A stretch of DNA of 64,000 nt from Nitrospirota bacterium (GTDB taxonomy: Bacteria; Nitrospirota; Nitrospiria; 2-01-FULL-66-17). The notes beneath the pieces were generated by a model, which made no database searches, was not told where the DNA came from, and worked only from the letters and a program-made list of their open reading frames with translations. The position numbers and the translations under genes are program-made. The stretch is taken from positions 87,560-151,559 of the forward strand of contig JBMOMD010000021.1 of the NCBI GenBank assembly GCA_049325295.1, written 5' to 3'. Of the stretch, positions 1-64,000 are shown piece by piece (the first letter of the stretch is position 1; the number at the start of each line of letters is the position of its first letter).

Positions 1-1151
1 ACGCCGTGGGCGCGTGGCAGTTCATGAAAGGCACCGGCCTCAAATACGGGCTGCGGATCGACTCGTACATCGACGAGCGGCGCGACGTCATCAAGTCCAC
101 GCACGCGGCGGCCCAGTATTTCAAGGACCTGTACGGGATGTTCAATTCGTGGCCCCTGGCGCTCGCGTCGTACAACGGCGGCGAAGGCCGGGTCGGGCGA
201 GCCATGAAGCGCACGAACGCGGAGGATTTTTGGGAACTTCGCGCCACGCGCCACCTGCACCCGGAAACGCGCAACTACGTCCCCAAGTTCATGGCCGCCA
301 CCATCATCGCGAAAAATCCCGCCAAATACGGATTCACCACCCAGTACGACCCGCCCCTGGTCTACGACGAGGTGGTGATCACCCGTCCGACCGACCTGCG
401 CGTGATCGCCAAAGTGGCGAGCGTGACCTACGGCGAGCTCAAACGTCTGAATCCGGAGTTGCGACAGAGCGTGACCCCGCTCGGGTACGAGGAGTACCGC
501 CTGAAACTCCCGGTCGGCACCAAGGCCGTGTTCGAGCAGAATTTCGCGAAACTTCCGGAATGGAGCAAGACGGTCTGGATGCGGCACAAGATCCGTCGCG
601 GCGAAACCCTCGCGTCGATCGCCCGCCAGTTCGGAACCTCGACGGCCGTGCTCCGCGACATGAATCCGCTCGCTGGCGACCGGCTTCGGGTGGGCGCCAC
701 CGTGCTGGTTCCCACCAGCCCGCGCTCGCCGCAGTACGCCGGCGCGCCGGCTCGTCCCGCCGCGTCGGCCCCGAAAACCACGTATCGCGTGCGGCGCGGC
801 GACACGTTGTGGCACATTTCGCAGAAGTTCGACGTCTCGCTCAGCGATCTGCGAGCCTGGAACGGGTTGAGCCGTCGCGACGGGATCCAGGCCGGGCAAC
901 GCCTCGTGCTTCACCCCACGTCCGACGCTTCGGCGCGCGTCAGGACCGTGGACCTGACGAACGCCCCCGCGCCGGCCAATCGCCCCAAACGGCTGACCTA
1001 CCGCGTGAAGCGAGGCGACACGCTCTGGGCCCTCTCGAAAAACTTCAACGTTCCGATCAGCGATATCCGCAAATGGAACGGATTGGGTCGCAAGAGCGGC
1101 ATCCGCACCGGGCAACGTCTCGTGCTCTACGTCAACGCGGAGCAGTCCTAA
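1..1151 (+). CDS. mltD: Lytic murein transglycosylase (SLT domain) with three C-terminal LysM repeats; 5' end cut by the window edge
   Basis: The ORF is open to the window start. It has the SLT-type motif 'ASYNGGEGRV' and three ~45-aa LysM repeats (e.g. 'YRVRRGDTLWHIS..', 'YRVKRGDTLWALS..'). Confidence 0.8.
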   Translation, partial: AVGAWQFMKGTGLKYGLRIDSYIDERRDVIKSTHAAAQYFKDLYGMFNSWPLALASYNGGEGRVGRAMKRTNAEDFWELRATRHLHPETRNYVPKFMAATIIAKNPAKYGFTTQYDPPLVYDEVVITRPTDLRVIAKVASVTYGELKRLNPELRQSVTPLGYEEYRLKLPVGTKAVFEQNFAKLPEWSKTVWMRHKIRRGETLASIARQFGTSTAVLRDMNPLAGDRLRVGATVLVPTSPRSPQYAGAPARPAASAPKTTYRVRRGDTLWHISQKFDVSLSDLRAWNGLSRRDGIQAGQRLVLHPTSDASARVRTVDLTNAPAPANRPKRLTYRVKRGDTLWALSKNFNVPISDIRKWNGLGRKSGIRTGQRLVLYVNAEQS

Positions 1152-1291
1152 CCGCCCCCCCTCGAGCTCCGCGTCCGACGAGTTCTTTCCCGGGCAGACA
1201 CTCCGCGGAGCGCCGCGCGTTCCGTTGCGCCCACGTTGCGCCTGGGCCGTTAAACCCCGTATACTGACCAGCCGATCCAGGGAGCGCGTAC

Positions 1292-1885
1292 GTGCAGCGG
1301 ATTTTGTTTTTCGACATCGAAACCGTGCCCACCGAGCACGGGTTCACGCACGGCAAACCTCGAGGCCCGGAGGAGAGCGAGGAGCAGTACCTCAAGCGGC
1401 TCTCGTTGTCCGCGCTCACCGCGCGGGTATTGTGCGTGGGGTACGCGCTGGAGCCGCCCGTGGACGCGCCCGCGCGGATTCTGGCGGGGGACGAGGCCTC
1501 GGTCCTCAAGGAGTTTTGGGGGCTGGCCGAGCGCGCGGAGCTGTTCGTGGGACACAATGTGTTGGACTTTGATCTGAAATTTATCGTGCAGCGCTCCACG
1601 ATTCATCGGATCAAGCCCAGCCGCGAGATCCCGTTCGCGCGGTTTCGCAGCGCACCCGTGTTCGACACCATGCAGGAATGGTCGCGTTGGGGCCGCGACG
1701 GCGCCAGTCTCGATGCGCTGGCGGTGGCCCTGGGCCTGGCGTCGCCCAAGGACGGGATGGACGGCTCCAAAGTGTATCCCGCGTTCGTGGCCGGCAAGTT
1801 GGAGGAGATCTACCGGTACTGCCGCGGCGACGTGGACACGGTGCGCCAGATCTATCGGCGGTTGAAATTTACGGAAGGGAGTTAG
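1292..1885 (+). CDS. RNase H-fold 3'-5' exonuclease (PolB-exonuclease-like)
   Basis: GTG start. N-terminal 'ILFFDIETVP' (Exo I DxE motif) and a later 'GHNVLDFDLKF' motif are typical of DEDD exonucleases. The stop abuts the ettA start. Confidence 0.6.
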   Translation: MQRILFFDIETVPTEHGFTHGKPRGPEESEEQYLKRLSLSALTARVLCVGYALEPPVDAPARILAGDEASVLKEFWGLAERAELFVGHNVLDFDLKFIVQRSTIHRIKPSREIPFARFRSAPVFDTMQEWSRWGRDGASLDALAVALGLASPKDGMDGSKVYPAFVAGKLEEIYRYCRGDVDTVRQIYRRLKFTEGS

Positions 1886-3565
1886 ATGGCGACGTATCAG
1901 TACATCTTCACGATGCACAAGGTGACCAAGGTGGTCCCGCCCAAGCGCAAGATCCTGGAGGACATCTCGCTCTCGTTTTATCCCGGGGCCAAAATCGGGG
2001 TGCTGGGGTTGAACGGCTCGGGCAAGTCCACGCTGCTGCGGATCATGGCGGGCGCGGACCCCGATTTTTTGGGCGAAGCCAAGCCGGCCAAGGGCATCAA
2101 GATCGGGTACCTGCCTCAGGAGCCGCAACTCAACCTCTCGAAGGACGTGCGCGGTAATGTCGAGGAGGGCGTGGCCGAGGTCAAAGGGTTGTTGGACGAG
2201 TTCAACGCGGTGAGCGCCAAGCTGGGCGAACCCATGTCCGACGACGCCATGGCCGCGTTGCTGGACAAACAGTCCGCGCTCCAGGAAAAGATCGACGCGG
2301 CCAATGCCTGGGAGCTGGACCGGCAGTTGGAAATCGCGGGCGATGCCTTGCGCCTGCCGTCGTGGGACGCGAACGTGGAAAAACTCTCGGGCGGGGAAAA
2401 ACGGCGCGTGGCGTTGTGCCGGCTGCTCCTGTCCAACCCCGACATGTTGCTATTGGACGAGCCCACCAATCACTTGGACGCGGAATCCGTGGCCTGGTTG
2501 GAGCGGTTCCTCAAGGACTTTAAGGGCACCGTGGTGGCGGTGACGCACGATCGGTATTTCCTGGACAACGTGGCGGGTTGGATCTTGGAATTGGATCGCG
2601 GCCGCGGGATTCCGTGGGAAGGCAACTACTCCTCCTGGCTGGATCAGAAGGCGGTCCGGCTCGCGCAGGAGGAAAAACAAGAGTCCGCGCGCCAGCGCGC
2701 CCTCAAACACGAGTTGGAATGGGTGCGCACCGCGCCCAAGGGTCGTCACGCCAAGAGCAAGGCGCGCCTCAAAGCCTATGAGGAGCTCGCGTCGCAGGAA
2801 TTCACCACGCGCGGCGAGACCAAGGACATCATGATCCCGCCGGGTCCACGCCTGGGCGAACTGGTCATCGAGGTCAAGGATCTGGTCAAGGGATTTCGCG
2901 ACCGGCTGTTGATCGACGGCCTGAGCTTTTCGCTCCCGCGTGGCGGGATCGTGGGCATCATCGGTCCCAACGGCGCGGGCAAAACCACGCTCTTTCGGAT
3001 GCTGGCGGGCCAGGACAAGCCCGACGGCGGTTCGATCAAGGTCGGCGACACCGTGAAGCTGGCGTACGTGGATCAGTCGCGCGACGCCTTGGACGGCGCC
3101 AAAACCGTGTTCGACGAGATTTCCGGCGGCCAAGACGTGATCATGATCGGCAAACGCGAGCTTGCCGCGCGCGCGTACGTGGGCGGATTCAATTTCAAGA
3201 ACACGGACCAGCAAAAACTCGTGAAGGAACTTTCCGGCGGCGAACGCAACCGCGTCCATCTCGCCAAGCTGCTCAAGAGCGGCGGGAACGTGCTGCTGTT
3301 GGATGAGCCCAGCAACGACCTGGACGTCGAAACCCTGCGCGCGGTGGAAGAGGCGTTGTTGGACTTCGCGGGCTGCGTGTTGGTGATCAGCCACGACCGC
3401 TGGTTCCTGGACCGGATCGCCACGCACATTCTGGCGTTCGAAGGCGACAGCCGCGTGGTGTGGTTCGAGGGCAACTACCTGGAGTACGAGGCGGATCGGC
3501 ACAAGCGCCTCGGCGCGGAAGCCGACCAGCCGCACCGGATCAAGTACCGACCGCTCACGCGGTGA
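1886..3565 (+). CDS. ettA: Energy-dependent translational throttle protein EttA (ABC-F ATPase)
   Basis: 559 aa with two ABC cassettes (Walker A 'GLNGSGKST' and 'GPNGAGKTT', two 'LSGGE' signatures). The N-terminus '[16 protein letters not shown]' is characteristic of EttA/YjjK. Confidence 0.9.
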
Positions 3566-3585
3566 GACCCGTGCGAAGAGTGGTG

Positions 3586-3631
3586 TTCGTTGATCGTTGC
3601 TGGTTGGAGGTCACGAACAACGAACAACGAA
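3586..3631 (+). terminator. Terminator-like hairpin downstream of ettA
   Basis: 14-nt arms TTCGTTGATCGTTG / CAACGAACAACGAA with one mismatch, followed by a T-rich stretch (ctgtttgtt). Confidence 0.35.
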
Positions 3632-3649
3632 GAACTGTTTGTTAACCCA

Positions 3650-3835
3650 ATGAAAATGCTCAAGGTCAGCCGGGGCTCATTGTTTATCTGCGACACCTGC
3701 TATCACATCATTGAAGAGTCGGGCCAGATCGAGGGCGAGCGAGCGACGTCCGACGCGGTGATCGCCGAGTTGTGTCCCAACTGCGAAGATCAGAACAAGC
3801 CGCTGTTGGACGACTTGCTGGGCAGCGAGGAATAA
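3650..3835 (+). CDS. Small zinc-ribbon protein (61 aa), function unknown
   Basis: Internal ATG of ORF 3590..3835. It has two CxxC pairs ('CDTCYH', 'CPNCED') and an acidic C-terminus. The 5' part has lower GC than its surroundings. Confidence 0.4.
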   Translation: MKMLKVSRGSLFICDTCYHIIEESGQIEGERATSDAVIAELCPNCEDQNKPLLDDLLGSEE

Positions 3836-3865
3836 CGATCCTGCCGTCGCGCGAGTTTCGATTTC

Positions 3866-3894
3866 TTGATTCACCCCGGGTCTCTTGCTATTCT
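3866..3894 (+). promoter_or_regulatory. Candidate sigma70-type promoter upstream of queE
   Basis: TTGATT, 17-nt spacer, TATTCT, located 43 nt upstream of the queE ATG. Confidence 0.35.
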
Positions 3895-3936
3895 GACTCA
3901 CCTGCCGACGGCGTCGGGACGCCGCGTCGGGCCACC

Positions 3937-4572
3937 ATGCGCGTCACCGAGATCTTCCACAGCATTCAGGGCGAATCCACCTACGCGGGCCTGCCGTGCG
4001 CGTTCGTGCGCGTGACGGGTTGTCCCCTGCGATGCATCTGGTGCGACACCGCGTACGCGTTCCACGACGGCGACGAAATGAGTCTGGATCAGATCATCGC
4101 GCGCGTGCGGGCCTTCGGGTCGCGGCTGGTGGAGATCACGGGCGGCGAGCCGCTGCATGACCCCGCGGCGTTCGAGTTGATCACGCGGCTGGCGGACGCG
4201 GGCTTCACCGTGCTGGTGGAGACCAGCGGCGCCATCGACATCGCGCCGGTGGACCCACGCGCCGTGATCATCATGGATCTGAAGTGTCCCGGCAGCGGGA
4301 TGGCCGACCGCAACCTCTGGAGCAATCTCGATCGTCTGAAACCCGGCGACCAAGTCAAATTCGTGCTCAAGGACCGGGACGATTACCTGTGGGCTCGCGA
4401 CGTGTTGGCGCGCACGCGGGTCCACGAGCGGCAGGCGATCTTGTTCTCCCCGGTGTTCGGGGAGCTGGATCCGAAAGGGCTCGCGGAATGGATGTTGGAG
4501 GATCACGTCTCCGCGCGACTTCAACTGCAACTGCACAAACTGATTTGGGATCCCGCCGCGCGCGGCGTGTAG
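3937..4572 (+). CDS. queE: 7-carboxy-7-deazaguanine synthase (radical SAM)
   Basis: Internal ATG 'MRVTEIFHSIQGES' with the cluster motif 'CPLRCIWCDT', a typical QueE N-terminus. The upstream part of ORF 3772.. looks non-coding. Confidence 0.85.
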   Translation: MRVTEIFHSIQGESTYAGLPCAFVRVTGCPLRCIWCDTAYAFHDGDEMSLDQIIARVRAFGSRLVEITGGEPLHDPAAFELITRLADAGFTVLVETSGAIDIAPVDPRAVIIMDLKCPGSGMADRNLWSNLDRLKPGDQVKFVLKDRDDYLWARDVLARTRVHERQAILFSPVFGELDPKGLAEWMLEDHVSARLQLQLHKLIWDPAARGV

Positions 4573-4597
4573 CGGGTCGTCCTACCACAGGAGGGAT

Positions 4598-6163
4598 ATG
4601 ACGCGACCGATCACAGTAAAGACCGGGTCGATTCGGCAGGCCACGGAAGACGCGGTGGTGGTATTCCGCAACCAAGGCGGAGAAGCCCCCGAGTTTTTTG
4701 CCGCCGTCGGCAGGGCGGTGGGACCCTCGTTCGCGCAAGCGCTCGCCGGAGCCGGATTTGAAGGCAAGGCGAGTCAGGCGGTCCTGATGCACACCGCGGG
4801 ACGCATCAAACCGCGTGTGGTGGTGGCGGTGGGGCTCGGCCCGCGCGAGGGCATGGGGCCGGAGCGCGTACGGCAGGCCGCGGCGCGCGCGGTGCAACGC
4901 GCGCGGGACGCGGGGTGCGAGCGCGTGGCGTTCGACGCCGCGATCGGCGACGACGCCGAGGCGACAACGCGCGCGTGCGTCGAGGGCGCCGTCATGGGGT
5001 TGTATCGTTTCACACGTTATAAGACCGATCGCGGCAACAACGGGCGCGAGGTCAAGGCCTTGGTCTGTTACATCGGCTCGGGGGACTTGGCGGCCGCGAA
5101 AGCCGGCGCGCGCCGCGGCGCGATCGTGGCCGAGAGCGTGAACCACGTCCGCGACCTGGGGAACCTTCCCGCGAACGTGGCGACGCCCACGTATATCGCG
5201 GACCGCGCCCGCGCCATGGCGCGGGCGAACAAATTGACGTGCGAGGTCATCGACCGCAAGGGCATGGAGCGCCTGGGCATGGGCGCGCTGCTGGGCGTGG
5301 CGCGCGGCAGCATGGAACCGCCCAAGTTCATCATCCTTCGGTACGACGGCGGCAAACGCGCCGGCGCGTCGGACCGTCCCATCGCCCTGATCGGCAAAAC
5401 CATCACGTTCGACAGCGGCGGCATTTCGCTCAAACCCGCGGACAAGATGGAGCAGATGAAAAGCGACATGATGGGCGGGGCCGGCGTGTTATCGGTCATG
5501 GAGGCCGCGGCCAAACTGGCGCTCCCGATTTCGATCGTCGGGCTGTTGCCCGCCACCGAGAACATGCCGAGCGGGACCGCGATCAAACCCGGCGACGTGG
5601 TGACCGCGATGTCGGGCACCACGGTGGAAGTCATCAACACCGACGCGGAAGGCCGGCTGATCCTGGCGGACGCCTTGGCCTACGCGGTCAAACGCTTCCA
5701 GCCCAGGTTGATGGTGGACATCGCCACGTTGACCGGCGCGTGCTCCATCGCACTGGGCCAACACGCGATCGGCTTGCTCGGGACGGACGAGCCGCTCATC
5801 GACCGGCTGCGTCGGGCCGCGGACGACTCGGGCGAACGCGTGTGGCAGTTGCCGCTGTGGGAGGAGTACTACGAGCAAATCAAAAGCGACGTGGCCGACC
5901 TCAAGAACACGGGCGGCCGCGCCGCCGGGACCATCACCGCCGCGGCGTTCCTCAGCAAATTCGTGGCCAAGACCCCATGGGCGCACCTGGACATCGCGGG
6001 CACCATGTGGAGCGACGACGCGCGCCATTACGTGACCAAGGGCCCCACCGGCGCGGGCGTGCGCTTGCTCATTCAGTTCTTGATCGACGAAGCGGGGAAC
6101 ACGCGCGCGCCGAAACCGCGCGCGAGGACGCGGGCCGGACGCCGGACCACGGCGCGGCGATGA
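4598..6163 (+). CDS. pepA: Leucyl aminopeptidase (M17)
   Basis: M17 signature 'NTDAEGRLILADAL' and 'GKTITFDSGG'. It has an Arg-rich C-terminal tail, and its stop overlaps the nagZ start (ATGA). Confidence 0.9.
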   Translation: MTRPITVKTGSIRQATEDAVVVFRNQGGEAPEFFAAVGRAVGPSFAQALAGAGFEGKASQAVLMHTAGRIKPRVVVAVGLGPREGMGPERVRQAAARAVQRARDAGCERVAFDAAIGDDAEATTRACVEGAVMGLYRFTRYKTDRGNNGREVKALVCYIGSGDLAAAKAGARRGAIVAESVNHVRDLGNLPANVATPTYIADRARAMARANKLTCEVIDRKGMERLGMGALLGVARGSMEPPKFIILRYDGGKRAGASDRPIALIGKTITFDSGGISLKPADKMEQMKSDMMGGAGVLSVMEAAAKLALPISIVGLLPATENMPSGTAIKPGDVVTAMSGTTVEVINTDAEGRLILADALAYAVKRFQPRLMVDIATLTGACSIALGQHAIGLLGTDEPLIDRLRRAADDSGERVWQLPLWEEYYEQIKSDVADLKNTGGRAAGTITAAAFLSKFVAKTPWAHLDIAGTMWSDDARHYVTKGPTGAGVRLLIQFLIDEAGNTRAPKPRARTRAGRRTTARR

Positions 6164-7233
6164 ACCTCAAGGAAAAACTCGCGCAGCTCATCATGGTCGG
6201 GTTCGAAGGCCCGCGCCTCAACCCGTCGATCACGCGACTGGTGAAAACCACGCGCGTGGGCGGGGTCATTCTGTTCCGGCGCAACGTGACGACCCCGGAG
6301 CAGGTGCTCACGCTGACGCGCGGGCTGCAACGGCTCGCGCCCAAAGCGCCGTTGTTCGTGGCCATCGATCAGGAAGGCGGCCGCGTGAGCCGGCTGCCGC
6401 CTCCGTTCACGCAGTTTCCCCCAGCCGCGACGTTGGGCGCGCGCAAAGCGGTGGCGCTCACCTACGCGACCGGCGAGATCATGGGCCGCGAGCTGGCCGC
6501 GGTCGGGGTCAACATGAACATGGCGCCGGTGTTGGACGTGAACACCAACGCGGCCAATCCGATCATCGGCGATCGCGCGTTCGGCGACAGCCCCATGATC
6601 GTGGAGGAACACGGATTGGCCCTGATGGTGGGGCTCCAAGACCACGGGGTGATCGCCTGCGCGAAACATTTTCCCGGACACGGAGCGACCTCCGCCGATT
6701 CGCACCTGGAACTACCCGAGGTGGACGTCTCGCTTCGCCAACTCGAGCGGATCCACTTGCGTCCCTTCGAGCACGCCATCGCCAACCGGCTCGCGGCGTT
6801 GATGACGGCTCACGTCCGCTATCCCGCCCTGGACGCGAAAACGCCGGCCACGTTGTCCAAAAAGATCGTCACCGGGCTGCTGCGGCGCGCGATGGGGTTC
6901 GACGGGGTGGTGATCACCGACGATCTGGAGATGAAGGCGATCGCGGATCGCCACGACGCGGGAGATGCCGCGCTCAAGGCGTTTTTGGCCGGGGCGGACG
7001 TGCTGCTGTTCTGCCGTGATCAGGACGCGCCGGAACAGGCGATCGAGGCGCTGGCCGGTGCGGTCAAACGCGGGCGCTTGACCGAGGAGAGGATCGACCA
7101 GTCTTTGAACCGCATCCTGCGGCTCAAAGAGCGGTTTCTGCTCGGGGTGAAACCGCCGACCAAGTCACGGCTTCACGAGATCGTGGGGTGCGACGCGCAC
7201 CGTCACCTGATCGAGCGGATCCAGACTTCGTAA
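6160..7233 (+). CDS. nagZ: Beta-N-acetylhexosaminidase (GH3)
   Basis: Starts at 'MNLKEKLAQLIMVGF'. It has the GH3 motif 'KHFPGHGATSADSH'. The long N-terminal extension of ORF 5239.. overlaps pepA and is rejected. Confidence 0.85.
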   Translation: MNLKEKLAQLIMVGFEGPRLNPSITRLVKTTRVGGVILFRRNVTTPEQVLTLTRGLQRLAPKAPLFVAIDQEGGRVSRLPPPFTQFPPAATLGARKAVALTYATGEIMGRELAAVGVNMNMAPVLDVNTNAANPIIGDRAFGDSPMIVEEHGLALMVGLQDHGVIACAKHFPGHGATSADSHLELPEVDVSLRQLERIHLRPFEHAIANRLAALMTAHVRYPALDAKTPATLSKKIVTGLLRRAMGFDGVVITDDLEMKAIADRHDAGDAALKAFLAGADVLLFCRDQDAPEQAIEALAGAVKRGRLTEERIDQSLNRILRLKERFLLGVKPPTKSRLHEIVGCDAHRHLIERIQTS

Positions 7234-7273
7234 ACGAGAAGACCGGGGCGGTCGTGCCCCCGGAACAGGCGGG

Positions 7274-7498
7274 TTACTTGCGCTTGGACGCCTTGCCCGT
7301 CAGCAACCAGTCCACGCTGACCTTGCCGAAGTCCGAGATGCGGAGCAGGAGTTCCGGGTTCGGCACGCGGCCCCGTTCGTACCGGCTGATGTAATTTTGC
7401 TTCTTCACGCCGATGGCTTTGGCGAACTCGGTCTGGGTCATCGACCCTCGAATCTCCCTGATTCGTTGACCAACCTGGGTGGGTGAATACTTCTGCAT
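7274..7498 (-). CDS. XRE-family helix-turn-helix transcriptional regulator (74 aa)
   Basis: 'VGQRIREIRGSMTQTEFAKAIGVKKQNYISRYERG' is a classic HTH_3/XRE motif. A GAGGAGG Shine-Dalgarno lies 6 nt before the ATG. The rest of ORF 7274..8041 overlaps rluD in another frame. Confidence 0.75.
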   Translation of the reverse strand: MQKYSPTQVGQRIREIRGSMTQTEFAKAIGVKKQNYISRYERGRVPNPELLLRISDFGKVSVDWLLTGKASKRK

Positions 7499-7557
7499 AG
7501 CCGACCTCCTCATGACCGCAATATGCTGACCGCGGATATACACAATCGCGCTGTCCG

Positions 7558-7587
7558 AGTATAGCGAACGCTCGAAAAGCAAGTCAA
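7558..7587 (-). promoter_or_regulatory. Candidate sigma70 promoter for the XRE gene
   Basis: On the minus strand: TTGACT, 18-nt spacer, TATACT. The leader contains a direct repeat TGACCGC x2 (7513-7519 and 7527-7533 on the plus strand). Confidence 0.45.
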
Positions 7588-7592
7588 GACGA

Positions 7593-8576
7593 TCAGGGCG
7601 CGAAACGGCGGGCGGAGGCCGCCAGCACGCGCCGCGCGGCCGCCATGTCCTCCGGCAACGGGGCCGTGAACACCATCGGGCGTCCGCTGATCGGGTGGAG
7701 AAATCCCAACTGTTGGGCGTGCAGGAGTTGGCGTCGAACCGGCACGTCGGGCGGCGGGACCCCGCGGCGGCCCCCGTAGACCGAGTCTCCCAACACGGGA
7801 TACCCCAGGTGGGCCATGTGGACGCGGATCTGGTGCGTGCGTCCGGTCTCCAACGTGATCGCGACCGAGGTCGCGCGTCCGAACCGTTCCACCACCTCAT
7901 AATGGCTGACCGCGGTTCGGGGACTGGTGGTACGGGCCGAAATCTTCTTGCGTTCCCACACGTCCCGGCCGATGGCCAGATCAATGGTGCCTTTGCGCGG
8001 CCGCACGTCGCCCGCCACGATCGCCAGGTACCGCCTGGCAATGCTGTGGATCTTGAATTGGCGCATGAGCCCGGTGTGCGCGGCGTCGTGTTTGGCCACC
8101 ACCAACAATCCGGAGGTGTCCTTGTCCAATCGATGGACGATCCCGGGTCGCGCCTTGCCGCCGATTCCGGCCAAGTCGCGGCAGTGGTGCAGGAGCGCGT
8201 TGACCAGGGTCCCGGACGCGTGGCCCGGCGCCGGGTGCACGACCAACCCGGGGGGCTTGTTTAGGATCAACAAATCATCGTCCTCGTATACGACCTCGAT
8301 CGGGATGGGTTCGGCGCTGATTTCCACCGGCTGCGGCGGCGGGTGATGGATGACGATCCGGTCGCCGGGTCGAATGAGGTACGATGCCTTGGTGGGACGG
8401 TCGTTGACCAGGATGAGACCGTCTTCAATACCGCGTTGGATGCGCGAGCGCGACACGGGCAGGCCCTGGCGCGCGAGAAATCGATCGATACGTTCCGAAG
8501 CCTCGCCCCCGGAGACGGTGATCTCGGTCACGGCGTCAGTGGACTCGCGAGCCTGCCCGTCGGCGTGTCCCCCCAT
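7593..8576 (-). CDS. rluD: 23S rRNA pseudouridine synthase, RluD family
   Basis: An S4-like N-terminus ('RIDRFLARQG..SRSRIQ') and the catalytic motif 'HRLDKDTSGLLVVAK'. No clear SD at 8576, so the start is uncertain. Confidence 0.85.
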   Translation of the reverse strand: MGGHADGQARESTDAVTEITVSGGEASERIDRFLARQGLPVSRSRIQRGIEDGLILVNDRPTKASYLIRPGDRIVIHHPPPQPVEISAEPIPIEVVYEDDDLLILNKPPGLVVHPAPGHASGTLVNALLHHCRDLAGIGGKARPGIVHRLDKDTSGLLVVAKHDAAHTGLMRQFKIHSIARRYLAIVAGDVRPRKGTIDLAIGRDVWERKKISARTTSPRTAVSHYEVVERFGRATSVAITLETGRTHQIRVHMAHLGYPVLGDSVYGGRRGVPPPDVPVRRQLLHAQQLGFLHPISGRPMVFTAPLPEDMAAARRVLAASARRFAP

Positions 8577-8607
8577 GGTTTAGGGGCCTGTCTGAATATC
8601 CCAGTTT

Positions 8608-8734
8608 GGCGCCTGGTCAGGGAAAGACAGATGCAAGGCGGAGGGAGGATCTTGCGCGCGGAGCGTACTGGGTCGTACGTGAGCACGCAAGACCGACCGA
8701 CAACGCCGCAGATGGCTTTCCATGGCCAGGCGCC
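8608..8734 (-). ncRNA. Unclassified structured intergenic element, copy A (four predicted helices)
   Basis: It shares three invariant blocks with 34815-34939 (opposite DNA strand). Helices P1-P3 differ in sequence but remain complementary. See findings. Confidence 0.55.
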
Positions 8735-9267
8735 TAGGGGCGGGCGGCTTGGCGCGCGTCGGGCTGGCGGTGCAGGAGCGCGTGGCCTAATAACATCACC
8801 ATGCCCACCGTGATGCCGGAGTCCGCGACGTTGAACACCGGCCAGTGGTATGGGCCGACGTAGAGGTCGATGAAGTCGATCACTTCGCCGTAGCGGACGC
8901 GGTCGATCAAATTGCCGATCGCGCCCCCGAGGATCAGCGACAGTGAGGTGACGCTCCACCAATCCCCGCGTTCCACGCGGCGGAGAAAGATGCTGATGAG
9001 GACCAACGCCACGACCGACACGATCAGAAAAAACCACGTGCGAAACGTGGGGTGCGCGTCCGCGAACAGGCTGAACGCTGCGCCGGGGTTACGGGTGTAG
9101 GTGAGATTGATCGAGGGGATGATCGGGATCGACTCGTGCAGGGTCATGGCGCGTTGGACCACGGATTTGGCCGCTTGGTCCGCAAGCACGATCAGCGCGG
9201 CGATCCCGGACGCCCACACGCCGGGCCGCCACGGGCGGGCGGCGTGGGAGCGCTCGTGTCCGCTCAT
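8734..9267 (-). CDS. lspA: Lipoprotein signal peptidase II
   Basis: 'NTGAAFS'-like 'NPGAAFSLF', 'GGAIGNLIDR' and 'FNVADSGITVG' motifs. The ATG overlaps the ileS stop (ATGA). The rest of ORF 8734..9999 is antisense noise. Confidence 0.85.
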   Translation of the reverse strand: MSGHERSHAARPWRPGVWASGIAALIVLADQAAKSVVQRAMTLHESIPIIPSINLTYTRNPGAAFSLFADAHPTFRTWFFLIVSVVALVLISIFLRRVERGDWWSVTSLSLILGGAIGNLIDRVRYGEVIDFIDLYVGPYHWPVFNVADSGITVGMVMLLGHALLHRQPDARQAARP

Positions 9268-12143
9268 ACGCCGGCGAGCACGGCCGCGCAGCGCCCGCAC
9301 ACGTCCGCGCGGCGCTGGTCCGCCCCCACGTCCGTGCGGTACGCCCAGCACCGCGCGCATTTGGCGCCGGGCGCGCGCTCGACCACGACCGCAAGGTCCG
9401 GCGCGAGCGTCTCGGCGTGGCCGGGCCGTTGGTCGAACCCGTTGAGCGCGACGTCGGACACGATCAACAGCGAGGGGAGTTCGTTGCGGTCTTTCGCGAG
9501 CGCGTCGCGCAAGGGCCCCGCGGCATACATTGCCACGCGGGCGTCCAACGACGCCCCGATGGTTTTGGCCGCCCGCGCGCGTTCCAAGGCTTTGGCGACG
9601 TGCGAGCGGGCCTCGAACAAACGCTCCCAGTGGGCCGAGGCGTCCGCGGGCAGCGCCCAGGTTCCCGGCGGCGAGGGGAACTCGCTCAGGTGCACGCTCG
9701 ATATGGTGCGCGAGCCTTCGGGCAGGTGCGTCCAGATGTCTTCCGCGGTGAACGAGAGAATCGGGGCCATCAAGCGAACGAGGGCGGAGAGAATCGATTC
9801 CAACGTCGTTTGCGCGGCGCGGCGAGCCGGACCGGTTTTCGCCTCCGTGTACAACCGGTCTTTGAGGATGTCGAGGTACATCGCGCTCAAATCCACGGCG
9901 CAGAAGTTGTTCACGGCGTGAAACACCGCGTGAAATTCGTAGGCGTCGTACGCCTCCCGAACCCGCATGATCAAGGCCGCGAGCCGGTGCAAGGCCCACC
10001 GATCGATCGGCTGCAGACGTTCGAGTGGGACCGCGTCGCGCCGCGGATCAAAATCCGCCACGTTGGCGAGCAGAAAGCGGGCGGTGTTGCGGATTTTGCG
10101 GTACGCCTCCACGAGCTGGCTCATGATCGCGGGCGAAATCCGGATGTCGTCCCGGTAGTCCTCCGCCGCGACCCACAGCCGCAACAGCTCCGCGCCGTGT
10201 TGCTTGATGATTTCCTGCGGGGCCATCACGTTGCCCGCGGACTTGGACATTTTTTTGCCCTGGCCGTCCACCACGAATCCGTGGGTCAGCACCGCGTCGT
10301 AGGGCGCGCGCGGGTCCGTGAGCAACGACGTCAACAATGTACTGTGAAACCAACCGCGATGTTGGTCCGACCCTTCCAAGTACAACGCCGCGGGCCACGC
10401 CAACTCCGGCCGGCGCTTGAGTACCGCGGCGTGGCTCACGCCCGATTCAAACCACACGTCCAGGATGTCACGTTCTTGCTGGAAGCGACGGCCGCCGCAT
10501 TTGGTGCAGACGGTTCCGGGCGGCAACAACTCGTCCGCGGATTTTGAAAACCAGATGTCGCTGCCCTCACCACGCTCCATCTGGTCCGCCACGTGGTCCG
10601 CAATCGGTTTGCTAACGAGTGACGACCCGCAATCCTGACAGGCAAAGGCCACGATCGGCACGCCCCAGACCCGCTGCCGTGAGATGCACCAGTCGGGCCG
10701 GTTCGTCATCATGCCCACGATGCGCTCGCGTCCCCAGCGGGGCACCCAGGTCACCCGATCGATCTCGGTAAGCGCGCGTTGTCGCAGCGTGGCGCCGGTA
10801 CGATCCGGCTGATCCATGGCAATAAACCACTGCTCGGTCGCGCGGAAAATCACCGGATTTTTACACCGCCAACAGTGGGGATACGAGTGTCCGATGGTGG
10901 AGGCGTGCACGAGTCGTCCGCGAGATCGGAGCAGTTCGATGATCGCGGGGTTGGCGTCGAGCACGCGCTGGCCCGCGAACGGCCCCGCGTCGTTGGTAAA
11001 GCGGCCCCGGTTGTCCACGGGCGCGTACACGTCCAACCCGTACTCCATACCGACCACGTAGTCTTCTTGCCCGTGGCCGGGCGCGGTGTGGACGCACCCC
11101 GTGCCCTGCTCCAGGGTGACGTGCGTGCCGAGCACGATCGGCGAGGGTTGGTCAAGCCACGGATGGTTAAACACCCATCCCTTGAGCGCCGCGCCCTTGA
11201 ACTTGGCCACGGTGGTGATGGCCGGCTGCGCGTCGAGCCCGGTCTGTTTGGCGAAGGTCGAATAGAGATCCTGCGCTACGATGAAGGCCTCGCGTCCCGC
11301 AACGCAGACCACGTACTCGAAGTCCGGATGGAGACACACGGCTTTGTTCGCAACCAAGGTCCACGGCGTCGTGGTCCAAATCACGATCGACAAATCTTTC
11401 CCGTGGAGCGACTGGGCCGCGGCCGGCTGATTCGCGCCCAATGCCGTCACGATATCAGATAGGCGTTCGGTGTCGCGTCCGCGCAGCGGAAACCTGACGT
11501 AGATCGACGGCGAGGTGTGATCGGCGTACTCCACTTCGGCTTCGGCGAGCGCGGTCTCGTCTTGCGGGCACCACAACACGGGTTTCTTGCCTTTGTAGAC
11601 CGTGCCGGTGTCCACGATTTTGCCGAATTCGCGGACGATCGCGGCTTCATAATCCGGGGTCATGGTCAGATAGGGGTGACCCCAATCGCCCAACCCGCCG
11701 AGGCGCTTGAACTCCTCGCGCTGGATGTCCACGAACCGCTCCGCGTACTCGCGGCAGCGACGGCGGATCTCCAACACGCTCATCCCCGTTTTTTTCGGGC
11801 CGAGATCCTTGAGGACCTGGTGTTCGATCGGCAATCCGTGACAGTCCCACCCCGGGATGTACGGGGCGTCGTCGCCGCGCATGGTGCGGTATTTGACGAT
11901 CACGTCCTTGAGAATCTTGTTGAGCGCGTGGCCGATGTGGATGTGGCCGTTCGCGTAGGGCGGACCGTCGTGGAGGATGAATTTCTTCGCGCCGCGACGT
12001 TTCGCGCGCAGCGACGCGTAGAGCCCGTCCGCGTCCCAACGGGCCAGCAGCGCGGGCTCCTGCCGCGCCAGATCGGCCTTCATGGGGAACGACGTGGTCG
12101 GCAGATTGAGGGTGTCGCGATAGGTTTTGGAAGAATCGGCCAT
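9264..12143 (-). CDS. ileS: Isoleucyl-tRNA synthetase
   Basis: 959 aa with the HIGH motif 'PYANGHIHIGHA', 'KMSKS' and a C-terminal zinc-finger CxxC pair. Confidence 0.95.
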   Translation of the reverse strand: MADSSKTYRDTLNLPTTSFPMKADLARQEPALLARWDADGLYASLRAKRRGAKKFILHDGPPYANGHIHIGHALNKILKDVIVKYRTMRGDDAPYIPGWDCHGLPIEHQVLKDLGPKKTGMSVLEIRRRCREYAERFVDIQREEFKRLGGLGDWGHPYLTMTPDYEAAIVREFGKIVDTGTVYKGKKPVLWCPQDETALAEAEVEYADHTSPSIYVRFPLRGRDTERLSDIVTALGANQPAAAQSLHGKDLSIVIWTTTPWTLVANKAVCLHPDFEYVVCVAGREAFIVAQDLYSTFAKQTGLDAQPAITTVAKFKGAALKGWVFNHPWLDQPSPIVLGTHVTLEQGTGCVHTAPGHGQEDYVVGMEYGLDVYAPVDNRGRFTNDAGPFAGQRVLDANPAIIELLRSRGRLVHASTIGHSYPHCWRCKNPVIFRATEQWFIAMDQPDRTGATLRQRALTEIDRVTWVPRWGRERIVGMMTNRPDWCISRQRVWGVPIVAFACQDCGSSLVSKPIADHVADQMERGEGSDIWFSKSADELLPPGTVCTKCGGRRFQQERDILDVWFESGVSHAAVLKRRPELAWPAALYLEGSDQHRGWFHSTLLTSLLTDPRAPYDAVLTHGFVVDGQGKKMSKSAGNVMAPQEIIKQHGAELLRLWVAAEDYRDDIRISPAIMSQLVEAYRKIRNTARFLLANVADFDPRRDAVPLERLQPIDRWALHRLAALIMRVREAYDAYEFHAVFHAVNNFCAVDLSAMYLDILKDRLYTEAKTGPARRAAQTTLESILSALVRLMAPILSFTAEDIWTHLPEGSRTISSVHLSEFPSPPGTWALPADASAHWERLFEARSHVAKALERARAAKTIGASLDARVAMYAAGPLRDALAKDRNELPSLLIVSDVALNGFDQRPGHAETLAPDLAVVVERAPGAKCARCWAYRTDVGADQRRADVCGRCAAVLAGV

Positions 12144-12176
12144 TCGGGCGATCCTAGCAAGCGCCGTGAAGGCGTG

Positions 12177-12917
12177 TCAACGCGAGCGCAGCCGGGAGGG
12201 CCACGGCGGGATGGCGCCGCGCGCGACTTGTTGTTGCGCTTCCTGGTAACGCTCGGGGGTGCCGATGTCGATCCAAACGGCTTCGGTGAGATGGCCTCGC
12301 AACGGTTCGCCGCGCTCCACGATGGCGATGTATTCGTCGGTGATCGGGGAAAACTGGTCCGCCGGGATCGCCGCGAGCACGTGCGGATCGAGCACGTGGA
12401 TGCCGGTGAACATCACGTCCTCCAAGGACTCGCCGGCGACGCCGCGACCCAGGAAGCGGCGAATCCGGCCCTCGGCGTCGACGCCCAACGCGCCATAGGT
12501 TGCGGCGGCCGGGTCCCGCCGCACCGCGAGCGTGGCCAGCGGGCGATGGGCGGCGTGCGCTCGAATCAGGTCATTCGGGTCGAACGCGGTCAACACGTCG
12601 GCGTTGACGATCAAGAACGGCTCGTCCTTGAAGAACCCCTCCACGCGTTTGAGTCCCCCGCCGGTGCCCAGGATGACGGGTTCCTCCGAATAAGAGATCG
12701 TCATGCCGAGGCGCTCGCCGGTGCCCAAGGCCTCGCGGATCAACTCGCCCTTGTGGTGCAGGTTGATCATCACGTCGCGGATGCCCGCCGCCGCGACCCA
12801 TCCCAGAGTAAATTCGATCATGGGCCGGCCCGCGATGGGGAGCAGGGGCTTGGGCAGCCGGTCGGTCAGGGGACGGAGCCGTGTCCCCAAACCGGCCGCC
12901 AAAATCATGGCCTTCAC
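12177..12917 (-). CDS. murU: Sugar-1-phosphate nucleotidyltransferase, MurU-like (MurNAc-alpha-1-P uridylyltransferase)
   Basis: 'MKAMILAAGLGTRLRPLTDRLPKPLLPIAG' nucleotidyltransferase motif. It shows a 4-nt overlap with the upstream kinase, the conserved amgK-murU arrangement. Confidence 0.7.
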   Translation of the reverse strand: MKAMILAAGLGTRLRPLTDRLPKPLLPIAGRPMIEFTLGWVAAAGIRDVMINLHHKGELIREALGTGERLGMTISYSEEPVILGTGGGLKRVEGFFKDEPFLIVNADVLTAFDPNDLIRAHAAHRPLATLAVRRDPAAATYGALGVDAEGRIRRFLGRGVAGESLEDVMFTGIHVLDPHVLAAIPADQFSPITDEYIAIVERGEPLRGHLTEAVWIDIGTPERYQEAQQQVARGAIPPWPSRLRSR

Positions 12918-14047
12918 GTGAACTCGGGGACGTACGGAGCGAGCAGGCCCCGCAACTCCGCCAGGTCCGGGTATCGGTCGAGCACCCGTCGGGCCGAGTG
13001 TAGGGTCGGCGTGACGTACGGCAGATGCGTAGGCCGCCCTTTGACCTTCTCGATGTAGATGAACCGGCCCGCGGCTTTGAGGTTGCGCTGAAATCCGGTG
13101 AGGTCGAACAGGCGGTGAAACGCCGACGCCTCGGGTCGCGGACCCGGAGCCGAAGCGAGATAATAATCGATCAAGCGCTCGACCAGGGCGTGGTCGAGCG
13201 TGACGTAGGAATCACGCAGCAACGAGGCCAGGTCGTAGGTGCGCGGGCCCATGAGCGCGTCTTGAAAGTCGATGACGCGAAGCCGATCGCCGGTCACCAT
13301 CAGGTTGCGGCTGTGGTAGTCGCGGTGGACGAACACCGCGGGCGCGGCGGCCAACTCGTCGGCGACGCGGGCGAACGCCCGACGGATGGCGTCGCGCGGC
13401 GCGGCCGGAACCGGGACGCCGCGGCGGGCTTCCATGCCGTATTCGAGAAAATGATCGAGTTCCCACGCGAGCAGCGCGCGGTCGAATCGTCGCGCGAACG
13501 CCACGCAGCGGTTGGGCGCGGCGTCCGGGTCCGGCGCTTGGATGCGCGCAAGCTCGTCGATCGCCAGGCGATACAGAGCTTCAACGCGCTCCGGCGCGGC
13601 GCCGGCCAGGGCGTCGAACATGGTGCAGTCGCCCAGATCTTCGAGCACGAGACGGCCGGCCGCGGCATCATACGCGTGGACCGTAGGCACCGCGACGCCG
13701 CGGCCGCTCAGGTAGCGTTGGATATTCAGAAACGGCAGCTCGGTGACGGCCGCGTCGCCGCCGGATACCGCTTCTTCGGATCGCTTGAACGCTTCGGGCT
13801 CGGCCAACTCCATCAACACCAGGGTGGTCGGCTTCGCGTCCGGGGTCAGCCGAATCCTCGCATAGGTTCGGTTCGACGCGTCGCCCTTGAGTCGCTCGAC
13901 CGCGGTGATCCGACCGGAAAGTCCGCCGATCTTCAGCAACGCGGTCAACTCCTCGATCGACGGGTCGCGACGCGTGGAAGGTGAGGGAGCCTGGGGCGAC
14001 GTAAGCATCAGGACGGGCATTCTGCCATGTGGCTCACCCGGTGTCAA
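12914..14047 (-). CDS. amgK: Aminoglycoside-phosphotransferase-fold sugar kinase, AmgK-like
   Basis: Brenner motif 'HRDYHSRNLMV' and 'IDFQDA'. Paired with murU. The start is uncertain (alternative ATG at 14020). Confidence 0.6.
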   Translation of the reverse strand: MTPGEPHGRMPVLMLTSPQAPSPSTRRDPSIEELTALLKIGGLSGRITAVERLKGDASNRTYARIRLTPDAKPTTLVLMELAEPEAFKRSEEAVSGGDAAVTELPFLNIQRYLSGRGVAVPTVHAYDAAAGRLVLEDLGDCTMFDALAGAAPERVEALYRLAIDELARIQAPDPDAAPNRCVAFARRFDRALLAWELDHFLEYGMEARRGVPVPAAPRDAIRRAFARVADELAAAPAVFVHRDYHSRNLMVTGDRLRVIDFQDALMGPRTYDLASLLRDSYVTLDHALVERLIDYYLASAPGPRPEASAFHRLFDLTGFQRNLKAAGRFIYIEKVKGRPTHLPYVTPTLHSARRVLDRYPDLAELRGLLAPYVPEFT

Positions 14048-14220
14048 AGTCGTTCCCCGTCACAACGGGATAATCCCGCGTTGGAGGGCACAGTGTTGTG
14101 GCATTGGCGCCACGACTGTGATGTTTTCCACGCACCGGATCGTTTTTAAGGGGCAAATTCCGAGTGCTCGCCGGAGGCATATCCTTTGCTTTAATGCAGC
14201 CACCACAGGGAGGAGTGACC

Positions 14221-15126
14221 GTGACCAAGGCCGGTGTGTGGCAGCAAACCATTCAACATCCCGTACGGTGTGAAGGCGTGGGCCTCCATTCCGGGCAGCC
14301 GGTGTCGGTGTGGCTGCATCCGGCCGACCCCGATACCGGGATCAGGTTTGTGAAGAAAACCGCAACGGGTGATACGTGGCTGCACGCCAGCATCGATGAG
14401 GTCTCGCAGACCCGCCTGGCCACGAGTCTGGGGCAGGGCGAATCGATCGTGCATACGGTGGAACACCTGCTCGCCGCGATCAGCGGGATGGGGGTCGACA
14501 ATATCGTCGTGGAAGTGACCGCGTCCGAGATTCCGATCATGGACGGCAGCGCCAAACCGTTCGTTGAGGCGATCGTTGAGGCCGGGATTGTGAGGCAGTC
14601 CGCGGCGCGGTCCGTGATGGTCATCACGAAGGCGTTCGAGGTGCGGGACGGCGACGGCTGGATCGCGGCCAAGCCGTCTTCGCGGCTGGAAATCCACAAC
14701 ACCGTTGAGTACGATCACGCCGCGATCGGACGGCAGGTCTTCGCGTATCAGGACAACGGACCGGCGGACTTCGCCGCGACATTGGCCCCCGCGAGGACCT
14801 TTGGGTTCCTGCGCGACGTGGAACACTTGAAGGCGGCGGGATATATTCTCGGCGGAAGTCTGGCCAATGCCGTGGTCGTGGGACCGTCCGGCGTCCTCAA
14901 TCCGGAAGGTCTCCGATGGTCCGATGAATTCGTTCGCCACAAAACCCTGGATTTGGTGGGAGACCTGATGCTGCTGGGCACCGCGCTGCGTGGCCGGATT
15001 ACGGCCTACAAAGCGGGCCACCGATTACACGCTCAATTTATGAGTTTTTTGACGGCTCACCCGGAATACCGACAGATGGTGAGCGCGGAGCAGGGCGCGT
15101 TCGAACCGGCCGGAGCTCTATCGTAA
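14221..15126 (+). CDS. lpxC: UDP-3-O-acyl-N-acetylglucosamine deacetylase
   Basis: 'GVGLHSGQPVSVWLHPADPDTGIRF' and 'TVEHLLAA', with 'HKTLDLVGD'. The GTG at 14221 lies 7 nt after GGAGG, and the ORF is open from 14164. Confidence 0.9.
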   Translation: MTKAGVWQQTIQHPVRCEGVGLHSGQPVSVWLHPADPDTGIRFVKKTATGDTWLHASIDEVSQTRLATSLGQGESIVHTVEHLLAAISGMGVDNIVVEVTASEIPIMDGSAKPFVEAIVEAGIVRQSAARSVMVITKAFEVRDGDGWIAAKPSSRLEIHNTVEYDHAAIGRQVFAYQDNGPADFAATLAPARTFGFLRDVEHLKAAGYILGGSLANAVVVGPSGVLNPEGLRWSDEFVRHKTLDLVGDLMLLGTALRGRITAYKAGHRLHAQFMSFLTAHPEYRQMVSAEQGAFEPAGALS

Positions 15127-15198
15127 TTTTCTGAGGGGATATATAATCGTCGCTTTTTGGGGTGGTATCGCGACGAAACAAATGCGGTCGTGTAGCCC

Positions 15199-15224
15199 GG
15201 GGGCTCCTCAGTCGAGGAGCCCCC
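15199..15224. terminator. Perfect GC-rich hairpin between convergent lpxC and the HARE-HTH gene
   Basis: GGGGGCTCCTC-agtc-GAGGAGCCCCC: 11-bp perfect stem (12 bp with the flanking C-G). The T tract is weak. Confidence 0.5.
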
Positions 15225-15298
15225 GATCGCTTTAACGCCTCAGCTTATTTCTTCTTCGCAGCCTTCTTCTTCGCCGGTTTCTTCGTCGCCAAGAGTCA

Positions 15299-15829
15299 TC
15301 ACCCCCTTTCGCGATCGCCCTCTACCGGGGCTAAATTTGCGTCAGGCGCCAACTCAAAGGTATTCGGCGCCACCTTCCGGAATCGCCGGTCCCTCCGGAG
15401 CGAAATCGCGATCGATGTGATCGGAGTTTTCGCTCGAATCCTCATGCCCCCCTCCACCAACCGTTGGTAGAGCTCCCGCGCGTGCATGGGCGTTCCCGAT
15501 TCCTTGAGCAGCAGTGCGGCGGCTTGTGGCACACTCAGACCAAAGTACTTGGTTTTCCCCAGCAAAATTTCTTGGGATTGATCCGGTACATCGAGCACGC
15601 CGCGGTGTTTCTCGCGCTCGGCGTCGGTTGACGGAGGGGCCCCGGTTCCCGCAACCCGTGCCTTTTCCTGTTCAACACGATAGAGTGTCTCCGCCAGCTC
15701 CAGATACTTTTTGATGGTTTTGATGTCTTCTTCTAAGCGTTCGCGTTTTTTCTGGAGCTCGTGAAGCTTTGTCTTATAGGCCTTAATGCGCTGGTCAAGG
15801 CCACCGAGGATGTCCTGGAGTTCTTCCAT
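15299..15829 (-). CDS. Coiled-coil protein with a C-terminal HARE-HTH-like winged helix
   Basis: Heptad-rich N-terminus ('LHELQKKRERLEEDIKTIKKYLELAE'). The C-terminus 'LSVPQAAALLLKESGTPMHARELYQRL...RRDRRFRKVAPNTFELA' matches the HARE-HTH pattern by eye. GC is lower than in neighbouring genes. Confidence 0.6.
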   Translation of the reverse strand: MEELQDILGGLDQRIKAYKTKLHELQKKRERLEEDIKTIKKYLELAETLYRVEQEKARVAGTGAPPSTDAEREKHRGVLDVPDQSQEILLGKTKYFGLSVPQAAALLLKESGTPMHARELYQRLVEGGMRIRAKTPITSIAISLRRDRRFRKVAPNTFELAPDANLAPVEGDRERG

Positions 15830-16003
15830 AATGAAAGACCTGTATCATAGCGTCATATCGTAGCATGCAATTGATTATAGCATGCATGCACAACATAGCA
15901 CCTGATGATGCTTGCTGTCAAGAATAAAAATATAAATCTGTATGAAGTCGAATATGGTATGTCATTATATGTAGCAACTGATGCTCCATGCCATGGAGGG
16001 AAT
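15830..16003. promoter_or_regulatory. AT-rich divergent control region
   Basis: About 38% GC in a ~65% GC genome. A direct repeat TAGCATGCA occurs at 15861-15869 and 15878-15886 (17-nt register). GGAGGG precedes the 16004 ATG. Confidence 0.4.
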
Positions 16004-18382
16004 ATGGGGAATGCTTTCAGGCTCTCTCTTTCGGTGGCGAAATCCGCATCAATATATAGGCAGTCCCGCTGGATCCTAATGGCCGCGCTCTGGGGTATGG
16101 TTGTGGCCGGCTGCCAAACGCAAGGCCGCAACGACGGGGGAATTCCCACACCCACCATCGGAACGCTTCCAACCACGACTCATCAGGCCCAAATTACGCT
16201 CGTGGGGGAGAAATTCGCTGGAACCGGGATTTTCGTCGACGGCAGAGAACTTGTACCACGCGACGATGCGCCCCTGTGGGCGGGCATGGTCGATCTCCAG
16301 GAAGGCCTCAACACCTTTGAAGTCGATGCGATGGACGAGCAAGGCGACATCAGCGATCCACTGACCGTCACTATCACGCTCGACACTGCGGCACCAGTCG
16401 CTCCGACGGTTGATCCGACGGTCCCATCGTCGACGTCAGTCAACCCGGTGTCCTTGTCGGGAACCAAGGAACCCGGGACATTTATCCGACTTAACGGACG
16501 GCGGATTTCCGCGTTAGACGACGACACCACCTGGGAGTACCAGGCGACCCTCTTGTCCGGGAGTAATGATCTCAGACTGACCGCGGTGGATGAAGCCGGT
16601 AACGAAAGCCCTCCGGTCGACGCCACAATCACCTTGACGAGCGCGTGCGCCGCGCCGCCGCACCCCGTGTTTCCGCTCGACGGAGACGCGGTCACATGGG
16701 GGACGCCGTTTTCGTGGACGCAGCAGGTGTCGTCCGCCTCGTACGTGTTCGAGTTTTCGGCGAACCCGGCGTTTACCCCATTATTGGTGGACGATCCCGT
16801 TGTGTCGTCGCCGTGGACACCGGACAGGGTATCGCCCGGCAACGCTACGTATTTCTGGCGCGTCGGAGCGGTGAATGGGTGCGGCACGTCATACGGCGAG
16901 ACGCGTCGCGTGGTCATCGGTTCCACGACGGGCGACATTTCCGGCGACGGGATTGCGGACGTGTTGCTTGGGGCCAACACCGACAATCGCGCGGACGAAG
17001 ATGCCGGGGCGGTGTACTGGCACAAAGGAGTGGCGGTTGCGGACACGGTGATCGACGGGGTTTTGACCGGGCGACAGCGGGCGGCGACGTTTGGATCGTC
17101 GATCGCCAAGGTCGGTGACATTGATCGAGACGGATACGTCGATTTTTTGATCGGCGCGCCCCGCGAGGACCGTGATCCCAACAATGATGACGATACCGGA
17201 GCCGCCTATCTCTATTGGGGCGGCCCAACGCTCGATCCCACGGCGGTCGTGATATTTCAGGGTGAAGAGCCTCGCTCGTACTTCGGAATGTCGGTGGCGG
17301 GTGTTGGCGACGTCAACGGCGACGGTTATTCGGATATCGCCGTCGGCGCATATCAAACGGACGTGATGACGACATGTAATGGCGCAAAAACGCGGCTGCC
17401 CATTGTCGGGCGAGTGTACGTGTACTTTGGCGGGCCGCGCGATCAGGTGGACGCGCGCCCGGACGCGGTGTTGACCGGGGAGACCACGGAGACGCCGAAT
17501 GATCCGGCCAGTGCGTGCCGCCCCGGCGATGAATTCGGATTCGCGGTCTCCGGCGCCGGCGATGTGAACGGGGATGGCTACGACGACGTGGCGATCGGGG
17601 CCCGCGGATTTGACGCAGTCCTCACCGCGTCGGCGGACGACAATACCGGAAGAGCATACGTCTTCTTCGGTGGACCATGGTTCGTGGGCGTGGGCGCCGA
17701 GCATGCGGACGTGGTGTTGACCGGCGCGGCCGCCGGCGACCAGTTTGGATCGGCGGTTGCCATGGCCGGAGACGTCAATGGCGACGGGTTTTCTGAAATC
17801 CTGGTCGGGGTCCAGAAGAGTGACTCGGGCGGGCTCGATTCAGGCGCCGCGGCGCTGTACTACGGGCGAGACGGCTGGGGATCCGCGGTGCCGGTGCAAT
17901 TCAGTGGCACGGCGGCGGGAGACGCGTTTGGCGCGGCGGTTGCTTCCGCTGGAGACACGAACGGCGACGGATTTGCCGACTTCGTGGTCGGCGCGTATTT
18001 GGCGGGCCCCGACGATAACGGCGCCGCGGCGTTCTTCTTGGGGAATTCCGGGTCAACACCGACGGCTGCGGGGACGATTACTGGTGAGCCCGACCCAGAC
18101 GACCCGAACCCAGGTGTCGTGGACGAAGGATTCGTCGGTTACCAGTTCGGAGTGGGACTGGCGGGCGCGGGCGATTTCGATGGCGACGGCAATGCCGACG
18201 TCGTGGTCGGCGCTCCGTTCTACGATCTGTGCACGGGACTGAGTCCGGTGTGCGACAACGCCGGGCGAGCCTATGTCATCATGGGTCCCACCATCGGCAA
18301 TCGGGTCGTCGCGTCGATCCCTTCGGACCGGCCGTTCACCGGAGCCGCCGTCGGCGACGGGTTGGGGACGGCCGTCGACTAA
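16004..18382 (+). CDS. Large secreted lipoprotein with Ig-like N-terminal repeats and multiple FG-GAP (integrin-alpha-like beta-propeller) repeats
   Basis: Lipobox 'VVAGC'. It has repeated 'GDVNGDGYxDxxVGA' / 'FGxAV' FG-GAP units (at least 7). The ORF is open from 15905, and the ATG at 16004 has the best SD. Confidence 0.75.
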   Translation: MGNAFRLSLSVAKSASIYRQSRWILMAALWGMVVAGCQTQGRNDGGIPTPTIGTLPTTTHQAQITLVGEKFAGTGIFVDGRELVPRDDAPLWAGMVDLQEGLNTFEVDAMDEQGDISDPLTVTITLDTAAPVAPTVDPTVPSSTSVNPVSLSGTKEPGTFIRLNGRRISALDDDTTWEYQATLLSGSNDLRLTAVDEAGNESPPVDATITLTSACAAPPHPVFPLDGDAVTWGTPFSWTQQVSSASYVFEFSANPAFTPLLVDDPVVSSPWTPDRVSPGNATYFWRVGAVNGCGTSYGETRRVVIGSTTGDISGDGIADVLLGANTDNRADEDAGAVYWHKGVAVADTVIDGVLTGRQRAATFGSSIAKVGDIDRDGYVDFLIGAPREDRDPNNDDDTGAAYLYWGGPTLDPTAVVIFQGEEPRSYFGMSVAGVGDVNGDGYSDIAVGAYQTDVMTTCNGAKTRLPIVGRVYVYFGGPRDQVDARPDAVLTGETTETPNDPASACRPGDEFGFAVSGAGDVNGDGYDDVAIGARGFDAVLTASADDNTGRAYVFFGGPWFVGVGAEHADVVLTGAAAGDQFGSAVAMAGDVNGDGFSEILVGVQKSDSGGLDSGAAALYYGRDGWGSAVPVQFSGTAAGDAFGAAVASAGDTNGDGFADFVVGAYLAGPDDNGAAAFFLGNSGSTPTAAGTITGEPDPDDPNPGVVDEGFVGYQFGVGLAGAGDFDGDGNADVVVGAPFYDLCTGLSPVCDNAGRAYVIMGPTIGNRVVASIPSDRPFTGAAVGDGLGTAVD

Positions 18383-19969
18383 CTAGCTCGCCGCGGCGTT
18401 GGTCGCGCGCGCGCGACGGCGTTTGATCAGGTCCCACACCGCGCGCGCTTCGTCCGTCTTCCACAGCGTGTGCAGCAGCCCATAGGCCGCGGCGGAGCCG
18501 GCGATCGCGGCGCTGATCAACGCGATTTTCACGATCCACGCGCCGGGTTCCTCCCACACCTCCAGGCCGCTTACGCCCCAGCCGATGAACGCGGCGGGTG
18601 CGCTGGCCACCACGGCGAGCGCGGCGGATCGCGCCACGCGCAACCCTCCGAACGGCCCCAATCGTCGGCGCAGCAGGATCAGAAGGACGACGAAATTGAC
18701 GCACGACGCGACCGCGGTGGCGAAGGCGAGTCCTCCGTGGCTCCAGGGACCCATCAGGACCAGGCTCAAACCGATATTAACCAACACGGACGCCGCGGCC
18801 ACCAGCACCGGGGTCCTGGTGTCCTGCCTCGCGTAGAACACCGGCACCACCACGCGCACGCCGGCGAACGCCCACAGGCCCACGGTGTACCCCAGCAAGG
18901 CCGTCGCGGTTCCCGCGGTGTCCGCGGCCAGGAACTTGCCGTGTTGGAACAGGACGTGGATGATCGGCGTTCGCAACGCGATCAACCCGACCATGGCGGG
19001 GATCGTGATGAACAGGATCAACCGCAGCCCGAACGCCATGGTGTCGCGGAGCGCCGCGGCGTCCTGTTTGGCGGCGTGGGTGGACAACGTGGGCAACAAT
19101 GCGGTGGACAACGCCACGCCGAACACGCCGAGCGGAAATTGCACGAGCCGCATCGCGTAATAGAGATACGTCACGCTGCCTTGGGCGAGGTATGACGCCA
19201 GGAGTGTGTTGATGAAGATATTGACCTGGGAAACGGAGAGCCCGACCAGGGTCGGAATCAACAGCAGGCCCATCCGTTTGAGGCCGGGGTGGGACGGTTG
19301 CCACAGCCATCCCAGGGACATGTCCGCGTGCCGCAGGCTCGGGAGCTGCACCAAGAGTTGCGCCAGTCCTCCGATGAACACGCCGCACGCCACGGCCAGG
19401 ACCGGCTCGTCGAGAAACGGCGCCAGTACGAACACGGACGCGATGATCGCCAGGTTGAACAACGCCGGGGACAACGCCGGGGCCGCGAACGCGCGCACCG
19501 AGTTGAGCACGCCCATGGCCAGCGCCGCGAGGCTGATCCAGAGCAGATAGGGGAACATGATGCGGGTCATGTCGGTGGTCAGCGCGGCCTTGCCGGGATC
19601 GTCGCCGAAGCCCGGCGCGATGACGGCGACCAGCCAGGGCGCGAACGCCATGCCGAGCACGGTCACCGCCGTCACGATCACCAGGATCAGGCTGAACGCG
19701 GCGCGGGCCAGTCGGCGGGCTTCCTCACGCGACTCGGTCGTCAACGTCTGGGTGAAGACCGGCACGAACGCCGCGGACATGGACCCTTCCGCGAAGAGTT
19801 CCCGCAGCAGGCTGGGAATGCGGTACGCGACGTAAAACGCGTCCGCCACCTGACTGGCGCCGAACGCCCGTGCCACCACCATGTCCCGCACGAACCCCAG
19901 CACGCGGCTCAGCAGCGTGGCCCCTCCGATGATCCCGGCGGCTTTGACGACCTGGCGCGCCTCGTTCAT
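18383..19969 (-). CDS. murJ: Lipid II flippase MurJ (MviN)
   Basis: 528 aa polytopic protein. The N-terminus 'LSRVLGFVRDMVVARAFGAS..ADAFYVAYRIPSLLRELFAEGSMSAAFVP' is the MurJ signature. Confidence 0.9.
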   Translation of the reverse strand: MNEARQVVKAAGIIGGATLLSRVLGFVRDMVVARAFGASQVADAFYVAYRIPSLLRELFAEGSMSAAFVPVFTQTLTTESREEARRLARAAFSLILVIVTAVTVLGMAFAPWLVAVIAPGFGDDPGKAALTTDMTRIMFPYLLWISLAALAMGVLNSVRAFAAPALSPALFNLAIIASVFVLAPFLDEPVLAVACGVFIGGLAQLLVQLPSLRHADMSLGWLWQPSHPGLKRMGLLLIPTLVGLSVSQVNIFINTLLASYLAQGSVTYLYYAMRLVQFPLGVFGVALSTALLPTLSTHAAKQDAAALRDTMAFGLRLILFITIPAMVGLIALRTPIIHVLFQHGKFLAADTAGTATALLGYTVGLWAFAGVRVVVPVFYARQDTRTPVLVAAASVLVNIGLSLVLMGPWSHGGLAFATAVASCVNFVVLLILLRRRLGPFGGLRVARSAALAVVASAPAAFIGWGVSGLEVWEEPGAWIVKIALISAAIAGSAAAYGLLHTLWKTDEARAVWDLIKRRRARATNAAAS

Positions 19970-20184
19970 GGCGGGGGCGGCATCGGGCTGCCGGTGACGA
20001 GCCCTGGATCCGGTTGCGGCGCAGTGACCCCGCGACGGCGGGAAGCCGGCGCGGGGTCGGTCAGCCCAGCGCTCTTGATCTTGACTTCGGCCACGTCAGC
20101 GTGCTACAGATCTCTGTTCGAATTCGCCGCGTGCGCGAATAGGCGCGTCAGCGCGGCGTCCGTGAAGGACAAGGAGAAGGGGTA

Positions 20185-20454
20185 ATGGGAGTTCACGCGT
20201 CGGCAATCAAGAAGGACCGGCAGGCGCTTCGCCGCCGGCAACATAACCGCACCATGATGGCGGCGATCAAAACCGCCGTCAAGAAGGTCCGCGCCGCGGT
20301 CAAGACCAAGGACGCGGCGGGCGCCAAACAGGCGCTCACCGAGGCGGTCCCCACGCTCTCGAAAGCGGCGTCCAAGAAACTCATTCATCGCAATCGGGCG
20401 TCACGGTTGATTTCGCGACTGACCCGCCATACCAACCGCGTCGCAGCGGGCTGA
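20185..20454 (+). CDS. rpsT: 30S ribosomal protein S20
   Basis: 89 aa and basic, with 'SAIKKDRQALRRRQHNR' and 'IHRNRASRLISRL'. AAGGAGAAGGGG Shine-Dalgarno. Confidence 0.9.
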   Translation: MGVHASAIKKDRQALRRRQHNRTMMAAIKTAVKKVRAAVKTKDAAGAKQALTEAVPTLSKAASKKLIHRNRASRLISRLTRHTNRVAAG

Positions 20455-21486
20455 CAACCCGGGCCACCAGGGCCCGGTCAGGCTCCGTCCGGTCGGAGCC
20501 GATTCCCCTTCGCACAACGCAGAGACCAGCCGCTCCATGGCGAGCGCCGGTTGGAGCGCGCCGCCTTTGATCGCGGCGTCCGTCTCCAGACACCACGTCA
20601 ATCCAGCGACCAGGCGGGCCGAGGAGCGGCGTTTCGCGGCGTCCGCGACGCGCGCCGCCGCAAACGGCGGCACCCCCAACGCGTTCGCCGCGGCCGACGC
20701 GGCGGCCCCGCCCTCGACCAACGCGCGATATCGCAACATTTTTCGCCACTGACCCGCCAGGATTGAGAGCATCAACAACGGGGCTTCATCGTGGAGGAGC
20801 CGCCTGGTGGCCGCCGTCGCGTCGGCGGCGTTGCCCATGGCCACGGCGTGCGCCCAATCAAACACCGACACCGCGGCGTCTCCGGGTGAGAGCACCGACA
20901 GATCATCGACCGTGAGCGCGCCGGTCGCCCCGCGGCGACTCACCGCGAGGGTTTCGAGATCCTGAACCGCGGCGCGCATGTTGCCGTCGGCGCGCGCCAG
21001 CAGGTACGACAACGCGTCGTTGTTCAGTCGAAAGCCGCGGCCTGAGGCCTCGCGTTGCAGCCACGTCCTGAGCGCGGCGGGTTTGAGCGGGTCGCACGTC
21101 ACGGTCACGGCCCGTTTGGCCAGGGCGCCCGCCCAGGACTTGCGTCGATCGAGTTTGGCCGTGATGAACACCAGGCAGGTGGTGGCGGCGGGGTCGTCGC
21201 AGTAGGCGGTGAGCAGGTCGGACGACGCGATTCGTTCCGCGTCGCGCACCACGATGAAGCGTCGCGTCGCAAAGGCCGGCAGCGTTTGGGCGACGGCCAC
21301 CAATTCCGACGCCGAGATCTCCGAGCCCGAAAACACGTGCGCGTTCATCACGTCGTCCGGCGGCGCCGCGTGGCGGCGCAACGCGGCCAGCGCGTCGTCC
21401 GCCAGCCAGGATTCCTCGCCCACGATCAAGTAAAGCGGGTCGATGCGTCCGGCGGCCAGTTGTTTGGCGAGCTCTTGCGGGGTCAC
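20401..21486 (-). CDS. holA: DNA polymerase III delta subunit
   Basis: N-terminus 'LAAGRIDPLYLIVGEESWL', correct length, and conserved leuS-lptE-holA synteny. Its 3' end overlaps rpsT by 54 nt. Confidence 0.75.
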   Translation of the reverse strand: MTPQELAKQLAAGRIDPLYLIVGEESWLADDALAALRRHAAPPDDVMNAHVFSGSEISASELVAVAQTLPAFATRRFIVVRDAERIASSDLLTAYCDDPAATTCLVFITAKLDRRKSWAGALAKRAVTVTCDPLKPAALRTWLQREASGRGFRLNNDALSYLLARADGNMRAAVQDLETLAVSRRGATGALTVDDLSVLSPGDAAVSVFDWAHAVAMGNAADATAATRRLLHDEAPLLMLSILAGQWRKMLRYRALVEGGAAASAAANALGVPPFAAARVADAAKRRSSARLVAGLTWCLETDAAIKGGALQPALAMERLVSALCEGESAPTGRSLTGPWWPGLSARCDAVGMAGQSRNQP

Positions 21487-22022
21487 GGCGCGACCGGGGC
21501 GGCCTCGGGTGGACTGGGCGCGCGGTCCTGCGCCAGCAGGTGCGTATACAACCGGGCGGTCAGTTCGTGCGCCACGTTGTCGGCCGCTTCATCGATCGCG
21601 CGGTCCTTGGCCGCGCGGGTCTGCAAGCTGTCCGCTGATTCCCGGTACTCCGCGGTCCCGGTGAGCGTGCCTTGAAACGGCACGCCCGTTCGCGGCGTGG
21701 CCGTGACTTCCGCGGTGACGGCCACCCGTTGCTCGAGGGGACGATGGGCCTCGTCGAAGGACATGGTGATGATCCCGAAGCCGGTCACGCTGCCCCGAAT
21801 CACGAGGTCGGCCGACTCGGGCGCGGAGACGAGTTTCCACGCGGCCATGGTCTCCACGCGCGATCGGACGCGTTCGGTCACGCGCGCGTCCAAGAACGGT
21901 TCGAACGTGCGATTGTCGAAGAGCGGAACCGCCACCGGAGTGGGCCCGGTTCCGTCGCGCGACGAGACCAGGCCGTACCCGCACCCGATCACGAGGATCG
22001 ACGCCGCGAGCGCCGCGACCAC
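21483..22022 (-). CDS. lptE: LPS-assembly lipoprotein LptE-like
   Basis: Position between leuS and holA. Lipobox 'LVIGCG'. There is no ATG near the signal peptide, so the GTG at 22022 was chosen. ORF 21483..22328 would add ~100 non-protein-like residues. Confidence 0.55.
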   Translation of the reverse strand: MVAALAASILVIGCGYGLVSSRDGTGPTPVAVPLFDNRTFEPFLDARVTERVRSRVETMAAWKLVSAPESADLVIRGSVTGFGIITMSFDEAHRPLEQRVAVTAEVTATPRTGVPFQGTLTGTAEYRESADSLQTRAAKDRAIDEAADNVAHELTARLYTHLLAQDRAPSPPEAAPVAP

Positions 22023-22129
22023 GTGGCCGGCATGATACGGGAAACCCCGCAGGTTGCTCAGAAAGCGCCAACCGCAAGGCCGCAGCGAAAAGAAACCCGG
22101 AAAGCGCACTGCGCCGCATTCTGGCGCTG

Positions 22130-22314
22130 ACAATGGTCCGTTCCTCTCGCTTGGCGAAGCAGCGCACTGGGTCGCACGCGAGACCGCATCGTGTGCGGGG
22201 TGACGCAATATCCGCCGAGCGAGAATCTGCACCGCGCGGAAGGCGCGGCATCGAATCGGTCGCTTCCTTGCAGATGGCGAAGCAACGCCGCGGATGGACT
22301 TGGTCGGCAACCTG
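22130..22314 (-). repeat. Degenerate, expanded relative of the structured element at 8608-8734 / 34815-34939
   Basis: The core AGCGCACTGGGTCGCACGCGAG (22161-22182) matches copy A at 19/22 positions. CAACGCCGCGGATGG (22283-22297) matches at 14/15. Extra hairpins lie between these blocks. Confidence 0.3.
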
Positions 22315-24795
22315 CTACGGAAGGACAAGATTCACCAGGCGGCCGGGGACGTAGATCACCTTTTTGGGCGTGCGCTCGCCGACCCATCCGCGGATTTTGG
22401 GGTCCGCGAGCGCGGCGGCCACGACCTCGTCTTGGGACGCGGCGGCCGCCACCACGAGGGTGCCGCGTAACTTACCGTTGATCTGAACCGGCACCGTGAC
22501 GTGAGAGTCCGTCAACCAGGCGGGGTCCGCGACCGGCCACGGCTGCTGCGCGACCGACGGTCCGTGCCCCAACTCGCCCCACAGTTCGTCGGCCAGGTGG
22601 GGCGCGAACGGCGCGAGCAACACCGCGAGGGTATCGAGCGCCTCGCGCATCGCGGGGCCCACCCCCGGGGATTCCGTGGGTTTGAACTCCGACAACGCGT
22701 TGACGTACTCCATGAGCCCGGCGACCGCGGTGTTGAAGTGATAGCCGTCCTCGACGTCGTCCGTCACCCGTCGGATCGTGCGGTGCATGGCGCGACGGAC
22801 GCGGGCGATCGCCTCCTCGCTTGCGGGAGCGTCCGCGGCGCGGACCGCGCCGGGCTCGACCCACGACGCGACCAGTCGCCACACGCGTCCCAGGAAGCGG
22901 TGCACGCCTTCCACGCCCTCGTCGCTCCACTCCAGGTCTTTTTCCGGCGGCGCCGCGAACAAGATGAACAGACGGGCCGTGTCCGCGCCGTAGGTGGAGA
23001 CGAGTTGATCGGGATCCACCACGTTGCCCTTGGACTTGGACATCTTGGCCCCGCCCTTGATGACCATGCCTTGCGTGAGCAGCCCGGTGAACGGCTCGTC
23101 CGCGCGGATCAATCCCAAATCTCGGATCACCTTGGTGAAAAATCGAGCGTAGAGCAAATGAAGCACGGCGTGTTCGATCCCGCCCACGTACTGATCCACC
23201 GGCATCCATCGCGCCGCGGCGTCGAGGTCCAGCGCGCGCGGGCCGCGCGGGGGCGGGTGCGTATAACGCAGGAAGTACCAGGACGAATCCACGAACGTGT
23301 CCATGGTATCGGTCTCGCGCCGCGCGGGGCCGCGGCACGTCGGGCACGCGGTCTCCACGAAGGCGCGACTCTCGGCGAGCGGCGATCCGCCCCGTCCGGT
23401 AAACGGGACGTCGTGCGGCAACGCAACCGGCAGTTGGTCCTCGGGCACCGGCACGACCCCGCAACGATCGCAATACACGATGGGAATGGGCGTGCCCCAG
23501 TAGCGTTGCCGGGAGACGCCCCAATCGCGCAGGCGGTAATTGACCACACGCCGGCCGAGCTTGCGCTGTTCCACCGCCTCCGCGATGCGGCGCTGCGCCT
23601 CCACCGGCGGCAACCCGCAGAACTCGCCGGACTCCACCAGGCGCCCCGCCTCCTCGACGTACGCGGCGGACAGGTCCGACGCGCTCAACGTGCCCGCGGG
23701 GTTCTGGATCACGATCCGGATCGGCAGGTCGTGTTGTTCGGCGAACTCAAAGTCGCGTTGATCGTGCGCGGGCACGGCCATCACCGCGCCGCTGCCGTAA
23801 CCCATCAGGACGAAGTTGCCGACCCAGATGGGCACGCGGTCGCCGCTCAACGGGTTCACCGCGTACGCGCCGGTGAAGACGCCTTCCTTCGTCGCCGTGT
23901 CCGCGGTGCGCGCGCGGGGGTCTTGCGCGCGCATCCGCGCCGCGAACGCGCGCACCGCCGCGGCCTCGGGTTTGCCCGCGATCAGCGACTCCACCAAGGG
24001 GTGCTCGGGGGCCAGGGTCATGAACGTGACGCCGAAGATGGTATCGGGGCGCGTGGTGAAAATCCGGACCGTCTGACCGCCGCCCTCCACCGGGAACTCG
24101 ACCTCCACGCCCTCGCTGCGTCCGATCCAATTGCGCTGCATGGTGAGCACGCGCTCGGGCCAGCCCGTGAGGCGGTCGCACCCCGCCAACAATTCCTCCG
24201 CGTAGGCCGTGATTTTGAAGAACCATTGCGACAACTCGCGCGACGTGACCGGGGTGTCGCAGCGCCAGCACCCGCCGTCCACCACCTGCTCGTTGGCCAG
24301 CACGGTCTCGCACGACGGGCACCAGTTCACGGCGGAGAACTTCTTGTACGCGAGGCCGCGTTCGAACATCTTGACGAAAAACCACTGGTTCCAGCGGTAG
24401 TAGTCCTCGTCGCAGGTCGTGACCTCGCGCGACCAGTCGTAGGACACGCCCAGCCGTTTGAGCTGGGTCCGCATGTGCGCGATGTTGTCGTAGGTCCAGG
24501 TGGCCGGGTGTACGCCCTGTTTGATCGCCGCGTTTTCCGCGGGCATGCCGAACGCGTCCCACCCGATCGGGTGCAGCACCGCCCGTCCCCGCATCCGCTG
24601 GTACCGCGCGATCACGTCGCCGATAGTGTACACCCGCACGTGCCCCATGTGGATGCGGCCCGAGGGATAGGGGAACATCGCGAGGCAGTAGAACTTTTGC
24701 CGCGCATCCGGCTCGGGCGTGGCAAAGAGTCGGGACGCGTCCCACGCGGCTTGCCAGCGCGCTTCGATGGCTTTCGGCTCGTATTTGGGGTTCAT
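22315..24795 (-). CDS. leuS: Leucyl-tRNA synthetase
   Basis: Starts at '[15 protein letters not shown]'. It has 'HMGHVRVY' and 'KMSKSKGN' motifs. The 22 codons upstream in the ORF were discarded. Confidence 0.95.
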
Positions 24796-24829
24796 CGCGG
24801 CAATGCTCGAAAGTGCGTTGCGAGCGCAG

Positions 24830-24929
24830 CCCCCGCAGCTTGTTGCGGGGTAAGCGAGCAAAACGAAAATCGTGCTCGTTGATCTCCGCTCACTTCGAAG
24901 CTCCCCTGCAGCTTGCTGCGGGGAGCTTC
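24830..24929. repeat. Tandem REP-like hairpins in the leuS / DUF971 divergent region
   Basis: CCCCGCA-gcttgt-TGCGGGG (24831-24850) and GAAGCTCCCC(T)GCAG-cttg-CTGCGGGGAGCTTC (24897-24929), with a third small hairpin CGAGCA..TGCTCG between them. Confidence 0.5.
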
Positions 24930-25025
24930 AATGGCCAGTTACATAACACAGTCGCGCGCGACGCGGCAAGCGCGGCCCGGTGTTGCGCGGGAAGGGAATG
25001 TTGAAGTAGAGTATCCATCCCGACA

Positions 25026-25376
25026 ATGATGGGGAACGTCATGGCCGCGCCGCATAAACCGGTTGAGATCGCCAAAGAAGGCGAGAGCGTGATCCGCATC
25101 ACGTGGGACGACGGACACCAGGGTCGGTACACGACGCGGTATTTGCGGGCGAGTTGCCAGTGCGCCGCGTGCGTGGACGAATGGACCGGCGAGCGCCACG
25201 TCACGATCGAGTCGATTCCCGAGGATATCCGCGCGCTCAAGATCGCGCCCGTGGGCCAATACGGGATCCACATTGATTGGAGCGACGGGCACGGGACCGG
25301 CATTTATGCGTTCGACGTGCTGCGCAAGCTGTGTCCGTGTGCGGGGTGTCTGGCCACCCCCATCTCCGCCTTATAG
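25026..25376 (+). CDS. DUF971-family protein (gamma-butyrobetaine-hydroxylase N-terminal-like)
   Basis: 'ITWDDGHQGRYTTRYLRASCQCAACVDEWTGER' and 'IHIDWSDGHGTGIYAF' fit the DUF971 pattern. An extra C-terminal 'CPCAGC' is present. Confidence 0.7.
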   Translation: MMGNVMAAPHKPVEIAKEGESVIRITWDDGHQGRYTTRYLRASCQCAACVDEWTGERHVTIESIPEDIRALKIAPVGQYGIHIDWSDGHGTGIYAFDVLRKLCPCAGCLATPISAL

Positions 25377-25400
25377 CCGAAGACCCGGAGTGATTGCGTC

Positions 25401-25649
25401 ATGGATGAGTGGGATGAGGGCAAGAAGCGGTTGACCGAGTTGGTCCGGGACCAGGCCTCCGAGGTGACGGTGGTGATTCCCACGCGGCCCACCGGCGGCA
25501 TGTTCCTGATCGCGTTGGCGCGGGGCAAGGCGAAGAAGTTCGTCTCGGTGTCCGAGGACGACTTGATCGATTTGGTCGACGACCACGCGGTCGAAACCGA
25601 GGTGATGACCAAGCTCAACGACGCGCTGCGCGGGTTGGCCGGAGGCTGA
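25401..25649 (+). CDS. Hypothetical protein (82 aa)
   Basis: ATG-started ORF packed 24 nt after the previous gene and 2 nt before the next. No motif recognised. Confidence 0.45.
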   Translation: MDEWDEGKKRLTELVRDQASEVTVVIPTRPTGGMFLIALARGKAKKFVSVSEDDLIDLVDDHAVETEVMTKLNDALRGLAGG

Positions 25650-25651
25650 CC

Positions 25652-26263
25652 GTGCGTGAGGTCGTGCCCGGCGTGTACGAGTGGTCGTGGTTCTCCGACG
25701 AGAAGCGGATCAACTTCAACGGTCACCTCGTGATCGCGGGGAGCGATCGCGTGTTGATCGATCCGCCGCCCATGACCGAGGCCGACCGCGCCGACATCGA
25801 GCGGCGAGGCGGGGTGACGGCGATCGTGCTCACCAACCGGGACCACGTGCGCGAGAGCGCCGCCTGTCAGCGGTGGTATGGCGCGTCCGTGTGGGTGCCC
25901 GCGGCGGACACGGCGTGGATTGACGTGCCGTTCGATCGCACGTATGAAGGCGCCAGCCGCGTGCCCGGGGGGCTCGTGGCGATCCGCGTGCCGGACGCGA
26001 AATCGCCGGGCGAATCCGCGTTGTGGTCGTCCGCGAAGCGCGCGTTGATCGTGGGGGACGCGGTCATCGGCAAACCGCCGGGCGCGTTGGGGATGTTGCC
26101 CGACGACAAGTTCGCGGATCCGGCCAAGGCACGGGCCGGTTTGCGCGTCTTGCTTGATGCCCGGTATGACTACGACGCGGTGTTGGTGGGAGACGGCGAG
26201 TCGATTCCGACCGGCGGCCATGCGGCGCTCGAACGCCTCGCGACCGCCGGCCGTGGCGCATAA
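25652..26263 (+). CDS. Metallo-beta-lactamase-fold-like protein with degenerate metal-binding motifs
   Basis: GTG after GGAGG. The layout is 'VLIDPP..', 'AIVLTNRDH', 'IVGDAV', 'VLVGDGESI'. The canonical HxHxDH and GHG histidines appear to be replaced. Confidence 0.55.
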   Translation: MREVVPGVYEWSWFSDEKRINFNGHLVIAGSDRVLIDPPPMTEADRADIERRGGVTAIVLTNRDHVRESAACQRWYGASVWVPAADTAWIDVPFDRTYEGASRVPGGLVAIRVPDAKSPGESALWSSAKRALIVGDAVIGKPPGALGMLPDDKFADPAKARAGLRVLLDARYDYDAVLVGDGESIPTGGHAALERLATAGRGA

Positions 26264-26275
26264 CGGAGGACCTCG

Positions 26276-26635
26276 ATGTTCAACATCTTCAATCGATACG
26301 ATCAGACCCCGGGCGGAGTCAACGTGGCGGGCGCCGAAGTCAAACAGCGGTTGGATCGCGGCGAGAAGGTGGTGCTCTTGGACGTGCGCGAGCCGTGGGA
26401 GTGGGACATCGCGCGAATCGAAGGCGCCACGCTGATTCCGTTGGGGCAACTGGACGCGCGCAAGGCCGAACTCAATCCGCAAGACGAGATCGTGATCTAT
26501 TGTCACATGGGCGTGCGCAGCCTGAAAGCGCTCCACTACCTCCAGCATCACGGCTTCACCAACCTGAAGAATCTGTCGGGCGGGATCGAAGCCTGGTCCG
26601 CGACCGTCGATTCTTCGGTGCCCCGGTACCGGTAG
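26276..26635 (+). CDS. Single-domain rhodanese sulfurtransferase
   Basis: 'VLLDVREPWEW', the active-site loop 'IYCHMGVRS', and 'LSGGIEAWS'. Confidence 0.8.
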   Translation: MFNIFNRYDQTPGGVNVAGAEVKQRLDRGEKVVLLDVREPWEWDIARIEGATLIPLGQLDARKAELNPQDEIVIYCHMGVRSLKALHYLQHHGFTNLKNLSGGIEAWSATVDSSVPRYR

Positions 26636-26636
26636 G

Positions 26637-26975
26637 GTGGACGGCGCGCCGCGGTTCGTGACGGTCGCGGCGGCGGCCGACCTGCCGCCGGGCGGTTCGT
26701 TGGCGGTTCGCGTCGAGGATGTTCCCGTCGCGTTGTTCAACGTCTCCGGGACGGTCCACGCGGTCGAGAACGTGTGCCCGCACGCCGGCGCGGCGCTGGC
26801 CCGCGGGGCCCGCACCGGCCCCGGCGGGGAGGTCGTGATCTGCCCGTTTCACGGGTGGCGCTTCGACGTGCGCACCGGTCGCTGCCTGCAGGTTCCGAGC
26901 GAAGCCGTTCGCACGTTTCCGGTGCGGGTGACCGATGGCGCGATCGAAGTCGACATCGGCGATCCCGTCGCATAG
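26637..26975 (+). CDS. Rieske [2Fe-2S] ferredoxin (NirD-like small subunit type)
   Basis: 'CPHAGAAL' and 'CPFHGWRFDVRTGRC' Rieske ligand boxes. GTG start 1 nt after the rhodanese stop. Confidence 0.75.
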   Translation: MDGAPRFVTVAAAADLPPGGSLAVRVEDVPVALFNVSGTVHAVENVCPHAGAALARGARTGPGGEVVICPFHGWRFDVRTGRCLQVPSEAVRTFPVRVTDGAIEVDIGDPVA

Positions 26976-27071
26976 TCCGGCGCGGCGCACGCCGCCTTGC
27001 CGCGATCCGGATGATCTGATACAGTCGGTCGCGTTGTCTCCAATATTCTCCACAGGCATGTCCACCGCGGA

Positions 27072-28154
27072 ATGGCCGACGCGAAGGGCGCGACCGTGAC
27101 TGATCGACCACTTGCCGTCATCGGCGCCGGGGCGTGGGGTACGGCGCTCGCGCACGTCGCGGCCACGGCGGGACGCCGCGTGCGGCTGTGGTGTTTTGAG
27201 CCGGACGTGGCCGACGGTATGACGCGGCAACGCGTCAACGCGCGATATTTACCCGGCATCGACCTGCCCGCTCTCATCGAACCCGTCACCGACCTGTCCG
27301 CGGCGGTCCAGCACGTCGCCGCGGTCCTTCTGGTGGTGCCGTCGCACGCGTTTCGGACGGTCTTCGCGAAGCTGGCGCCGGTCCTCCCGCCGGAGGTGCC
27401 GCTCGTGTCCGCGACCAAGGGTATCGAGGTGGACACCCTGTCGCTCATGACCGATGTGGTGCGCGAGCTGCTGCCCGCCGGGAGCCGCCATCCGGTGGCC
27501 GTGTTGTCCGGCCCGTCCTTCGCGGCCGAGGTCGCCAAGGGGTATCCCACCGCGGTTACCTTGGCGTGCCGGGACCCGCAGGCGGCGCGGACTCTCCAAG
27601 AGTTGCTCACCACCGAAACCTTCAAGCTCTTCACCACGCCCGACGTGATCGGGGTGCAGGTCGGCGGGGCGCTCAAGAACGTGATCGCGCTCGCGGCCGG
27701 AGGGTCGGACGGCCTGGGATTCGGCTCCAACACGCGCGCCGCGTTGATCACGCGAGGCCTGGCCGAACTCTCGCGCCTGGGCGTGGCCATGGGCGGCCAG
27801 CCGTGGACCTTCGCGGGGTTGTCCGGGTTGGGCGATCTGGTGCTGACCTGCACGGATCAACAGAGCCGCAATTTCACGGTGGGGTTTCGCATCGGCCGCG
27901 GGGAATCCTTGGACGCCATCACGCGCGGCGCGAGCACCGTGGCCGAAGGCGTTCGCACCGCGCGCGCCGCGTACGCGCTCTCGCGCAAATATCGCGTGTT
28001 GATGCCGATCGTGGAACAAATCTACGCCGTGCTGTATGAAGGCAAGGACCCCCGCAAAGCCGTCACCGACCTGATGGGACCCGCGGTCGGCGACGAGTCG
28101 TCTCGTCCGCCCGAACGCGGAGGCGGGTGGGGCGACCCCGCCGGCGGACGATGA
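27072..28154 (+). CDS. gpsA: NAD(P)H-dependent glycerol-3-phosphate dehydrogenase
   Basis: 'VIGAGAWGTALA', 'GALKNVIALAAG' and 'TCTDQQSRNFTVG' motifs. Confidence 0.9.
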   Translation: MADAKGATVTDRPLAVIGAGAWGTALAHVAATAGRRVRLWCFEPDVADGMTRQRVNARYLPGIDLPALIEPVTDLSAAVQHVAAVLLVVPSHAFRTVFAKLAPVLPPEVPLVSATKGIEVDTLSLMTDVVRELLPAGSRHPVAVLSGPSFAAEVAKGYPTAVTLACRDPQAARTLQELLTTETFKLFTTPDVIGVQVGGALKNVIALAAGGSDGLGFGSNTRAALITRGLAELSRLGVAMGGQPWTFAGLSGLGDLVLTCTDQQSRNFTVGFRIGRGESLDAITRGASTVAEGVRTARAAYALSRKYRVLMPIVEQIYAVLYEGKDPRKAVTDLMGPAVGDESSRPPERGGGWGDPAGGR

Positions 28155-29779
28155 TCGAGATCGAACGGGTGTTGCTCGAACTCGCCGGCGGGGTGAGCCT
28201 GTTGCGGTACGGCCTGCACCTGGCCGGAGAGGGTCTCCAGGCCTTGGCCGGCGCGCGCCTGCGCTACGCGCTGGCCTCGCTCACTAAAAACCGCGTGTTG
28301 GGGCTCGGGGCCGGCGCGCTGATCACCGCGATCCTACAGAGCAGCAGCGCGACCACCGTGATGCTGGTGGGCTTCACCGGATCGGGCCTGCTCACGCTCC
28401 GCCAGGCCGTGGCCGTGATCCTCGGCGCGGACGTGGGCACCACCGCCACGGTCCAATTGCTGGCGTTTCCCGTGACCGACTACGCGTTGGGGGTGATCGC
28501 GGTCGGGTTCTTGCTCTTTTTCTTCGGCCATCGCCAGCGGACCAAGACGCTCGGCACCGCGTTGTTGGGGTTCGGGCTGATTTTCCTCGGGCTGCGGCTG
28601 ATCGCCTCGGGCGCGGAACCCCTGCTGGACGCGCCGATGGTCGGTCACGCGTTTCTGGCGTTGGGGGACCACCCGGTCCTGGGGATCGCCATCTCGGCCG
28701 CGGTGACCGCGCTGTTGCACAGCAGCGCCGCCACCATCGGCATTGCGCTCGCATTGTCCGCGCAGGGCTTACTGACGCTGCACGGGGCGTTGCCCATCAT
28801 CCTGGGCGCGAACGTGGGCACGTGCGCGCCCGCGCTGATCTCCAGTCTGGGCGGGGTGCCGGAGGCCAAGCGGGTGGCGCTCGCCCACGCGTTGTTCAAG
28901 GTGGCGGGGGTGGTGCTGGTCTACCCGATCCTGCCGTGGTTCGAGCGTTGGGTGGGCCTGTCCGCGGCCAATCTCCCGCACCAGATCGCGAACGCGCACA
29001 CGTTATTTAATCTGGGCCTCGCGGTGGTGTTTTTGCCGTTCACGGTGCCGTTCGCGGGCGTGGTGGCGCGCCTGGTCAAGGAGCGGCCGCGCGCGGACGA
29101 GTGGGCCCGGCCCAAGTATCTGGACCCGCACGTGCTGGACGTGCCGTCGCTCGCGTTGAGCCAGGCCACGCGGGAAACGCTGCGCATGGCGGATCTGGTG
29201 CACGAGATGGTGAGCGACACCATCAAGGCGTTCGCGGACGGCGACCAGGAGTTGGTCGAGTCGATCGAACGCAAGGAAGATTGGGTGGACGCGCTCAACC
29301 GCGAGATCAAGCTCTATATCACCAAGTTGTCGGAAAAATCGCTCACCAAGGAACAACTCGACCGCGAGATGGTGCTGCTCGCGGTGATCAACGACCTGGA
29401 GAACATCGGGGACATCGTCGACAAGAATCTGATGGAATTGGCCAAGAAAAAACTGTATAAGGATCTGAGATTTTCGGACAGCGGCGTGCGGGAAATGATC
29501 GAACTGCACGCCTTGGTCGAGAAGAACTTCGAGCGGGTGATCGCGGCGTTCGCCAGCCAGGACGCGGAAGTGGCCAAGCAGGTGATCGAGGAGAAGGCGA
29601 GAATCAGTTACAAAGAGCGGCAACTCAAACAGGCGCACATTCATCGCCTGCACGCCGGGCTTCCGGAGTCGATCGAGACCAGCGCCATTCACCTGGATGT
29701 GCTGACCAATCTCAAGCGCATCAACTCCCACGTCACCAACATCGCGTACCCGCTGGTCGATCAACCCCAGGAGGGGTGA
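28151..29779 (+). CDS. Na+/phosphate cotransporter family protein with C-terminal PhoU-like repeats
   Basis: The internal ATG overlaps the gpsA stop (ATGA). Repeated 'QSSSATT'/'HSSAATI' Na/Pi motifs and a helical C-terminus ('DLENIGDIVDKN'). Confidence 0.8.
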   Translation: MIEIERVLLELAGGVSLLRYGLHLAGEGLQALAGARLRYALASLTKNRVLGLGAGALITAILQSSSATTVMLVGFTGSGLLTLRQAVAVILGADVGTTATVQLLAFPVTDYALGVIAVGFLLFFFGHRQRTKTLGTALLGFGLIFLGLRLIASGAEPLLDAPMVGHAFLALGDHPVLGIAISAAVTALLHSSAATIGIALALSAQGLLTLHGALPIILGANVGTCAPALISSLGGVPEAKRVALAHALFKVAGVVLVYPILPWFERWVGLSAANLPHQIANAHTLFNLGLAVVFLPFTVPFAGVVARLVKERPRADEWARPKYLDPHVLDVPSLALSQATRETLRMADLVHEMVSDTIKAFADGDQELVESIERKEDWVDALNREIKLYITKLSEKSLTKEQLDREMVLLAVINDLENIGDIVDKNLMELAKKKLYKDLRFSDSGVREMIELHALVEKNFERVIAAFASQDAEVAKQVIEEKARISYKERQLKQAHIHRLHAGLPESIETSAIHLDVLTNLKRINSHVTNIAYPLVDQPQEG

Positions 29780-30585
29780 TGGACCGCGAGCGGTTGCGCG
29801 CGCTGCTGGACGCGGTGCGCGACGGCAAGTCCGACGTCGAGGACGCCTTGTCGGCGCTCCGGGATTTCCCGCACGAGGCGCTGGGGTTCGCGTCGCTGGA
29901 CCACCATCGGGATCTGCGGCAGGGGGTTCCGGAGGCCGTATTGTGCGAGGGCAAAACCGCGCGCCACGCCGCGACGATCGTGTCGCGATTGGCCGCGTCC
30001 GGGGCGCCGGTCATCGCCACGCGCGCGAACGCGGCCGCGGCGCGGGCGATCCGCAAGGCCGTGCCGCGCGCCCGGTATCATTCCCGGGCCCGAGTGGTGC
30101 TGGTGAATCCGCGGCCCCCGGCGGATTCCCACGGCGTGGTGGTGGTCACGGCGGGCACCGCGGACCTGCCGGTGGCGGAGGAGGCGGCGCTGACCGCGGG
30201 CGCGTTGGGCAGCGGCGCGTCGATCGTGTGCGACGTAGGCGTCGCGGGCGTCCACCGGTTGATCGATCAACTGGACCGGGTGCGGACCGCGCGGGTGGTG
30301 ATCGTGGTGGCGGGGATGGACGGCGCGTTGCCGAGCCTGGTGGGCGGTCTGGTGCCGCAACCGGTGATTGCGGTGCCGACGAGCCGAGGGTACGGGGCGC
30401 ATTTCGGCGGGGTGGCGCCGTTGCTGACCATGCTGAATTCGTGCGCCTCCGGCGTGGCGGTGATGAATATCGACAACGGATTCGGCGCGGGCGTGTTGGC
30501 GCACCGCATCGAGCGTTTGGCGCGCGCGCCGGAGCCGGCTGGCAAGGCCCGGGGGCGGGCGCGTCGACGGACACGACATGGATGA
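29779..30585 (+). CDS. larB: Nickel-pincer cofactor biosynthesis protein LarB (PurE-like carboxylase/hydrolase)
   Basis: 'LDHHRDLRQGVPEAVLCEGKT' and 'VVVVTAGTADLPVAEEA' with 'VVAGMDGALPS'. The ATG overlaps the upstream stop by 1 nt. Confidence 0.8.
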   Translation: MDRERLRALLDAVRDGKSDVEDALSALRDFPHEALGFASLDHHRDLRQGVPEAVLCEGKTARHAATIVSRLAASGAPVIATRANAAAARAIRKAVPRARYHSRARVVLVNPRPPADSHGVVVVTAGTADLPVAEEAALTAGALGSGASIVCDVGVAGVHRLIDQLDRVRTARVVIVVAGMDGALPSLVGGLVPQPVIAVPTSRGYGAHFGGVAPLLTMLNSCASGVAVMNIDNGFGAGVLAHRIERLARAPEPAGKARGRARRRTRHG

Positions 30586-30588
30586 GAG

Positions 30589-31989
30589 ATGAAAATCGCG
30601 TATTTTGATTGTTTTTCGGGGATCAGCGGCGACATGGTGTTGGGCGCGCTGATCGACGCGGGCCTGAGCCTCAAACGGCTGGAAGAGGCGCTCGCGCCGC
30701 TCAAACTTCCCGGGTATCGGTTGTCGGCCAAGACGGTCGAAAAAGCGGGCGTGCGGGCCACCAAGGTGGACGTGGTGGTGGACGACCGCAAGGTGCCGAT
30801 CAGGGACTACGGCCAGATGATCGCGGTGTTCCGCCAGGGGCGGTTGCCGCGGACCGCCGAAGCCACGGCGTTGGCCATTTTGGAGCGGCTGGCGCGCGCG
30901 GAAGCGGACGTACACGGCCGGAAGCTCTCGCAACTGCATTTTCACGAGCTGGGCGGCGTGGACACGCTGGTGGACATCGCGGGGGCGGTGCTCGGGTTGT
31001 CGTTGCTGGGCGTGGAGGAAGTCTACGCCTCGCCGCTGAACATCGGCGGCGGGCTGACGCGATCCGCGGCGTTCCCGATTCCGGCGCCGGCCACCGCCGC
31101 GTTGCTCACGGGCGTACCGGTGTATTCCTCGGGCATCGACCGCGAATTGACCACGCCCACCGGCGCGGCCATCATCGGCGCCCTGGCCAAGGGGTTCATT
31201 CCCTTCCCGTCGTGCCGGGTCGAGGCGATCGGCCACGGCGCGGGCGAGACCGAGCTGCCCGCGACCCCCAACGTGTTGCGGCTGTTCGTGGGGGATCGTC
31301 TGGCCGAGCGGGCGTGGGGCGAGGACCGCGTGGTGCAGATGGAGACCACGATCGACGACTTGAATCCCCAGATTTACGAGTACCTCATGGAGCGGCTCCA
31401 ACGCACCGGCGCGATCGAGGTCTACCTGACGCCGATCATCATGAAAAAGGGCCGGCCGGCCATCACCGTGACGGTGCTGACGCGCGCCGAACACACCGCG
31501 CGCCTGGCGCGGGTGCTCTTTGAAGAAACGTCCACCCTGGGCGTTCGGGTCCTCGACGCGAACCGCATTGTCCTGCCCCGTACGCTGCAGAGCGTCTCCA
31601 CCCCGTGGGGCCGCGTGCGCGTGAAGGCGACCCGACACGACGGACGCGAAGAACTGCGCGCCGAATACGACGACTGTCGCAATTTGGCGGAAACCAGCGG
31701 CCGTCCGTTGCGGACGGTGATGCAGGAAGTGTCGGCCTTGTTGCGCACGTTGGCGGGCGACGCGCCGTTGGAGCCGATCGCCGCGCCGCCCACGCTCCCG
31801 GAGGTGGTCAGCGACGGGGGCGTGGCGTGGGGCGAGCCGATCGAAGGGGACGCGCAAGCCGCGCCGACCGGCGAGGGGGCCGCCGACGGGCAACCGCCGC
31901 GCGCCGAAAGCGGCCGCCGTCGCCGATCCCGCCACCGCCGGCGTCGCGCGCGGCGCCCCAAGAAGTCGGACAACACGCCGCCGGCATGA
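30589..31989 (+). CDS. larC: Nickel insertion protein LarC (DUF111), with an Arg-rich C-terminal extension
   Basis: 'MKIAYFDCFSGISGDMVLGALIDAG' is the LarC N-terminal signature. The C-terminal ~60 aa are low-complexity ('GRRRRSRHRRRRARRPKK'). Confidence 0.8.
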   Translation: MKIAYFDCFSGISGDMVLGALIDAGLSLKRLEEALAPLKLPGYRLSAKTVEKAGVRATKVDVVVDDRKVPIRDYGQMIAVFRQGRLPRTAEATALAILERLARAEADVHGRKLSQLHFHELGGVDTLVDIAGAVLGLSLLGVEEVYASPLNIGGGLTRSAAFPIPAPATAALLTGVPVYSSGIDRELTTPTGAAIIGALAKGFIPFPSCRVEAIGHGAGETELPATPNVLRLFVGDRLAERAWGEDRVVQMETTIDDLNPQIYEYLMERLQRTGAIEVYLTPIIMKKGRPAITVTVLTRAEHTARLARVLFEETSTLGVRVLDANRIVLPRTLQSVSTPWGRVRVKATRHDGREELRAEYDDCRNLAETSGRPLRTVMQEVSALLRTLAGDAPLEPIAAPPTLPEVVSDGGVAWGEPIEGDAQAAPTGEGAADGQPPRAESGRRRRSRHRRRRARRPKKSDNTPPA

Positions 31990-32987
31990 CCCTCGCGATT
32001 CTCATTACCACCATGATCGTGGCGATCGCCGTGATTTTGGCGGGCAGCGCATTGTTCACCAACGGCGTGGAGTGGCTCGGCAAACGGCTGGGCGTGTCGG
32101 ACGGCGTGGTGGGGAGCGTGTTCGCCGGGGTCGGAACCGCGATGCCCGAAACCATGATTCCGATCATGGCAATCTTTTTCGGCGAGGGCGCGGATCGCGA
32201 GGCGATCGGCATCGGGGCGATTCTGGGTGCGCCGTTCATGTTGAGCACGCTCACGTTGCCCCTGTTGGGCGCGGGTCTGCTGGCGTTTGCCGCGTTGGGA
32301 CGGCGGCCCTGGATCTTCAAGCTCGACGCCGCGGCGGTGTCCATCGACCTGCGGTTCTTCCTGATCGCGTACACGCTGGCGGTGGGATCGACCATGATCC
32401 ACTCCAAAGCCGTACACGTGGCGGTGGCGATCGGCCTGATCGCCCTGTACGTGTTGTATCTGAAAACGATCGTGAGCCACGCCGGGGAGGGCCACGGCGA
32501 AGAGTTGGCGCCGCTCTATATCGCCCGGCGCAACCCCGAGCCCCCGATCGGGCTGATCGCGATCCAAGTGCTGGGCGGGTTGGGCGTCATTATCTGGGGC
32601 GCGCACCTGTTCGTGGGCACGGTGCAGTCGGTGGCCACGATGGCGGCGATTTCGCCGTTGTTGCTGTCGCTGTTGATCACGCCGGTGGCCACGGAATTGC
32701 CCGAAAAGCTCAACAGCCTCATCTGGATCGCCCAAAAAAAAGACACCCTGGCGGTCGGCAACATCACGGGCGCGATGGTGTTCCAGGGCACGTTCCCGGT
32801 GGCGGTGGGGTTGATCGGCACGCCGTGGCAACTGGACAACTACGGCATGGCGAGCGCGTGGATGGCGTTGATCGCGGGGGGCGCGCTCTACGCCACCATG
32901 GCGACGCGCGGCGCGTGGCGGCCGGCCTATCTGATGGCCGGGGCGGCGCTGTACGTGGCGTTCGGTGTGTACGTGGCCAACTGGTAG
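31986..32987 (+). CDS. Ca2+/cation antiporter (CaCA, sodium/calcium exchanger membrane region) family protein
   Basis: Starts 'MTLAILITTMIVAIAV', overlapping the larC stop (ATGA). Two alpha-repeat-like motifs are present ('GTAMPETM', 'ATELPEKL'). Confidence 0.75.
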   Translation: MTLAILITTMIVAIAVILAGSALFTNGVEWLGKRLGVSDGVVGSVFAGVGTAMPETMIPIMAIFFGEGADREAIGIGAILGAPFMLSTLTLPLLGAGLLAFAALGRRPWIFKLDAAAVSIDLRFFLIAYTLAVGSTMIHSKAVHVAVAIGLIALYVLYLKTIVSHAGEGHGEELAPLYIARRNPEPPIGLIAIQVLGGLGVIIWGAHLFVGTVQSVATMAAISPLLLSLLITPVATELPEKLNSLIWIAQKKDTLAVGNITGAMVFQGTFPVAVGLIGTPWQLDNYGMASAWMALIAGGALYATMATRGAWRPAYLMAGAALYVAFGVYVANW

Positions 32988-33049
32988 GCGGCGCGGCTCG
33001 CGTTCAGGGGTGACGGAGTGATACACTGGGTCGGCCGACGGAGCTGAAC

Positions 33050-34816
33050 GTGCGCGACAGCGTGCAAAGACGGATCGTCTTGTCGATCTTGATCGTCGGG
33101 GTGGCGTCCCTGCTCGTGGGCCTCTCCTTGGTCTACTTTGTCGGCAAGTCCACGCTCAAGCGGACCATCGGCGCCAATTTTCAAGAACTCGCCGACGTCA
33201 CGGCCAAAAAACTCGATGAACTGATCGATCACCACGTCGAACGGGCGGTGTTTTTGGCCGGTTTGAACGACGTGCTCGACGCGGTGCGACGGGCGAACGA
33301 CGAACCGGTCTCCCCGGCCGTTGACGTGCGTTTACAGGCCGTGTGGGCGCAGTTGGGCGCCTCGGATCGCGACGTGGCGCGGGTCGTGGACAACCCGGCG
33401 GCCAACGCGTTCCGCGCCATGACGCGGATGTCCGGCGATCCGGCGGCCGAACATCCGTCGCACGAGATCGTGATCGCGGCCGACGCGCACGGCCGCGTGG
33501 TGGCCGCGACGCGCAAACCGTCGGCGTATATCTTCACCGACGCCGTGTGGTGGCGGGAGGCGTACGCGAGCGGGCAAGGCCGCCTGTTTCTCAGCGACGT
33601 GTTGTTCGACGACGGGTTAGGCCGGTACGTCTTCATCATCGCCACGCCCATCCGCCGGGACGGCCGGGTCGAAGGGGTCTTGGCCATGGTGCACGACGCG
33701 CAGGCGTTCTATCAATGGGTCACGTCGATCCAGGTCGGGCGGACCGACCACACCATGTTGGTGGCGTCGGACGGGACGTTGTTGTTCTGCCCCGTGTTCC
33801 CGATCAAGAGCCATACGCTGCACCCCTCGTTGGTCGCGTCGATCGTCCAAGGGGGCCGGGGCTGGGGAACGACGCTCCACGACGTGCACTACCCGGGCTC
33901 GGAGGCGATCAACGGATTCGCGCCGGTGCGGGCGTCGACCTCGCCGGGGACGAATTTCGGCGGCAAGGCGTGGTACATCTTCACGAGCCAAGACCCCAAA
34001 GAGACGTACGGACCGGTCTACACGTTGCTGGGGTGGATCATCTTGTCCGGCGCGGCGGCCATCGGCCTGTTGCTCTTGTTGGGCTTGGCCGCGGCCAAAC
34101 GTATCGTCCGCCCGATCCGGATCGTGCAAACCGGTGCGCAGGCGATCGGCAACGGCAACCTGAACCATCGCATCCACGTCGACACCGACGATGAAATCGG
34201 CGCCCTCGCGCGGGGCATCAACGAGATGGCCGCCAAACTGTCCACGTCCTACAACGAGTTGGAGCGGATGGTGGAAGAGCGCACGCGGACCCTGGCGCAG
34301 CGCACGAGTCAACTCGAACAACGCAATCAAGAACTCTTTCTGCTGCACGCGATCGCCTCGTCCCTCAACAAGGCGCAATCGCTCGACGACGTGTTGGGCG
34401 AACTGCTGAACAAGGTGCTGGGGGGGGTGGAAGCGCACGCGGTGTTCATCGGTCTCGCCGAGCCGGGCCGCGGCGTCTTGTTGCACGGTCGCCCGCAATT
34501 CGTGGCGGCGCAGGATGACATGGCCCATCTCGCGGAGTCGGTGGTGCAACAAGTCTTGGGCGTCGGGGACCTGGTGGTGGTGCCCGATACCGGCGCCGAT
34601 CCCGGGTACCAGGCCTTTGCGCGGCAGGCCCGATCGCTGATCGGGATTCCCCTTCGCGCCAAGGAAAAGACGCTGGGCGCGATCGTGCTGGTGTACGTCA
34701 AGCCGCGCGTCCCGACCACGGAAGAGCGGGAGTTCCTCGCCTCGATCGGCCATCAGGCGGGCGTGGTGGTGGAGAATGCCCGGCTCTTTGGGCTCTTCAA
34801 GAATCTCGCCGGATAG
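33050..34816 (+). CDS. Membrane sensor protein: periplasmic Cache-like domain, HAMP, coiled coil, GAF; no recognisable output domain
   Basis: N-terminal TM, a second TM before HAMP ('IVRPIRIVQTGAQAIGNGNLNHRI..DEIGALARGINEMA'), and a GAF-like C-terminus ('LIGIPLRAKEKTLGAIVL'). No H-box, GGDEF or HD motif seen. Confidence 0.65.
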   Translation: MRDSVQRRIVLSILIVGVASLLVGLSLVYFVGKSTLKRTIGANFQELADVTAKKLDELIDHHVERAVFLAGLNDVLDAVRRANDEPVSPAVDVRLQAVWAQLGASDRDVARVVDNPAANAFRAMTRMSGDPAAEHPSHEIVIAADAHGRVVAATRKPSAYIFTDAVWWREAYASGQGRLFLSDVLFDDGLGRYVFIIATPIRRDGRVEGVLAMVHDAQAFYQWVTSIQVGRTDHTMLVASDGTLLFCPVFPIKSHTLHPSLVASIVQGGRGWGTTLHDVHYPGSEAINGFAPVRASTSPGTNFGGKAWYIFTSQDPKETYGPVYTLLGWIILSGAAAIGLLLLLGLAAAKRIVRPIRIVQTGAQAIGNGNLNHRIHVDTDDEIGALARGINEMAAKLSTSYNELERMVEERTRTLAQRTSQLEQRNQELFLLHAIASSLNKAQSLDDVLGELLNKVLGGVEAHAVFIGLAEPGRGVLLHGRPQFVAAQDDMAHLAESVVQQVLGVGDLVVVPDTGADPGYQAFARQARSLIGIPLRAKEKTLGAIVLVYVKPRVPTTEEREFLASIGHQAGVVVENARLFGLFKNLAG

Positions 34817-34939
34817 AGCCTGTCCATGAGCGGCCATCTGCGGCGTTGTCGCTGCGCTTCCGGTCCTCACGTACGACCCAGTACGCTCCGGTCCGGTGCT
34901 CGCTCCGCCTTGCATCTGGCGCGCTCCTGAACAGGCTCT
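34815..34939 (+). ncRNA. Unclassified structured intergenic element, copy B
   Basis: P1 34815-34823/34931-34939; P2 34828-34832/34922-34926; P3 34860-34866/34890-34896; P4 34870-34874/34881-34885. The invariant blocks are identical to copy A. Confidence 0.55.
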
Positions 34940-34971
34940 CCTTCCAGACGTCATTACGAGGAACACCAAGA

Positions 34972-35781
34972 ATGAAGGGAGACCTTCGTCCCCGCAAGTC
35001 GCTCGGGCAATGTTTTCTGACGGACCCGCGGATCGCGGAGAAGATTGTCGCGCTCGGTGATGTCGGTCCCTCGGATCGGGTGGTGGAAATCGGGCCCGGG
35101 CGCGGCATTCTCACCAGGCTGTTGGTCGAACGCGCGGCCGAGGTGACGGCGATCGAACTTGATCCGCGGTGGACCGCCGCGTTGCGTGAGGAATTCGCCG
35201 GAGTTGCCCGCCTGCGCGTTGAACAGGCCGACGCGTTGGCCTACCCGTTCGAACACCACGCGCCGGGCTTCAAGGTCATCGCGAATTTGCCCTATAACAT
35301 TTCCACGCCGATCCTCTTTCGTCTCCTGAGCCTTCGCGAGCGAATTGCCCTGATGGTCCTCATGCTGCAACGCGAGGTGGTGGATCGTTTGTTGGCGCGT
35401 CCCGGGACCAAGGCGTACGGCGCGCTCTCCCTGGCCGTGGCCTACGCCGCGGACGTCCGCAAGGGTTTTCCGGTGGCGGCGGGGAGCTTTTCCCCTCGCC
35501 CGGCCGTGGAGTCCGCGGTGGTGGTGATCACCCCGCGCGCCACGCCCGCCATTCTCGTGCGGGACGAGTCGATGCTGATGCGCGTGATCCGCGGCGCGTT
35601 TTCGCACCGGCGCAAGGTGTTGGCCAACGCGCTCACCGACGAGGGGTTTGAAAAACCCGCGCTCACCGCCGCGCTCGAACGGGCGGGGATCGATCCGGCG
35701 CGACGGGGCGAGACGTTGAGCCTGGAAGAGTTCGGCCGCGTGGCCGACGCACTCGTCGCTAGAACGTCAGCGTCAAGTTGA
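34972..35781 (+). CDS. rsmA: 16S rRNA (adenine1518/1519-N6)-dimethyltransferase
   Basis: Starts 'MKGDLRPRKSLGQCFLTD' and has 'EIGPGRGILT' and 'NLPYNISTPI' motifs. GAGGAA SD is present. Confidence 0.9.
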   Translation: MKGDLRPRKSLGQCFLTDPRIAEKIVALGDVGPSDRVVEIGPGRGILTRLLVERAAEVTAIELDPRWTAALREEFAGVARLRVEQADALAYPFEHHAPGFKVIANLPYNISTPILFRLLSLRERIALMVLMLQREVVDRLLARPGTKAYGALSLAVAYAADVRKGFPVAAGSFSPRPAVESAVVVITPRATPAILVRDESMLMRVIRGAFSHRRKVLANALTDEGFEKPALTAALERAGIDPARRGETLSLEEFGRVADALVARTSASS

Positions 35782-36391
35782 GCAGCGCGGAGCGCCGGTC
35801 GAAGCTGAACGAGGGGACCACGCGATCGGTGCCCGACGCCACGCGCCACGCGTTGGCCGCGAGTTGGGTCGCGGCCGCGGCCACGATCACGCCGCGTGAA
35901 AACCCGGTGGATTCCCGGATGCCGACCGGGTCATAAAACGCGTTTTCTTCCGGCGCGAGGTAGAACGCGTACAGGGTGTACCAGAAAAAATCCGTCCCGC
36001 TGAAAAAGAGCAACGCGCGGTTGTACGCGGTCGGGTGTCGTCGATATCCGTGCAACGCCAACTCAAAGGTGTAGCTGGCCGCGATCTCCCCGCCGAGCTG
36101 ATAGGTGAGCACGGCGTCTTCCGGCAAGCCGGACGCGGTGCTCAGTCCCAAAAAGTAGGAGCCGTTGTCCTCGCCGAAAAACTTGAGGGACGCGCTTTGC
36201 GCCCCGACGCCTTCCGCGATCAACACGTGTCCGGATTCGTGAACCGCGAGGTTGGTCACGAACGCCAGCCCGACCTCGATCGACTTGGTGAACCACGCGC
36301 CGTCGCCGGCCGCGGCCGGACGAGTCCCGGTCGCCGTGGCCACGAGGCCGACGGCGGCAACATGCATCCAGATCGTCCAACGTCGCGACAT
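35759..36391 (-). CDS. Secreted hypothetical protein with an HExxH motif and a C-terminal aromatic residue
   Basis: Signal peptide 'MSRRWTIWMHVAAVGLVATATG', 'AVHESGHVLIAEG', and an end 'LLNLTLTF' resembling an outer-membrane beta-signal. No family recognised. Confidence 0.5.
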   Translation of the reverse strand: MSRRWTIWMHVAAVGLVATATGTRPAAAGDGAWFTKSIEVGLAFVTNLAVHESGHVLIAEGVGAQSASLKFFGEDNGSYFLGLSTASGLPEDAVLTYQLGGEIAASYTFELALHGYRRHPTAYNRALLFFSGTDFFWYTLYAFYLAPEENAFYDPVGIRESTGFSRGVIVAAAATQLAANAWRVASGTDRVVPSFSFDRRSALLNLTLTF

Positions 36392-36443
36392 GTGCCATTG
36401 AAGATAACGCCCTTCTGGGATTTGTCCATTTCCGTTCAGGCAG

Positions 36444-37256
36444 TTGGAGACCACCCGGGCGCCGTGCTATGATCGCGCCGTGCGCGACCAACCCCTTACA
36501 GCCCTCGGTAATCAGGCGTTTCTCCGCGGAGACCTCGCCGCGGCGTTGGGATTTTACCAACGCGCGGTGGACGCGCAACGTAGCGCCGGGTCCGATCGCG
36601 AGTTGGCGGTGGCGCTGGGCAACGTGGCGAACGTCTACGCGTCGATGGGCCGACTCGACGAGGCCGCGGCCCTCTATCGGCAGGTACTGGACATCGAGCG
36701 CCGGCTGGGCGATGAACGCCAGATCGCGCTCACCTTGCTGCACCTGGGCAACGTGGCCGCGGACGCCTTGGACGCGGCGCGCGCTCGCGCGTATTACCTC
36801 GAGGCCCAGGATCTCCTGGAGCGTCTCGGGGAGACCGGACCCCTGGGGGTGCTGCACCAGAACATGGGCCTGCTCGCGCGGGAACTCGGCGAGTACGCGG
36901 CCGCGGTCGCCTCGTTCGAGGCCGCGCTGGTCTTGATACGCCGCGCCGATGATCGGCGCGGCGTGGGCGCGGTCTACGCCAACCTGGCGCGGACGTACCA
37001 AATGATGGGGCGTTTGGACGACGCGCACGCGTGCGGCGTGACCGCGTTGGCCATGGCGGGGCGGTCCGGGGACGAACTGGCGGCCGCCACCGCGCGGTAC
37101 CACTTGGCCGGCATTTGCGAAGCGCGGGGCGATCGCCCCGCGGCCGTCTCACATCTGCGGGTGGTCGTCGACATTGACCGGCGATACAACCTGCCCAAGT
37201 ACGAGGAGAATCGGGCGCGCCTGGCCGCGCTCGAGGACAAGGAGACGTCGACATGA
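36444..37256 (+). CDS. Tetratricopeptide-repeat protein
   Basis: Five or six TPR-like units ('LGNVANVYASMGRLDEAAALYRQVLDI..'). TTG start is uncertain (GTG at 36480 is an alternative). Confidence 0.7.
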   Translation: METTRAPCYDRAVRDQPLTALGNQAFLRGDLAAALGFYQRAVDAQRSAGSDRELAVALGNVANVYASMGRLDEAAALYRQVLDIERRLGDERQIALTLLHLGNVAADALDAARARAYYLEAQDLLERLGETGPLGVLHQNMGLLARELGEYAAAVASFEAALVLIRRADDRRGVGAVYANLARTYQMMGRLDDAHACGVTALAMAGRSGDELAAATARYHLAGICEARGDRPAAVSHLRVVVDIDRRYNLPKYEENRARLAALEDKETST

Positions 37257-37675
37257 GCACCCAGACCGCCGTGATGGAATCCGTGAAAACGTGGCTGGCT
37301 TCCAAGGGGATCGCGTCCGAACTCGACGAAGACGGTCGGTTGAGTTTTGAGGCGGCGCGCGGCGAGTGCTTGGTGGAGGTGGACCCGGCCGGCGTGGTGC
37401 GGTGTCAGTTCGGCATCGATTTGGAGGAACTGCGCGACCTGATCGCGGGCTCAGCCACCGAGGATCTGGGCGAGGATGAGCTGGTTCGCGCGGCGCGTTT
37501 TCATCTCCAGACTCTGGCCAAACCCTACGCCGCGCGTCTGGCCGACGGACAATTCACGGAGGAATACGAAGTGACCCCGGCGTACGCGGTGATCGGCTAC
37601 GTCCACCCGGTGGATCTGTCCAGTCCGGACACCGTGTTGCCGGTGATCGAGCGGTCGCTGGAGATCCTGCGGTAA
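37253..37675 (+). CDS. Hypothetical protein (140 aa), possibly YbjN/T3SS-chaperone-like fold
   Basis: ATGA overlap with the TPR gene and TAATG overlap with thrB. It is acidic. The fold assignment is only an impression. Confidence 0.5.
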   Translation: MSTQTAVMESVKTWLASKGIASELDEDGRLSFEAARGECLVEVDPAGVVRCQFGIDLEELRDLIAGSATEDLGEDELVRAARFHLQTLAKPYAARLADGQFTEEYEVTPAYAVIGYVHPVDLSSPDTVLPVIERSLEILR

Positions 37676-38610
37676 TGAATGCGCCGCGCGATACCGTCAC
37701 TGTCTTTGCCCCGGCTTCGACCGGCAACATCGGCCCCGGGTTTGACGTGTTGGGCATGGCGCTGGCGGGATTGGGCGACACCGTACACGCCCGGCGCATC
37801 CCCGAGTGCAAGGTGGTGATCCGCGAAATCCGCGGCGACAACGGCAAACTCCCCACCAACGCGCGCAAGAACACCGCGGGCATTGCCGCGGCCAAAGTCC
37901 TCAAGCTGCTCAAAGCCGACGCGGGCGTCGAACTGATCCTGGAAAAGAACATCCCCGGCAACGGCCTCGGCAGCAGCGCGGCGAGCGCGATCGCGGGCGG
38001 GTTCGCCGTGAACGCGTTGTTCGGCTCGCCCTTGTCGAAATCGGACCTCTTATTGCCCTGCGCCGCAGCCGAGGCCTCGGTGAGCGGCGGGTACTTCCTG
38101 GACAACGCCGCGGCCTCATTGTTCGGCGGGGTCAATGTGACTAACCCCGAGACGCGCGAAGTCATTTCCCTGGGCGGGCTGGCGGGCGCCATCATCGTGG
38201 TGGCCACCCCGCGCTATCAGTTGCTGACCGCGCGCTCGCGCAAGGTGGTGCCCAAACGCGTGCCCCTGGCCGCGATGATCGCGAACTGCTCGCGCGCCTG
38301 CGCCATTGTCGCGGCCGTGGCCAAACAAGACGTCGAGATCTTCGGCCGCTCGATCGTGGACGTGGTCGTCGAACCCGCACGCGCCCCGCTGATCCCCGGA
38401 TTCGCCGCCGTGAAACGCGCCGCGCTCAAAGCCGGCGCGCTGGGCTGCTCGATCTCCGGCGCCGGATCATCCGTGTTCGCGGTGACCACGGATCGTGAAA
38501 CCGGCCGTCAGATCGGCGACGCTATGCAGAAGGCGTTTACCCGCTCCCGACTTGAGAGTGTGATTACCGTGACCACGATTGATCCGGACGGGACACGGGT
38601 CATCCAGTAA
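37675..38610 (+). CDS. thrB: Homoserine kinase (GHMP family)
   Basis: 'VFAPASTGNIGPGFDVLG' and the GHMP motif 'PGNGLGSSAASAIAG'. Confidence 0.85.
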   Translation: MNAPRDTVTVFAPASTGNIGPGFDVLGMALAGLGDTVHARRIPECKVVIREIRGDNGKLPTNARKNTAGIAAAKVLKLLKADAGVELILEKNIPGNGLGSSAASAIAGGFAVNALFGSPLSKSDLLLPCAAAEASVSGGYFLDNAAASLFGGVNVTNPETREVISLGGLAGAIIVVATPRYQLLTARSRKVVPKRVPLAAMIANCSRACAIVAAVAKQDVEIFGRSIVDVVVEPARAPLIPGFAAVKRAALKAGALGCSISGAGSSVFAVTTDRETGRQIGDAMQKAFTRSRLESVITVTTIDPDGTRVIQ

Positions 38611-38631
38611 GCTGTTTGGCATTCATTCGCC

Positions 38632-38937
38632 ATGGACGAATCGACTTTTTGGAACGAAGTGAGGCGCTGGAAAAAGTGGTTCTTCTTATGGTGGATATCT
38701 TCGCCATTTGTGGGGCTCACAGCAGTGATCATGTATTCGTTCCTCATCGGTACTGAAGCCCCATTCGGGTTGATCGTCGGTATATTAATCTTATGGTTTG
38801 TTGTTTGGCTCCGTATCCTAAGCCGCTTACGGTCATTGCTCTGTCCGGCATGCACGCAGCCCGCAATTCAACATCCTCTTTTCTTTATGAGGCATGCCAA
38901 GTGTCAGCACTGTGGATTATCATTCCACGATGCCTAA
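38632..38937 (+). CDS. Small membrane protein (2 TM) with a C-terminal zinc-ribbon-like CxxC..CxxC
   Basis: 'CPACTQ' and 'CQHCGL'. Two hydrophobic segments. The gene is ~45% GC in a ~65% GC genome. Confidence 0.45.
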   Translation: MDESTFWNEVRRWKKWFFLWWISSPFVGLTAVIMYSFLIGTEAPFGLIVGILILWFVVWLRILSRLRSLLCPACTQPAIQHPLFFMRHAKCQHCGLSFHDA

Positions 38938-38955
38938 CACTGCTGAAGGGAATAG

Positions 38956-39048
38956 GGGACGTTCCTAAGTAATTAAGTTATTTGCCTTGAGTTGCCTGGT
39001 CAGGAAGTAATGATTGGTGAAAGTTACTTAAGTACTTAGGAACGTCCC
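38956..39048. repeat. Long AT-rich inverted repeat (16-nt perfect arms, extendable to ~26 nt imperfect)
   Basis: GGGACGTTCCTAAGTA (38956-38971) and TACTTAGGAACGTCCC (39033-39048). The inner flanks ATTAAGTTAT / GTTACTTAAG are partly complementary. Confidence 0.6.
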
Positions 39049-39070
39049 TACGGTCTCTGTGGTCTGCTCC

Positions 39071-39207
39071 TCGCCCTCCCCCCTTGCGGGGGAGGGATGG
39101 GGTGGGGGGATTTATATGGGCGTCGGATGCTGGGATGCGGATGGCCACTCGTCCCCCCATCCCTTCGTCCCCCCATCCCTGCCTTCCCCCGCAAGGGGGG
39201 AAGGGGT
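39071..39207. repeat. G/C-rich REP-like element: two inverted hairpins flanking a ~85-nt core
   Basis: CCCTCCCCCC-ttgc-GGGGGAGGG (39074-39096) and CCTTCCCC..GGGGGGAAGG (39182-39204) are reverse complements of each other. A direct repeat GTCCCCCCATCCCT x2 lies inside. Confidence 0.6.
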
Positions 39208-39235
39208 GACCGGTGCGAGTGGACGCACACGACGT

Positions 39236-40582
39236 CTACCTGATCGATCCCTCCGCGATCAACTCCGCGCAGCGATACCCGCTCTGAACCGCGCCTTCGA
39301 TCGACCCGGGCAATCCCGTTCGCGTCCAGTCGCCCGCCAACATGAGATTCTGAATCGGGGTGCGGTGGTCGGGGCGAGAACGGTCGCTGCCCACGCGCGG
39401 GGAGAAGGTGGCGTGCGGTTCCTTGATCAGGACGCGGTGGCGCAGTTTAGCGCGTTGCGCGGCGGGGAAACGTTCGCCGAGTTCGCGTAGGGCCAGGCCT
39501 ACCAGATCGTCGGTGGAGCGGGTCAAGTGCGCGTGCGCCGCGCTCATGACCAACGCGATGTGTCCGTCCGCGGAGGATTGGCCCAGCAACGCGCGGCGGT
39601 CGAACGCCCATTGCCACGTTGCGCCCTCCAGTCCCACGAACGGCTGATCCAACACCGGCCGGTCAAACCAGAGATACAACGACATGATGGGCGAAGAGAC
39701 CAACCCTTGCGAAGCCAAGAATTGGATGTGGCCGAGTTGTACCTCCGCGGGCAGGATTTCTTGAAGGTTCATGTACGGGACCGCGCACACCACCCACGAG
39801 GCAGGGAGCGCGGCGCCGTCGCTCACCACCACGTCGGTGACGCGGCCGCGCGCGACGCGCAACCCGGCCGCGGCTTGCCCGGTGAGCACGCGGCCGTTGC
39901 GGTGTTGGATGTACGCCTGCGCCGCGTCGGTGTAGAGCGGGCCGAGCCCGGTGCGCGGGATGCCGATGGCGGACCATGACGCGTGCTGAAAAAACGCGTT
40001 GGCCAACACCGCGGCGAACGGCGCGGCAGCGGCCTGCTCCGGCGTCTCGTTGAGCGCGGCGATGGCCAGGGGGTACCACAGGCGGTCGCGGATCGCGGCG
40101 GGTTGTTGGTGGCGGTCGAGCCACTCGGCCACGGTCAGGTCATCGGTATCGTCCGCGCCGCGTCGCCATAGGTGCCGGCCCAGATCGAGCCCCTTGCGTT
40201 TGGCCTCCCACGGCAGCCCGCTCGCCCGCAGCAGTCCCACCGCCATGTGCCACGGCGCGGGGAGCGACGCGGCGGTCAGTTGCGTGCGCGCGCCCCCGGC
40301 ACCGACCACCTCCAGCGAGAGCTTGGGTTGAAAGACGAGTTGATCGAGCGTGCCGATGGTGGCGAGGAAGCGGAGCGTGTCGCGATACGCGCGCAGGAAC
40401 ACGTGTTGCCCGTTGTCCACCACCTCGCCGGTGGTGGGATCAACGTACGAGGACGCGCGCCCGCCCAGGCGCGCCCGTTTTTCCAGCACCGTGACGCGAT
40501 ACCCGCGCTCGGCCAGGGCCACTCCCGCCGTGAGCCCCGCGAACCCCCCGCCGATAACGATGACGTCACGCTCGTTGGTCAT
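39236..40582 (-). CDS. FAD-dependent amine-oxidase/desaturase-family oxidoreductase, HpnE (hydroxysqualene dehydroxylase)-like
   Basis: 'VIVIGGGFAGLTAGVALAERGYRVTVLEKRARLGGRASS' and 'DNGQHVFLRAY..TLRFL'. Starts at 'MTNERDV' (ORF open to 40600). No hpnC/hpnD is adjacent. Confidence 0.6.
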   Translation of the reverse strand: MTNERDVIVIGGGFAGLTAGVALAERGYRVTVLEKRARLGGRASSYVDPTTGEVVDNGQHVFLRAYRDTLRFLATIGTLDQLVFQPKLSLEVVGAGGARTQLTAASLPAPWHMAVGLLRASGLPWEAKRKGLDLGRHLWRRGADDTDDLTVAEWLDRHQQPAAIRDRLWYPLAIAALNETPEQAAAAPFAAVLANAFFQHASWSAIGIPRTGLGPLYTDAAQAYIQHRNGRVLTGQAAAGLRVARGRVTDVVVSDGAALPASWVVCAVPYMNLQEILPAEVQLGHIQFLASQGLVSSPIMSLYLWFDRPVLDQPFVGLEGATWQWAFDRRALLGQSSADGHIALVMSAAHAHLTRSTDDLVGLALRELGERFPAAQRAKLRHRVLIKEPHATFSPRVGSDRSRPDHRTPIQNLMLAGDWTRTGLPGSIEGAVQSGYRCAELIAEGSIR

Positions 40583-40624
40583 ACGGCCCCGACTGCCCAA
40601 TGGCCCACTTGCGCCGTCATGGAA

Positions 40625-40725
40625 GGGGTCCCTTCTCCCTCGGGGAGAAGGCCAGGATGAGGGCGGCGTGGTCGGCGGAGTGTCCCCTCACCCCCGCCCT
40701 CTCCCAGGGGGAGAGGGCGAGAGAG
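40625..40725. repeat. G/C-rich REP-like element (same class as 39071-39207)
   Basis: CCTTCTCC-ctcg-GGGAGAAGG (40631-40651) and GCCCTCTCCC-aggg-GGAGAGGGC (40696-40718), in an inverted arrangement around ~45 nt. Confidence 0.6.
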
Positions 40726-40823
40726 CCGCGGCTGTCGCGTCCGAGGGCGATGCGCCCCGACGAACGCGTGCGGAGGATTTGCGGCGACCACGTCGTAGAC
40801 GGCGTCTGCTCGACGCCCAACAC

Positions 40824-41204
40824 TCAATGGCCGGAAGGGACGACGGTCGCTTCTTCCAAAATTAACGGATACGAGTAGCCCGCGCCAAAGTCCCGATTCA
40901 CCGTGACCAAACCGGTGACCGTGACCTGGTCGCCGACCTTCACCATTTCTTGCGTCGTCACGGTCAGGTCGTTGGCGGGCGCGTTCCCGCTGCCGTCCTG
41001 GAGGTGGAAGAAGTTTTTTCCCATGATGCCGTTGTTGACCTTCACCACCTTGCCGCTGATCTGGATATGCTGGCCGCTGAGCTTATCCTTCTGCGCGAAC
41101 AGGGTCTCGATGTTCTTCACCTTGGTGTCGCCGGCCATGGTCGGGGCCGCGGCGCCGACCATCCACGCGAGCAAGAATCCCACAGCACATACGGTACGCA
41201 TCAT
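40824..41204 (-). CDS. Small secreted protein, possibly periplasmic OB-fold (BOF/YgiW-like)
   Basis: Signal peptide 'MMRTVCAVGFLLAWMVGAAAPTMA'. Beta-rich mature part ('HIQISGKVVKV..FFHLQDGSG..VGDQVTVTGLV'). The remainder of ORF 40824..41867 was rejected. Confidence 0.5.
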   Translation of the reverse strand: MMRTVCAVGFLLAWMVGAAAPTMAGDTKVKNIETLFAQKDKLSGQHIQISGKVVKVNNGIMGKNFFHLQDGSGNAPANDLTVTTQEMVKVGDQVTVTGLVTVNRDFGAGYSYPLILEEATVVPSGH

Positions 41205-41269
41205 CGCGCTCTCCCCAGTGAAACGTGAGTCAGGCTGTCGTTGTAGCACAATTCGGAATCGAAAAACAG

Positions 41270-41908
41270 TTACGAGTTGGTGGGGGCGGGTTTGGCGGTG
41301 AGCCGCATGACCAGCACGTACAACGCACACAAGAGCAGGATCAACCCGACGAACCACCAGGCGCGGGTCTTGAGCACGGCGATCATCTGCTCCGGGTTGT
41401 CGAGGAGTTGGGGTTGGTCCCCGATCACGTGCGCGCCGAACCACGCGAGCACCGTGCACCAGAGCGCCGAGCCCGCGGTGGTCACCAACAGATACACGCC
41501 GACGGGCATGCGCACGATGCCGGCCGGAATGCCGATCAGATGGCGCACCACCGGCAGCAAACGCGCGAAAAACACCCCGCCGGCTTCGTAACGCGCCAGC
41601 CATCGCTCCGCGCGAACGAGTTTGGCCTCGGTGACGCCGACGTAGACGCCGAACCGGACGATGAGCGGACGACCCACCGCGCGCGACACCCAATACATGA
41701 GTCCGGCGCCGATGACGCTGCCCGCGGTGCCTGCGACCACCACGCCCCACAGGGTGTACCGGCCTTGCGCGGCCCAATACGCGGCCGGGGGAATGACGAG
41801 TTCGCTCGGGACCGGCAAGATGGTGCTCTCCATGGCCATGAGGAGGACGATGCCGAGGTACCCCCAATCATGGACCCAAGAGAACCAGATCGTGATGAGT
41901 TGATGCAT
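41270..41908 (-). CDS. DedA-family inner membrane protein
   Basis: 'YLGIVLLMAMESTILPVPSELVIPPAAY' and 'FFARLLPVVRHLIGIPAG' DedA/SNARE-associated motifs. Confidence 0.8.
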   Translation of the reverse strand: MHQLITIWFSWVHDWGYLGIVLLMAMESTILPVPSELVIPPAAYWAAQGRYTLWGVVVAGTAGSVIGAGLMYWVSRAVGRPLIVRFGVYVGVTEAKLVRAERWLARYEAGGVFFARLLPVVRHLIGIPAGIVRMPVGVYLLVTTAGSALWCTVLAWFGAHVIGDQPQLLDNPEQMIAVLKTRAWWFVGLILLLCALYVLVMRLTAKPAPTNS

Positions 41909-41956
41909 GGCGGAAGATCGTACCGGACCGGGTGGGACTTGTCTACGCCGACTCGG

Positions 41957-43135
41957 CTACGGCTCGTGGGCGTGCGGCGTCTCGTCGTGGTGAGGTTTGT
42001 CGGCGGGCGACGGGTCGGGGCCGGCCGACTCGTGTGTCGCGGCGTCATGCGGCGTCGCATTGGTCGGCATCGCGTCGTGCGGGGTTGCGGGCGCGTCGTT
42101 GCCGGTCCCATGCTCGTGATGATGCAATTGCGGTGGGGCCACGGCCGCGTACGCGGTCAGCCCGATCATGGCCACCACGACCGTCCCCGCGACGGCGAGG
42201 ACGACCTTTCGGCGCGCGGGGTGTCGCTCGGCGCCGCGATCCACCAGCGGCAGTACGGCCAAGGCCAGGAAAAGCGCGCCCAGGGCGTGAAACATCGTGT
42301 CCATCTTCCCGGTGAGGTTTTCCAATCCGTACAGCCACAGAAACGGCCACGGCGGCTTCAGGCTCATTTCCTCGCCGGTCACCGGGTCGCCAAGCGGCGC
42401 GGGCACGATGGCGGCGAGCAACGCGACCGCTCCGAAGTAGACGCCGCCGAACAAGGCGATCGCTTTGACGTGTTCTCCCATGGTGCCGGTCATGCGGTCC
42501 TTGGGTACCGACTCGCGGGCCGAGTCTTCGCCGTACGGCAGGGGCGACAGGCTGTGCGCGTTGACCAGATAAAAATGCGCCGCCAGGAACGCGACGATCC
42601 CCAGCGGGAGGATCGAGACGTGCGAGGCATACAGTTTCACGTTGAGGGAGACCGCGTCGGTCGCCCCCAAGAAGGTTCCCAGCGGGCCGAGCCAGGTGAG
42701 CCCCGCCTCGTAGTGCTTCAAGGCGTCAAACGACTCCTGGTCCCACTTGAGCACGGTGCCGGAAAAGTACGACCCGAACACGCCCAGCCCCAGCAGCGCC
42801 AGACCCACGTACCACGTGACGAGCCGCGGGGCCTTGTACGCGCCCGAGAACACGATACGCGCCACGTGCAGGGCCAGCGCCACCACCACGGCCTGCGCGG
42901 TCCAATAGTGCAGCGCGCGAATCCAGGCTCCGCCTGGCACGCGTTCTCCCAACGCTTTCACGCTTTGATACGCGCGTTCGGGATTCGGATCGACGAACTG
43001 CGCGAGCAGAAACCCGCTGGCAAACAGCAGTAAAAAGCCGAGAAACGTGATGCCGCCCAACGCGTACGGCAACGTCTTGCCGTGCGCGGGGACCGGGTAG
43101 TCCAGACGGCTGATTTTGAGGTATCGTTCGATCAT
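41957..43135 (-). CDS. Cytochrome b (b6-like haem spacing) with a His-rich C-terminal tail
   Basis: Helix B 'HYWTAQAVVVALALH' (i, i+14) and helix D 'HVSILPLGIVAFLAAH' (i, i+15) haem-ligand pairs. The start at 'MIERYLK' is preferred because the ATG at 43192 lies only 7 nt from the tRNA 3' end. Confidence 0.75.
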   Translation of the reverse strand: MIERYLKISRLDYPVPAHGKTLPYALGGITFLGFLLLFASGFLLAQFVDPNPERAYQSVKALGERVPGGAWIRALHYWTAQAVVVALALHVARIVFSGAYKAPRLVTWYVGLALLGLGVFGSYFSGTVLKWDQESFDALKHYEAGLTWLGPLGTFLGATDAVSLNVKLYASHVSILPLGIVAFLAAHFYLVNAHSLSPLPYGEDSARESVPKDRMTGTMGEHVKAIALFGGVYFGAVALLAAIVPAPLGDPVTGEEMSLKPPWPFLWLYGLENLTGKMDTMFHALGALFLALAVLPLVDRGAERHPARRKVVLAVAGTVVVAMIGLTAYAAVAPPQLHHHEHGTGNDAPATPHDAMPTNATPHDAATHESAGPDPSPADKPHHDETPHAHEP

Positions 43136-43199
43136 CCCGTCCGGACGATCGGGCGGTCGTGATGACGGGATGCGTGCGGCGCGTTGAGCCATGAGCGGG

Positions 43200-43273
<74 letters not shown>

Positions 43274-43348
43274 ATACCCGTGGGCCGCGCACGCAATCGG
43301 GCGGCCGGACGCGATCGGCGCTGACTCTACGGAAAACCCGGTGGGGTG

Positions 43349-44821
43349 TCAAGACGGCGACGTGAAGCGGCCGGACTCGATCGCGCGGATGGTTTCGTCG
43401 ATGCGGGCCAGGGCTTCGGGCTTGTCGAGCAGACGCAATACGTCGTAAATGCCAGGGCTCACGGTCTTGCCGGTGAGCGCCACGCGCAAGGGTTGCGCGA
43501 GCGCGGCCATCTTCTGGCCGGTTTCCGCGATCAGCGCGGCGAACATGGCCTCGTGCGCGTCTTTCATAAACGCGGTGTGATCCAGCAGCACGTGAAAACG
43601 CTTCAAGAACGGCAGGGTCTCGGCGGTCAGATATTTGGTTGCCGCGGCCGGATCGAACTCGCGACGGCCCGGCAGGTACATCACGGCCGCGTCCACGATG
43701 TCCAGCAGGGTTTTGCTGCGTTCGCGGTGCGCGAGCAGCACCTCCTCGATGCGCGCGCCGGGGATCCGCAGGTCGGGGTGGCGCGCTTTGAGCAACGTTT
43801 CAACGTGTGGCACGACGGTCTTGGGCTCCGCGGTTTTGATGTACGTGGCGTTGAGCCACAGGAGTTTCTCCATGTTGAAGACCGCGGCGGAACTGGTGAT
43901 ATGGTCCAGGGTGAAGTTCCGGACCATTTCCTCGCGGGTGAAAATTTCTTGATCCCCGTGCGACCAACCCAACCGCGCGAGGTAATTGATCAGCGCCTCG
44001 GGCAGATATCCCATCTCGCGATACGTTTGGACCGAGGTGGCGCCGTGGCGCTTGGATAAGCGCGCCTTGTCCGCTCCCAGGATCATCGAGAGATGGGCGA
44101 AGCGCGGGATCGGGTACTTGAACGCCTTGTAGAGTTGGATCTGCCGCGGGGTATTGTTCAAGTGGTCGTCGCCGCGGATCACGTGCGTGATCGCCATGTC
44201 CACATCGTCCACCACCACGCAAAAGTTGTAGGTGGGCGTGCCGTCGGACCGCAGGATGATGAGGTCGTCGAGCTGCTTGTTCTCGAACAGGACGCGACCC
44301 TTGACCAGGTCGTCCACCACGGTCTCGCCCTCGTGCGGCGTTTTGAACCGCAGCGCGGATGGCCGGCTCGGATCGTGTTCGGTCAATGCGCGGCAACGGC
44401 CGTCGTACTTGGGCACCTCGCCTTTGGCGAGCGCGGCCTGGCGCCGGGCCTCCAGCTCGTCGGCCGTGCAGTAACAGCGATACGCCAGACTTTGATTGAA
44501 CAGGTCCCAGGCCTTGGCTTGATAGAGCGCGAGGCGTTCGGTCTGCCGAACCGGGGGGCCGGGCGCGTTCTCCCACTGGTCCCAGTCCAAGCCCAACCAG
44601 GTCATGCCGTCCAAAATGGCGGCAATGGCCTCCTTGGTGGAACGGGTGCGGTCGGTGTCCTCGATGCGCAGAAAAAACTTCCCGCCGTGATGCCGCGCGA
44701 ACAGCCAGTTGAACAAGGCGGTGCGCGCCCCGCCCACGTGTAGATACCCGGTCGGGCTGGGCGCAAACCGCACGCGAACCTTGGGATCGCGCGCGTCGGA
44801 CGACGAATCGGACGATGACAT
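43349..44821 (-). CDS. gltX: Glutamyl-tRNA synthetase
   Basis: 'VRVRFAPSPTGYLHVGGARTALFNWLFAR', 'RIEDTD' and 'RLSKRHG' (KMSKS-equivalent). Confidence 0.9.
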   Translation of the reverse strand: MSSSDSSSDARDPKVRVRFAPSPTGYLHVGGARTALFNWLFARHHGGKFFLRIEDTDRTRSTKEAIAAILDGMTWLGLDWDQWENAPGPPVRQTERLALYQAKAWDLFNQSLAYRCYCTADELEARRQAALAKGEVPKYDGRCRALTEHDPSRPSALRFKTPHEGETVVDDLVKGRVLFENKQLDDLIILRSDGTPTYNFCVVVDDVDMAITHVIRGDDHLNNTPRQIQLYKAFKYPIPRFAHLSMILGADKARLSKRHGATSVQTYREMGYLPEALINYLARLGWSHGDQEIFTREEMVRNFTLDHITSSAAVFNMEKLLWLNATYIKTAEPKTVVPHVETLLKARHPDLRIPGARIEEVLLAHRERSKTLLDIVDAAVMYLPGRREFDPAAATKYLTAETLPFLKRFHVLLDHTAFMKDAHEAMFAALIAETGQKMAALAQPLRVALTGKTVSPGIYDVLRLLDKPEALARIDETIRAIESGRFTSPS

Positions 44822-44908
44822 CGCGGCATTATGTCACGCGGCTGGCGCACGAGTAAATAGCGGGCGGTGGCCGACCGCCCTTGAGTCCTTCGTATCAAGA
44901 GGATTACA

Positions 44909-46492
44909 ATGATCCTCCCGGAGTCCCTGATGCGCACGATGCCGTTGACGACCACGTCTCCGCGATTTCTGTCCCCCGAGCCCGTGGTGGTCCTCACCAA
45001 GGCGTTTACCGAGCCGTTTCGCAACGCGATCGCCACGGCCAAGACCTGTTATTCCGGAAACGGGATCGTCAGCGACGAGCAGGTGAGCAACGGCTACGAG
45101 GCGCTGGCCCGCAGCATTTACCAGGCCGGGCACCACACCACGCTGCAGCACGCGCACTTTCAATTCGCGCTCTCCAACGTGTCGCGGCAGTTCATCTGGT
45201 CGTTCCTGCACAGCCATCCGTTCTATAACTCCGAGCAGGTCAGCCAGCGCTACGTCACCATGAAGCAGGAGAGCGTGGCGGTCCCGCCGTTGGAGGGCGA
45301 GGCGCTCGCGTTGTACCGCAAGACCGTGGCGCGGCAGATGGCCGCGTACGCGGAGTTTTCGGAACGATTGCGGCCACTCGCGGACCGGGAGTGGGCCGCG
45401 CGCTTTCCGCGCAGCCGCAAACACTTTGCGCGCGACGTGAAGAAGAAGGCGCAGGAAGTGGCGCGGTACGTGGCGCCGGTGGCCGCGTTGTCGTACCTGT
45501 ACCATACGGTCAGCGGCATCACCTTGCTGCGGTATTATCGCCTCTGCCGCCAATACGACGCGCCGTTCGAGCAACGCCTGGTGGTGCAGCAGATGGTCGA
45601 CGCGGTGCTGGACGTGGACCCCCGCTACCGGACGATTCTGGAAGAACCGTTGGATGAACACGCCACGCCGGAGGCCGCGTTTTTCGCGGCATCGCCGGGT
45701 GATTCCGCCACGGCCCGCGCCTTCTGCGCGGAGTTCGACGCCCAGCTCGACGGGCGCACCTCCAAACTGGTCGATTACAAAGCGCACAACGAACGGCTGT
45801 TGGCCGACGCGGTGCGCGAGGTGCTGGGCCTGCCCGCGTCGCGGTTGAGCGACGACGCGGCCATCGACCTCACGCTCAACCCGGCCCGGAACCCATTGCT
45901 GGGCGAGTCGCTCAACCTCACCACGCACGGCAAGCTCGCCCGCGCGATGGTCCACCCGGCGTACACGTTCAAAAAGAAATTGAGCCACACCGCGGACTCG
46001 CAGGATCAGCGCCACCGGATGACGCCCGCGTCGCGCCCCGTGCTCGCGGCCCACCTCTTCGACGCGCCCGACGTGATCGTGCCGGAACTGATCCGCGAGG
46101 ACCCGACGCTGGAACGCGATTACCACGCGGTCATGGCCGAGACGTGGGACGCGATCGGCCGGTTGCGTCGGTTGGGCGCGCCGGATGAATTCGCCATGTA
46201 CCTGCTGCCCAACGCCGCGGCCGTGCGCTTTACCGAATCCGCCGACTTATTGAACCTTCGCCACAAACACGCCATGCGCCTGTGCTACAACGCGCAGGAA
46301 GAGATCTGGCGCGCCTCGTTGGATGAAGCGCTCCAGGTCCGCGAGGTCAACCCCCGCATCGGCAAGTTTCTCCTGCCGCCCTGCACCCTGCGCGACATGG
46401 CCGAGGCCCTCCCCAAATGTCCGGAAGGGGAGCGGTACTGTGGGGTGAAGGTGTGGCGGCTCGATCTGTCCGAATTTCAGCGGCTGGTGTAA
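44909..46492 (+). CDS. thyX: FAD-dependent thymidylate synthase ThyX, double-length (tandem ThyX-like halves)
   Basis: 527 aa. The N-half has 'GHHTTLQHAHFQFALSNVSRQF..SEQVSQRYV' and the C-half has 'DSQDQRHRMTPASRP'. Together these resemble the ThyX signature. Confidence 0.7.
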   Translation: MILPESLMRTMPLTTTSPRFLSPEPVVVLTKAFTEPFRNAIATAKTCYSGNGIVSDEQVSNGYEALARSIYQAGHHTTLQHAHFQFALSNVSRQFIWSFLHSHPFYNSEQVSQRYVTMKQESVAVPPLEGEALALYRKTVARQMAAYAEFSERLRPLADREWAARFPRSRKHFARDVKKKAQEVARYVAPVAALSYLYHTVSGITLLRYYRLCRQYDAPFEQRLVVQQMVDAVLDVDPRYRTILEEPLDEHATPEAAFFAASPGDSATARAFCAEFDAQLDGRTSKLVDYKAHNERLLADAVREVLGLPASRLSDDAAIDLTLNPARNPLLGESLNLTTHGKLARAMVHPAYTFKKKLSHTADSQDQRHRMTPASRPVLAAHLFDAPDVIVPELIREDPTLERDYHAVMAETWDAIGRLRRLGAPDEFAMYLLPNAAAVRFTESADLLNLRHKHAMRLCYNAQEEIWRASLDEALQVREVNPRIGKFLLPPCTLRDMAEALPKCPEGERYCGVKVWRLDLSEFQRLV

Positions 46493-46518
46493 CCGGATGC
46501 CAAAAATATCTGGAGCAT

Positions 46519-46596
46519 GGTTCGACGGGCTCACCACGAACGGGAACTTTGAACTCATTACAGACCCCTCTCCGTTCGTCCTGAGCTTGTCGAAGG
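46519..46596. repeat. REP-like inverted repeat
   Basis: GGTTCGACGGGCTCACCACGAACGG (46519-46543) versus the reverse complement of CCGTTCGTCCTGAGCTTGTCGAAGG (46572-46596), 21/25 matching. It gives the spurious 'FDKLRTNG' / 'RQAQDER' peptides often seen in such repeats. Confidence 0.55.
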
Positions 46597-46633
46597 ACAT
46601 CTGCGAGGTTCCGCATTCTCCTCCTAAGATTCC

Positions 46634-47095
46634 GTGAGTTCTGACGAGTGTTCCGCCGCGCCGTCGCCCGAGGAGAAGTGGGCGGCCAATCGGGCCAAGG
46701 TCGAGTTCGCCATGACCTTTCCCGGCCTTATCCGGGAATGGGCCGACGCGCGCGGGAAAACCGTGGACACGATCGTCGCGAGCGGGGACGCGCGGGTCGT
46801 CATTTTTTCGGACGGCACGTTCGCGTTGGTCCCATCGCGGGACCTGGATCCGGCGGCGATGATGGCCGCGCTGGCCGCGGCGCGGCCACGGCTGGAACCC
46901 GCGCACCCCGACGCGTACGCCGAGCTCGATCGGTTGGCGGCGCGCGATCGCGAATTGGGGCGTCGCGCGCGGCTGGAAAACATTTTGGGGGCGATCCGAC
47001 ACAACGCCGCGGATATCCCCGAACTCAAAGACGCGGTGCGGCGCTTGGCCGCGTCGTTGCCCGACCATATGGAGACTGATGACCAAAAAGACTAA
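46634..47095 (+). CDS. Hypothetical protein (153 aa)
   Basis: GTG-started ORF with protein-like composition. It overlaps the next gene by 17 nt. No motif recognised. Confidence 0.4.
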   Translation: MSSDECSAAPSPEEKWAANRAKVEFAMTFPGLIREWADARGKTVDTIVASGDARVVIFSDGTFALVPSRDLDPAAMMAALAAARPRLEPAHPDAYAELDRLAARDRELGRRARLENILGAIRHNAADIPELKDAVRRLAASLPDHMETDDQKD

Positions 47096-48116
47096 ACCGC
47101 AGGCCGTGAAGGAATTCGAAACGCTCGCCGCCGAATTCTCGCAACTGGCGCAGGCCTCCGGCGACACCGACCTGTTCGCGGATCTGGCGGGAACCATCCA
47201 TCGATTGCTCACGGAAAAGACGGACCGCGGCGACGTGAAGCTCATTGCCCGCGCGTTTCGCGAGTTGCGCTACGCGTTCAAGACGTTCACGCCGTACCGC
47301 AACACCCGCAAAGTCACGGTGTTCGGGTCCGCGCGGACCAAGGACGGCGCGCCCACGTACCTGCAGGCGGTGGCCTTCGCCCGCGGCATGGTGGAACAAG
47401 GGTACATGGTGATCACCGGCGCGGGAGACGGCATCATGAAGGCCGCGCAAGAGGGCGCGGGCCGCGCGCGCAGCTTCGGGGTGAACATCGAGCTGCCGTT
47501 CGAACAGTTGGCCAACGAGTTCATCCACGCCGACCCCAAATTGATCGACTGCAAATATTTCTTCACCCGGAAATTGATCTTCGTCAAAGAGAGTCACGCG
47601 CTCGCCTTGTTTCCCGGCGGGTGGGGCACCATGGACGAAGGGTTCGAGGTGTTGACGCTCCAACAGACCGGCAAGAGCCCGCCCATGCCCATCGTGTTCG
47701 TGGACGAACCCGGCGGGTCGTATTGGGCCGAGTGGCGGGAGTACAACGTCCGCCACCTGCTCAACCGCGGGTTGATTTCCCCGGAAGACTTGCGCCTCTT
47801 TGCCATCACGGATCGTCCGGAGGTCGCGGTCCAGGAGATCGTCCAGTTCTACAAGAACTACCATTCCTCGCGCTACGTGCACGGCCGGTTGGTGCTCCGG
47901 CTCAACCGCCCGGTGCCGGACGCCCTGCTGGACGCGATCAACGAGGAGTTCGCGGATCTGGTGAGTCAGGGGAGCATCGAACAAGGCGCGGCGTTGCCCG
48001 AGGAGCGCAACGAACACGAGGTGCTGCACCTGCCCCGGCTGATGTTGTGGTTCAACCGAAAGAACTCCGGCCGGTTGCGTCAGCTCATCGACCGCATCAA
48101 CTCCGGGTACGAATGA
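47079..48116 (+). CDS. LOG/TIGR00730-family nucleotide 5'-monophosphate nucleosidase-like protein
   Basis: 'VTVFGSAR', '[13 protein letters not shown]' and '[16 protein letters not shown]' (PGGxGTxxE) motifs, plus a C-terminal extension. Confidence 0.7.
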
Positions 48117-48937
48117 CGCGGCGCGCGATCGATCGATTGGGGGTCTTAGGCGCCGGCCGGATGGGCGCGGCGTTGGTGCGTGGCGCGCTACGCGCGGGAC
48201 TGTGCGTCCCGGACAAGGTGGCCGTGGCCGATCCGGTCGCGGACGCGGTGCGAGCGCTCGTCGCCGACACCGGGGCGTCGGCCGCGGCGGACAATCGGGC
48301 CGCGGTCGCGGCATCCTCGGTCGTGGTGCTGGCGGTCAAGCCGCAGATCATCGACCGCGTGCTGGATGAGATTCGCGACGCGGTCACGGCGGACCATTTG
48401 CTCATCTCGATCGCGGCCGGCGTGCCGGTGTCGCGTCTGGCCGCGCGACTGCCTCCCGACACGCGGCTGGCCCGCGTGATGCCCAATACGCCGCTGTTGA
48501 TCGGCGCCGGGGCCACGGCCTACGCCATGGGGCCGTCCGCGCGCGAGGGCGACGCGGCGACGGTGCAGTCGTTGTTCGGCGCGTTGGGATGGGCGGTCCG
48601 CGTTCCCGAGGCGATGTTGGACGCGGTGACCGGGCTGAGCGGCAGCGGTCCGGCGTTCGTGTTCTCCATGATCGAGGCGCTGATCGACGGCGGCATCAAG
48701 GCCGGACTGCCGGCTGACGTGGCGCGGGATTTGGCCGTGCACACCGCGGTGGGCGCGGCGCGTTTGGTGGCCGAAACCGGGGCGTCGCCGGCCGCGCTGC
48801 GCGAACAGGTCGTTTCGCCCGGAGGCACCACCGTGGCCGGACTGGCCGCGTTGGAGGCCAAGGGGTTTCGGGAGGCCGTGATCGCGGCGGTCGAAGCCGC
48901 CGCCAAGCGCTCGCGCGAACTCGGCGGCGGGCGCTGA
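48113..48937 (+). CDS. proC: Pyrroline-5-carboxylate reductase
   Basis: The internal ATG overlaps the upstream stop (ATGA). Motifs '[13 protein letters not shown]', '[16 protein letters not shown]' and '[12 protein letters not shown]'. Confidence 0.85.
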
Positions 48938-48949
48938 CGAGAACCGGGC

Positions 48950-50281
48950 TTACGCGGCGTCCGGGACCGCCGATCGGCTGCGCGCTTTGAACCGATACAG
49001 ATCGGTGTCGGCCTGGGCGATCAAGGCTTCGATGCCGTCGCCGTCGTGCGGCCAAGACGCCATGCCGAACGAGAAACCCACGTGGGCGGGTTGGCCGTCG
49101 GCCGCGAGCGGCAGCGCCGTGTCGCGAAAACGCTGCCACAACCCGTCCCATTTGGGCGCCACCGCTTCCTTCGGCGCCTGAATCATCAACACCGCGAACT
49201 CGTCGCCTCCCACGCGGGCGATCAAATCGGTCTTGCGAACCCGCCGTCTCAAGAAGAACACCAATTCCTGCAGCGCGCGGTTGCCGGCCAAGTGCCCAAA
49301 GCGGTCGTTGAGTTGCTTGAAGCGGTCGACGTCCAGGAGGATCAGCGTAAACGGCAGATCATGCCGCGCGGCGCGTTCCAACTCGTTGGTGAGCCGATCA
49401 ATGAACGCGCGGTAGTTGAGCACCCCGGTCAGGGGGTCGCGATTGGCGATGTGTTTGAAAAACCGGCCGCGAGAGACCCGCGCGAGCACGCGGCGGACGA
49501 TCTCGTGGCGATCCGCCCCCGTGAGGTAATCGTCGAATCCCAAGCGCAGGGCGACGGTCCGCTCGGCCGGGTTGTCCTCGTCGCTCACGTATAACGCGGA
49601 CGCGTGGTGCAGCCCGTCCTGGCGTTTGAGCGCCGCGTACACGTCCAGGCCGCTGAGCGCCCCGCAGCGCGAACCGATGATCAACGCGTCGGGGATCGTG
49701 GCTCCGAGCACGGTAAAGACGTCGTCGTGGTTCGGACACGTCAACACGTGGACGCCGGCCCGCCGCAGCAATTCCGACACCTGATCCAACGCAGGGCGGT
49801 CGTCGCCGACCGCCAGCACCGTGGGCGGCTCGTTTTCAAACGCGGCGCCGAGGAGTTCTTCGACGGCGTGCAGCAGGCGCGTATGATCGTCGGCGTAGGA
49901 GAAAACCGCGTCGGCGCCGGCTTGCAGCGCGGCCGTCCGCTCGGGCCAGCGCGTATGGCGGACCAGGACGATCACGGGCACGAGATGAGACCGGCTGTCG
50001 CGGCGCAGCGCGGCGCACCACGCCGCGCCGTCGTCTCCGTTCCCGCCGCCGTCCAGGATGACCAACGCGGCGCCGGTCTCGACCACGCGGGTCGCCACGT
50101 CCGGACCGGGCGCGGCGTGCTCCACGCGGTACCCCTCGTGTTCGAGGGCCCGCGTCAACGCGGAACGATCAGCCGGCCGCCCCGCGATGAGCACGGTGGG
50201 CGCGTACACGGTGGGTGACGGCACGGATGGGTGAAGCGGAATCGGCACGAGTGACCTCCCTGTCGGTTGGACGGCGCGCAA
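48950..50281 (-). CDS. PleD-like response regulator: receiver, pseudo-receiver, GGDEF diguanylate cyclase
   Basis: REC1 has 'LVILD'. REC2 lacks the acceptor Asp ('ALIIGS'). C-terminal 'RVGGDEFAVLM' with 'DVDRFKQLND'. Confidence 0.75.
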   Translation of the reverse strand: MRAVQPTGRSLVPIPLHPSVPSPTVYAPTVLIAGRPADRSALTRALEHEGYRVEHAAPGPDVATRVVETGAALVILDGGGNGDDGAAWCAALRRDSRSHLVPVIVLVRHTRWPERTAALQAGADAVFSYADDHTRLLHAVEELLGAAFENEPPTVLAVGDDRPALDQVSELLRRAGVHVLTCPNHDDVFTVLGATIPDALIIGSRCGALSGLDVYAALKRQDGLHHASALYVSDEDNPAERTVALRLGFDDYLTGADRHEIVRRVLARVSRGRFFKHIANRDPLTGVLNYRAFIDRLTNELERAARHDLPFTLILLDVDRFKQLNDRFGHLAGNRALQELVFFLRRRVRKTDLIARVGGDEFAVLMIQAPKEAVAPKWDGLWQRFRDTALPLAADGQPAHVGFSFGMASWPHDGDGIEALIAQADTDLYRFKARSRSAVPDAA

Positions 50282-50344
50282 CGGCTTCGACCGTTGCGTG
50301 AAGAGAGTATAGCAGGAGACTCCGCCCGCGCCGCGAGGCGGCCG

Positions 50345-50725
50345 TTACAGCGGCGTGGAGCGCGCCGTGCAGCGCTTTTGCTGCGCGAGGATGTGATCCA
50401 ATTCGGATTCGAGTTGGTGCTTGGGCGCGTCGCCGATCGCCATGAAATACGGTCGGCCCGAGGCAAAAAACAGCAAGGTGGGCGTGCTCGCGACCCCAAA
50501 ACGCGCGACCAACCCGCGTTCGGCGGTCGCATCCACCTTGGCGAATCGCATCTTGTTGACGAAGCGATGGGACAGCGCGCCGAAGACCGGGGCCAGTTTT
50601 TGGCTGTGTTCGCACGCGGGGCCGAAAAAATTGACCACGACCGGCAACTCGGATTGCGCGACGATCGAGTCCCACGCGGCTTCGGTCACGTTCTTGAGAT
50701 TAACCAACTCTCCGGATTCGTTCAT
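50345..50725 (-). CDS. Thioredoxin-fold protein with a monothiol CxxS motif
   Basis: 'VVVNFFGPACEHSQKLAPVF' aligns with the Trx 'WCGPC' region, with the second Cys replaced by Ser. Starts at 'MNESGEL'. Confidence 0.65.
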   Translation of the reverse strand: MNESGELVNLKNVTEAAWDSIVAQSELPVVVNFFGPACEHSQKLAPVFGALSHRFVNKMRFAKVDATAERGLVARFGVASTPTLLFFASGRPYFMAIGDAPKHQLESELDHILAQQKRCTARSTPL

Positions 50726-50801
50726 GCCGAGTTCCTCCTGTTGGTGACGAGTCCCCTGGGGCAACCGACGGACAGGAGACGGGTGGTGTCGGCCGTGGCG
50801 G

Positions 50802-51899
50802 TCAGCGGGGCACCAACCGATCGAGGTCGGCGCGAGACAACGCGGGGGCCGCGAGGGTCCGCAGGTTCTCCTCCACGTGGCCCACGTCTTTCATGCCGAC
50901 CAGCGCCGTGCCGATTCCCGGCGTGGAGCGCGCGAAGTGAATCGCGCGTTGCGCGTCGGTGGCGTGACCGGGGATGCGGCGCCGAATGTCGCCGGGCAGT
51001 TCCCGCGCCAACCGGTTCTGGTAAAGCGCCGCGCTGCCCATCACGTACAAGTTCAACGCCGAGGCCGCTTCCAGCGCGGTCATGAGCGTGCCGCGTACCG
51101 ACTGGTTCTTGCGGGTGTAGGCTTCGGGCATCGCCAGGCTGTAGGGCAACTGGATCGCCCGAAAATGGTGGCCGTCGCCCGCGACCTGCCGCGCGACGTC
51201 CGCCAGGCGTTCCAGCGACATCAGCCCGGCCGCGGTCGGCGACGCGCGCAGCCCGTTCCAGGTCGCGATGCCGTAACAGCGGATGCGTCCCGCCTGCACG
51301 AGCCCTTCGAGCGTCTCATAGGCCGCGCGCATCCGATCGTAGAACCGGTCGGGGGCGACCTCCTCGAGTTGGGTCTCGGGGTTGTGCAACAGATACACGT
51401 CGAGGCAGGTCACGGCGAGGTTGGCCAGACTGCGATCGACCTGGTGCGACAAGAACCGGGGCGCCAGACAATGGGTCCCGGCGACCATATCCCGGGGATC
51501 GATGAGGCCGGGCAAGACGAACGTCTGCCGAACATACGCGGCGGGGTCGGCCGGCGGTTCGCCGTCGTAAGGCAGATAACCGCCCTTGGTGCACAGCAGG
51601 ATCTGTTCGCGCGGGACGCGGCTCGCGGCGAGCGCCCGGCCGATCGCGCGTTCGCTGCGCTGGCAGCGGTAGTTGATCGCGGTGTCGATGACGTTGCAGC
51701 CCAATTCCACCGCGCGGGCGACCGCGGCTTCGTACACGCGGTCGGTGACGGTGTCCGACGGGCCGAGGTACGTGCCCAGTCCGATTGACGACAGCGTCAG
51801 GCCGTCGAACCCCCGCGGCACGTCGCCGAGCCCGCGCCGTTTCTTCTGCTCGGCAAACGCCGCCGTGCCGTCGGGCGTGGCGTAGCCGGTCATGGTCAT
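50802..51899 (-). CDS. Aldo/keto reductase family oxidoreductase
   Basis: 'LGLGTYLG', 'IDTAINYRCQRSE', 'LDVYLLHNPE' and 'GIATWNG' are typical AKR motifs. Confidence 0.8.
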   Translation of the reverse strand: MTMTGYATPDGTAAFAEQKKRRGLGDVPRGFDGLTLSSIGLGTYLGPSDTVTDRVYEAAVARAVELGCNVIDTAINYRCQRSERAIGRALAASRVPREQILLCTKGGYLPYDGEPPADPAAYVRQTFVLPGLIDPRDMVAGTHCLAPRFLSHQVDRSLANLAVTCLDVYLLHNPETQLEEVAPDRFYDRMRAAYETLEGLVQAGRIRCYGIATWNGLRASPTAAGLMSLERLADVARQVAGDGHHFRAIQLPYSLAMPEAYTRKNQSVRGTLMTALEAASALNLYVMGSAALYQNRLARELPGDIRRRIPGHATDAQRAIHFARSTPGIGTALVGMKDVGHVEENLRTLAAPALSRADLDRLVPR

Positions 51900-52171
51900 G
51901 ACGCGGGCCGCACCTTGATGAAGGGGCGGACGTCGATCGACTGGAACACCCCGCCGGTCACGTACGGGTCACCTTCCGCGAACGCGCGGGCGTCGTCCAG
52001 GGATGGGGCGTCGATGATGACGAGACTGCCGCTGCCGTCGCCGAACGGACCGGCCAGCACCAACCGGCCTTCGCGCGCGAGCGCGTCGATCCGATCAAGA
52101 TGCGCCTGGCGCAGCGAGGGCCGCAACGCCTGGCCTCGGGGGCCGTCGGTTCCGATGATCGCGAACAACAC
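51896..52171 (-). CDS. YciI-family protein
   Basis: 91 aa with 'RPSLRQAHLDRIDALAREGRLVLAGPF' and 'FAEGDPYVTGGVF'. 4-nt overlap with the AKR gene. Confidence 0.7.
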   Translation of the reverse strand: MLFAIIGTDGPRGQALRPSLRQAHLDRIDALAREGRLVLAGPFGDGSGSLVIIDAPSLDDARAFAEGDPYVTGGVFQSIDVRPFIKVRPAS

Positions 52172-52172
52172 G

Positions 52173-52676
52173 CTATCGGCCCGCCAACCAGACCACGTGG
52201 CCCAACTCGGGGAGAATCAATTTCTCCATGGCGAGTCGGACCGCCCCTTCGGATCCCGGGAGCGAAAACACGGCTTTGCCGCGAAACAGTCCGGCGGTGG
52301 CCCGGCTCAACATGGCCGCGGGGCCGATGTCCTGGAACGAGAGCGCGCGAAACAGTTCGCCGAAGCCCTCGATCCGCTTGTCCAGCAACCGGTCGACGGC
52401 TTCGAAGGTGGAGTCACGCCGGGTCAACCCGGTGCCGCCGGTGAGGATGATCGCCTGGGTGGAGGCGTCGGCGCCGAGCCGTTCGAGCACGGCCGTGATG
52501 TCCTTGGGGTCATCCTTCACGATGGTCGATCCGGTGACGCGATGATGGTGCCCCTGGAGCAAGCGGCGGATCACGTCGCCCGAGCGGTCGTCGGCCTGGG
52601 TGCGCGTGTCGCTGCACGTCACCACGTAACACGCGACTTCCCGCGGCGCCTCTGTCCGATGTTCGGCGTGTCCCAT
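52173..52676 (-). CDS. moaB: Molybdenum cofactor biosynthesis protein B (MogA/MoaB family)
   Basis: 'VVTCSDTR', 'IILTGGTGLTRRDST' and 'FSLPGSEGAVRLAMEKLILPELGH'. Confidence 0.75.
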   Translation of the reverse strand: MGHAEHRTEAPREVACYVVTCSDTRTQADDRSGDVIRRLLQGHHHRVTGSTIVKDDPKDITAVLERLGADASTQAIILTGGTGLTRRDSTFEAVDRLLDKRIEGFGELFRALSFQDIGPAAMLSRATAGLFRGKAVFSLPGSEGAVRLAMEKLILPELGHVVWLAGR

Positions 52677-52873
52677 CTCGCCCCCCAGCGGAGGGGCATC
52701 TTACCGTGGCCGTGACGGGGTGTCAACGAAAGTGCGTCGGGAGCCGATGGCTTCGCGACGTCTACGTCAGGTTCCCCGCGCCGTATCGGGGGGAGCGTCA
52801 ACGCCGTGTCTCGACGCTCCCGGGGCCCTATGTTATAGTAGCGCGCGTCGGGCCGTCAATTCCGCAGCGGAGT

Positions 52874-54427
52874 ATGCCGGGCGAGACGTCGCAAGAACCG
52901 TTTGACCTGATCGTGATCGGCGGAGGGATCGTGGGGTCGTGGGTCGCCTACGACGCGGCCCAGCGCGGGTTGCGGGTCGCGTTGTTCGAGCAGGGGGATT
53001 TGGCGAGCGGCACCAGTAGTCGGACGTCCAAATTGATCCACGGCGGGCTGCGGTACCTGGAGCAGGGCGAGTTTCGGCTGGTGGCGGAGGGCACGCGCGA
53101 GCGCGCGGTGTGGATGCGGATCGCGCCCCACCTGGTGCGGCCGCTGCCCTTTTTGTTTCCGCTGTATCGCGGCGCCGGGCGGTCCCCCTGGATGGTTCGA
53201 CTGGGCATGACGTTGTACGACGTCCTGTCTTGGTACCGCAACGTCGAGCCGCATCGCATGCTCTCCGCGATGGAAGCCAAGCGGCTGGAGCCGTCGCTTC
53301 GCGACGCGACGCTGGTGGGCGCCGCCCGATTTTTCGACGCGCAAATGGACGACGCGCGGGCGTGTCTCGAAGTGGGCCTTGCGGCCGCGGCGGCGGGCGC
53401 GCGGATCGAAACGGGCGCGCGGGTCGAGGGCGTGCTGCGGCGCGACGGCCGGGTGATCGGCGTGCGCGTGGGCGCGCGCGACGTGTTCGCGCGGGTGGTG
53501 GTGAACGCCGCGGGCCCGTGGCTGGACCGCGTGAGCGCGATGGCCGGCGGTCCCGCGCGGCGGATTCGCATGACGCGGGGGGCGCACCTGGTGTTGCCGC
53601 CGCTGCTGCGGGAGCACGCGCTCGTTCTCGCCGCGGGGCGGGACGGCCGCGTGTTTTTCGTGATCCCGTGGCGCGGATATACCTTGGTCGGCACCACGGA
53701 CGTGGATTATTCGGGCGATCCCTCGGCGGTGACGTGCTCCGACGAGGAGCGGCGATATTTGCTCGACGAGACCCGAAAGGCGCTGCCCGGCGCCGTCATT
53801 CGGGACCCCGACGTGCTCGCGGAATTCGCGGGCGTGCGGCCGCTCGCCTACGCGGAGGGCGGGTCCGCGTCCGCGGTCAGCCGCGAGGACCTCGTCGCCG
53901 AAGACCCGAACGGGGTGGTGTCCATCGCGGGCGGGAAGTTCACCACGGCGCGCGCCGTGGCCGAGCGCGTCGTGACCCGGATCGCCGCGCGGCTTGGACG
54001 GCGTGATCTCGCCCCGTGCCGAACCGCGACCGCCCCGTTGGCGGGCGGGCATCCCGTCCCGGCCGACCACGCACGCGCGTGGCGCGGGCGGGCCTTGGGT
54101 CTGGGCCTGTCGGACGCGCAATTCGACGCGTTGTTCGCGATGTACGGTTCGCGATTTGACATGGCGCTGGATCTGATGGCGCGGCGCGGCACGGGCGGGC
54201 GGCTGCATCCGGATCTGCCCTGGGTGGGGGCCCAGGTGGATTTTGCGGTCGAACACGAGATGGCCCGCACCGTGGAAGACGTGCTGCGGCGTCGGTTGCC
54301 GATCGCGCTTGGCCCGCACCGCTTCAACGACGTCGTCACCCGCGTCGTGGCTGAACGGATGGGCGCGCTGTTGGGGTGGGACGCCGCGGCGCGCGAGGGG
54401 TACGTCGCGCGGTATTTGGCGGCCTGA
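52874..54427 (+). CDS. glpD: FAD-dependent glycerol-3-phosphate dehydrogenase
   Basis: Internal ATG 'MPGETSQEPFDLIVIGGGIVGS' and 'GTSSRTSKLIHGGLRYLEQGEF'. Upstream ORF residues discarded. Confidence 0.85.
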   Translation: MPGETSQEPFDLIVIGGGIVGSWVAYDAAQRGLRVALFEQGDLASGTSSRTSKLIHGGLRYLEQGEFRLVAEGTRERAVWMRIAPHLVRPLPFLFPLYRGAGRSPWMVRLGMTLYDVLSWYRNVEPHRMLSAMEAKRLEPSLRDATLVGAARFFDAQMDDARACLEVGLAAAAAGARIETGARVEGVLRRDGRVIGVRVGARDVFARVVVNAAGPWLDRVSAMAGGPARRIRMTRGAHLVLPPLLREHALVLAAGRDGRVFFVIPWRGYTLVGTTDVDYSGDPSAVTCSDEERRYLLDETRKALPGAVIRDPDVLAEFAGVRPLAYAEGGSASAVSREDLVAEDPNGVVSIAGGKFTTARAVAERVVTRIAARLGRRDLAPCRTATAPLAGGHPVPADHARAWRGRALGLGLSDAQFDALFAMYGSRFDMALDLMARRGTGGRLHPDLPWVGAQVDFAVEHEMARTVEDVLRRRLPIALGPHRFNDVVTRVVAERMGALLGWDAAAREGYVARYLAA

Positions 54428-54493
54428 CCACGACCCCGCGGTCGGATCGAACCACCGAAGACACGGCGGTTTACCACAACGACGGAGGGTCTC

Positions 54494-54802
54494 ATGGTGT
54501 TGTTGGAATTCAGCATGTCCCCACTGGACAAGGGCGAGAGCGTCGGTCGCTACGTGGCGCGGTCACTGGACATTATCGACAAGAGCGGGGTGGCGTACCG
54601 CTTGAACCCGATGGGGACGGTGCTCGAAGGCGAGTGGGACGAAGTGTTCGGAGTGGTCAAGAAATGTTATGACCGCATGCGCAAGGATTGCCGACGGATC
54701 TCGGTGGGCATTCGCGTGGATTACCGCAAGGGCGCCAAGGGCCGGTTGGACTCCAAAATCGCCAGTGTGGAACGGCGATTGAAGCGAAAAGTCCGCACCT
54801 AA
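54494..54802 (+). CDS. MTH1187/YkoF-family (UPF0045) small protein
   Basis: 'LEFSMSPLDKGESVGRYVARSLDIIDKSGVAYRLNPMGTVLEGEWDEV' is the characteristic family pattern. Confidence 0.75.
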   Translation: MVLLEFSMSPLDKGESVGRYVARSLDIIDKSGVAYRLNPMGTVLEGEWDEVFGVVKKCYDRMRKDCRRISVGIRVDYRKGAKGRLDSKIASVERRLKRKVRT

Positions 54803-54811
54803 CCCTCGCGC

Positions 54812-54831
54812 GCCGAGCGCGGCCGCTCGGC
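54812..54831 (+). terminator. GC hairpin after the MTH1187 gene (no U tract)
   Basis: GCCGAGCG-cggc-CGCTCGGC, a perfect 8-bp stem 10 nt after the stop. Confidence 0.3.
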
Positions 54832-54992
54832 CCCGGTTGCTTGACGACGGCGATCAGGCCCGTGGTAAGATACCGACCATGTCGGACGATGGCCGTTGTC
54901 ATCGGGCCGGGCTGCCCCTGAGCCCCCCCCATCACGCCGTCTTCCCGTTCGCCGCCCGCGTCGTCGGCAAGCGGCGTCTCCCCTAGCGTGCG

Positions 54993-56435
54993 TTGACGGC
55001 TCCGGCTGGCGAAATCGTTGGCCCCATTTCCGCGTCGACCGGCGTGGACGCCGCGTCGCGTCGCGCGCACTGGCTGCGGAGCGAGGGCTTGTACGCGGTG
55101 CACGAAGGCGACGGGCTGCCGCGGTGGCGGGTCAGCGCGGAGCCGTTCTGGCTGACCCCGGAAGAGGCCGCGTTCCTGGAGCGGTTGGGGCCGGTCCTCT
55201 TGGCGTTTTATCAGTCGCTCAATCGGCTCTACTACCACAGCCTCAAGACGCCGGCGTTGCGATGGGCGGCGGACTACCTCGACCAGGGCAAGCCGCAACC
55301 CGTGATCGAATATGGACGGATGCGGCGGGTGCGCGACCAACTCCCGGTGATCATCCGCCCGGACCTGTTCGTGACGGATCACGGGTGGGTGGCGTCGGAA
55401 TTGGACGCGGTGCCCGGCGGCTTCGGTCTGACCGCGGCGTTGCAGACGCTCTACGCGGAGGCCGGGCCATTGGTCGGCGGCGACGGCATCGCGCGCGAGT
55501 TGGCCGCCGCGTTCGGCGGGGACGCACGCGTCGCGATCGTGGTCTCGGACGAGTCCGCCGACTATCGCCCGGAAATGCGCTTCATGGCGCGGGCATTGGA
55601 GTCCATGGGCCCGTGGGCGCGGACCGTCACGCCGTCGGAGATCATCTTCCACGAAGACGGCCTGTTCATCGACGCGCCGACCGGATCCGAGCGGGTCGAT
55701 GTCTTGTACCGGTTTTTTGAACTGTTCGACCTCAAGAACGTGCCGAAATCCGAACTGTTCCTCTACGCCGCGAAAAAGGGCACGGTCCGGTTCACCCCGC
55801 CGGCCAAGGCGTTTTTGGAAGAGAAGCTCGCGATGGCCTTGTGGCACCATCCGGCGTTGCGGGCGTGGTGGCGCGACGACGTGGGCGCGCAGACCGCGGA
55901 CGCGTTGACCGCGTTGTTTCCCGGCACGTGGATTCTGGACCCGTCGCCCGTGCCCCCGCACGCGACCATCGCGGGGTTCACCCTCGGCGGGCGGCCCATC
56001 AGGCACTGGCTCGACCTGGCCGACGCGACTCAGCGCGAACGACGACTGGTGATCAAGCCCTCGGGTTTTTCCGCGTTGGCGTGGGGCGGGCGCGGGGTGG
56101 TGGTGGGACACGACGAACCCGCGCCGGCCTGGCGCCGAGCCGTCGAGTCCGCGCTGGCCGCGTTTTCCGCCACCCCGCACGTGGTGCAGGATTTTCACGT
56201 GGCGCGTCGGGACGAGGTGGCGTATTTCGACGAAGCGGCCGGCACGATCCGCCCGATGTCCGGGCGCACCCGCCTTTCGCCGTATTACCTGGTCTCCGGC
56301 GAGGAGGCGAGGTTGGGCGGCGTGCTCGCCACCACCTGCGCACTCGATAAGAAGATCATCCACGGGATGCGTGATGCGGTGCTCGCGCCGTGCGCGGTCC
56401 GTCCGGTGCCCCTCATACCAGGAGTTACGCGGTGA
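54993..56435 (+). CDS. Uncharacterised ATP-grasp-like amidoligase (resembles circularly permuted ATP-grasp / glutathionylspermidine-synthase-like proteins)
   Basis: 'PFWLTPEEAAFLERLGPVLLAFYQSLNRLY', 'LVIKPSGFSALAWGGRGVVVG' and 'VVQDF'. Assignment is by eye only. The TTG start is uncertain. Confidence 0.5.
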   Translation: MTAPAGEIVGPISASTGVDAASRRAHWLRSEGLYAVHEGDGLPRWRVSAEPFWLTPEEAAFLERLGPVLLAFYQSLNRLYYHSLKTPALRWAADYLDQGKPQPVIEYGRMRRVRDQLPVIIRPDLFVTDHGWVASELDAVPGGFGLTAALQTLYAEAGPLVGGDGIARELAAAFGGDARVAIVVSDESADYRPEMRFMARALESMGPWARTVTPSEIIFHEDGLFIDAPTGSERVDVLYRFFELFDLKNVPKSELFLYAAKKGTVRFTPPAKAFLEEKLAMALWHHPALRAWWRDDVGAQTADALTALFPGTWILDPSPVPPHATIAGFTLGGRPIRHWLDLADATQRERRLVIKPSGFSALAWGGRGVVVGHDEPAPAWRRAVESALAAFSATPHVVQDFHVARRDEVAYFDEAAGTIRPMSGRTRLSPYYLVSGEEARLGGVLATTCALDKKIIHGMRDAVLAPCAVRPVPLIPGVTR

Positions 56436-57592
56436 GCGACCAGTGGAAATATGATTTGCGGGACAGCCTTGAGGCGGTCGAGGATCTCGTCAAGCGCCTC
56501 GGGCTGGCGCCGCGCGAGGCCGAACGCCTGCGCGACGTGGTGGCGCGTTATCCGATGCGGATCACCCCGCACGTGCTCGGCACGATTCGGTATCCGGGCG
56601 ATCCGATTTGGCTGCAAGTCGTCCCCACCGCCGAGGAGGTCGACCTGCAATTCGACATGCAGGACGATCCGCTCAACGAAGAGGGAGACATGGTGGTGCC
56701 GCACCTGGTCCACCGGTACCCGGATCGGGTGTTGCTGTTCGTGACCAACCAGTGTCCGATTTACTGCCGGTTCTGCACGCGCAAGCGGTTCGTGGGGTCG
56801 CCGGGCGGCACCATTACGCCCGAGGCGATCGACGTGGTCGCCGGATACATTCGTGCGCACCCGGAGATCCGCGACATTATTTTTTCGGGGGGTGACCCGC
56901 TGCTCTTGGTGGACAGTCTGCTGGAGCGCGTGCTCTCGGCGCTGCGGACGATCCCGCATCTGGAGATTATCCGGATCGGATCGCGCGTGCCGGGCACCTT
57001 GCCGTCCCGAATCACCCCTGACTTGTGCGCGATGTTGAAGCGTTACCACCCGTTGTACATGAACTTGCACTTCAATCATCCCGACGAACTCACGCCGGAG
57101 GTCGAAGCCGCGTGCGGACGCTTGGCCGACGCCGGGATTCCCTTGGGGAGCCAGACCGTCTTGCTCAAAGGGATCAACGACGACCCCGACACCATGAAAC
57201 GCCTGGTCCAAAAACTGCTCAAGGCGCGGGTCAAGCCGTATTACTTGTACCAGGCGGACTTGGTGACCGGCACCAACCAGTTCCGCACGCCGGTTGAAAC
57301 CGGGCTCGCCATCATCCGCGCGCTCCACGGGCATACGTCCGGCATGGCCATCCCGCGCTACGTCATCGACGCGCCGGGCGGCGGCGGCAAGGTCACGGTG
57401 ATGCCCCAGGATTTCGTGCTGGAGCTCAACTCCAGGGAAGTGATTCTCAAGAACTACGAGGATCAGGTGTACCGGTATCCGCAGGTGCGGACGGAATCGG
57501 TCGAGCGCCGCGATCTGGACGCCTGCGGCGACGATCCCGCGTCCGATCCGGCCGCGGCCGGCCGGCTGATCCCGCTTCGTCGATCGCCGTAG
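56432..57592 (+). CDS. kamA: KamA-family radical SAM lysine 2,3-aminomutase
   Basis: 'CPIYCRFCTRKR' cluster motif, 'GGDPL', 'YLYQADLV', 'FRTPVETGLAIIRALHGHTSGMAIPRYVIDAPGGGGKV'. The GTG at 56432 overlaps the upstream stop (GTGA). Confidence 0.8.
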   Translation: MSDQWKYDLRDSLEAVEDLVKRLGLAPREAERLRDVVARYPMRITPHVLGTIRYPGDPIWLQVVPTAEEVDLQFDMQDDPLNEEGDMVVPHLVHRYPDRVLLFVTNQCPIYCRFCTRKRFVGSPGGTITPEAIDVVAGYIRAHPEIRDIIFSGGDPLLLVDSLLERVLSALRTIPHLEIIRIGSRVPGTLPSRITPDLCAMLKRYHPLYMNLHFNHPDELTPEVEAACGRLADAGIPLGSQTVLLKGINDDPDTMKRLVQKLLKARVKPYYLYQADLVTGTNQFRTPVETGLAIIRALHGHTSGMAIPRYVIDAPGGGGKVTVMPQDFVLELNSREVILKNYEDQVYRYPQVRTESVERRDLDACGDDPASDPAAAGRLIPLRRSP

Positions 57593-57677
57593 CCGCGCGG
57601 CGATCCCGGCGTGACTGGCCCCGGTCGGTCCGCCGCCATACGTGAACCGATCAGTTTGACCCACGAAGGGAGCGTTG

Positions 57678-58229
57678 ATGATCAAGAACGACCGCTGGAT
57701 TCGAACAATGGCCAAAGACCATGGGATGATCTCGCCGTTCGAGGAGAAGCAGGTGCGGGCCGGAACCATCTCGTACGGGTTGTCCTCTTACGGGTACGAT
57801 CTCCGAATTTCCGATGATTTCAAAATCTTCACCAACATCAACCACACCACCGTCGATCCCAAAGATTTCGACATCAAGTCGTTCGTGGATTTCAAAGGCG
57901 ACGTGTGCATCATTCCGCCGAATTCGTTCGCCTTGGGGCGGAGCGTGGAGTACTTCAAGATCCCCCGGAAGGTGATTACGGTGTGCGTGGGCAAATCCAC
58001 CTACGCCCGGTGCGGCATTATTACCAACGTCACGCCGTTCGAGCCGGAATGGGAGGGCTACGTCACCCTGGAGATCTCAAACACCACCCCGTTGCCCGCG
58101 AAAATTTACGCTTTTGAAGGCATCGCCCAAGTGCTGTTTTTCGAGAGCGATGAAAGCTGCGAGACGTCATACGCGGATCGCAAGGGAAAATACCAGTCTC
58201 AACAAGGCATCACCCTCCCGCGATTGTGA
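57678..58229 (+). CDS. dcd: dCTP deaminase
   Basis: 'SSYGYDLR', '[10 protein letters not shown]' and '[17 protein letters not shown]' Dcd motifs. Confidence 0.9.
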
Positions 58230-58437
58230 TGATTACGGCATGTGGTCAGGCCAATGGTTGAGGCTCACGAGAGGAACTTGTTTGGGATTTTTTTCTTGGT
58301 TTGTCTGTTTTCAAGACGTTGGTTCTTGCTTTATCGAACCATTTAGGGAAAAAATCCCCAAATAAGCCGCCCAATCTGCTTCAGGAAATATATAACCAGG
58401 GTTCGAGTCGAAAAATTCCATAAAATGTCAAAATTAC

Positions 58438-58466
58438 TTGACACGATATAGGCCATTTGATATAAG
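58438..58466 (+). promoter_or_regulatory. Near-consensus sigma70 promoter of the cold-shock gene
   Basis: TTGACA, exactly 17 nt, TATAAG, inside an AT-rich 300-nt spacer. It predicts a ~75-nt 5' UTR ending in AAAGGAGGG. Confidence 0.6.
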
Positions 58467-58547
58467 CGAGCCTGTTAACAAGGGAAGTTGTCCCCGTTGA
58501 GCGGGGGCGGTTCGATCAGATTTTGGTCCGAAAGGAGGGCGTGCGCG

Positions 58548-58760
58548 GTGGCAAGAGGAAAGGTCAAGTGGTTCAACGCAAGCAAGGGGTACGGGTTCAT
58601 CTCCCAGGAGGACGGCAGCGACGTCTTCGTGCACTTCTCGGCGATTCAGGGTGACGGCTTCAAGACCCTCGACGAAGGCCAGGAAGTGGAATTCGACGTT
58701 GTCAAAGGGGCCAAGGGCCCGCAAGCCGCCAATGTCGTCAAGACCACGGTGAAAGCCTAA
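58548..58760 (+). CDS. cspA: Cold-shock protein (CspA family)
   Basis: GTG start after AGGAGG. Contains '[15 protein letters not shown]' (RNP1) and 'VFVHFSAI' (RNP2). Confidence 0.9.
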
Positions 58761-58790
58761 CGCGCCCGACCCTCCAGCGTGAAGAATCCC

Positions 58791-58829
58791 AGCGCCCTTC
58801 GGCGAGCGTCCGAAGGGCGCTCGCGTTTT
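58791..58829. terminator. Rho-independent terminator between convergent csp and hemW
   Basis: AGCGCCCTTCGG-cgagcgt-CCGAAGGGCGCT, a 12-bp perfect stem, followed by cgcgTTTTg. Confidence 0.7.
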
Positions 58830-58847
58830 GAGCGGTCGGAATGCGCG

Positions 58848-60020
58848 CTACACCAGAAGCGCGGCCGCGGAGTCCGCGAAGTCCAGTCCACGGGGCGTGA
58901 GTCTGACGGCTTGCGGAGTGTCCTCAAGCCACCCGCGGTCGGAAAGCACTTGCAGCGCGGTGGTCCGTGTTCTCCAGGCATCCGGTCCGAAGCGCGCCGT
59001 CAGGCGTGACCGCGACACGCCGTGGATCATGCGAAGGCCGAAGGCCAGCGTTTCTCCCAGCCGCTGATCCTCGGTGAGTTCCTCGTATCCGGCAACCGCG
59101 TCGCCGCGCTCGATCCCCGCAAGATAGTCGGAGGTCTCGAACCGGTTCCACCAGCGCCGGCCGTGGAGGTGGGAATGCGCGCTCGCGCCGAACCCCAGCC
59201 AGTCGTCGCACCGCCAATACAACATATTATGACGACACGCGAACCCCGGCTTCGCGTAATTGGAAATCTCATACCGCGTGAAACCGGATCGTGAGAGCTC
59301 GTCGTGAAGGGCCTCTTCCTGGGCCAGGACCAGGTCGCCGGCGGGCAATGCCAGCCGGCCGTCGGACACCGCGGATCCGATCGGGGTGCCGGTTTCCGGG
59401 GTGAGCGCGTACGCCGATAGGTGCTCGGGAGCCAGATCCAGCGCGCGACGCACGGTATCGCGCCATTCATCGACGGCCTGCCCTGGGAGTCCGTAGAGCA
59501 AATCCACGCTGATGTTGCGGGCTCCGGCCGCGCGGATCGTGTGAAACGCGGCGATGGCCCGGGACGCGGTGTGCGGGCGGTTCAAGGCCAACAGCTCCTG
59601 GTCCTCGAGCGCTTGGATTCCCATGCTGACCCGCGTCATCCCCGCGTCGAGCCACGCGGTCACGCGTTCCGGGGTGACGGTCTCGGGGTTGGCCTCGATC
59701 GTCAACTCCGCGTCCGGGGCGAACACAAACGCGCGTCGGCACCCACGCACCAGCGTCGCCACGGCCGCCGGCGGCAACAATGACGGCGTCCCGCCCCCCA
59801 AATACACGGAGGTGACCATCCGCCCGGCGGCCGCGGAGGCGCGCTCGTGCATCTCGCGGAGCACCGCCGACACATACGGCTCCATCAGGCGCGCTCCGCC
59901 GGTCATGGAACTGAACGCGCAATACCCGCACTTGCTCACGCAGAACGGCACGTGGATGTAGAGACCGAGTGCCGCGTCGTCAGAAGGGGGAAGCGGATGG
60001 ACTGGGGAGAGGGTCAGCAC
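58848..60020 (-). CDS. hemW: Radical SAM haem chaperone HemW / oxygen-independent coproporphyrinogen-III-oxidase-like
   Basis: 'LGLYIHVPFCVSKCGYCAF' and 'YLGGGTPS'. The GTG at 60020 is preferred, because the ORF's most upstream start (60149) would overlap the divergent PBP gene. Confidence 0.8.
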   Translation of the reverse strand: MLTLSPVHPLPPSDDAALGLYIHVPFCVSKCGYCAFSSMTGGARLMEPYVSAVLREMHERASAAAGRMVTSVYLGGGTPSLLPPAAVATLVRGCRRAFVFAPDAELTIEANPETVTPERVTAWLDAGMTRVSMGIQALEDQELLALNRPHTASRAIAAFHTIRAAGARNISVDLLYGLPGQAVDEWRDTVRRALDLAPEHLSAYALTPETGTPIGSAVSDGRLALPAGDLVLAQEEALHDELSRSGFTRYEISNYAKPGFACRHNMLYWRCDDWLGFGASAHSHLHGRRWWNRFETSDYLAGIERGDAVAGYEELTEDQRLGETLAFGLRMIHGVSRSRLTARFGPDAWRTRTTALQVLSDRGWLEDTPQAVRLTPRGLDFADSAAALLV

Positions 60021-60175
60021 GGCGTCGTTTGGGGCGCGATCGTGGTATGATCCCACCCACGACGCGAGGGTGTCAAGACGGCGCACCGCTGCGGCGATGT
60101 CGATTTCACGTGCTCGGGTGATCAGGGACGATTGGTGTGGCTGGACCAAATTCCGGATGGGGCGATGACCGCTGG

Positions 60176-62488
60176 ATGAGACGGGTGCGCCCTTCCCGCC
60201 GCAGACGCCGGCGCAGCGGATTCCCGTGGTTGCCCGCCATTATCCTGGCGCTGGGGATCGGCTATCTGACATCGGTCTACATCACCGTGACCTCCCGGTT
60301 TGAAGGGCCGCGGTGGAAGTTGCCCTCGACCGTGTACGCCGAACCGGTCACCATGTACCCGGGGATGGATCTGAACGCCGGCCGGTTGCGCGACCGGTTG
60401 CTCCGTCTCGGGTACGGCCCGGTGGCGACGTCGCCCGCGCGTCCCGGGGAGTTCCTCTGGACCGACACCCGTCTCGAAATCTACCTCCAAGATTTCTCGT
60501 ACCCCGATCATCGCGTCCAAGGGTTCTTGGTGGCCGCGGATGTGGCGGACTCGCGCGTGACCACGCTCAGTCGAGCGGCGGACGGCTCGCCGCTGACCAG
60601 CGTGGATCTTGAACCGGAAGTGATCGCCGGACTGTTCGACGACAGTTGGGAAGGGCGCCGGCTGGTGCGCGTCGACGAGGTGCCGCGCGCCTTGATCGAC
60701 GCGATCCTGGTGGCCGAGGACTCGCGATTTTATCAACACTGGGGCATCGACCCGCGCGCCGTGGCGCGGGCGCTGTGGACCGACCTCAAGGAGGGCGAGT
60801 GGGTCCAAGGGGGCAGCACGCTCACGCAACAGTTGGTGAAAAACTTCTATCTCACCCAAGAACGCACGCTGTACCGCAAGTTCGTCGAAGCCATCATGGC
60901 GCTCATGCTGGAAGCGCGGTATACGAAGCCGGAGATCCTGGAAGCGTACCTCAACGAAATCTACCTGGGTCAACGCGGCGACATGGGCGTGTACGGGGTC
61001 GGCGAAGCCTCCATCCACTACTTCGGCAAGGAGGTCGAACGGCTGACGATCGCGGAGTCCGCATTGTTGGCGGGGATGATCCGCTCCCCCCGCGCGAACA
61101 ATCCGCAGGCCGCCCCCGCGAAAGCCCAGGCCACCAGGGACCACGTGTTGCGTCGGATGGCGGCGCTCCAGATGATCGGGGATGACGCGGCCGCGGCCGC
61201 GATCAAGGAGCCGATCCCGTCGCGACCCAAGGCGCGCGCCGCGGTGCGCGCGCCGTACTTCGCGGATCTGGTGCGCGACGAACTGGAACGACTGTACTCA
61301 CGAGACGTCCTGACCTCGGAGGGTTTGCGGATCTTTACGAGCCTGGACGTTGAGGCGCAACGGGCCGCCGAAGACGCGTTGCGAGCCGGACTCGGGGAAC
61401 TGGACCGTCGGGTCGCCAAAACGACCGAACCATTGCAGGGCGGCGCGATCGTCATGCAGCCGCAAACCGGGTACGTGCGCGCCCTGGTGGGCGGACGGGA
61501 CTACGCGGCGTCGCAGTTCAATCGCATGACGCAGGCCCGCCGTCAACCGGGATCGCTGTTCAAGCCGATCGCGTACCTGGCCGCGTTGCGAAAAGACGAA
61601 CAGACCGGCGCGCCCCGGTATACCCCGGTGAGCGTGATCAAAGACGAGCGCCTCACCATCGCCACCCCGTCCGGCCCCTGGACCCCGCAAAATTACGACA
61701 AGCAGTACCACGGTCCGGTGACGCTCCGCACGGCCTTGGAGTATTCGTTCAACGCCGCGGCCGTGCAGGTGGGCCAAGACGTCGGGGCGGAACGGGTGGC
61801 GGAGACCGCGCGGCTGCTGGGGTTGACCACCCCGATGCAGCCGGTTCCGTCGCTGGTGCTGGGGACGTCGGAAGTCAACCCGCTGGAACTGGCCAGCGCG
61901 TACGCGGTGTTCGCGAACTTCGGCACGCGCACCGAACCCCTGGTCATCAAGGCCGTGGTGGACCGCGACGGCCAAGTGCTGACACGGAAAGACATCGCGG
62001 TCCAACAGGTCATCGCGCCCGAAGAGGCGTATTTGATGACCGCGCTCCTGCAGGGCGTGATCGACCGCGGCACCGGCCGCGCGGTGCGCGCGCTGGGATT
62101 CACCAAGCCCGCGGCGGGAAAAACCGGCACCACCAGCGAGTTTCGCGACGCGTGGTTCGTCGGCTACACGCCCGAGACGCTGGCGCTGGTGTGGGTCGGG
62201 TTCGACCACAATCAGCCGCTCAAGCTCACGGGCGCCGAAGCCGCCCTGCCCGTCTGGACCAGGATCATGCAGCAAGTGACCGCGAGCGAGCCCGAACGCG
62301 CGTTCGTCCCGCCGCCGGGAATCGTGGTCCGGCAGATCGATCCGTCGTCGGGCCTGCTCAGCGCGCGCCAGTGTCCGGACGGGATCACCGAAGCGTTTTT
62401 GGCGGGCACGGAGCCGAAAACCACGTGCGCCGACCCGACCAAACAAGGCCCGGGTCTGCTGCGCTGGCTGCGGCGGGTATTGGGATGA
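60176..62488 (+). CDS. mrcB: Class A penicillin-binding protein, PBP1B-like (UB2H-like insert, GT51 glycosyltransferase, transpeptidase)
   Basis: Arg-rich N-terminus plus TM, then 'EDSRFYQHWGID' (GT51), 'GSLFKP' (SxxK) and 'KTGTT'. The segment between TM and GT51 resembles the E. coli PBP1B UB2H region. Confidence 0.8.
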   Translation: MRRVRPSRRRRRRSGFPWLPAIILALGIGYLTSVYITVTSRFEGPRWKLPSTVYAEPVTMYPGMDLNAGRLRDRLLRLGYGPVATSPARPGEFLWTDTRLEIYLQDFSYPDHRVQGFLVAADVADSRVTTLSRAADGSPLTSVDLEPEVIAGLFDDSWEGRRLVRVDEVPRALIDAILVAEDSRFYQHWGIDPRAVARALWTDLKEGEWVQGGSTLTQQLVKNFYLTQERTLYRKFVEAIMALMLEARYTKPEILEAYLNEIYLGQRGDMGVYGVGEASIHYFGKEVERLTIAESALLAGMIRSPRANNPQAAPAKAQATRDHVLRRMAALQMIGDDAAAAAIKEPIPSRPKARAAVRAPYFADLVRDELERLYSRDVLTSEGLRIFTSLDVEAQRAAEDALRAGLGELDRRVAKTTEPLQGGAIVMQPQTGYVRALVGGRDYAASQFNRMTQARRQPGSLFKPIAYLAALRKDEQTGAPRYTPVSVIKDERLTIATPSGPWTPQNYDKQYHGPVTLRTALEYSFNAAAVQVGQDVGAERVAETARLLGLTTPMQPVPSLVLGTSEVNPLELASAYAVFANFGTRTEPLVIKAVVDRDGQVLTRKDIAVQQVIAPEEAYLMTALLQGVIDRGTGRAVRALGFTKPAAGKTGTTSEFRDAWFVGYTPETLALVWVGFDHNQPLKLTGAEAALPVWTRIMQQVTASEPERAFVPPPGIVVRQIDPSSGLLSARQCPDGITEAFLAGTEPKTTCADPTKQGPGLLRWLRRVLG

Positions 62489-62988
62489 GGGGCCTCGCCG
62501 CGTGGTCCGCGGCCGTGCTGCTCGCGGCGATCGTCTGGGGGTGCGGCGCGGCGCGGACGAGCGCGCCGGTCGGCGCGCTCGAGCCGGACACCGGCGCCCC
62601 GCCGCAAGAGGTGGCGGCGTATCATTTGGTCGAAGACGGCCGCCGCCAACTCGAGGAGGGGCGAACCGCGTCGGCCGTCGCCACGTTCCAGAAAGCCATG
62701 GCGCTGGCGCCGTCCAGTCCGCACGCGAATTTGGCGCTGGCCGAAGCCAAGCTTCGGCAAGGCGAGTTCCGGACGGCGGTCGTGTACGCGGATCGGCTGC
62801 AGAGGCTGGCCGGCGATCGCCCGGAGTGGCGCTGGCGGGCGGCGTTGGTCCGCGCGCAGGCGTATGAAGGCCTGGGCGACGCGACGCGCGCGAAGACCGA
62901 ATTCACCCGCGTGCTTGACGACGATCCGACCAACGAAGACGCGCGAACCGGCCTGGGGCGTCTTGAGTCCGAAGGACAATTTCAGTAA
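62485..62988 (+). CDS. TPR-repeat lipoprotein
   Basis: The ATG overlaps the PBP stop (ATGA). Lipobox 'IVWGCG'. TPR-like units ('AVATFQKAMALAPSSPHANLALAEA'). Confidence 0.6.
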   Translation: MRGLAAWSAAVLLAAIVWGCGAARTSAPVGALEPDTGAPPQEVAAYHLVEDGRRQLEEGRTASAVATFQKAMALAPSSPHANLALAEAKLRQGEFRTAVVYADRLQRLAGDRPEWRWRAALVRAQAYEGLGDATRAKTEFTRVLDDDPTNEDARTGLGRLESEGQFQ

Positions 62989-63037
62989 CGGAGAGCCGGG
63001 CGCGGCGCCACGGTGAGCTCGCCGCGCGGCCGGCGCG

Positions 63038-63700
63038 TTATCGCGCGCGCCGACGGCGCGTGGACGTCTTGTGCGCGAGCCCGCATTCCTGCATGCGTTT
63101 GCGCAGGGTGTTGCGGTTCATCCCGAGCAGGTCGGCCGCTTTGCGTTGATTGCCACGCGTTTGGGCCAAGGCGAATTCCAACAAGGGCCGTTCGAACTCT
63201 TTCATCATGAAACCGTACAGGTCCCGCCCGCCGCTTTCGCTGTAGGCTTTGACGAAGCGGAGCAGTCTGCGCTGCACGTACCCGTGGAGAAAATCACCGT
63301 CGTCGGCCGCGGCGGTTCCCGCAGGGGGCGTGGATTGCCCATTGCCGGTGTGGGGCGACGGGTCCGCGGTGAGAGCGTGCCCCAGCGCTTGGATCGCCGG
63401 CGCCGTCCGCTGCAACAGCGGCGCCGGCGCCAGGATCATGCATCCGGCGGGCCGACGTTCCAGCAAGCGCTGGATTCGCGCGCCGTCCTTGTCCCACTCG
63501 GTCGGCGTTTCGGCCACGATCAAGCCGTACAGGTCCCCGTCGGTGGACGGGACCTGCGCCAATCGCTTCCGAGTCACCGTAATGCCGTGCTGATCGTCGG
63601 CGAACGCGAGTCGCAACTGCGGCGTGGCGTTGACGACCAGCATCCGGAGGGGTTTGGTCTCGCGGCGAGGGGCTGATTTGGGCCGGGAACGAGCGATCAT
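63038..63700 (-). CDS. Fis-type (HTH_8) DNA-binding regulator with a divergent receiver-like N-terminal domain
   Basis: C-terminal 'GNQRKAADLLGMNRNTLRKRMQECGL'. The N-terminal 'LRMLVVNATP' resembles a receiver domain without clear acidic-pocket residues. Confidence 0.6.
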   Translation of the reverse strand: MIARSRPKSAPRRETKPLRMLVVNATPQLRLAFADDQHGITVTRKRLAQVPSTDGDLYGLIVAETPTEWDKDGARIQRLLERRPAGCMILAPAPLLQRTAPAIQALGHALTADPSPHTGNGQSTPPAGTAAADDGDFLHGYVQRRLLRFVKAYSESGGRDLYGFMMKEFERPLLEFALAQTRGNQRKAADLLGMNRNTLRKRMQECGLAHKTSTRRRRAR

Positions 63701-63831
63701 GTTGGGAGCTGGACGCAGCCGATCCGAAAAAGAAGGCCACCTTGTATCACACGTCGGAAGAGTCTGTCAACGGGTGTCGCACATTCCGGTAGGGGATGAC
63801 CCGTCTGGAGGCCTCGGACGGAGGCGAGGGG

Positions 63832-64000
63832 TCAAGCGGGCGCGCGCCGCGCGCGCGCCAGGAAGTACCGGTGCACCCGATCGTCGTCGGTCAGCTCCGA
63901 ATGAAACGCGGAGGCCAGGATCGTTCCTTGCTGAACCAACACGATGCGGTCGTTCCACCGTCCCAACACTTCGACGTCCGGACCGGTCTCCGTGATCAAG
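63832..64000 (-). CDS. pdxT: Pyridoxal 5'-phosphate synthase glutaminase subunit PdxT, C-terminal fragment (continues beyond the window)
   Basis: My own translation of the minus strand gives '..VLVQQGTILASAFHSELTDDDRVHRYFLARA*'. This matches the PdxT C-terminal 'FHPELTxDxRVHxxF' pattern. It is not in the ORF track because it is under 60 aa. Confidence 0.55.
   Translation of the reverse strand, partial: LITETGPDVEVLGRWNDRIVLVQQGTILASAFHSELTDDDRVHRYFLARARRAPA

Follow-up and report, generated by a model that had tools for sequence, protein, structure and literature searches.

A probable MITE family in GC-rich Nitrospirota, with a copy in the lspA-rluD spacer

We have analyzed a hairpin-forming element that lies between lspA and rluD in a 64,000-nt stretch of DNA (the window) from a Nitrospirota bacterium. 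The element is a dispersed, high-copy repeat and not a locus-specific regulatory RNA. Duplicated TA flanks and presence or absence at orthologous sites are directly observed, and the element in the lspA-rluD spacer is probably a copy of a non-autonomous DNA transposon (MITE). It would thus be an essentially familiar kind of element, with only the family itself new, whose small, mobile and non-coding members are numerous in a group of GC-rich Nitrospirota. Literature searches on the element sequence and on Nitrospira MITEs did not turn up any account of it.

Copies in the window

A preliminary description of this DNA had reported two copies of ~125 nt with three exact common blocks. This is correct: the blocks TCACGTACGACCCAGTACGCTCC, CCATCTGCGGCGTTGTCG and CTCCGCCTTGCATCTG have exactly 2 occurrences each in the window (Table 1), and the chance expectation for the 23-mer block is 0 matches. 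The same description put one end of the first copy at 8608 and counted only two copies; the unit reaches 8583, and a third, degenerate copy brings the total for the window to three.

Table 1. Positions of the element copies, their parts and their conserved blocks in the window
Feature	Position	Strand	Remarks
Copy A, full unit	8583-8734	-	152 nt, a 127-nt imperfect hairpin plus a 25-nt tail
Copy A, hairpin part	8608-8734	-	from sequence, folds, exact blocks and family alignment
Copy A, tail	8583-8607	-	25 nt; ends in AGACAGGCCCC, the right terminal inverted repeat; same tail in the L091 ortholog
Copy A, left-junction TA	8735-8736	-	with the first element base, G8734, forms the present lspA stop TAG (8734-8736)
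Copy A, right-junction TA	8581-8582	-	putative second copy of the target duplication
Copy A, blocks TCACGTACGACCCAGTACGCTCC, CCATCTGCGGCGTTGTCG, CTCCGCCTTGCATCTG	8660-8682, 8698-8715, 8628-8643	-	exact match
Copy B, hairpin part	34815-34939	+	type 1, same subfamily as copy A; different P3 variant
Copy B, blocks TCACGTACGACCCAGTACGCTCC, CCATCTGCGGCGTTGTCG, CTCCGCCTTGCATCTG	34867-34889, 34834-34851, 34903-34918	+	exact match
Copy C	about 22049-22315	-	degenerate 'type 2'; three collinear nhmmer hits with the family profile; right boundary uncertain

Copy A takes up nearly all of the spacer between lspA and rluD (ATG at 8576), and the identity of both genes was confirmed. Its hairpin consists, in order, of the outer stems P1 and P2, block 1 (CCATCTGCGGCGTTGTCG), a variable stem P3, the apical stem-loop (CTCACGTAC-GACCCA-GTACGCTCC) and block 2 (CTCCGCCTTGCATCTG), and its last part is an internal repeat of the left terminus, inverted and imperfect. 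The hairpin is closed by this pseudo-terminus and not by the two true ends, which tells against a MITE. The ORFs that cross copy A are only short frames overlapping the GC-rich hairpin; the unit is without coding capacity and falls within the size limit for MITEs (under about 300 bp).

Copy B adjoins the TAG stop (34814-34816) of a dCache/HAMP/GAF sensor gene and precedes rsmA (ATG at 34969), in the same orientation relative to the flanking genes as copy A. The tail of copy B has degenerated or is shortened, and its right TA may be the one at 34955-34956. Copies A and B are 74% identical. Between them, 8 pairs of the 36-pair family consensus are changed on both sides with pairing kept, and a few more compensated pairs can be found by hand in P1 and P3, which fits the 'about eleven' double-sided changes counted previously (range 8-11). 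The P3 pairing formerly given for copy B contains a T.T mismatch in that register. Copy C has additional hairpin modules nested within it and an apex altered by mutation (CGTGCGACCCAGTGCG), and its start is the G of the TAG stop (22315-22317) of an 848-aa ORF.

Dispersal, termini and insertion sites

The exact 20-mer of the apex was found in at least 90 stretches, which belong to no fewer than six species of Nitrospirota and to three of Bacillota, and a relaxed apex pattern identified at least 115 copies in fetched loci that total 0.79 Mb and represent six Nitrospirota species or more. None of the 90 loci showed DNA-level synteny with the window, and viral contigs, phage records and plasmid records gave no match to the element. 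Searches of the sampled loci for block 1 or block 2 without the apex returned only further copies, variants and chance matches in coding DNA. A related subfamily is present in Desulforudis-like Bacillota; the core common to these and to the subsurface Nitrospirota suggests horizontal transfer across phyla. The genomes that carry the element also contain GTAG-headed REP-like hairpins.

Orthologous sites, reached through homologues, are either occupied or empty. At L091, where RluD is 89% identical, the element lies at the same TA and the lspA stop is at the same codon position. The ileS-lspA-rluD loci of more distant relatives (L092-L095) have an lspA-rluD gap of only 5-7 nt and no element; their lspA stop is at the same codon as that of copy A, and the empty sites carry TGA rather than TAA or TAG. 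At the site of copy B, L096 and L099 have no element and L098 has a different variant. The earlier view of the element as a conserved feature of these two spacers is thus contradicted by its absence from the orthologous spacers of more distant relatives. Dispersed copies together with presence or absence at orthologous positions are what is expected of a MITE.

Terminal inverted repeats are present. The left terminal repeat of type-1 copies is 11 nt long (GGAGCCTGTCC; GGCGCCTGGCC in copy A), and this left end recurs inverted at the end of the tail, as a third copy of the terminal repeat, with GGACAGGCTCC, its reverse complement, as the consensus of the right terminus; the two termini of copy A, GGCGCCTGGCC and AGACAGGCCCC, match imperfectly. 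Type-1 units with a genuine tail measure 149-153 nt, in most cases 151-153. Types 2 and 4 end in different but comparable sequences, also with TA on both flanks. Against a MITE, about half of the type-1 copies are without a recognisable tail or right TA, and 'type 3' copies are without TA flanks. A classical MITE is conserved mainly at its termini. In this element it is the interior (blocks 1 and 2 with the apical stem) that is kept across subfamilies with differing termini, even between two phyla, which is a point against the classical type. One variant, L073, has both ends kept and an unrelated interior.

A TA immediately precedes 37 of the 57 type-1 copies and follows 18 of the 24 with a genuine tail; copy A has a TA on both sides. 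The usual junctions read C-TA/G...C/TA-G, where slashes mark the ends of the element. The left TA is preceded by C in 34 of 57 copies. The right TA is followed by G in 16 of the 32 right ends that were scored, among which are false tail calls. In copies with unlike outer bases at the two ends (L011, L075, L080 and copy A), TA alone is common to both; a 2-bp duplication is therefore favoured over a 4-bp CTAG duplication of the IS5 type, which these copies disfavour. Subgroups of the IS5 family also duplicate TA and are possible alternative mobilisers. Removal of the unit and one TA, in copy A and in its ortholog, restores the stop at the codon position seen in the relatives. The former lspA stop would be a TAA, composed of the right-junction TA and A8580 and situated 3 nt before the rluD ATG (8576-8574). 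A target-site duplication is thus the probable origin of the paired TA, as judged from the copies and the conserved stop position and not from a sequence-identical empty site. Insertion at TA with a 2-bp TA duplication is the pattern of IS630/Tc1-mariner elements. Members of the IS630 family duplicate TA, with IS630 itself preferring TA within CTAG (PMC2170065 and Tenzen references therein).

In 22 type-1 copies, a sense gene, recognised by its coding GC3 signature, ends in TA plus the G of the element. Copies probably abut stop codons because the element starts with G, and insertion into the TA of TAA or TAG regenerates TAG. Relative to the gene whose stop is abutted, 22 copies are in one orientation and 4 in the other (13 versus 4 among tailed copies), a bias that symmetric TA insertion alone does not predict.

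Taken together, these features suggest that a transposase acting in trans, an IS630/Tc1-mariner-type DDE enzyme that targets TA, cut and pasted the unit. In the common ancestor of this genome and its close relative, it would have been inserted into the TA of the lspA stop codon, which the first base of the element, G, would have rebuilt as TAG. In a genome of 65% GC, stop codons would be among the few TA sites where insertion is harmless, and copies would pile up behind genes. The copy would then be co-transcribed in the ileS-lspA-rluD operon and form an RNA hairpin of about -70 kcal/mol. The family offers a clean case of tolerated insertion, in which a TA-targeting element that begins with G enters stop codons without destroying them, and the positional pattern in a GC-rich genome follows from the sparing of those codons.

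The preliminary description had regarded membership of a repeat or MITE family associated with a transposase or RAYT as an objection to its proposal. The repeat is probably of MITE type, and a transposase was not found in the sampled loci. An all-against-all comparison of 1464 ORFs, drawn from 8-kb blocks around the copies (0.79 Mb), revealed no multi-copy ORF family and no transposase gene with matching ends. Solitary matches to the terminal repeats in the sampled loci were coding DNA or further MITE copies, none of them beside a transposase-like ORF. The type-2 ends resemble the Himar1 mariner inverted repeat (sequence from PMC8616859) in a post hoc comparison, where the score was reached by 8-77 of 5000 shuffles, a weak point in favour; those of type 1, the subfamily of copies A and B, do not.

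Structure of the hairpin and its maintenance

Copies A and B each fold into one long imperfect hairpin, with z-scores of -5.5 to -9 against shuffles. It had been proposed from these two copies that the helices co-vary, a proposal that depended on the pairings being kept in further genomic copies. They are kept: across 60 copies, 93.9% of cells are paired, compared with 78.3% in shuffles and 24-42% in slid controls, and 23 of the 36 consensus pairs show double changes, although the cells of these counts are not independent events. Type-1 copies with a decayed tail still show 94% pairing. The apical hairpin was thought to be invariant; its stem and flanks (CTCACGTAC..GTACGCTCC) are, whereas the loop, GACCCA, varies within the family. 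Optional branch modules occur at fixed positions, each with its own covarying stems, and conserved asymmetric mismatches are present in the family alignment.

Copy A and the element at L091 form an orthologous pair. Their hairpins are 94.5% identical, while the flanking genes are 85% identical and third codon positions 70%; the tails agree at 21 of 26 positions. In situ, one A.T pair has become C.G through a double change, and two further changes restored pairing. Since the hairpin is so much better preserved than third positions, something maintains the structure, and these sequence comparisons indicate that it is actively kept, with compensatory and pair-restoring changes at this locus and a divergence far below that of synonymous sites. 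By analogy with Correia/NEMIS, ERIC, bcr1 and REP elements, the reason most likely would be tolerance or usefulness in the mRNA (3'-end protection or RNase processing), or the mobility of the element itself. The earlier interpretation is supported in part: the helices co-vary and the structure is maintained. A dedicated regulatory RNA or conserved spacer feature does not fit a high-copy repeat with terminal inverted repeats and TA flanks.

The co-variation could instead be a by-product of how copies originate and recombine, with no selection on structure, which is possible but on balance doubtful. Subfamilies with unlike stems would have arisen by amplification of separate master copies, patchy gene conversion with the conserved blocks as anchors would swap both P3 arms at once, and hairpin-templated repair may copy one arm from the other. 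Such exchange would account for the mixed combinations in the family, where one P3 variant can accompany several kinds of outer arm, and one kind of outer arm several P3 variants. It would also account for orthologous pairs with wholly different P3 and near-identical outer arms (L057 and L084, L031 and L074, copy B and L098), and the non-independence of the covariation cells is in its favour. Even so, the complementary stem variants must have arisen somehow, and simple arm-to-arm copying is opposed by the conserved asymmetric mismatches. Copy A and L091 have unique derived characters in common (GACCAGG, AAGATCC and TCAGACAGG), so that they have not been homogenised by other copies, and compensatory changes and a very low divergence are nevertheless seen between them.

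A second alternative takes the hairpin core to be the functional unit, either as a structured RNA in operon or 3'-UTR transcripts (a stabiliser, processing site or protein-binding site) or as a folded single-strand DNA site. The transposon ends would merely spread this core, and copy A would be an exapted cis-acting element of the lspA-rluD transcript. The conservation and in situ changes at L091 agree with this reading, as do the persistence of pairing in copies with decayed tails, the interior blocks kept across subfamilies and phyla, the fixed-position modules, the orientation bias relative to the upstream gene and the excess of G.U over A.C pairs in the sense orientation described below. 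We nevertheless consider it unlikely. The sampled relatives without the element keep a junction of 5-7 nt, showing that the locus can do without it. Folding is more stable on the antisense strand, the apical loop is free to vary, and gene conversion among more than 100 copies could explain the conservation. Nor is there an Rfam match at any threshold. At the gathering threshold, neither the window nor 16 loci carrying all variants gave one, in agreement with the previous statement that no named RNA family is recognisable, and a permissive search with copy A gave only a chance-level Twister-sister hit (14.7 bits against a gathering score of 34, E = 1.9). To our knowledge, none of the core motifs of hammerhead, twister, pistol, hatchet and HDV ribozymes or of group II intron domain 5 fits the element.

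In its strongest form, this alternative would make the element a mobile RNA or folded-DNA module that is under purifying selection at single loci and has crossed between Nitrospirota and Desulforudis-like Bacillota by riding on TA-transposon ends. This is quite unlikely; if true, it would represent a new class of mobile structured element and not inert MITE baggage.

The functional strand had been suggested to be the transcribed one on the basis of a single G-T pair. In the sense orientation the consensus pairs include 149 G.U and 49 A.C, but one invariant pair contributes 60 of the 149. The antisense folds are the more stable (-82.9 and -76.2 kcal/mol for copies A and B, against -74.4 and -66.2 for sense), since the conserved C.A mismatches become G.U on that strand. 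Because pair counts and folding energies disagree, we make no call on the strand.

If the element is a MITE, as we think probable, a false lead is removed from annotation: it is not a riboswitch-like regulator of lspA or rluD. In searches for structured RNAs in Nitrospirota bins it is best masked as a repeat, since it otherwise gives rise to 'co-varying intergenic motifs' and to small ORFs that are spurious. What preserves the hairpins of MITEs, be it RNA-level selection, a need of mobility or gene conversion, is testable in this family, because at an orthologous site the hairpin has diverged far less than neutral sequence and because conservation is higher in the interior than at the termini.

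Comparison with known elements

Intrinsic terminators do not account for the copies. No terminator-like site was found in 8300-9000, and in 34500-35200 there was none at the element, the three matches there falling within the start region of rsmA, on the other strand. Integron attC sites (for example the 123-126-nt VCRs) are similar in being imperfect palindromes of comparable length, located at or overlapping the stop of the preceding ORF and conserved more in structure than in sequence. The element has no RYYYAAC / GTTRRRY core sites at the stem base; its stem bases are GGAGCC../..GGCTCC, and GTTGTCG misfits GTTRRRY. Its copies are scattered between housekeeping genes in both orientations, with no cassette array next to intI.

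REP/BIME sequences with their RAYT enzymes are likewise high-copy extragenic palindromes just 3' of genes, mosaic and with co-varying stems. The element could in principle be such a palindrome, transposed in folded, single-stranded form by an enzyme of the RAYT (Y1 HUH) or IS200/IS605-like type, with the TA (CTAG) at the left flank and right end as target or cleavage sites and not as a duplication. Conservation of structure rather than stem sequence, the conserved apical stem, the orientation bias relative to genes, the BIME-like mosaicism and the GTAG-headed hairpins in the same genomes would all suit this explanation. It is nonetheless very improbable. REPs are 20-40 nt long, have a GTAG or CGTC head, and are without terminal inverted repeats or TA duplication (PMC2817692, PMC3733652). 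The present element is 125-200 nt (150-200 nt as a unit), has neither head, and carries clear terminal inverted repeats at two true ends; no copy-bracketed gene, Y1 transposase genes included, was seen in the 0.79 Mb of sampled loci, by ORF comparison rather than a dedicated domain search.

The nearest counterparts are MITEs. In bacteria these measure less than 200 bp; they have TIRs, TSDs and TA at their termini, and their transcripts form long stem-loops (PMC2229807). The bcr1 element of the Bacillus cereus group is MITE-like, ~155 bp long and present or absent between strains; it is transcribed, and compensatory base changes preserve its secondary structure (PMC3184786). It differs in its 5-bp duplication and in its ends, host phylum and fold. 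Correia/NEMIS of Neisseria and ERIC/IRU of enterobacteria are intergenic MITEs of 100-160 bp with TA at their termini, whose transcripts form long stem-loops inside operon mRNAs; those of NEMIS have been proposed as RNase III targets that modulate the expression of neighbouring genes (PMC2229807). ERIC, at ~127 bp, is the size of the hairpin described here. There is no sequence similarity to either; both are A+T-rich, while the present element is GC-rich, and no IHF or promoter motifs were identified in it. RUP (repeat unit of pneumococcus) differs in having ends that match a known IS, IS630-Spn1, whereas no parent IS was found for the present element in the sampled loci. The latter is also distinguished by its conserved interior, a hairpin that uses an internal pseudo-terminus, its GC-rich hosts and the concentration of its insertions in stop codons. 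With RUP and other IS630-derived MITEs it has in common a small non-coding unit, TIRs, TA duplication, many intergenic copies and a presumed mobilisation in trans by an IS630-family transposase (PMC2229807, PMC2170065).

Copies in the window and the wider family

By the criteria that can be tested, the element is a TA-duplicating MITE and works like one: it is short and non-coding, its termini are inverted repeats, it duplicates 2 bp (TA), its copies are numerous and orthologous positions can be empty, all of them hallmarks of bacterial MITEs (PMC2229807). It is a new family of an already known class. Copy A makes up the lspA-rluD spacer throughout, the last 7 nt excepted. Pfam matches place it in an ileS-lspA-rluD cluster (minus strand) and copy B between a dCache/HAMP/GAF sensor gene and rsmA (plus strand). 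The two copies are 74% identical, and each folds as one long imperfect hairpin (z-scores -5.5 to -9). The preliminary description had noted three shared blocks; each occurs exactly twice in the 64 kb, a 23-mer among them is matched in no shuffle, and the two-copy observation is thus real and beyond chance. The roughly eleven two-sided pair changes counted there between A and B become eight on the 36-pair family consensus, with pairing kept. An Rfam search gave no family match to the element, in agreement with the earlier impression that it is no named RNA family; across the window only a tRNA gene (43203-43273, minus strand, 59.2 bits) passes the gathering threshold. Copy C, a degenerate third copy, has type-2 ends (TA/GCAGGTTGCCGACCAAGTCC), a mutated apex and additional hairpin modules nested inside it; its first base is the G of a TAG stop codon (22315-22317) that closes an 848-aa ORF (22315..24861). 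In genome scanning all three stretches are best handled as repeat copies.

The element is real and has shared blocks, as first described, but it belongs to a dispersed repeat family and is not peculiar to two spacers. A one-genome-per-species collection was queried with an exact 20-mer from the apex, so the apex is fixed in the copies retrieved; at least 90 stretches matched. The matches listed fall in six Nitrospirota MAGs (five with many copies each, the sixth from Nitrospiria), in Desulforudis sp. Tu-874 and two MAGs of Bacillota, and in one small contig that is probably misbinned. The 20-mer had no match in viral contigs, phage records or plasmid records. Searches with non-apex parts found many more, with the same blocks and apical stem (CTCACGTAC...GTACGCTCC) and a freely variable loop of 5-9 nt, and a relaxed apex pattern puts the number at 115 copies or more within 0.79 Mb of fetched loci. 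In the Bacillota subfamily (Desulforudis sp. Tu-874 and the two MAGs; L001, L002, L022, L023, L025, L060, L081, L089) the 27-nt apex is identical to that of Nitrospirota, the arms are clearly diverged (~60% identity by eye), and the unit of ~200 nt has differing arms, a 77-nt tail and TA flanks. Copies inside DAIRSE01 are nearly identical to one another, a pattern suggestive of a recent burst and of passage from one phylum to another. Local density can far exceed the average: L080:585-6701 holds four copies in 8 kb, three in the same orientation ~1.8 kb apart and apparently behind each operon gene. At L005:1054-1290 the right half of the element is partially duplicated in tandem, with two apex-to-right-arm segments spaced 95 nt, the second with a mutated apex.

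Coordinates and sequence features of the element family; L numbers are fetched genomic loci; a slash marks an element junction in the junction rows and separates left from right end in the rows on types.
Feature	Location	Strand	Remarks
Copy A, hairpin	8734 down to 8608	minus, sense of flanking genes	GGCGCCTGGCCATGGAAAGCCATCTGCGGCGTTGTCGG...CTCACGTACGACCCAGTACGCTCCG...CTCCGCCTTGCATCTGTCTTTCCCTGACCAGGCGCC
Copy A, full unit	8583-8734 (152 nt)	minus	TA at 8735-8736 and 8581-8582
Copy B	34815-34939	plus	layout as copy A
Copy C, degenerate type-2 member	~22049-22315	minus	family profile match, then sequence reading
Copy A junctions	window		..GCCCC TA/GGCGCCTGGCC...CAGACAGGCCCC/TA AACC ATG
L091 junctions	L091		..GTCCC TA/GGAGCCTGTCC...CAGACAGGCTCC/TA GCCC GTG
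Type 1 ends (copies A, B)			GGAGCCTGTCCATGAATGG../..CCATTCCTGAACAGGCTCC, read from copies
Type 2 ends			GCAGGCTGCTGAAAAAGTCC../..GGAGCTTTTTGAGCAGCCTGC, read from copies
Type 3 left end			CTGGCCGCCGATAAGGCGGC.., read from copies
Type 4 (Bacillota) left end			GGAGACCGCTGAAAAACTGCG.., read from copies
P3 swap pair	L057:1884-2003 vs L084:2627-2746
P3 swap pair	L031:1004-1129 vs L074 (~4030-4160)
P3 swap pair	window 34815-34939 vs L098:2250-2470
30-nt module	L016, L019, L042, L054, L058, L082
~45-nt module	L004, L015, L021, L028, L065, L067, L069, L074, L076, L091
Other optional modules	L014, L017, L045, L020, L087, L070, L033, L041, L044, L072

Termini and insertion sites

Type-1 units carry a tail of ~26 nt, AACACCCGAATACTCGGACAGGCTCC, downstream of the hairpin; over its final 11 nt this tail matches the left end, GGAGCCTGTCC, exactly in reverse complement. 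Units with a genuine tail measure 149-153 nt (mostly 151-153), and the usual bracketing is C-TA/G...C/TA-G; TA stands 5' of the left end in 37 of 57 type-1 copies and after the genuine tail in 18 of 24. Types 2 and 4 have termini of their own and tails of ~27 and ~77 nt, with the same TA..TA flanks, and a variant in L073 retains both ends around an unrelated interior.

Orthologous ileS-lspA-rluD loci were located through RluD homologues. The element occupies the site of copy A in L091 (RluD 89% identical) and is absent from the lspA-rluD junctions of L092/L093, L094 and L095 (RluD 79-86% identical), in which lspA has a TGA stop and the start of rluD is 5-7 nt further on; the lspA stop lies at the identical codon position in all of these loci and the window. 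If the unit and one TA are removed in silico, the window reads CCC-TAA-ACC-ATG and L091 reads CCC-TAG-CCC-GTG. Each is an ordinary tight gene junction. The occupied junctions read as the trace left by insertion at the TA of the lspA stop codon. L094 and L095 are two different ileS-lspA-rluD loci (RluD 79% and 81% identical to that of the window) of one assembly, GCA_040960215.1, which probably represents either a mixed bin or a pair of strains assembled together. The site of copy B lacks the element in L096 (RsmA 91% identical) and L099 (79%), and in L098 it holds a different internal variant.

Open frames that end at the left junction typically run, at their longest, for hundreds of codons. 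By a GC3-based coding filter, 69 of 92 left neighbours are same-sense genes, and the right neighbour may have either orientation. For 22 type-1 copies the junction TAG is the stop of a genuine sense gene; for four, an antisense gene ends at the right junction. Insertion at the TA of a stop codon would rebuild the stop as TA plus the first base of the element, G; TA targeting in a GC-rich genome, with terminal G/C rebuilding TAG on either side, could in this way produce the adjacency to stop codons. Such targeting leaves the orientation bias relative to the upstream gene unaccounted for, and this bias counts for strand-specific selection.

Maintenance of the hairpin

Sixty clean copies were aligned without structure information. 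RNAalifold found 36 pairs in this alignment, 23 of them with double changes. Standard pairs fill 93.9% of cells, against 78.3% in shuffled alignments and 24-42% in slid registers, and the covariation score (0.382 against 0.130) was reached by none of 500 shuffles. In type-1 copies with no recognisable tail, pairing is still 94%.

Not all of this covariation need be stepwise. One variant of the inner stem P3 occurs with differing outer arms, differing variants occur with one set of outer arms, and at orthologous sites P3 can be a wholly different complementary variant within nearly identical outer arms and blocks. Wholesale swapping of this kind implies gene conversion from one copy to another, or insertion more than once at one and the same rare TA. 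Much of the covariation of P3 between copies thus reflects both arms inherited together from another copy or repeated insertion, not stepwise compensation.

The most informative comparison is that of copy A with L091: both share derived characters unique to them (GACCAGG, AAGATCC, TCAGACAGG) and therefore represent one insertion by descent, not simply overwritten by other copies. Leaving out two nested insertions in L091, the hairpins are 94.5% identical, with differences at 7 of 127 positions, and the tails agree at 21 of 26; for lspA and rluD the identity is 85% overall and 70% at third codon positions. The few hairpin differences include a double substitution in P1 (A.T to C.G). Two others arose in the left arm of the window copy (G at stem positions 9 and 15) and restore pairs whose right-arm partners had already mutated in the common ancestor. 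Low divergence together with these double and pair-restoring changes supports the selection on helices first proposed from two copies. The accompanying proposal, that the transcribed strand is the functional one, is not clearly supported: among the consensus pairs, G.U outnumbers A.C in the sense orientation (149 to 49), but a single invariant pair contributes 60 of the 149, and the antisense fold is the more stable (A -82.9 and B -76.2 kcal/mol, against -74.4 and -66.2 in gene sense) because of conserved C.A and U.C mismatches in P1/P2.

A less ordinary reading, which we regard as unlikely, is that the conserved core is a functional structured module. Some features leave room for it: the interior (blocks 1 and 2, apical stem) is more conserved between subfamilies than the termini, and what closes the hairpin base is an internal, slightly altered version of the terminal repeat in place of the true right end. 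Optional modules of at least eight kinds (30-80 nt, some with covarying stems of their own) also sit at fixed positions within the hairpin scaffold and were not seen outside it in the sampled DNA; CGGGAAGCAGCATTCGTCCGTCACGCTAGA occurs at two different positions in one orientation, and GACCCACCTTCAAAAATCGAAATGCCGGAAGTCCCCGAAGGGGGC lies between TTGC and ATCTG. GTAG-headed, REP-like perfect hairpins (e.g. GTAGGGGCGTATGGCTATACGCCCCTAC) replace or interrupt the apical loop in two copies (L098:2300-2345, L041:60-150), which points to a second, REP-type repeat family landing in the element in the same genomes.

Relation to known elements

No transposase was found, and no ORF family recurs among the sampled loci. 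Some IS5-family subgroups duplicate TA and are a possible alternative class of mobiliser. IS630 and, more broadly, the Tc1/mariner/IS630 superfamily are characterised by duplication of TA, preferably a TA lying in CTAG (PMC2170065, citing Tenzen et al. 1990, Tenzen and Ohtsubo 1991). In a post hoc comparison, the score of type-2 ends (CAGGTTGCTGAAAAAGTCC) against the Himar1 mariner IR (ACAGGTTGGCTGATAAGTCC; PMC8616859) was reached by 8 of 5000 shuffles, and type-1 ends showed no such resemblance; the type-2 likeness is only a hint. A terminator search ruled out an intrinsic terminator, and the defining features of an attC site, or of a REP in the strict sense, are lacking. No description of the family was found in the literature searched. 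The nearest known elements are RUP, Correia/NEMIS, ERIC and bcr1. Precedents for its hairpin are bcr1, a bacterial MITE with structure-preserving changes (PMC3184786), and Correia/NEMIS and ERIC, whose transcripts form long stem-loops (PMC2229807).

Follow-up and report, generated by a model that had tools for sequence, protein, structure and literature searches.

A stop-tagged palindromic repeat, probably mobile, at two gene junctions of a Nitrospirota genome

Two copies of one hairpin element in the window

The window (the whole 64,000-nt stretch of Nitrospirota DNA analysed here) contains two copies of a hairpin, A and B, each of which begins on the stop codon of one gene and ends shortly before a gene encoding an rRNA-modifying enzyme, and thereby raises the question of whether the element regulates these enzymes or came to lie beside them for other reasons. 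The features on which the answer depends are:

33050..34816 (+): dCache_1-HAMP-GAF sensor gene, upstream of copy B (Pfam)
34814..34816 (+): TAG at the 5' foot of copy B, stop codon of the sensor gene
34815..34939 (+): copy B, imperfect hairpin of 125 nt (fold; A34815 pairs with T34939)
34833..34851 (+): left-arm block GCCATCTGCGGCGTTGTCG, conserved, with the highest metagenome repeat depth
34866..34890 (+): apex motif of copy B, CTCACGTACG-ACCCA-GTACGCTCCG
34903..34918 (+): right-arm block CTCCGCCTTGCATCTG, conserved
34940..34971 (+): 32-nt spacer from copy B to the rsmA ATG, with TCCAGAC and a GAGGA Shine-Dalgarno-like site
34972..35781 (+): rsmA/ksgA (RrnaAD, Pfam), downstream of copy B, ATG at 34972
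8734..9267 (-): lspA (Peptidase_A8, Pfam), upstream of copy A
8734..8736 (-): TAG at the 5' foot of copy A, stop codon of lspA
8608..8734 (-): copy A, imperfect hairpin of 127 nt (folded, and aligned with copy B)
8659..8683 (-): apex motif of copy A, same sequence as that of copy B
8577..8607 (-): 31-nt spacer from copy A to the rluD ATG, with TTCAGAC
7593..8576 (-): rluD-type pseudouridine synthase (PseudoU_synth_2 and S4, Pfam), downstream of copy A, ATG at 8576

The geometry described in the original prediction holds at both sites: copy B starts inside the sensor-gene TAG and ends at 34939, 32 nt before rsmA, and copy A starts on the lspA TAG and ends 31 nt before rluD, both being co-oriented with two same-strand genes whose assignments were confirmed by Pfam. 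The copies are homologous: three blocks, of 19, 25 and 16 nt, are identical between them, and each was found only at these two sites of the window (0-0.7 matches in the shuffle control). One strand of the element folds into an imperfect hairpin of about 55 bp, with folding energies of -67.4 and -74.7 kcal/mol for the two hairpins (z of -3.7 and -6.3 against shuffled sequence), and the apex of copy B is closed, in the fold, by a C-G pair and continues through an internal loop (UCA/CUCC) and a 5-bp stem (CGUAC:GUACG) into a variable loop. The main hairpin includes neither the Shine-Dalgarno site nor the start codon in either copy. Since neither hairpin is followed by a U-run, an intrinsic terminator or attenuator is excluded, and read-through of the tag would give no conserved peptide, as direct reading of the sequence places A and B in different frames relative to the apex.

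The portion of copy B common to other genomic copies extends from 34816/7 to 34938 (GAGCC...GGCTC), and metagenome contigs part from its sequence at 34816-34818 and 34938, which identifies these positions as the boundaries of the repeat; the 32-nt spacer before rsmA is flank rather than element. The TYCAGAC motif, previously taken as common to both spacers, is present in each, but its standing as a shared signal was not upheld: we treat it as chance, because in copy B it falls within a flank resembling that of empty alleles (its surroundings are loosely like TCCTGATCAGTGAC by eye, and the spacer start TCCT..CAG resembles the sequence after GGC) and because the other copies lack a conserved 3' tail.

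Copy number and insertion polymorphism

In four metagenomes the contig depth over 34816-34938 amounts to 20-85x that of the flanks. Hundreds of contig fragments lose their similarity precisely where the element begins or ends, and in each of the four metagenomes the consensus on the 5' side of other copies closes with TAG. The element is present at site B in the window and in locus L120 and missing there from L118 (whose sensor gene is 91.7% identical in nucleotide sequence) and L121/L122; at site A the window and L203 carry it, and L204/L205, L206 and L207 do not. The empty alleles of site B read GGC TCC TGA at the tag position, the TAG of the filled allele lying one codon upstream of this ancestral TGA stop, and those of site A carry TGA at the same codon position as the filled-allele TAG. 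Since the empty alleles at both sites end in TGA, we conclude that the TAG was delivered by the element. The tag took over as the upstream stop at each of the two window loci, with the upstream gene left essentially intact, and at site A the lspA-rluD gap of 5-7 nt in empty alleles became one of 158 nt. The family is in this manner a rewriter of gene ends (native stops are replaced, a codon is trimmed and tight junctions turn into 150-nt structured spacers), for which annotation and operon models in the mostly uncultured carrier lineages should allow.

One insertion is old and vertically kept, with synonymous CTT/CTG/CTA codons preceding the TAG. Some copies (L046, L120 and L203) contain further short repeats, and in Bacillus caseinilyticus the element forms tandem arrays; both are signs of repeat dynamics. 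A significant flanking direct repeat was detected in one of the 36 tagged copies tested, namely copy A (GCCCCTA, 7 nt), where a second GCCCCTA within the spacer (8581-8587) repeats 7 nt of the left junction (8735-8741). With a single match among 2.9 million viral contigs, the element is not phage-borne.

Apex conservation and stop-codon phasing across the family

The apex motif CTCACGTACG-N5/6-GTACGCTCCG occurs at no fewer than 117 loci in about eight phyla (the genome scan used an N6 loop and the window copies have N5, so that its matches come from relatives and not from the source genome itself), and the family is common to Bacillota, several proteobacterial classes, Nitrospirota, Acidobacteriota and Saccharibacteria. 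The apex, closed by G-C in 40 and by C-G in 31 of 81 copies, is the most conserved part of the element; the termini differ between lineages, and the arms vary among lineages yet remain complementary. The repeat family is absent from Rfam and the searchable literature: Rfam 15 returned no match at gathering score (the best at E <= 10 was sX9, with E = 4.4 and 12.6 bits versus the 44 needed), and a full-text search for the apex 10-mers (as DNA, RNA and reverse complement) retrieved unrelated primers only.

Distances were taken from the apex, as two ad hoc hairpin-boundary algorithms proved either too lax or too stringent. On this measure, 32 of 114 copies have an ORF of at least 100 codons that terminates 45-54 nt to the 5' side of the apex, and one copy has such an ORF on the mirror side. 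The 36 such ORFs that end 44-58 nt before the apex use TAG (16), TAA (14) and TGA (6), and TAG, with a share of about 24% among the stops of all called genes, is over-represented at the tag. The unpaired tag at the 5' foot is TAG in the Nitrospirota and Deltaproteobacteria lineages and TAA or TGA in others, and the base before a TAG tag is variable, often C or G. Approximately two thirds of the 114 copies are situated away from a stop codon, and Bacillus copies are often anti-oriented to neighbouring genes. Placement at stop codons is a strand-specific property of the whole family. The insertion mechanism targeting stop codons, which had been offered as an alternative to regulation, comes near to these observations, with the refinement that the element brings the stop itself instead of recognizing an existing TAG.

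The genes upstream of the copies are functionally heterogeneous and those downstream functionally unrelated, with no consistent tie to one downstream gene family at a fixed distance. Enzymes modifying rRNA make up 2 of the 47 downstream co-oriented genes (both of them the window genes), and the apex-to-gene distance is broad across the family (26 to 1689 nt). At 80 rluD loci from other bacteria (545 kb; collected by a metagenome scan with conserved RluD peptide stretches, with relatives at no more than 51% identity, and serving as a negative control only) the apex motif was found in none. The window element thus lies between two same-strand genes without a specific relation to the downstream one.

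Conservation of structure and strand asymmetry

An alignment of 18 Nitrospirota and Deltaproteobacteria copies had 92% of its cells paired (29-44% in slid controls), and 17 of 31 pairs displayed compensatory changes as compared to 8.8 +/- 1.5 in shuffles, none of 500 reaching 17; the alignment thus indicates that structure is kept while sequence changes. The compensatory changes lead nearly always from one Watson-Crick pair to another, and G-U is almost absent from the covarying pairs (3 one-sided versus 62 two-sided changes). Mismatches of the G:U and A:C types are equal (176 versus 174), contrary to what selection on the sense RNA would predict. Furthermore, mismatches on the tag strand are pyrimidine-pyrimidine in 616 and purine-purine in 68 cases, with the same excess in 82 of 82 copies, and stability predictions favour the mRNA-complementary strand in 118 of 126 copies (RNA parameters) or 119 of 126 (DNA parameters).

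The favoured explanation: a probable mobile repeat without its own transposase

We consider it probable (roughly 0.6) that the element is a non-autonomous mobile palindromic repeat resembling REP/REPIN and MITE families, but longer and with an apex conserved across phyla. The family is palindromic, non-coding and present in high copy, each unit measuring about 122 nt with a further 3 nt for the tag; on this reading it spreads within genomes, may insert at, or within one codon of, the end of a gene, and would then be transcribed as part of the operon. The invariant apex may act as the recognition site of a mobilizing enzyme, and the analogy with GTAG-tagged REPs would make a single-strand-DNA transposase (HUH/Y1, RAYT-like) its most likely identity. 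The insertion at site A would have uncoupled the translation of lspA and rluD, and the long hairpin could also alter mRNA stability.

Motif searches (weak tests) of the six-frame translated 1.49 Mb of locus sequence and of the called proteins yielded no transposase or RAYT-like gene beside the copies, Pfam annotation of one inverted pair of copies revealed no RAYT-like gene, and an all-against-all BLAST of 786 flanking proteins produced, as recurrent neighbours, only housekeeping clusters and spurious Bacillus-array ORFs. Two further points weigh against mobility: the cross-phylum apex (Bacillota, Nitrospirota, Saccharibacteria) could signal a conserved cellular partner, and random insertion with selection alone does not obviously explain why one third of the copies sit on stop codons. 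REP/RAYT systems are lineage-specific, and a cross-phylum apex is unusual for them. Current REP/MITE models leave both the invariant apex and the universal strand asymmetry unexplained, and these two properties may lead to a new mobilizing enzyme or host factor.

Among known systems, the element recalls the GTAG REP/REPIN-RAYT group in its palindromic stem, one foot of which bears, in the Nitrospirota and Deltaproteobacteria lineages, an unpaired TAG. It further resembles REPs and REPINs in its high copy number and extragenic position downstream of ORFs (between unidirectional or convergent genes), in a tag that can supply the stop (32-36 of 114 copies end a long ORF), and in the occurrence of dimers or arrays, the lack of target-site duplication and the long-term vertical persistence; in REPs it is frequently the GTAG tag that terminates the flanking ORF (PMC3733652). 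Unlike REPs (20-40 bp), however, it is three to five times longer (about 122 nt, hairpin 125-127), its tag is NTAG, TAA or TGA by lineage instead of a fixed GTAG, and its best-conserved part is an apex found in about eight phyla, REP sequences being confined to particular lineages. Nor is it made of two self-palindromic REP units. The motif searches of the 1.49 Mb of loci revealed no RAYT gene flanked by copies (REPtron).

A second comparison, drawing in part on PMC3733652, concerns bacterial MITEs that fold into long hairpins and are located inside operons (ERIC/IRU of about 127 bp, Correia/NEMIS, RUP, BOX and bcr1). The element has their size (70-300 bp), non-coding nature and whole-element inverted symmetry, and in common with bacterial MITEs it inserts beside coding sequences or between same-strand genes and is polymorphic for presence and absence among relatives. 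It departs from them in the lack of target-site duplications (a flanking direct repeat accompanies one of 36 tagged copies), in having no known parent IS (none was seen in the examined loci), and in combining an invariant centre and lineage-variable termini, the reverse of classical MITEs, with a stop-codon tag of fixed phase. The ends of IS200/IS605 elements likewise present a hairpin after a short 5'-foot motif, strand-specific structure and no target-site duplication, but there the 5' motif is a pre-existing target (the empty sites observed here lack TAG) and two subterminal hairpins take the place of one long hairpin.

Alternative explanations

It is unlikely that the host has exapted the element as an RNA acting on the upstream gene, where the hairpin would modulate termination or ribosome stalling or protect the 3' end of the cistron, its apex serving as the binding site of a conserved RNA-binding protein or an RNase; such a function would be compatible with a mobile origin. 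The sharp, strand-specific phasing with upstream stops in many phyla argues for it, as does the use of any of the three stop codons at the tag (by lineage), which suggests that being a stop matters, and the hairpin is kept over long times at orthologous sites. A parallel is offered by E. coli REPs, which, in work of 2015 attributed to Liang, Rudd and Deutscher, reportedly stall ribosomes and trigger trans-translation when located within about 15 nt of a stop. This role is countered by the functional mixture of upstream genes, the close relatives without the element, the two thirds of copies off stop codons (with Bacillus copies often anti-oriented), and the pairing data, in which covarying G-U is nearly missing, G:U-type mismatches are no more frequent than A:C-type ones, and the mRNA-complementary strand is predicted to fold more stably.

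Rather unlikely in our assessment is a previously undescribed, ancient class of 'stop-codon-anchored' structured repeats, in which some conserved partner, so far without a known connection to repeats, would recognize the apex. The partner could be a new single-strand transposase or recombinase that sets the element down at the ends of genes, or a cellular factor recruited to terminating ribosomes or mRNA 3' ends, and the strand asymmetry would, if this were true, mark the strand of the active molecule.

We regard as improbable a single-strand DNA recombination site on the mRNA-complementary strand, in which a site-specific recombinase or nuclease would act on the purine-rich bottom-strand hairpin with its apex (C[GGAG]CGTAC..GTACG[TGA]G), in the manner of integron attC. 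The universal strand asymmetry, the predicted stability of the complementary strand and the almost wholly Watson-Crick to Watson-Crick compensatory changes are consistent with it, and attC sites (the Vibrio cholerae repeats, 123-126 bp) are likewise imperfect palindromes of similar length that start at or near the stop of a co-oriented ORF, conserve structure above sequence and show marked strand asymmetry. The attC core sites R''/R' (RYYYAAC ... GTTRRRY) are, however, absent (the element has GTT 5' and AAC 3', its feet being ...CCTGTYCA / TGAACAGG...), attC conserves the base of the hairpin where the element conserves the apex, and the copies are scattered among housekeeping genes, with neither an integrase seen near them nor integrase-linked cassette arrays. 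Assignment to attC proper, to a SECIS/PYLIS-like recoding signal or to a K-turn was set aside, as the defining features of each are missing.

Scarcely any credence can be given to the central claim of the original prediction, that rsmA and rluD are under the control of a cis-acting leader, attenuator or processing signal sensing the status of ribosome biogenesis: although both window copies lie 31-32 nt before rRNA-modification genes and one gammaproteobacterial copy lies upstream of truA, it is contradicted by the downstream neighbours, the broad distances, the rluD control, the position of Shine-Dalgarno sites and starts outside the main hairpin, the tens of element copies per genome, and close relatives (about 92% nucleotide identity in the sensor gene and about 78% in lspA) whose orthologous rsmA and rluD loci lack the element. 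The adjacency to two rRNA-modification genes is a coincidence, and a tempting but false regulatory tie between a repeat and ribosome-biogenesis genes is thereby removed.

Two copies of one hairpin element in the window

The window contains two copies of one element, in the following positions:

34815-34939, + strand: copy B, between the dCache-HAMP-GAF sensor gene and rsmA
8608-8734, - strand: copy A, between lspA and the rluD-type synthase gene

The copies are alignable end to end and have three exact blocks in common (GCCATCTGCGGCGTTGTCG, CTCACGTACGACCCAGTACGCTCCG and CTCCGCCTTGCATCTG), all confined to copies A and B within the 64 kb (shuffled sequence yielded 0-0.7 matches). The sequence between these blocks varies from A to B, complementarity nonetheless being kept inside each copy, and a single long, imperfect hairpin is predicted for each, with folding energies of -67.4 and -74.7 kcal/mol (z-scores -3.7 and -6.3). 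By Pfam, the gene order is dCache-HAMP-GAF sensor, copy B, rsmA at the one site (site B) and ileS, lspA, copy A, rluD-type synthase at the other (site A). Since in both copies the first paired base falls within the upstream gene's TAG stop, and the gap from hairpin end to downstream ATG is 32 nt (copy B) or 31 nt (copy A), the geometry described in the original prediction (a start on a TAG stop, and 31-32 nt to an rRNA-modification gene) is accurate, with fold, coordinates and Pfam neighbours in agreement. Copy A also has a 7-mer, GCCCCTA, at its left junction (8735-8741, - strand) that occurs again at 8581-8587 (- strand), 20 nt past the hairpin and directly 5' of the rluD AACC-ATG (p about 0.003). 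The repeat may have arisen by local duplication of the former lspA end, and none of the 35 other copies tested had a comparable flanking direct repeat.

A multicopy family distributed across phyla

The element is a multicopy repeat: when contigs of four metagenomes containing relatives of the source organism were aligned to the copy B region, depth reached 20-85 times the flank level precisely over 34816-34938, and the element also occurred in other flanks, on hundreds of contig fragments (two runs gave 211 and 550). In all four runs the unaligned 5' parts of these fragments had a consensus with TAG, often CTAG, at its end, and the 3' parts had nothing in common; the shared unit is therefore a TAG followed by about 122 nt, GAGCC...GGCTC. 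In the same metagenomes the left-arm block (34836-34850) was two to five times as deep as the right arm (34891-34935), which suggests truncated copies, or related families having the left arm alone in common.

The apex (the most conserved, central part of the hairpin), queried with a 6-nt loop as CTCACGTACG-N6-GTACGCTCCG against a species-representative genome collection, matched at least 117 stretches, and the matches listed include Bacillota (Bacillus caseinilyticus with many copies, Pelotomaculum, Desulforudis and others), Alpha-, Beta-, Gamma- and Deltaproteobacteria (Smithella, Syntrophaceae), Bdellovibrionales, Nitrospirota, Holophagae and Saccharibacteria. Among 2.9 million viral contigs there was a sole match (L208:3652-3675, IMGVR_UViG_2718217990_000001). 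The retrieved loci and the window together supplied 134 copies (128 unique with full flanks), and in 103 of these the fold encloses the apex in 30 or more base pairs. The build of the apex is constant (a closing pair, an internal loop UCA/CUCC, the stem CGUAC:GUACG and a variable loop of 5-7 nt); of 81 copies, 40 have G-C as the closing pair and 31 have C-G. The arms differ by lineage, tracking host G+C content, yet stay complementary. The hairpin is maintained across the family: among 18 Nitrospirota and Deltaproteobacteria copies that could be aligned, 92% of cells pair (29-44% when partners are slid), and two-sided changes occur at 17 of 31 pairs, where shuffles give 8.8 +/- 1.5 and none of 500 is as high.

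An element-borne stop codon at gene ends

Rough gene calls gave a co-oriented upstream neighbour in 60 copies and an opposed one in 20, with stop-to-apex distances peaking at 46-53 nt in the former. Independently of gene calling, we located, relative to the apex, the ends of reading frames open over 100 or more codons in 114 copies: a long ORF ended 45-54 nt 5' of it in 32 (36 at 44-58 nt), as compared to a single such end on the mirror side, other strand read. These 36 ORFs stop with TAG (16), TAA (14) or TGA (6), the TAG share among all called genes being about 24%. The tag (the stop codon at the 5' foot) is part of the element and differs by lineage: gammaproteobacterial copies have TGA-AGCCAT with or without a gene ending there, and in A+T-rich alphaproteobacterial copies the tag is TAA. 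In three orthologous Syntrophia copies the codon before TAG is CTT, CTG and CTA, a synonymous drift which indicates that the insertion is old and that TAG is the working stop codon.

Orthologous loci revealed insertion polymorphism, with an element-borne stop codon in place of the native one. RsmA and RluD homologues assign the window to a Nitrospirota MAG, and site B is empty in the closest relative recovered (L118, whose sensor gene is 91.7% identical in nucleotide sequence) and in the more distant L121 and L122, where the sensor gene ends ...GCC GGC TCC TGA, followed by a spacer of 89-90 nt. In the filled alleles it ends ...GCC GGA TAG (window) or ...GCC GAA TAG (L120), and the element follows. 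Removing TAG...GGCTC from the window leaves the joint GCC GGA/TCC T..., in agreement with the empty GCC GGC TCC T..., and therefore the element, with its stop codon in frame, lies between the last two sensor codons; the former TCC TGA appears from the sequence to have been pushed downstream and since decayed. Site A is empty in L204/L205, L206 and L207 (lspA ending ...CCC TGA or ...GCC TGA, rluD starting 5-7 nt on) and filled in the window and L203, with TAG at the codon position where empty alleles have TGA, so that TAG was brought by the element and was not a target already there. At both resolved insertions the ancestral stop was at most one codon from the insertion point. Thus, of the alternative first offered, site-specific insertion at stop codons, the link to gene ends stands as a family-wide, strand-specific peak (32/114 vs 1), but the existing TAG as target does not (empty alleles end in TGA). 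We consider that the exact gene-end position of a third of the copies would not easily be obtained from random insertion followed by selection.

The proposed cis-acting signal linked to rRNA-modification genes fared worse. Apex-to-gene distances range broadly (26 to 1689 nt co-oriented, 48 to 1385 nt convergent), and the 47 co-oriented downstream genes span 52 Pfam families, with RrnaAD and PseudoU_synth_2 occurring once each, in the window genes, the sole rRNA modifiers among them; upstream genes are functionally just as mixed. The apex motif is absent from 80 rluD loci of other bacteria (545 kb), and each of the two sites is empty in some relatives. The element has no downstream-gene specificity. 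Neither copy A nor copy B has a U-run after the hairpin, and at both the start region of the downstream gene lies outside the main hairpin. The TYCAGAC likeness of the two spacers is best explained by chance; the copy B motif lies within sequence loosely resembling (by eye) the empty-allele flank.

Strand asymmetry and putative mobilisation

Covarying pairs almost exclusively exchange Watson-Crick for Watson-Crick (62 two-sided vs a handful of one-sided G-U changes) and G:U-type and A:C-type mismatches are even (176 vs 174), a pattern unlike that of selection on a sense RNA. Mismatches on the tag strand (the mRNA sense) are pyrimidine-pyrimidine far more often than purine-purine (616 vs 68 in total), an excess present in 82 of 82 copies irrespective of lineage or orientation to neighbouring genes. 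As a result of this asymmetry, predicted hairpin stability is higher for the complementary strand, with RNA parameters (mean -57.0 vs -48.6 kcal/mol; stronger in 118/126) as with DNA parameters (119/126); the apex loop of this strand, GGAG/UGA, could form tandem G-A pairs. We take these results to point to a strand-specific substrate, probably at the DNA level, and either strand may be the active one.

We suggest that it is mobilised in trans, the apex serving as a putative recognition site, by a single-strand HUH/Y1 transposase that would be of RAYT type, an analogy drawn from the tag and hairpin foot, the absence of target-site duplication (a flanking repeat in 1 of 36 copies tested) and the strand asymmetry. 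The loci flanking the copies yielded no HUH/Y1 RAYT-type transposase gene. Among known systems, GTAG-tagged REPs/REPINs and hairpin MITEs (for instance ERIC or Correia) come closest, and the element shares their biology; however, it departs from the REP definition in length, and apparently in fixed tag and REPtron, and from that of MITEs in target-site duplication and conserved termini. Identity with an integron attC site was rejected. The apex sequence has no occurrence in the searchable literature. The features that deserve follow-up are the sharing of the apex across phyla and the strand asymmetry. The element has no family in Rfam, the sole gathering-score match in the window being:

43203-43273, - strand: tRNA gene

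Nested repeats and arrays

Other short repeats occur inside copies, and copies form tandem arrays. In L120 (9806-9841; site-B orthologue, Nitrospirota MAG JBMOMC01) a GTAG-tagged REP-like palindrome, GTAGGGGCGTATGGCTATACGCCCCTAC, takes the place of the apex, and a Bacillota MAG has the similar GTAGGGGCGAATGGCCATTCGCCC (L022:6476-6499); ordinary GTAG REPs are therefore also present in these genomes, and one repeat can insert in another. Several Nitrospirota copies carry a segment of ~45 nt (GCGACCCnCCTTC...GGAAGTCCCCGAAGGGnG) at one right-arm point, after CGCCTT and before GCATCTGG:

L203:~7852-7897: ~45-nt right-arm segment
L120:~9866-9911: ~45-nt right-arm segment
L031, L059, L060, L067 and L075: the same segment

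It is present in L203 and missing from the orthologous copy A, and is either a nested mini-element with a specific target or a product of copy-to-copy conversion. A gammaproteobacterial copy between a fimV-like gene and truA (L046:~4885-5010) starts 1 nt past the fimV-like TGA, its left arm broken by ~125 nt of unrelated structured sequence. Bacillus caseinilyticus strain SP (L003, L032, L053, L079, L116) has head-to-tail arrays with a period of 160-162 nt, their copies often oriented opposite to neighbouring genes and many preceded by TAGAGGATGTTCAAAAAG, which places the TAG about 67 nt 5' of the apex. A separate G/C-rich inverted repeat in the window (39074-39110/39168-39204; CCCTCCCCCCTTGCGGGGGAGGG..., 37-nt arms, 86% complementarity, 57 nt apart) may belong to another repeat family.
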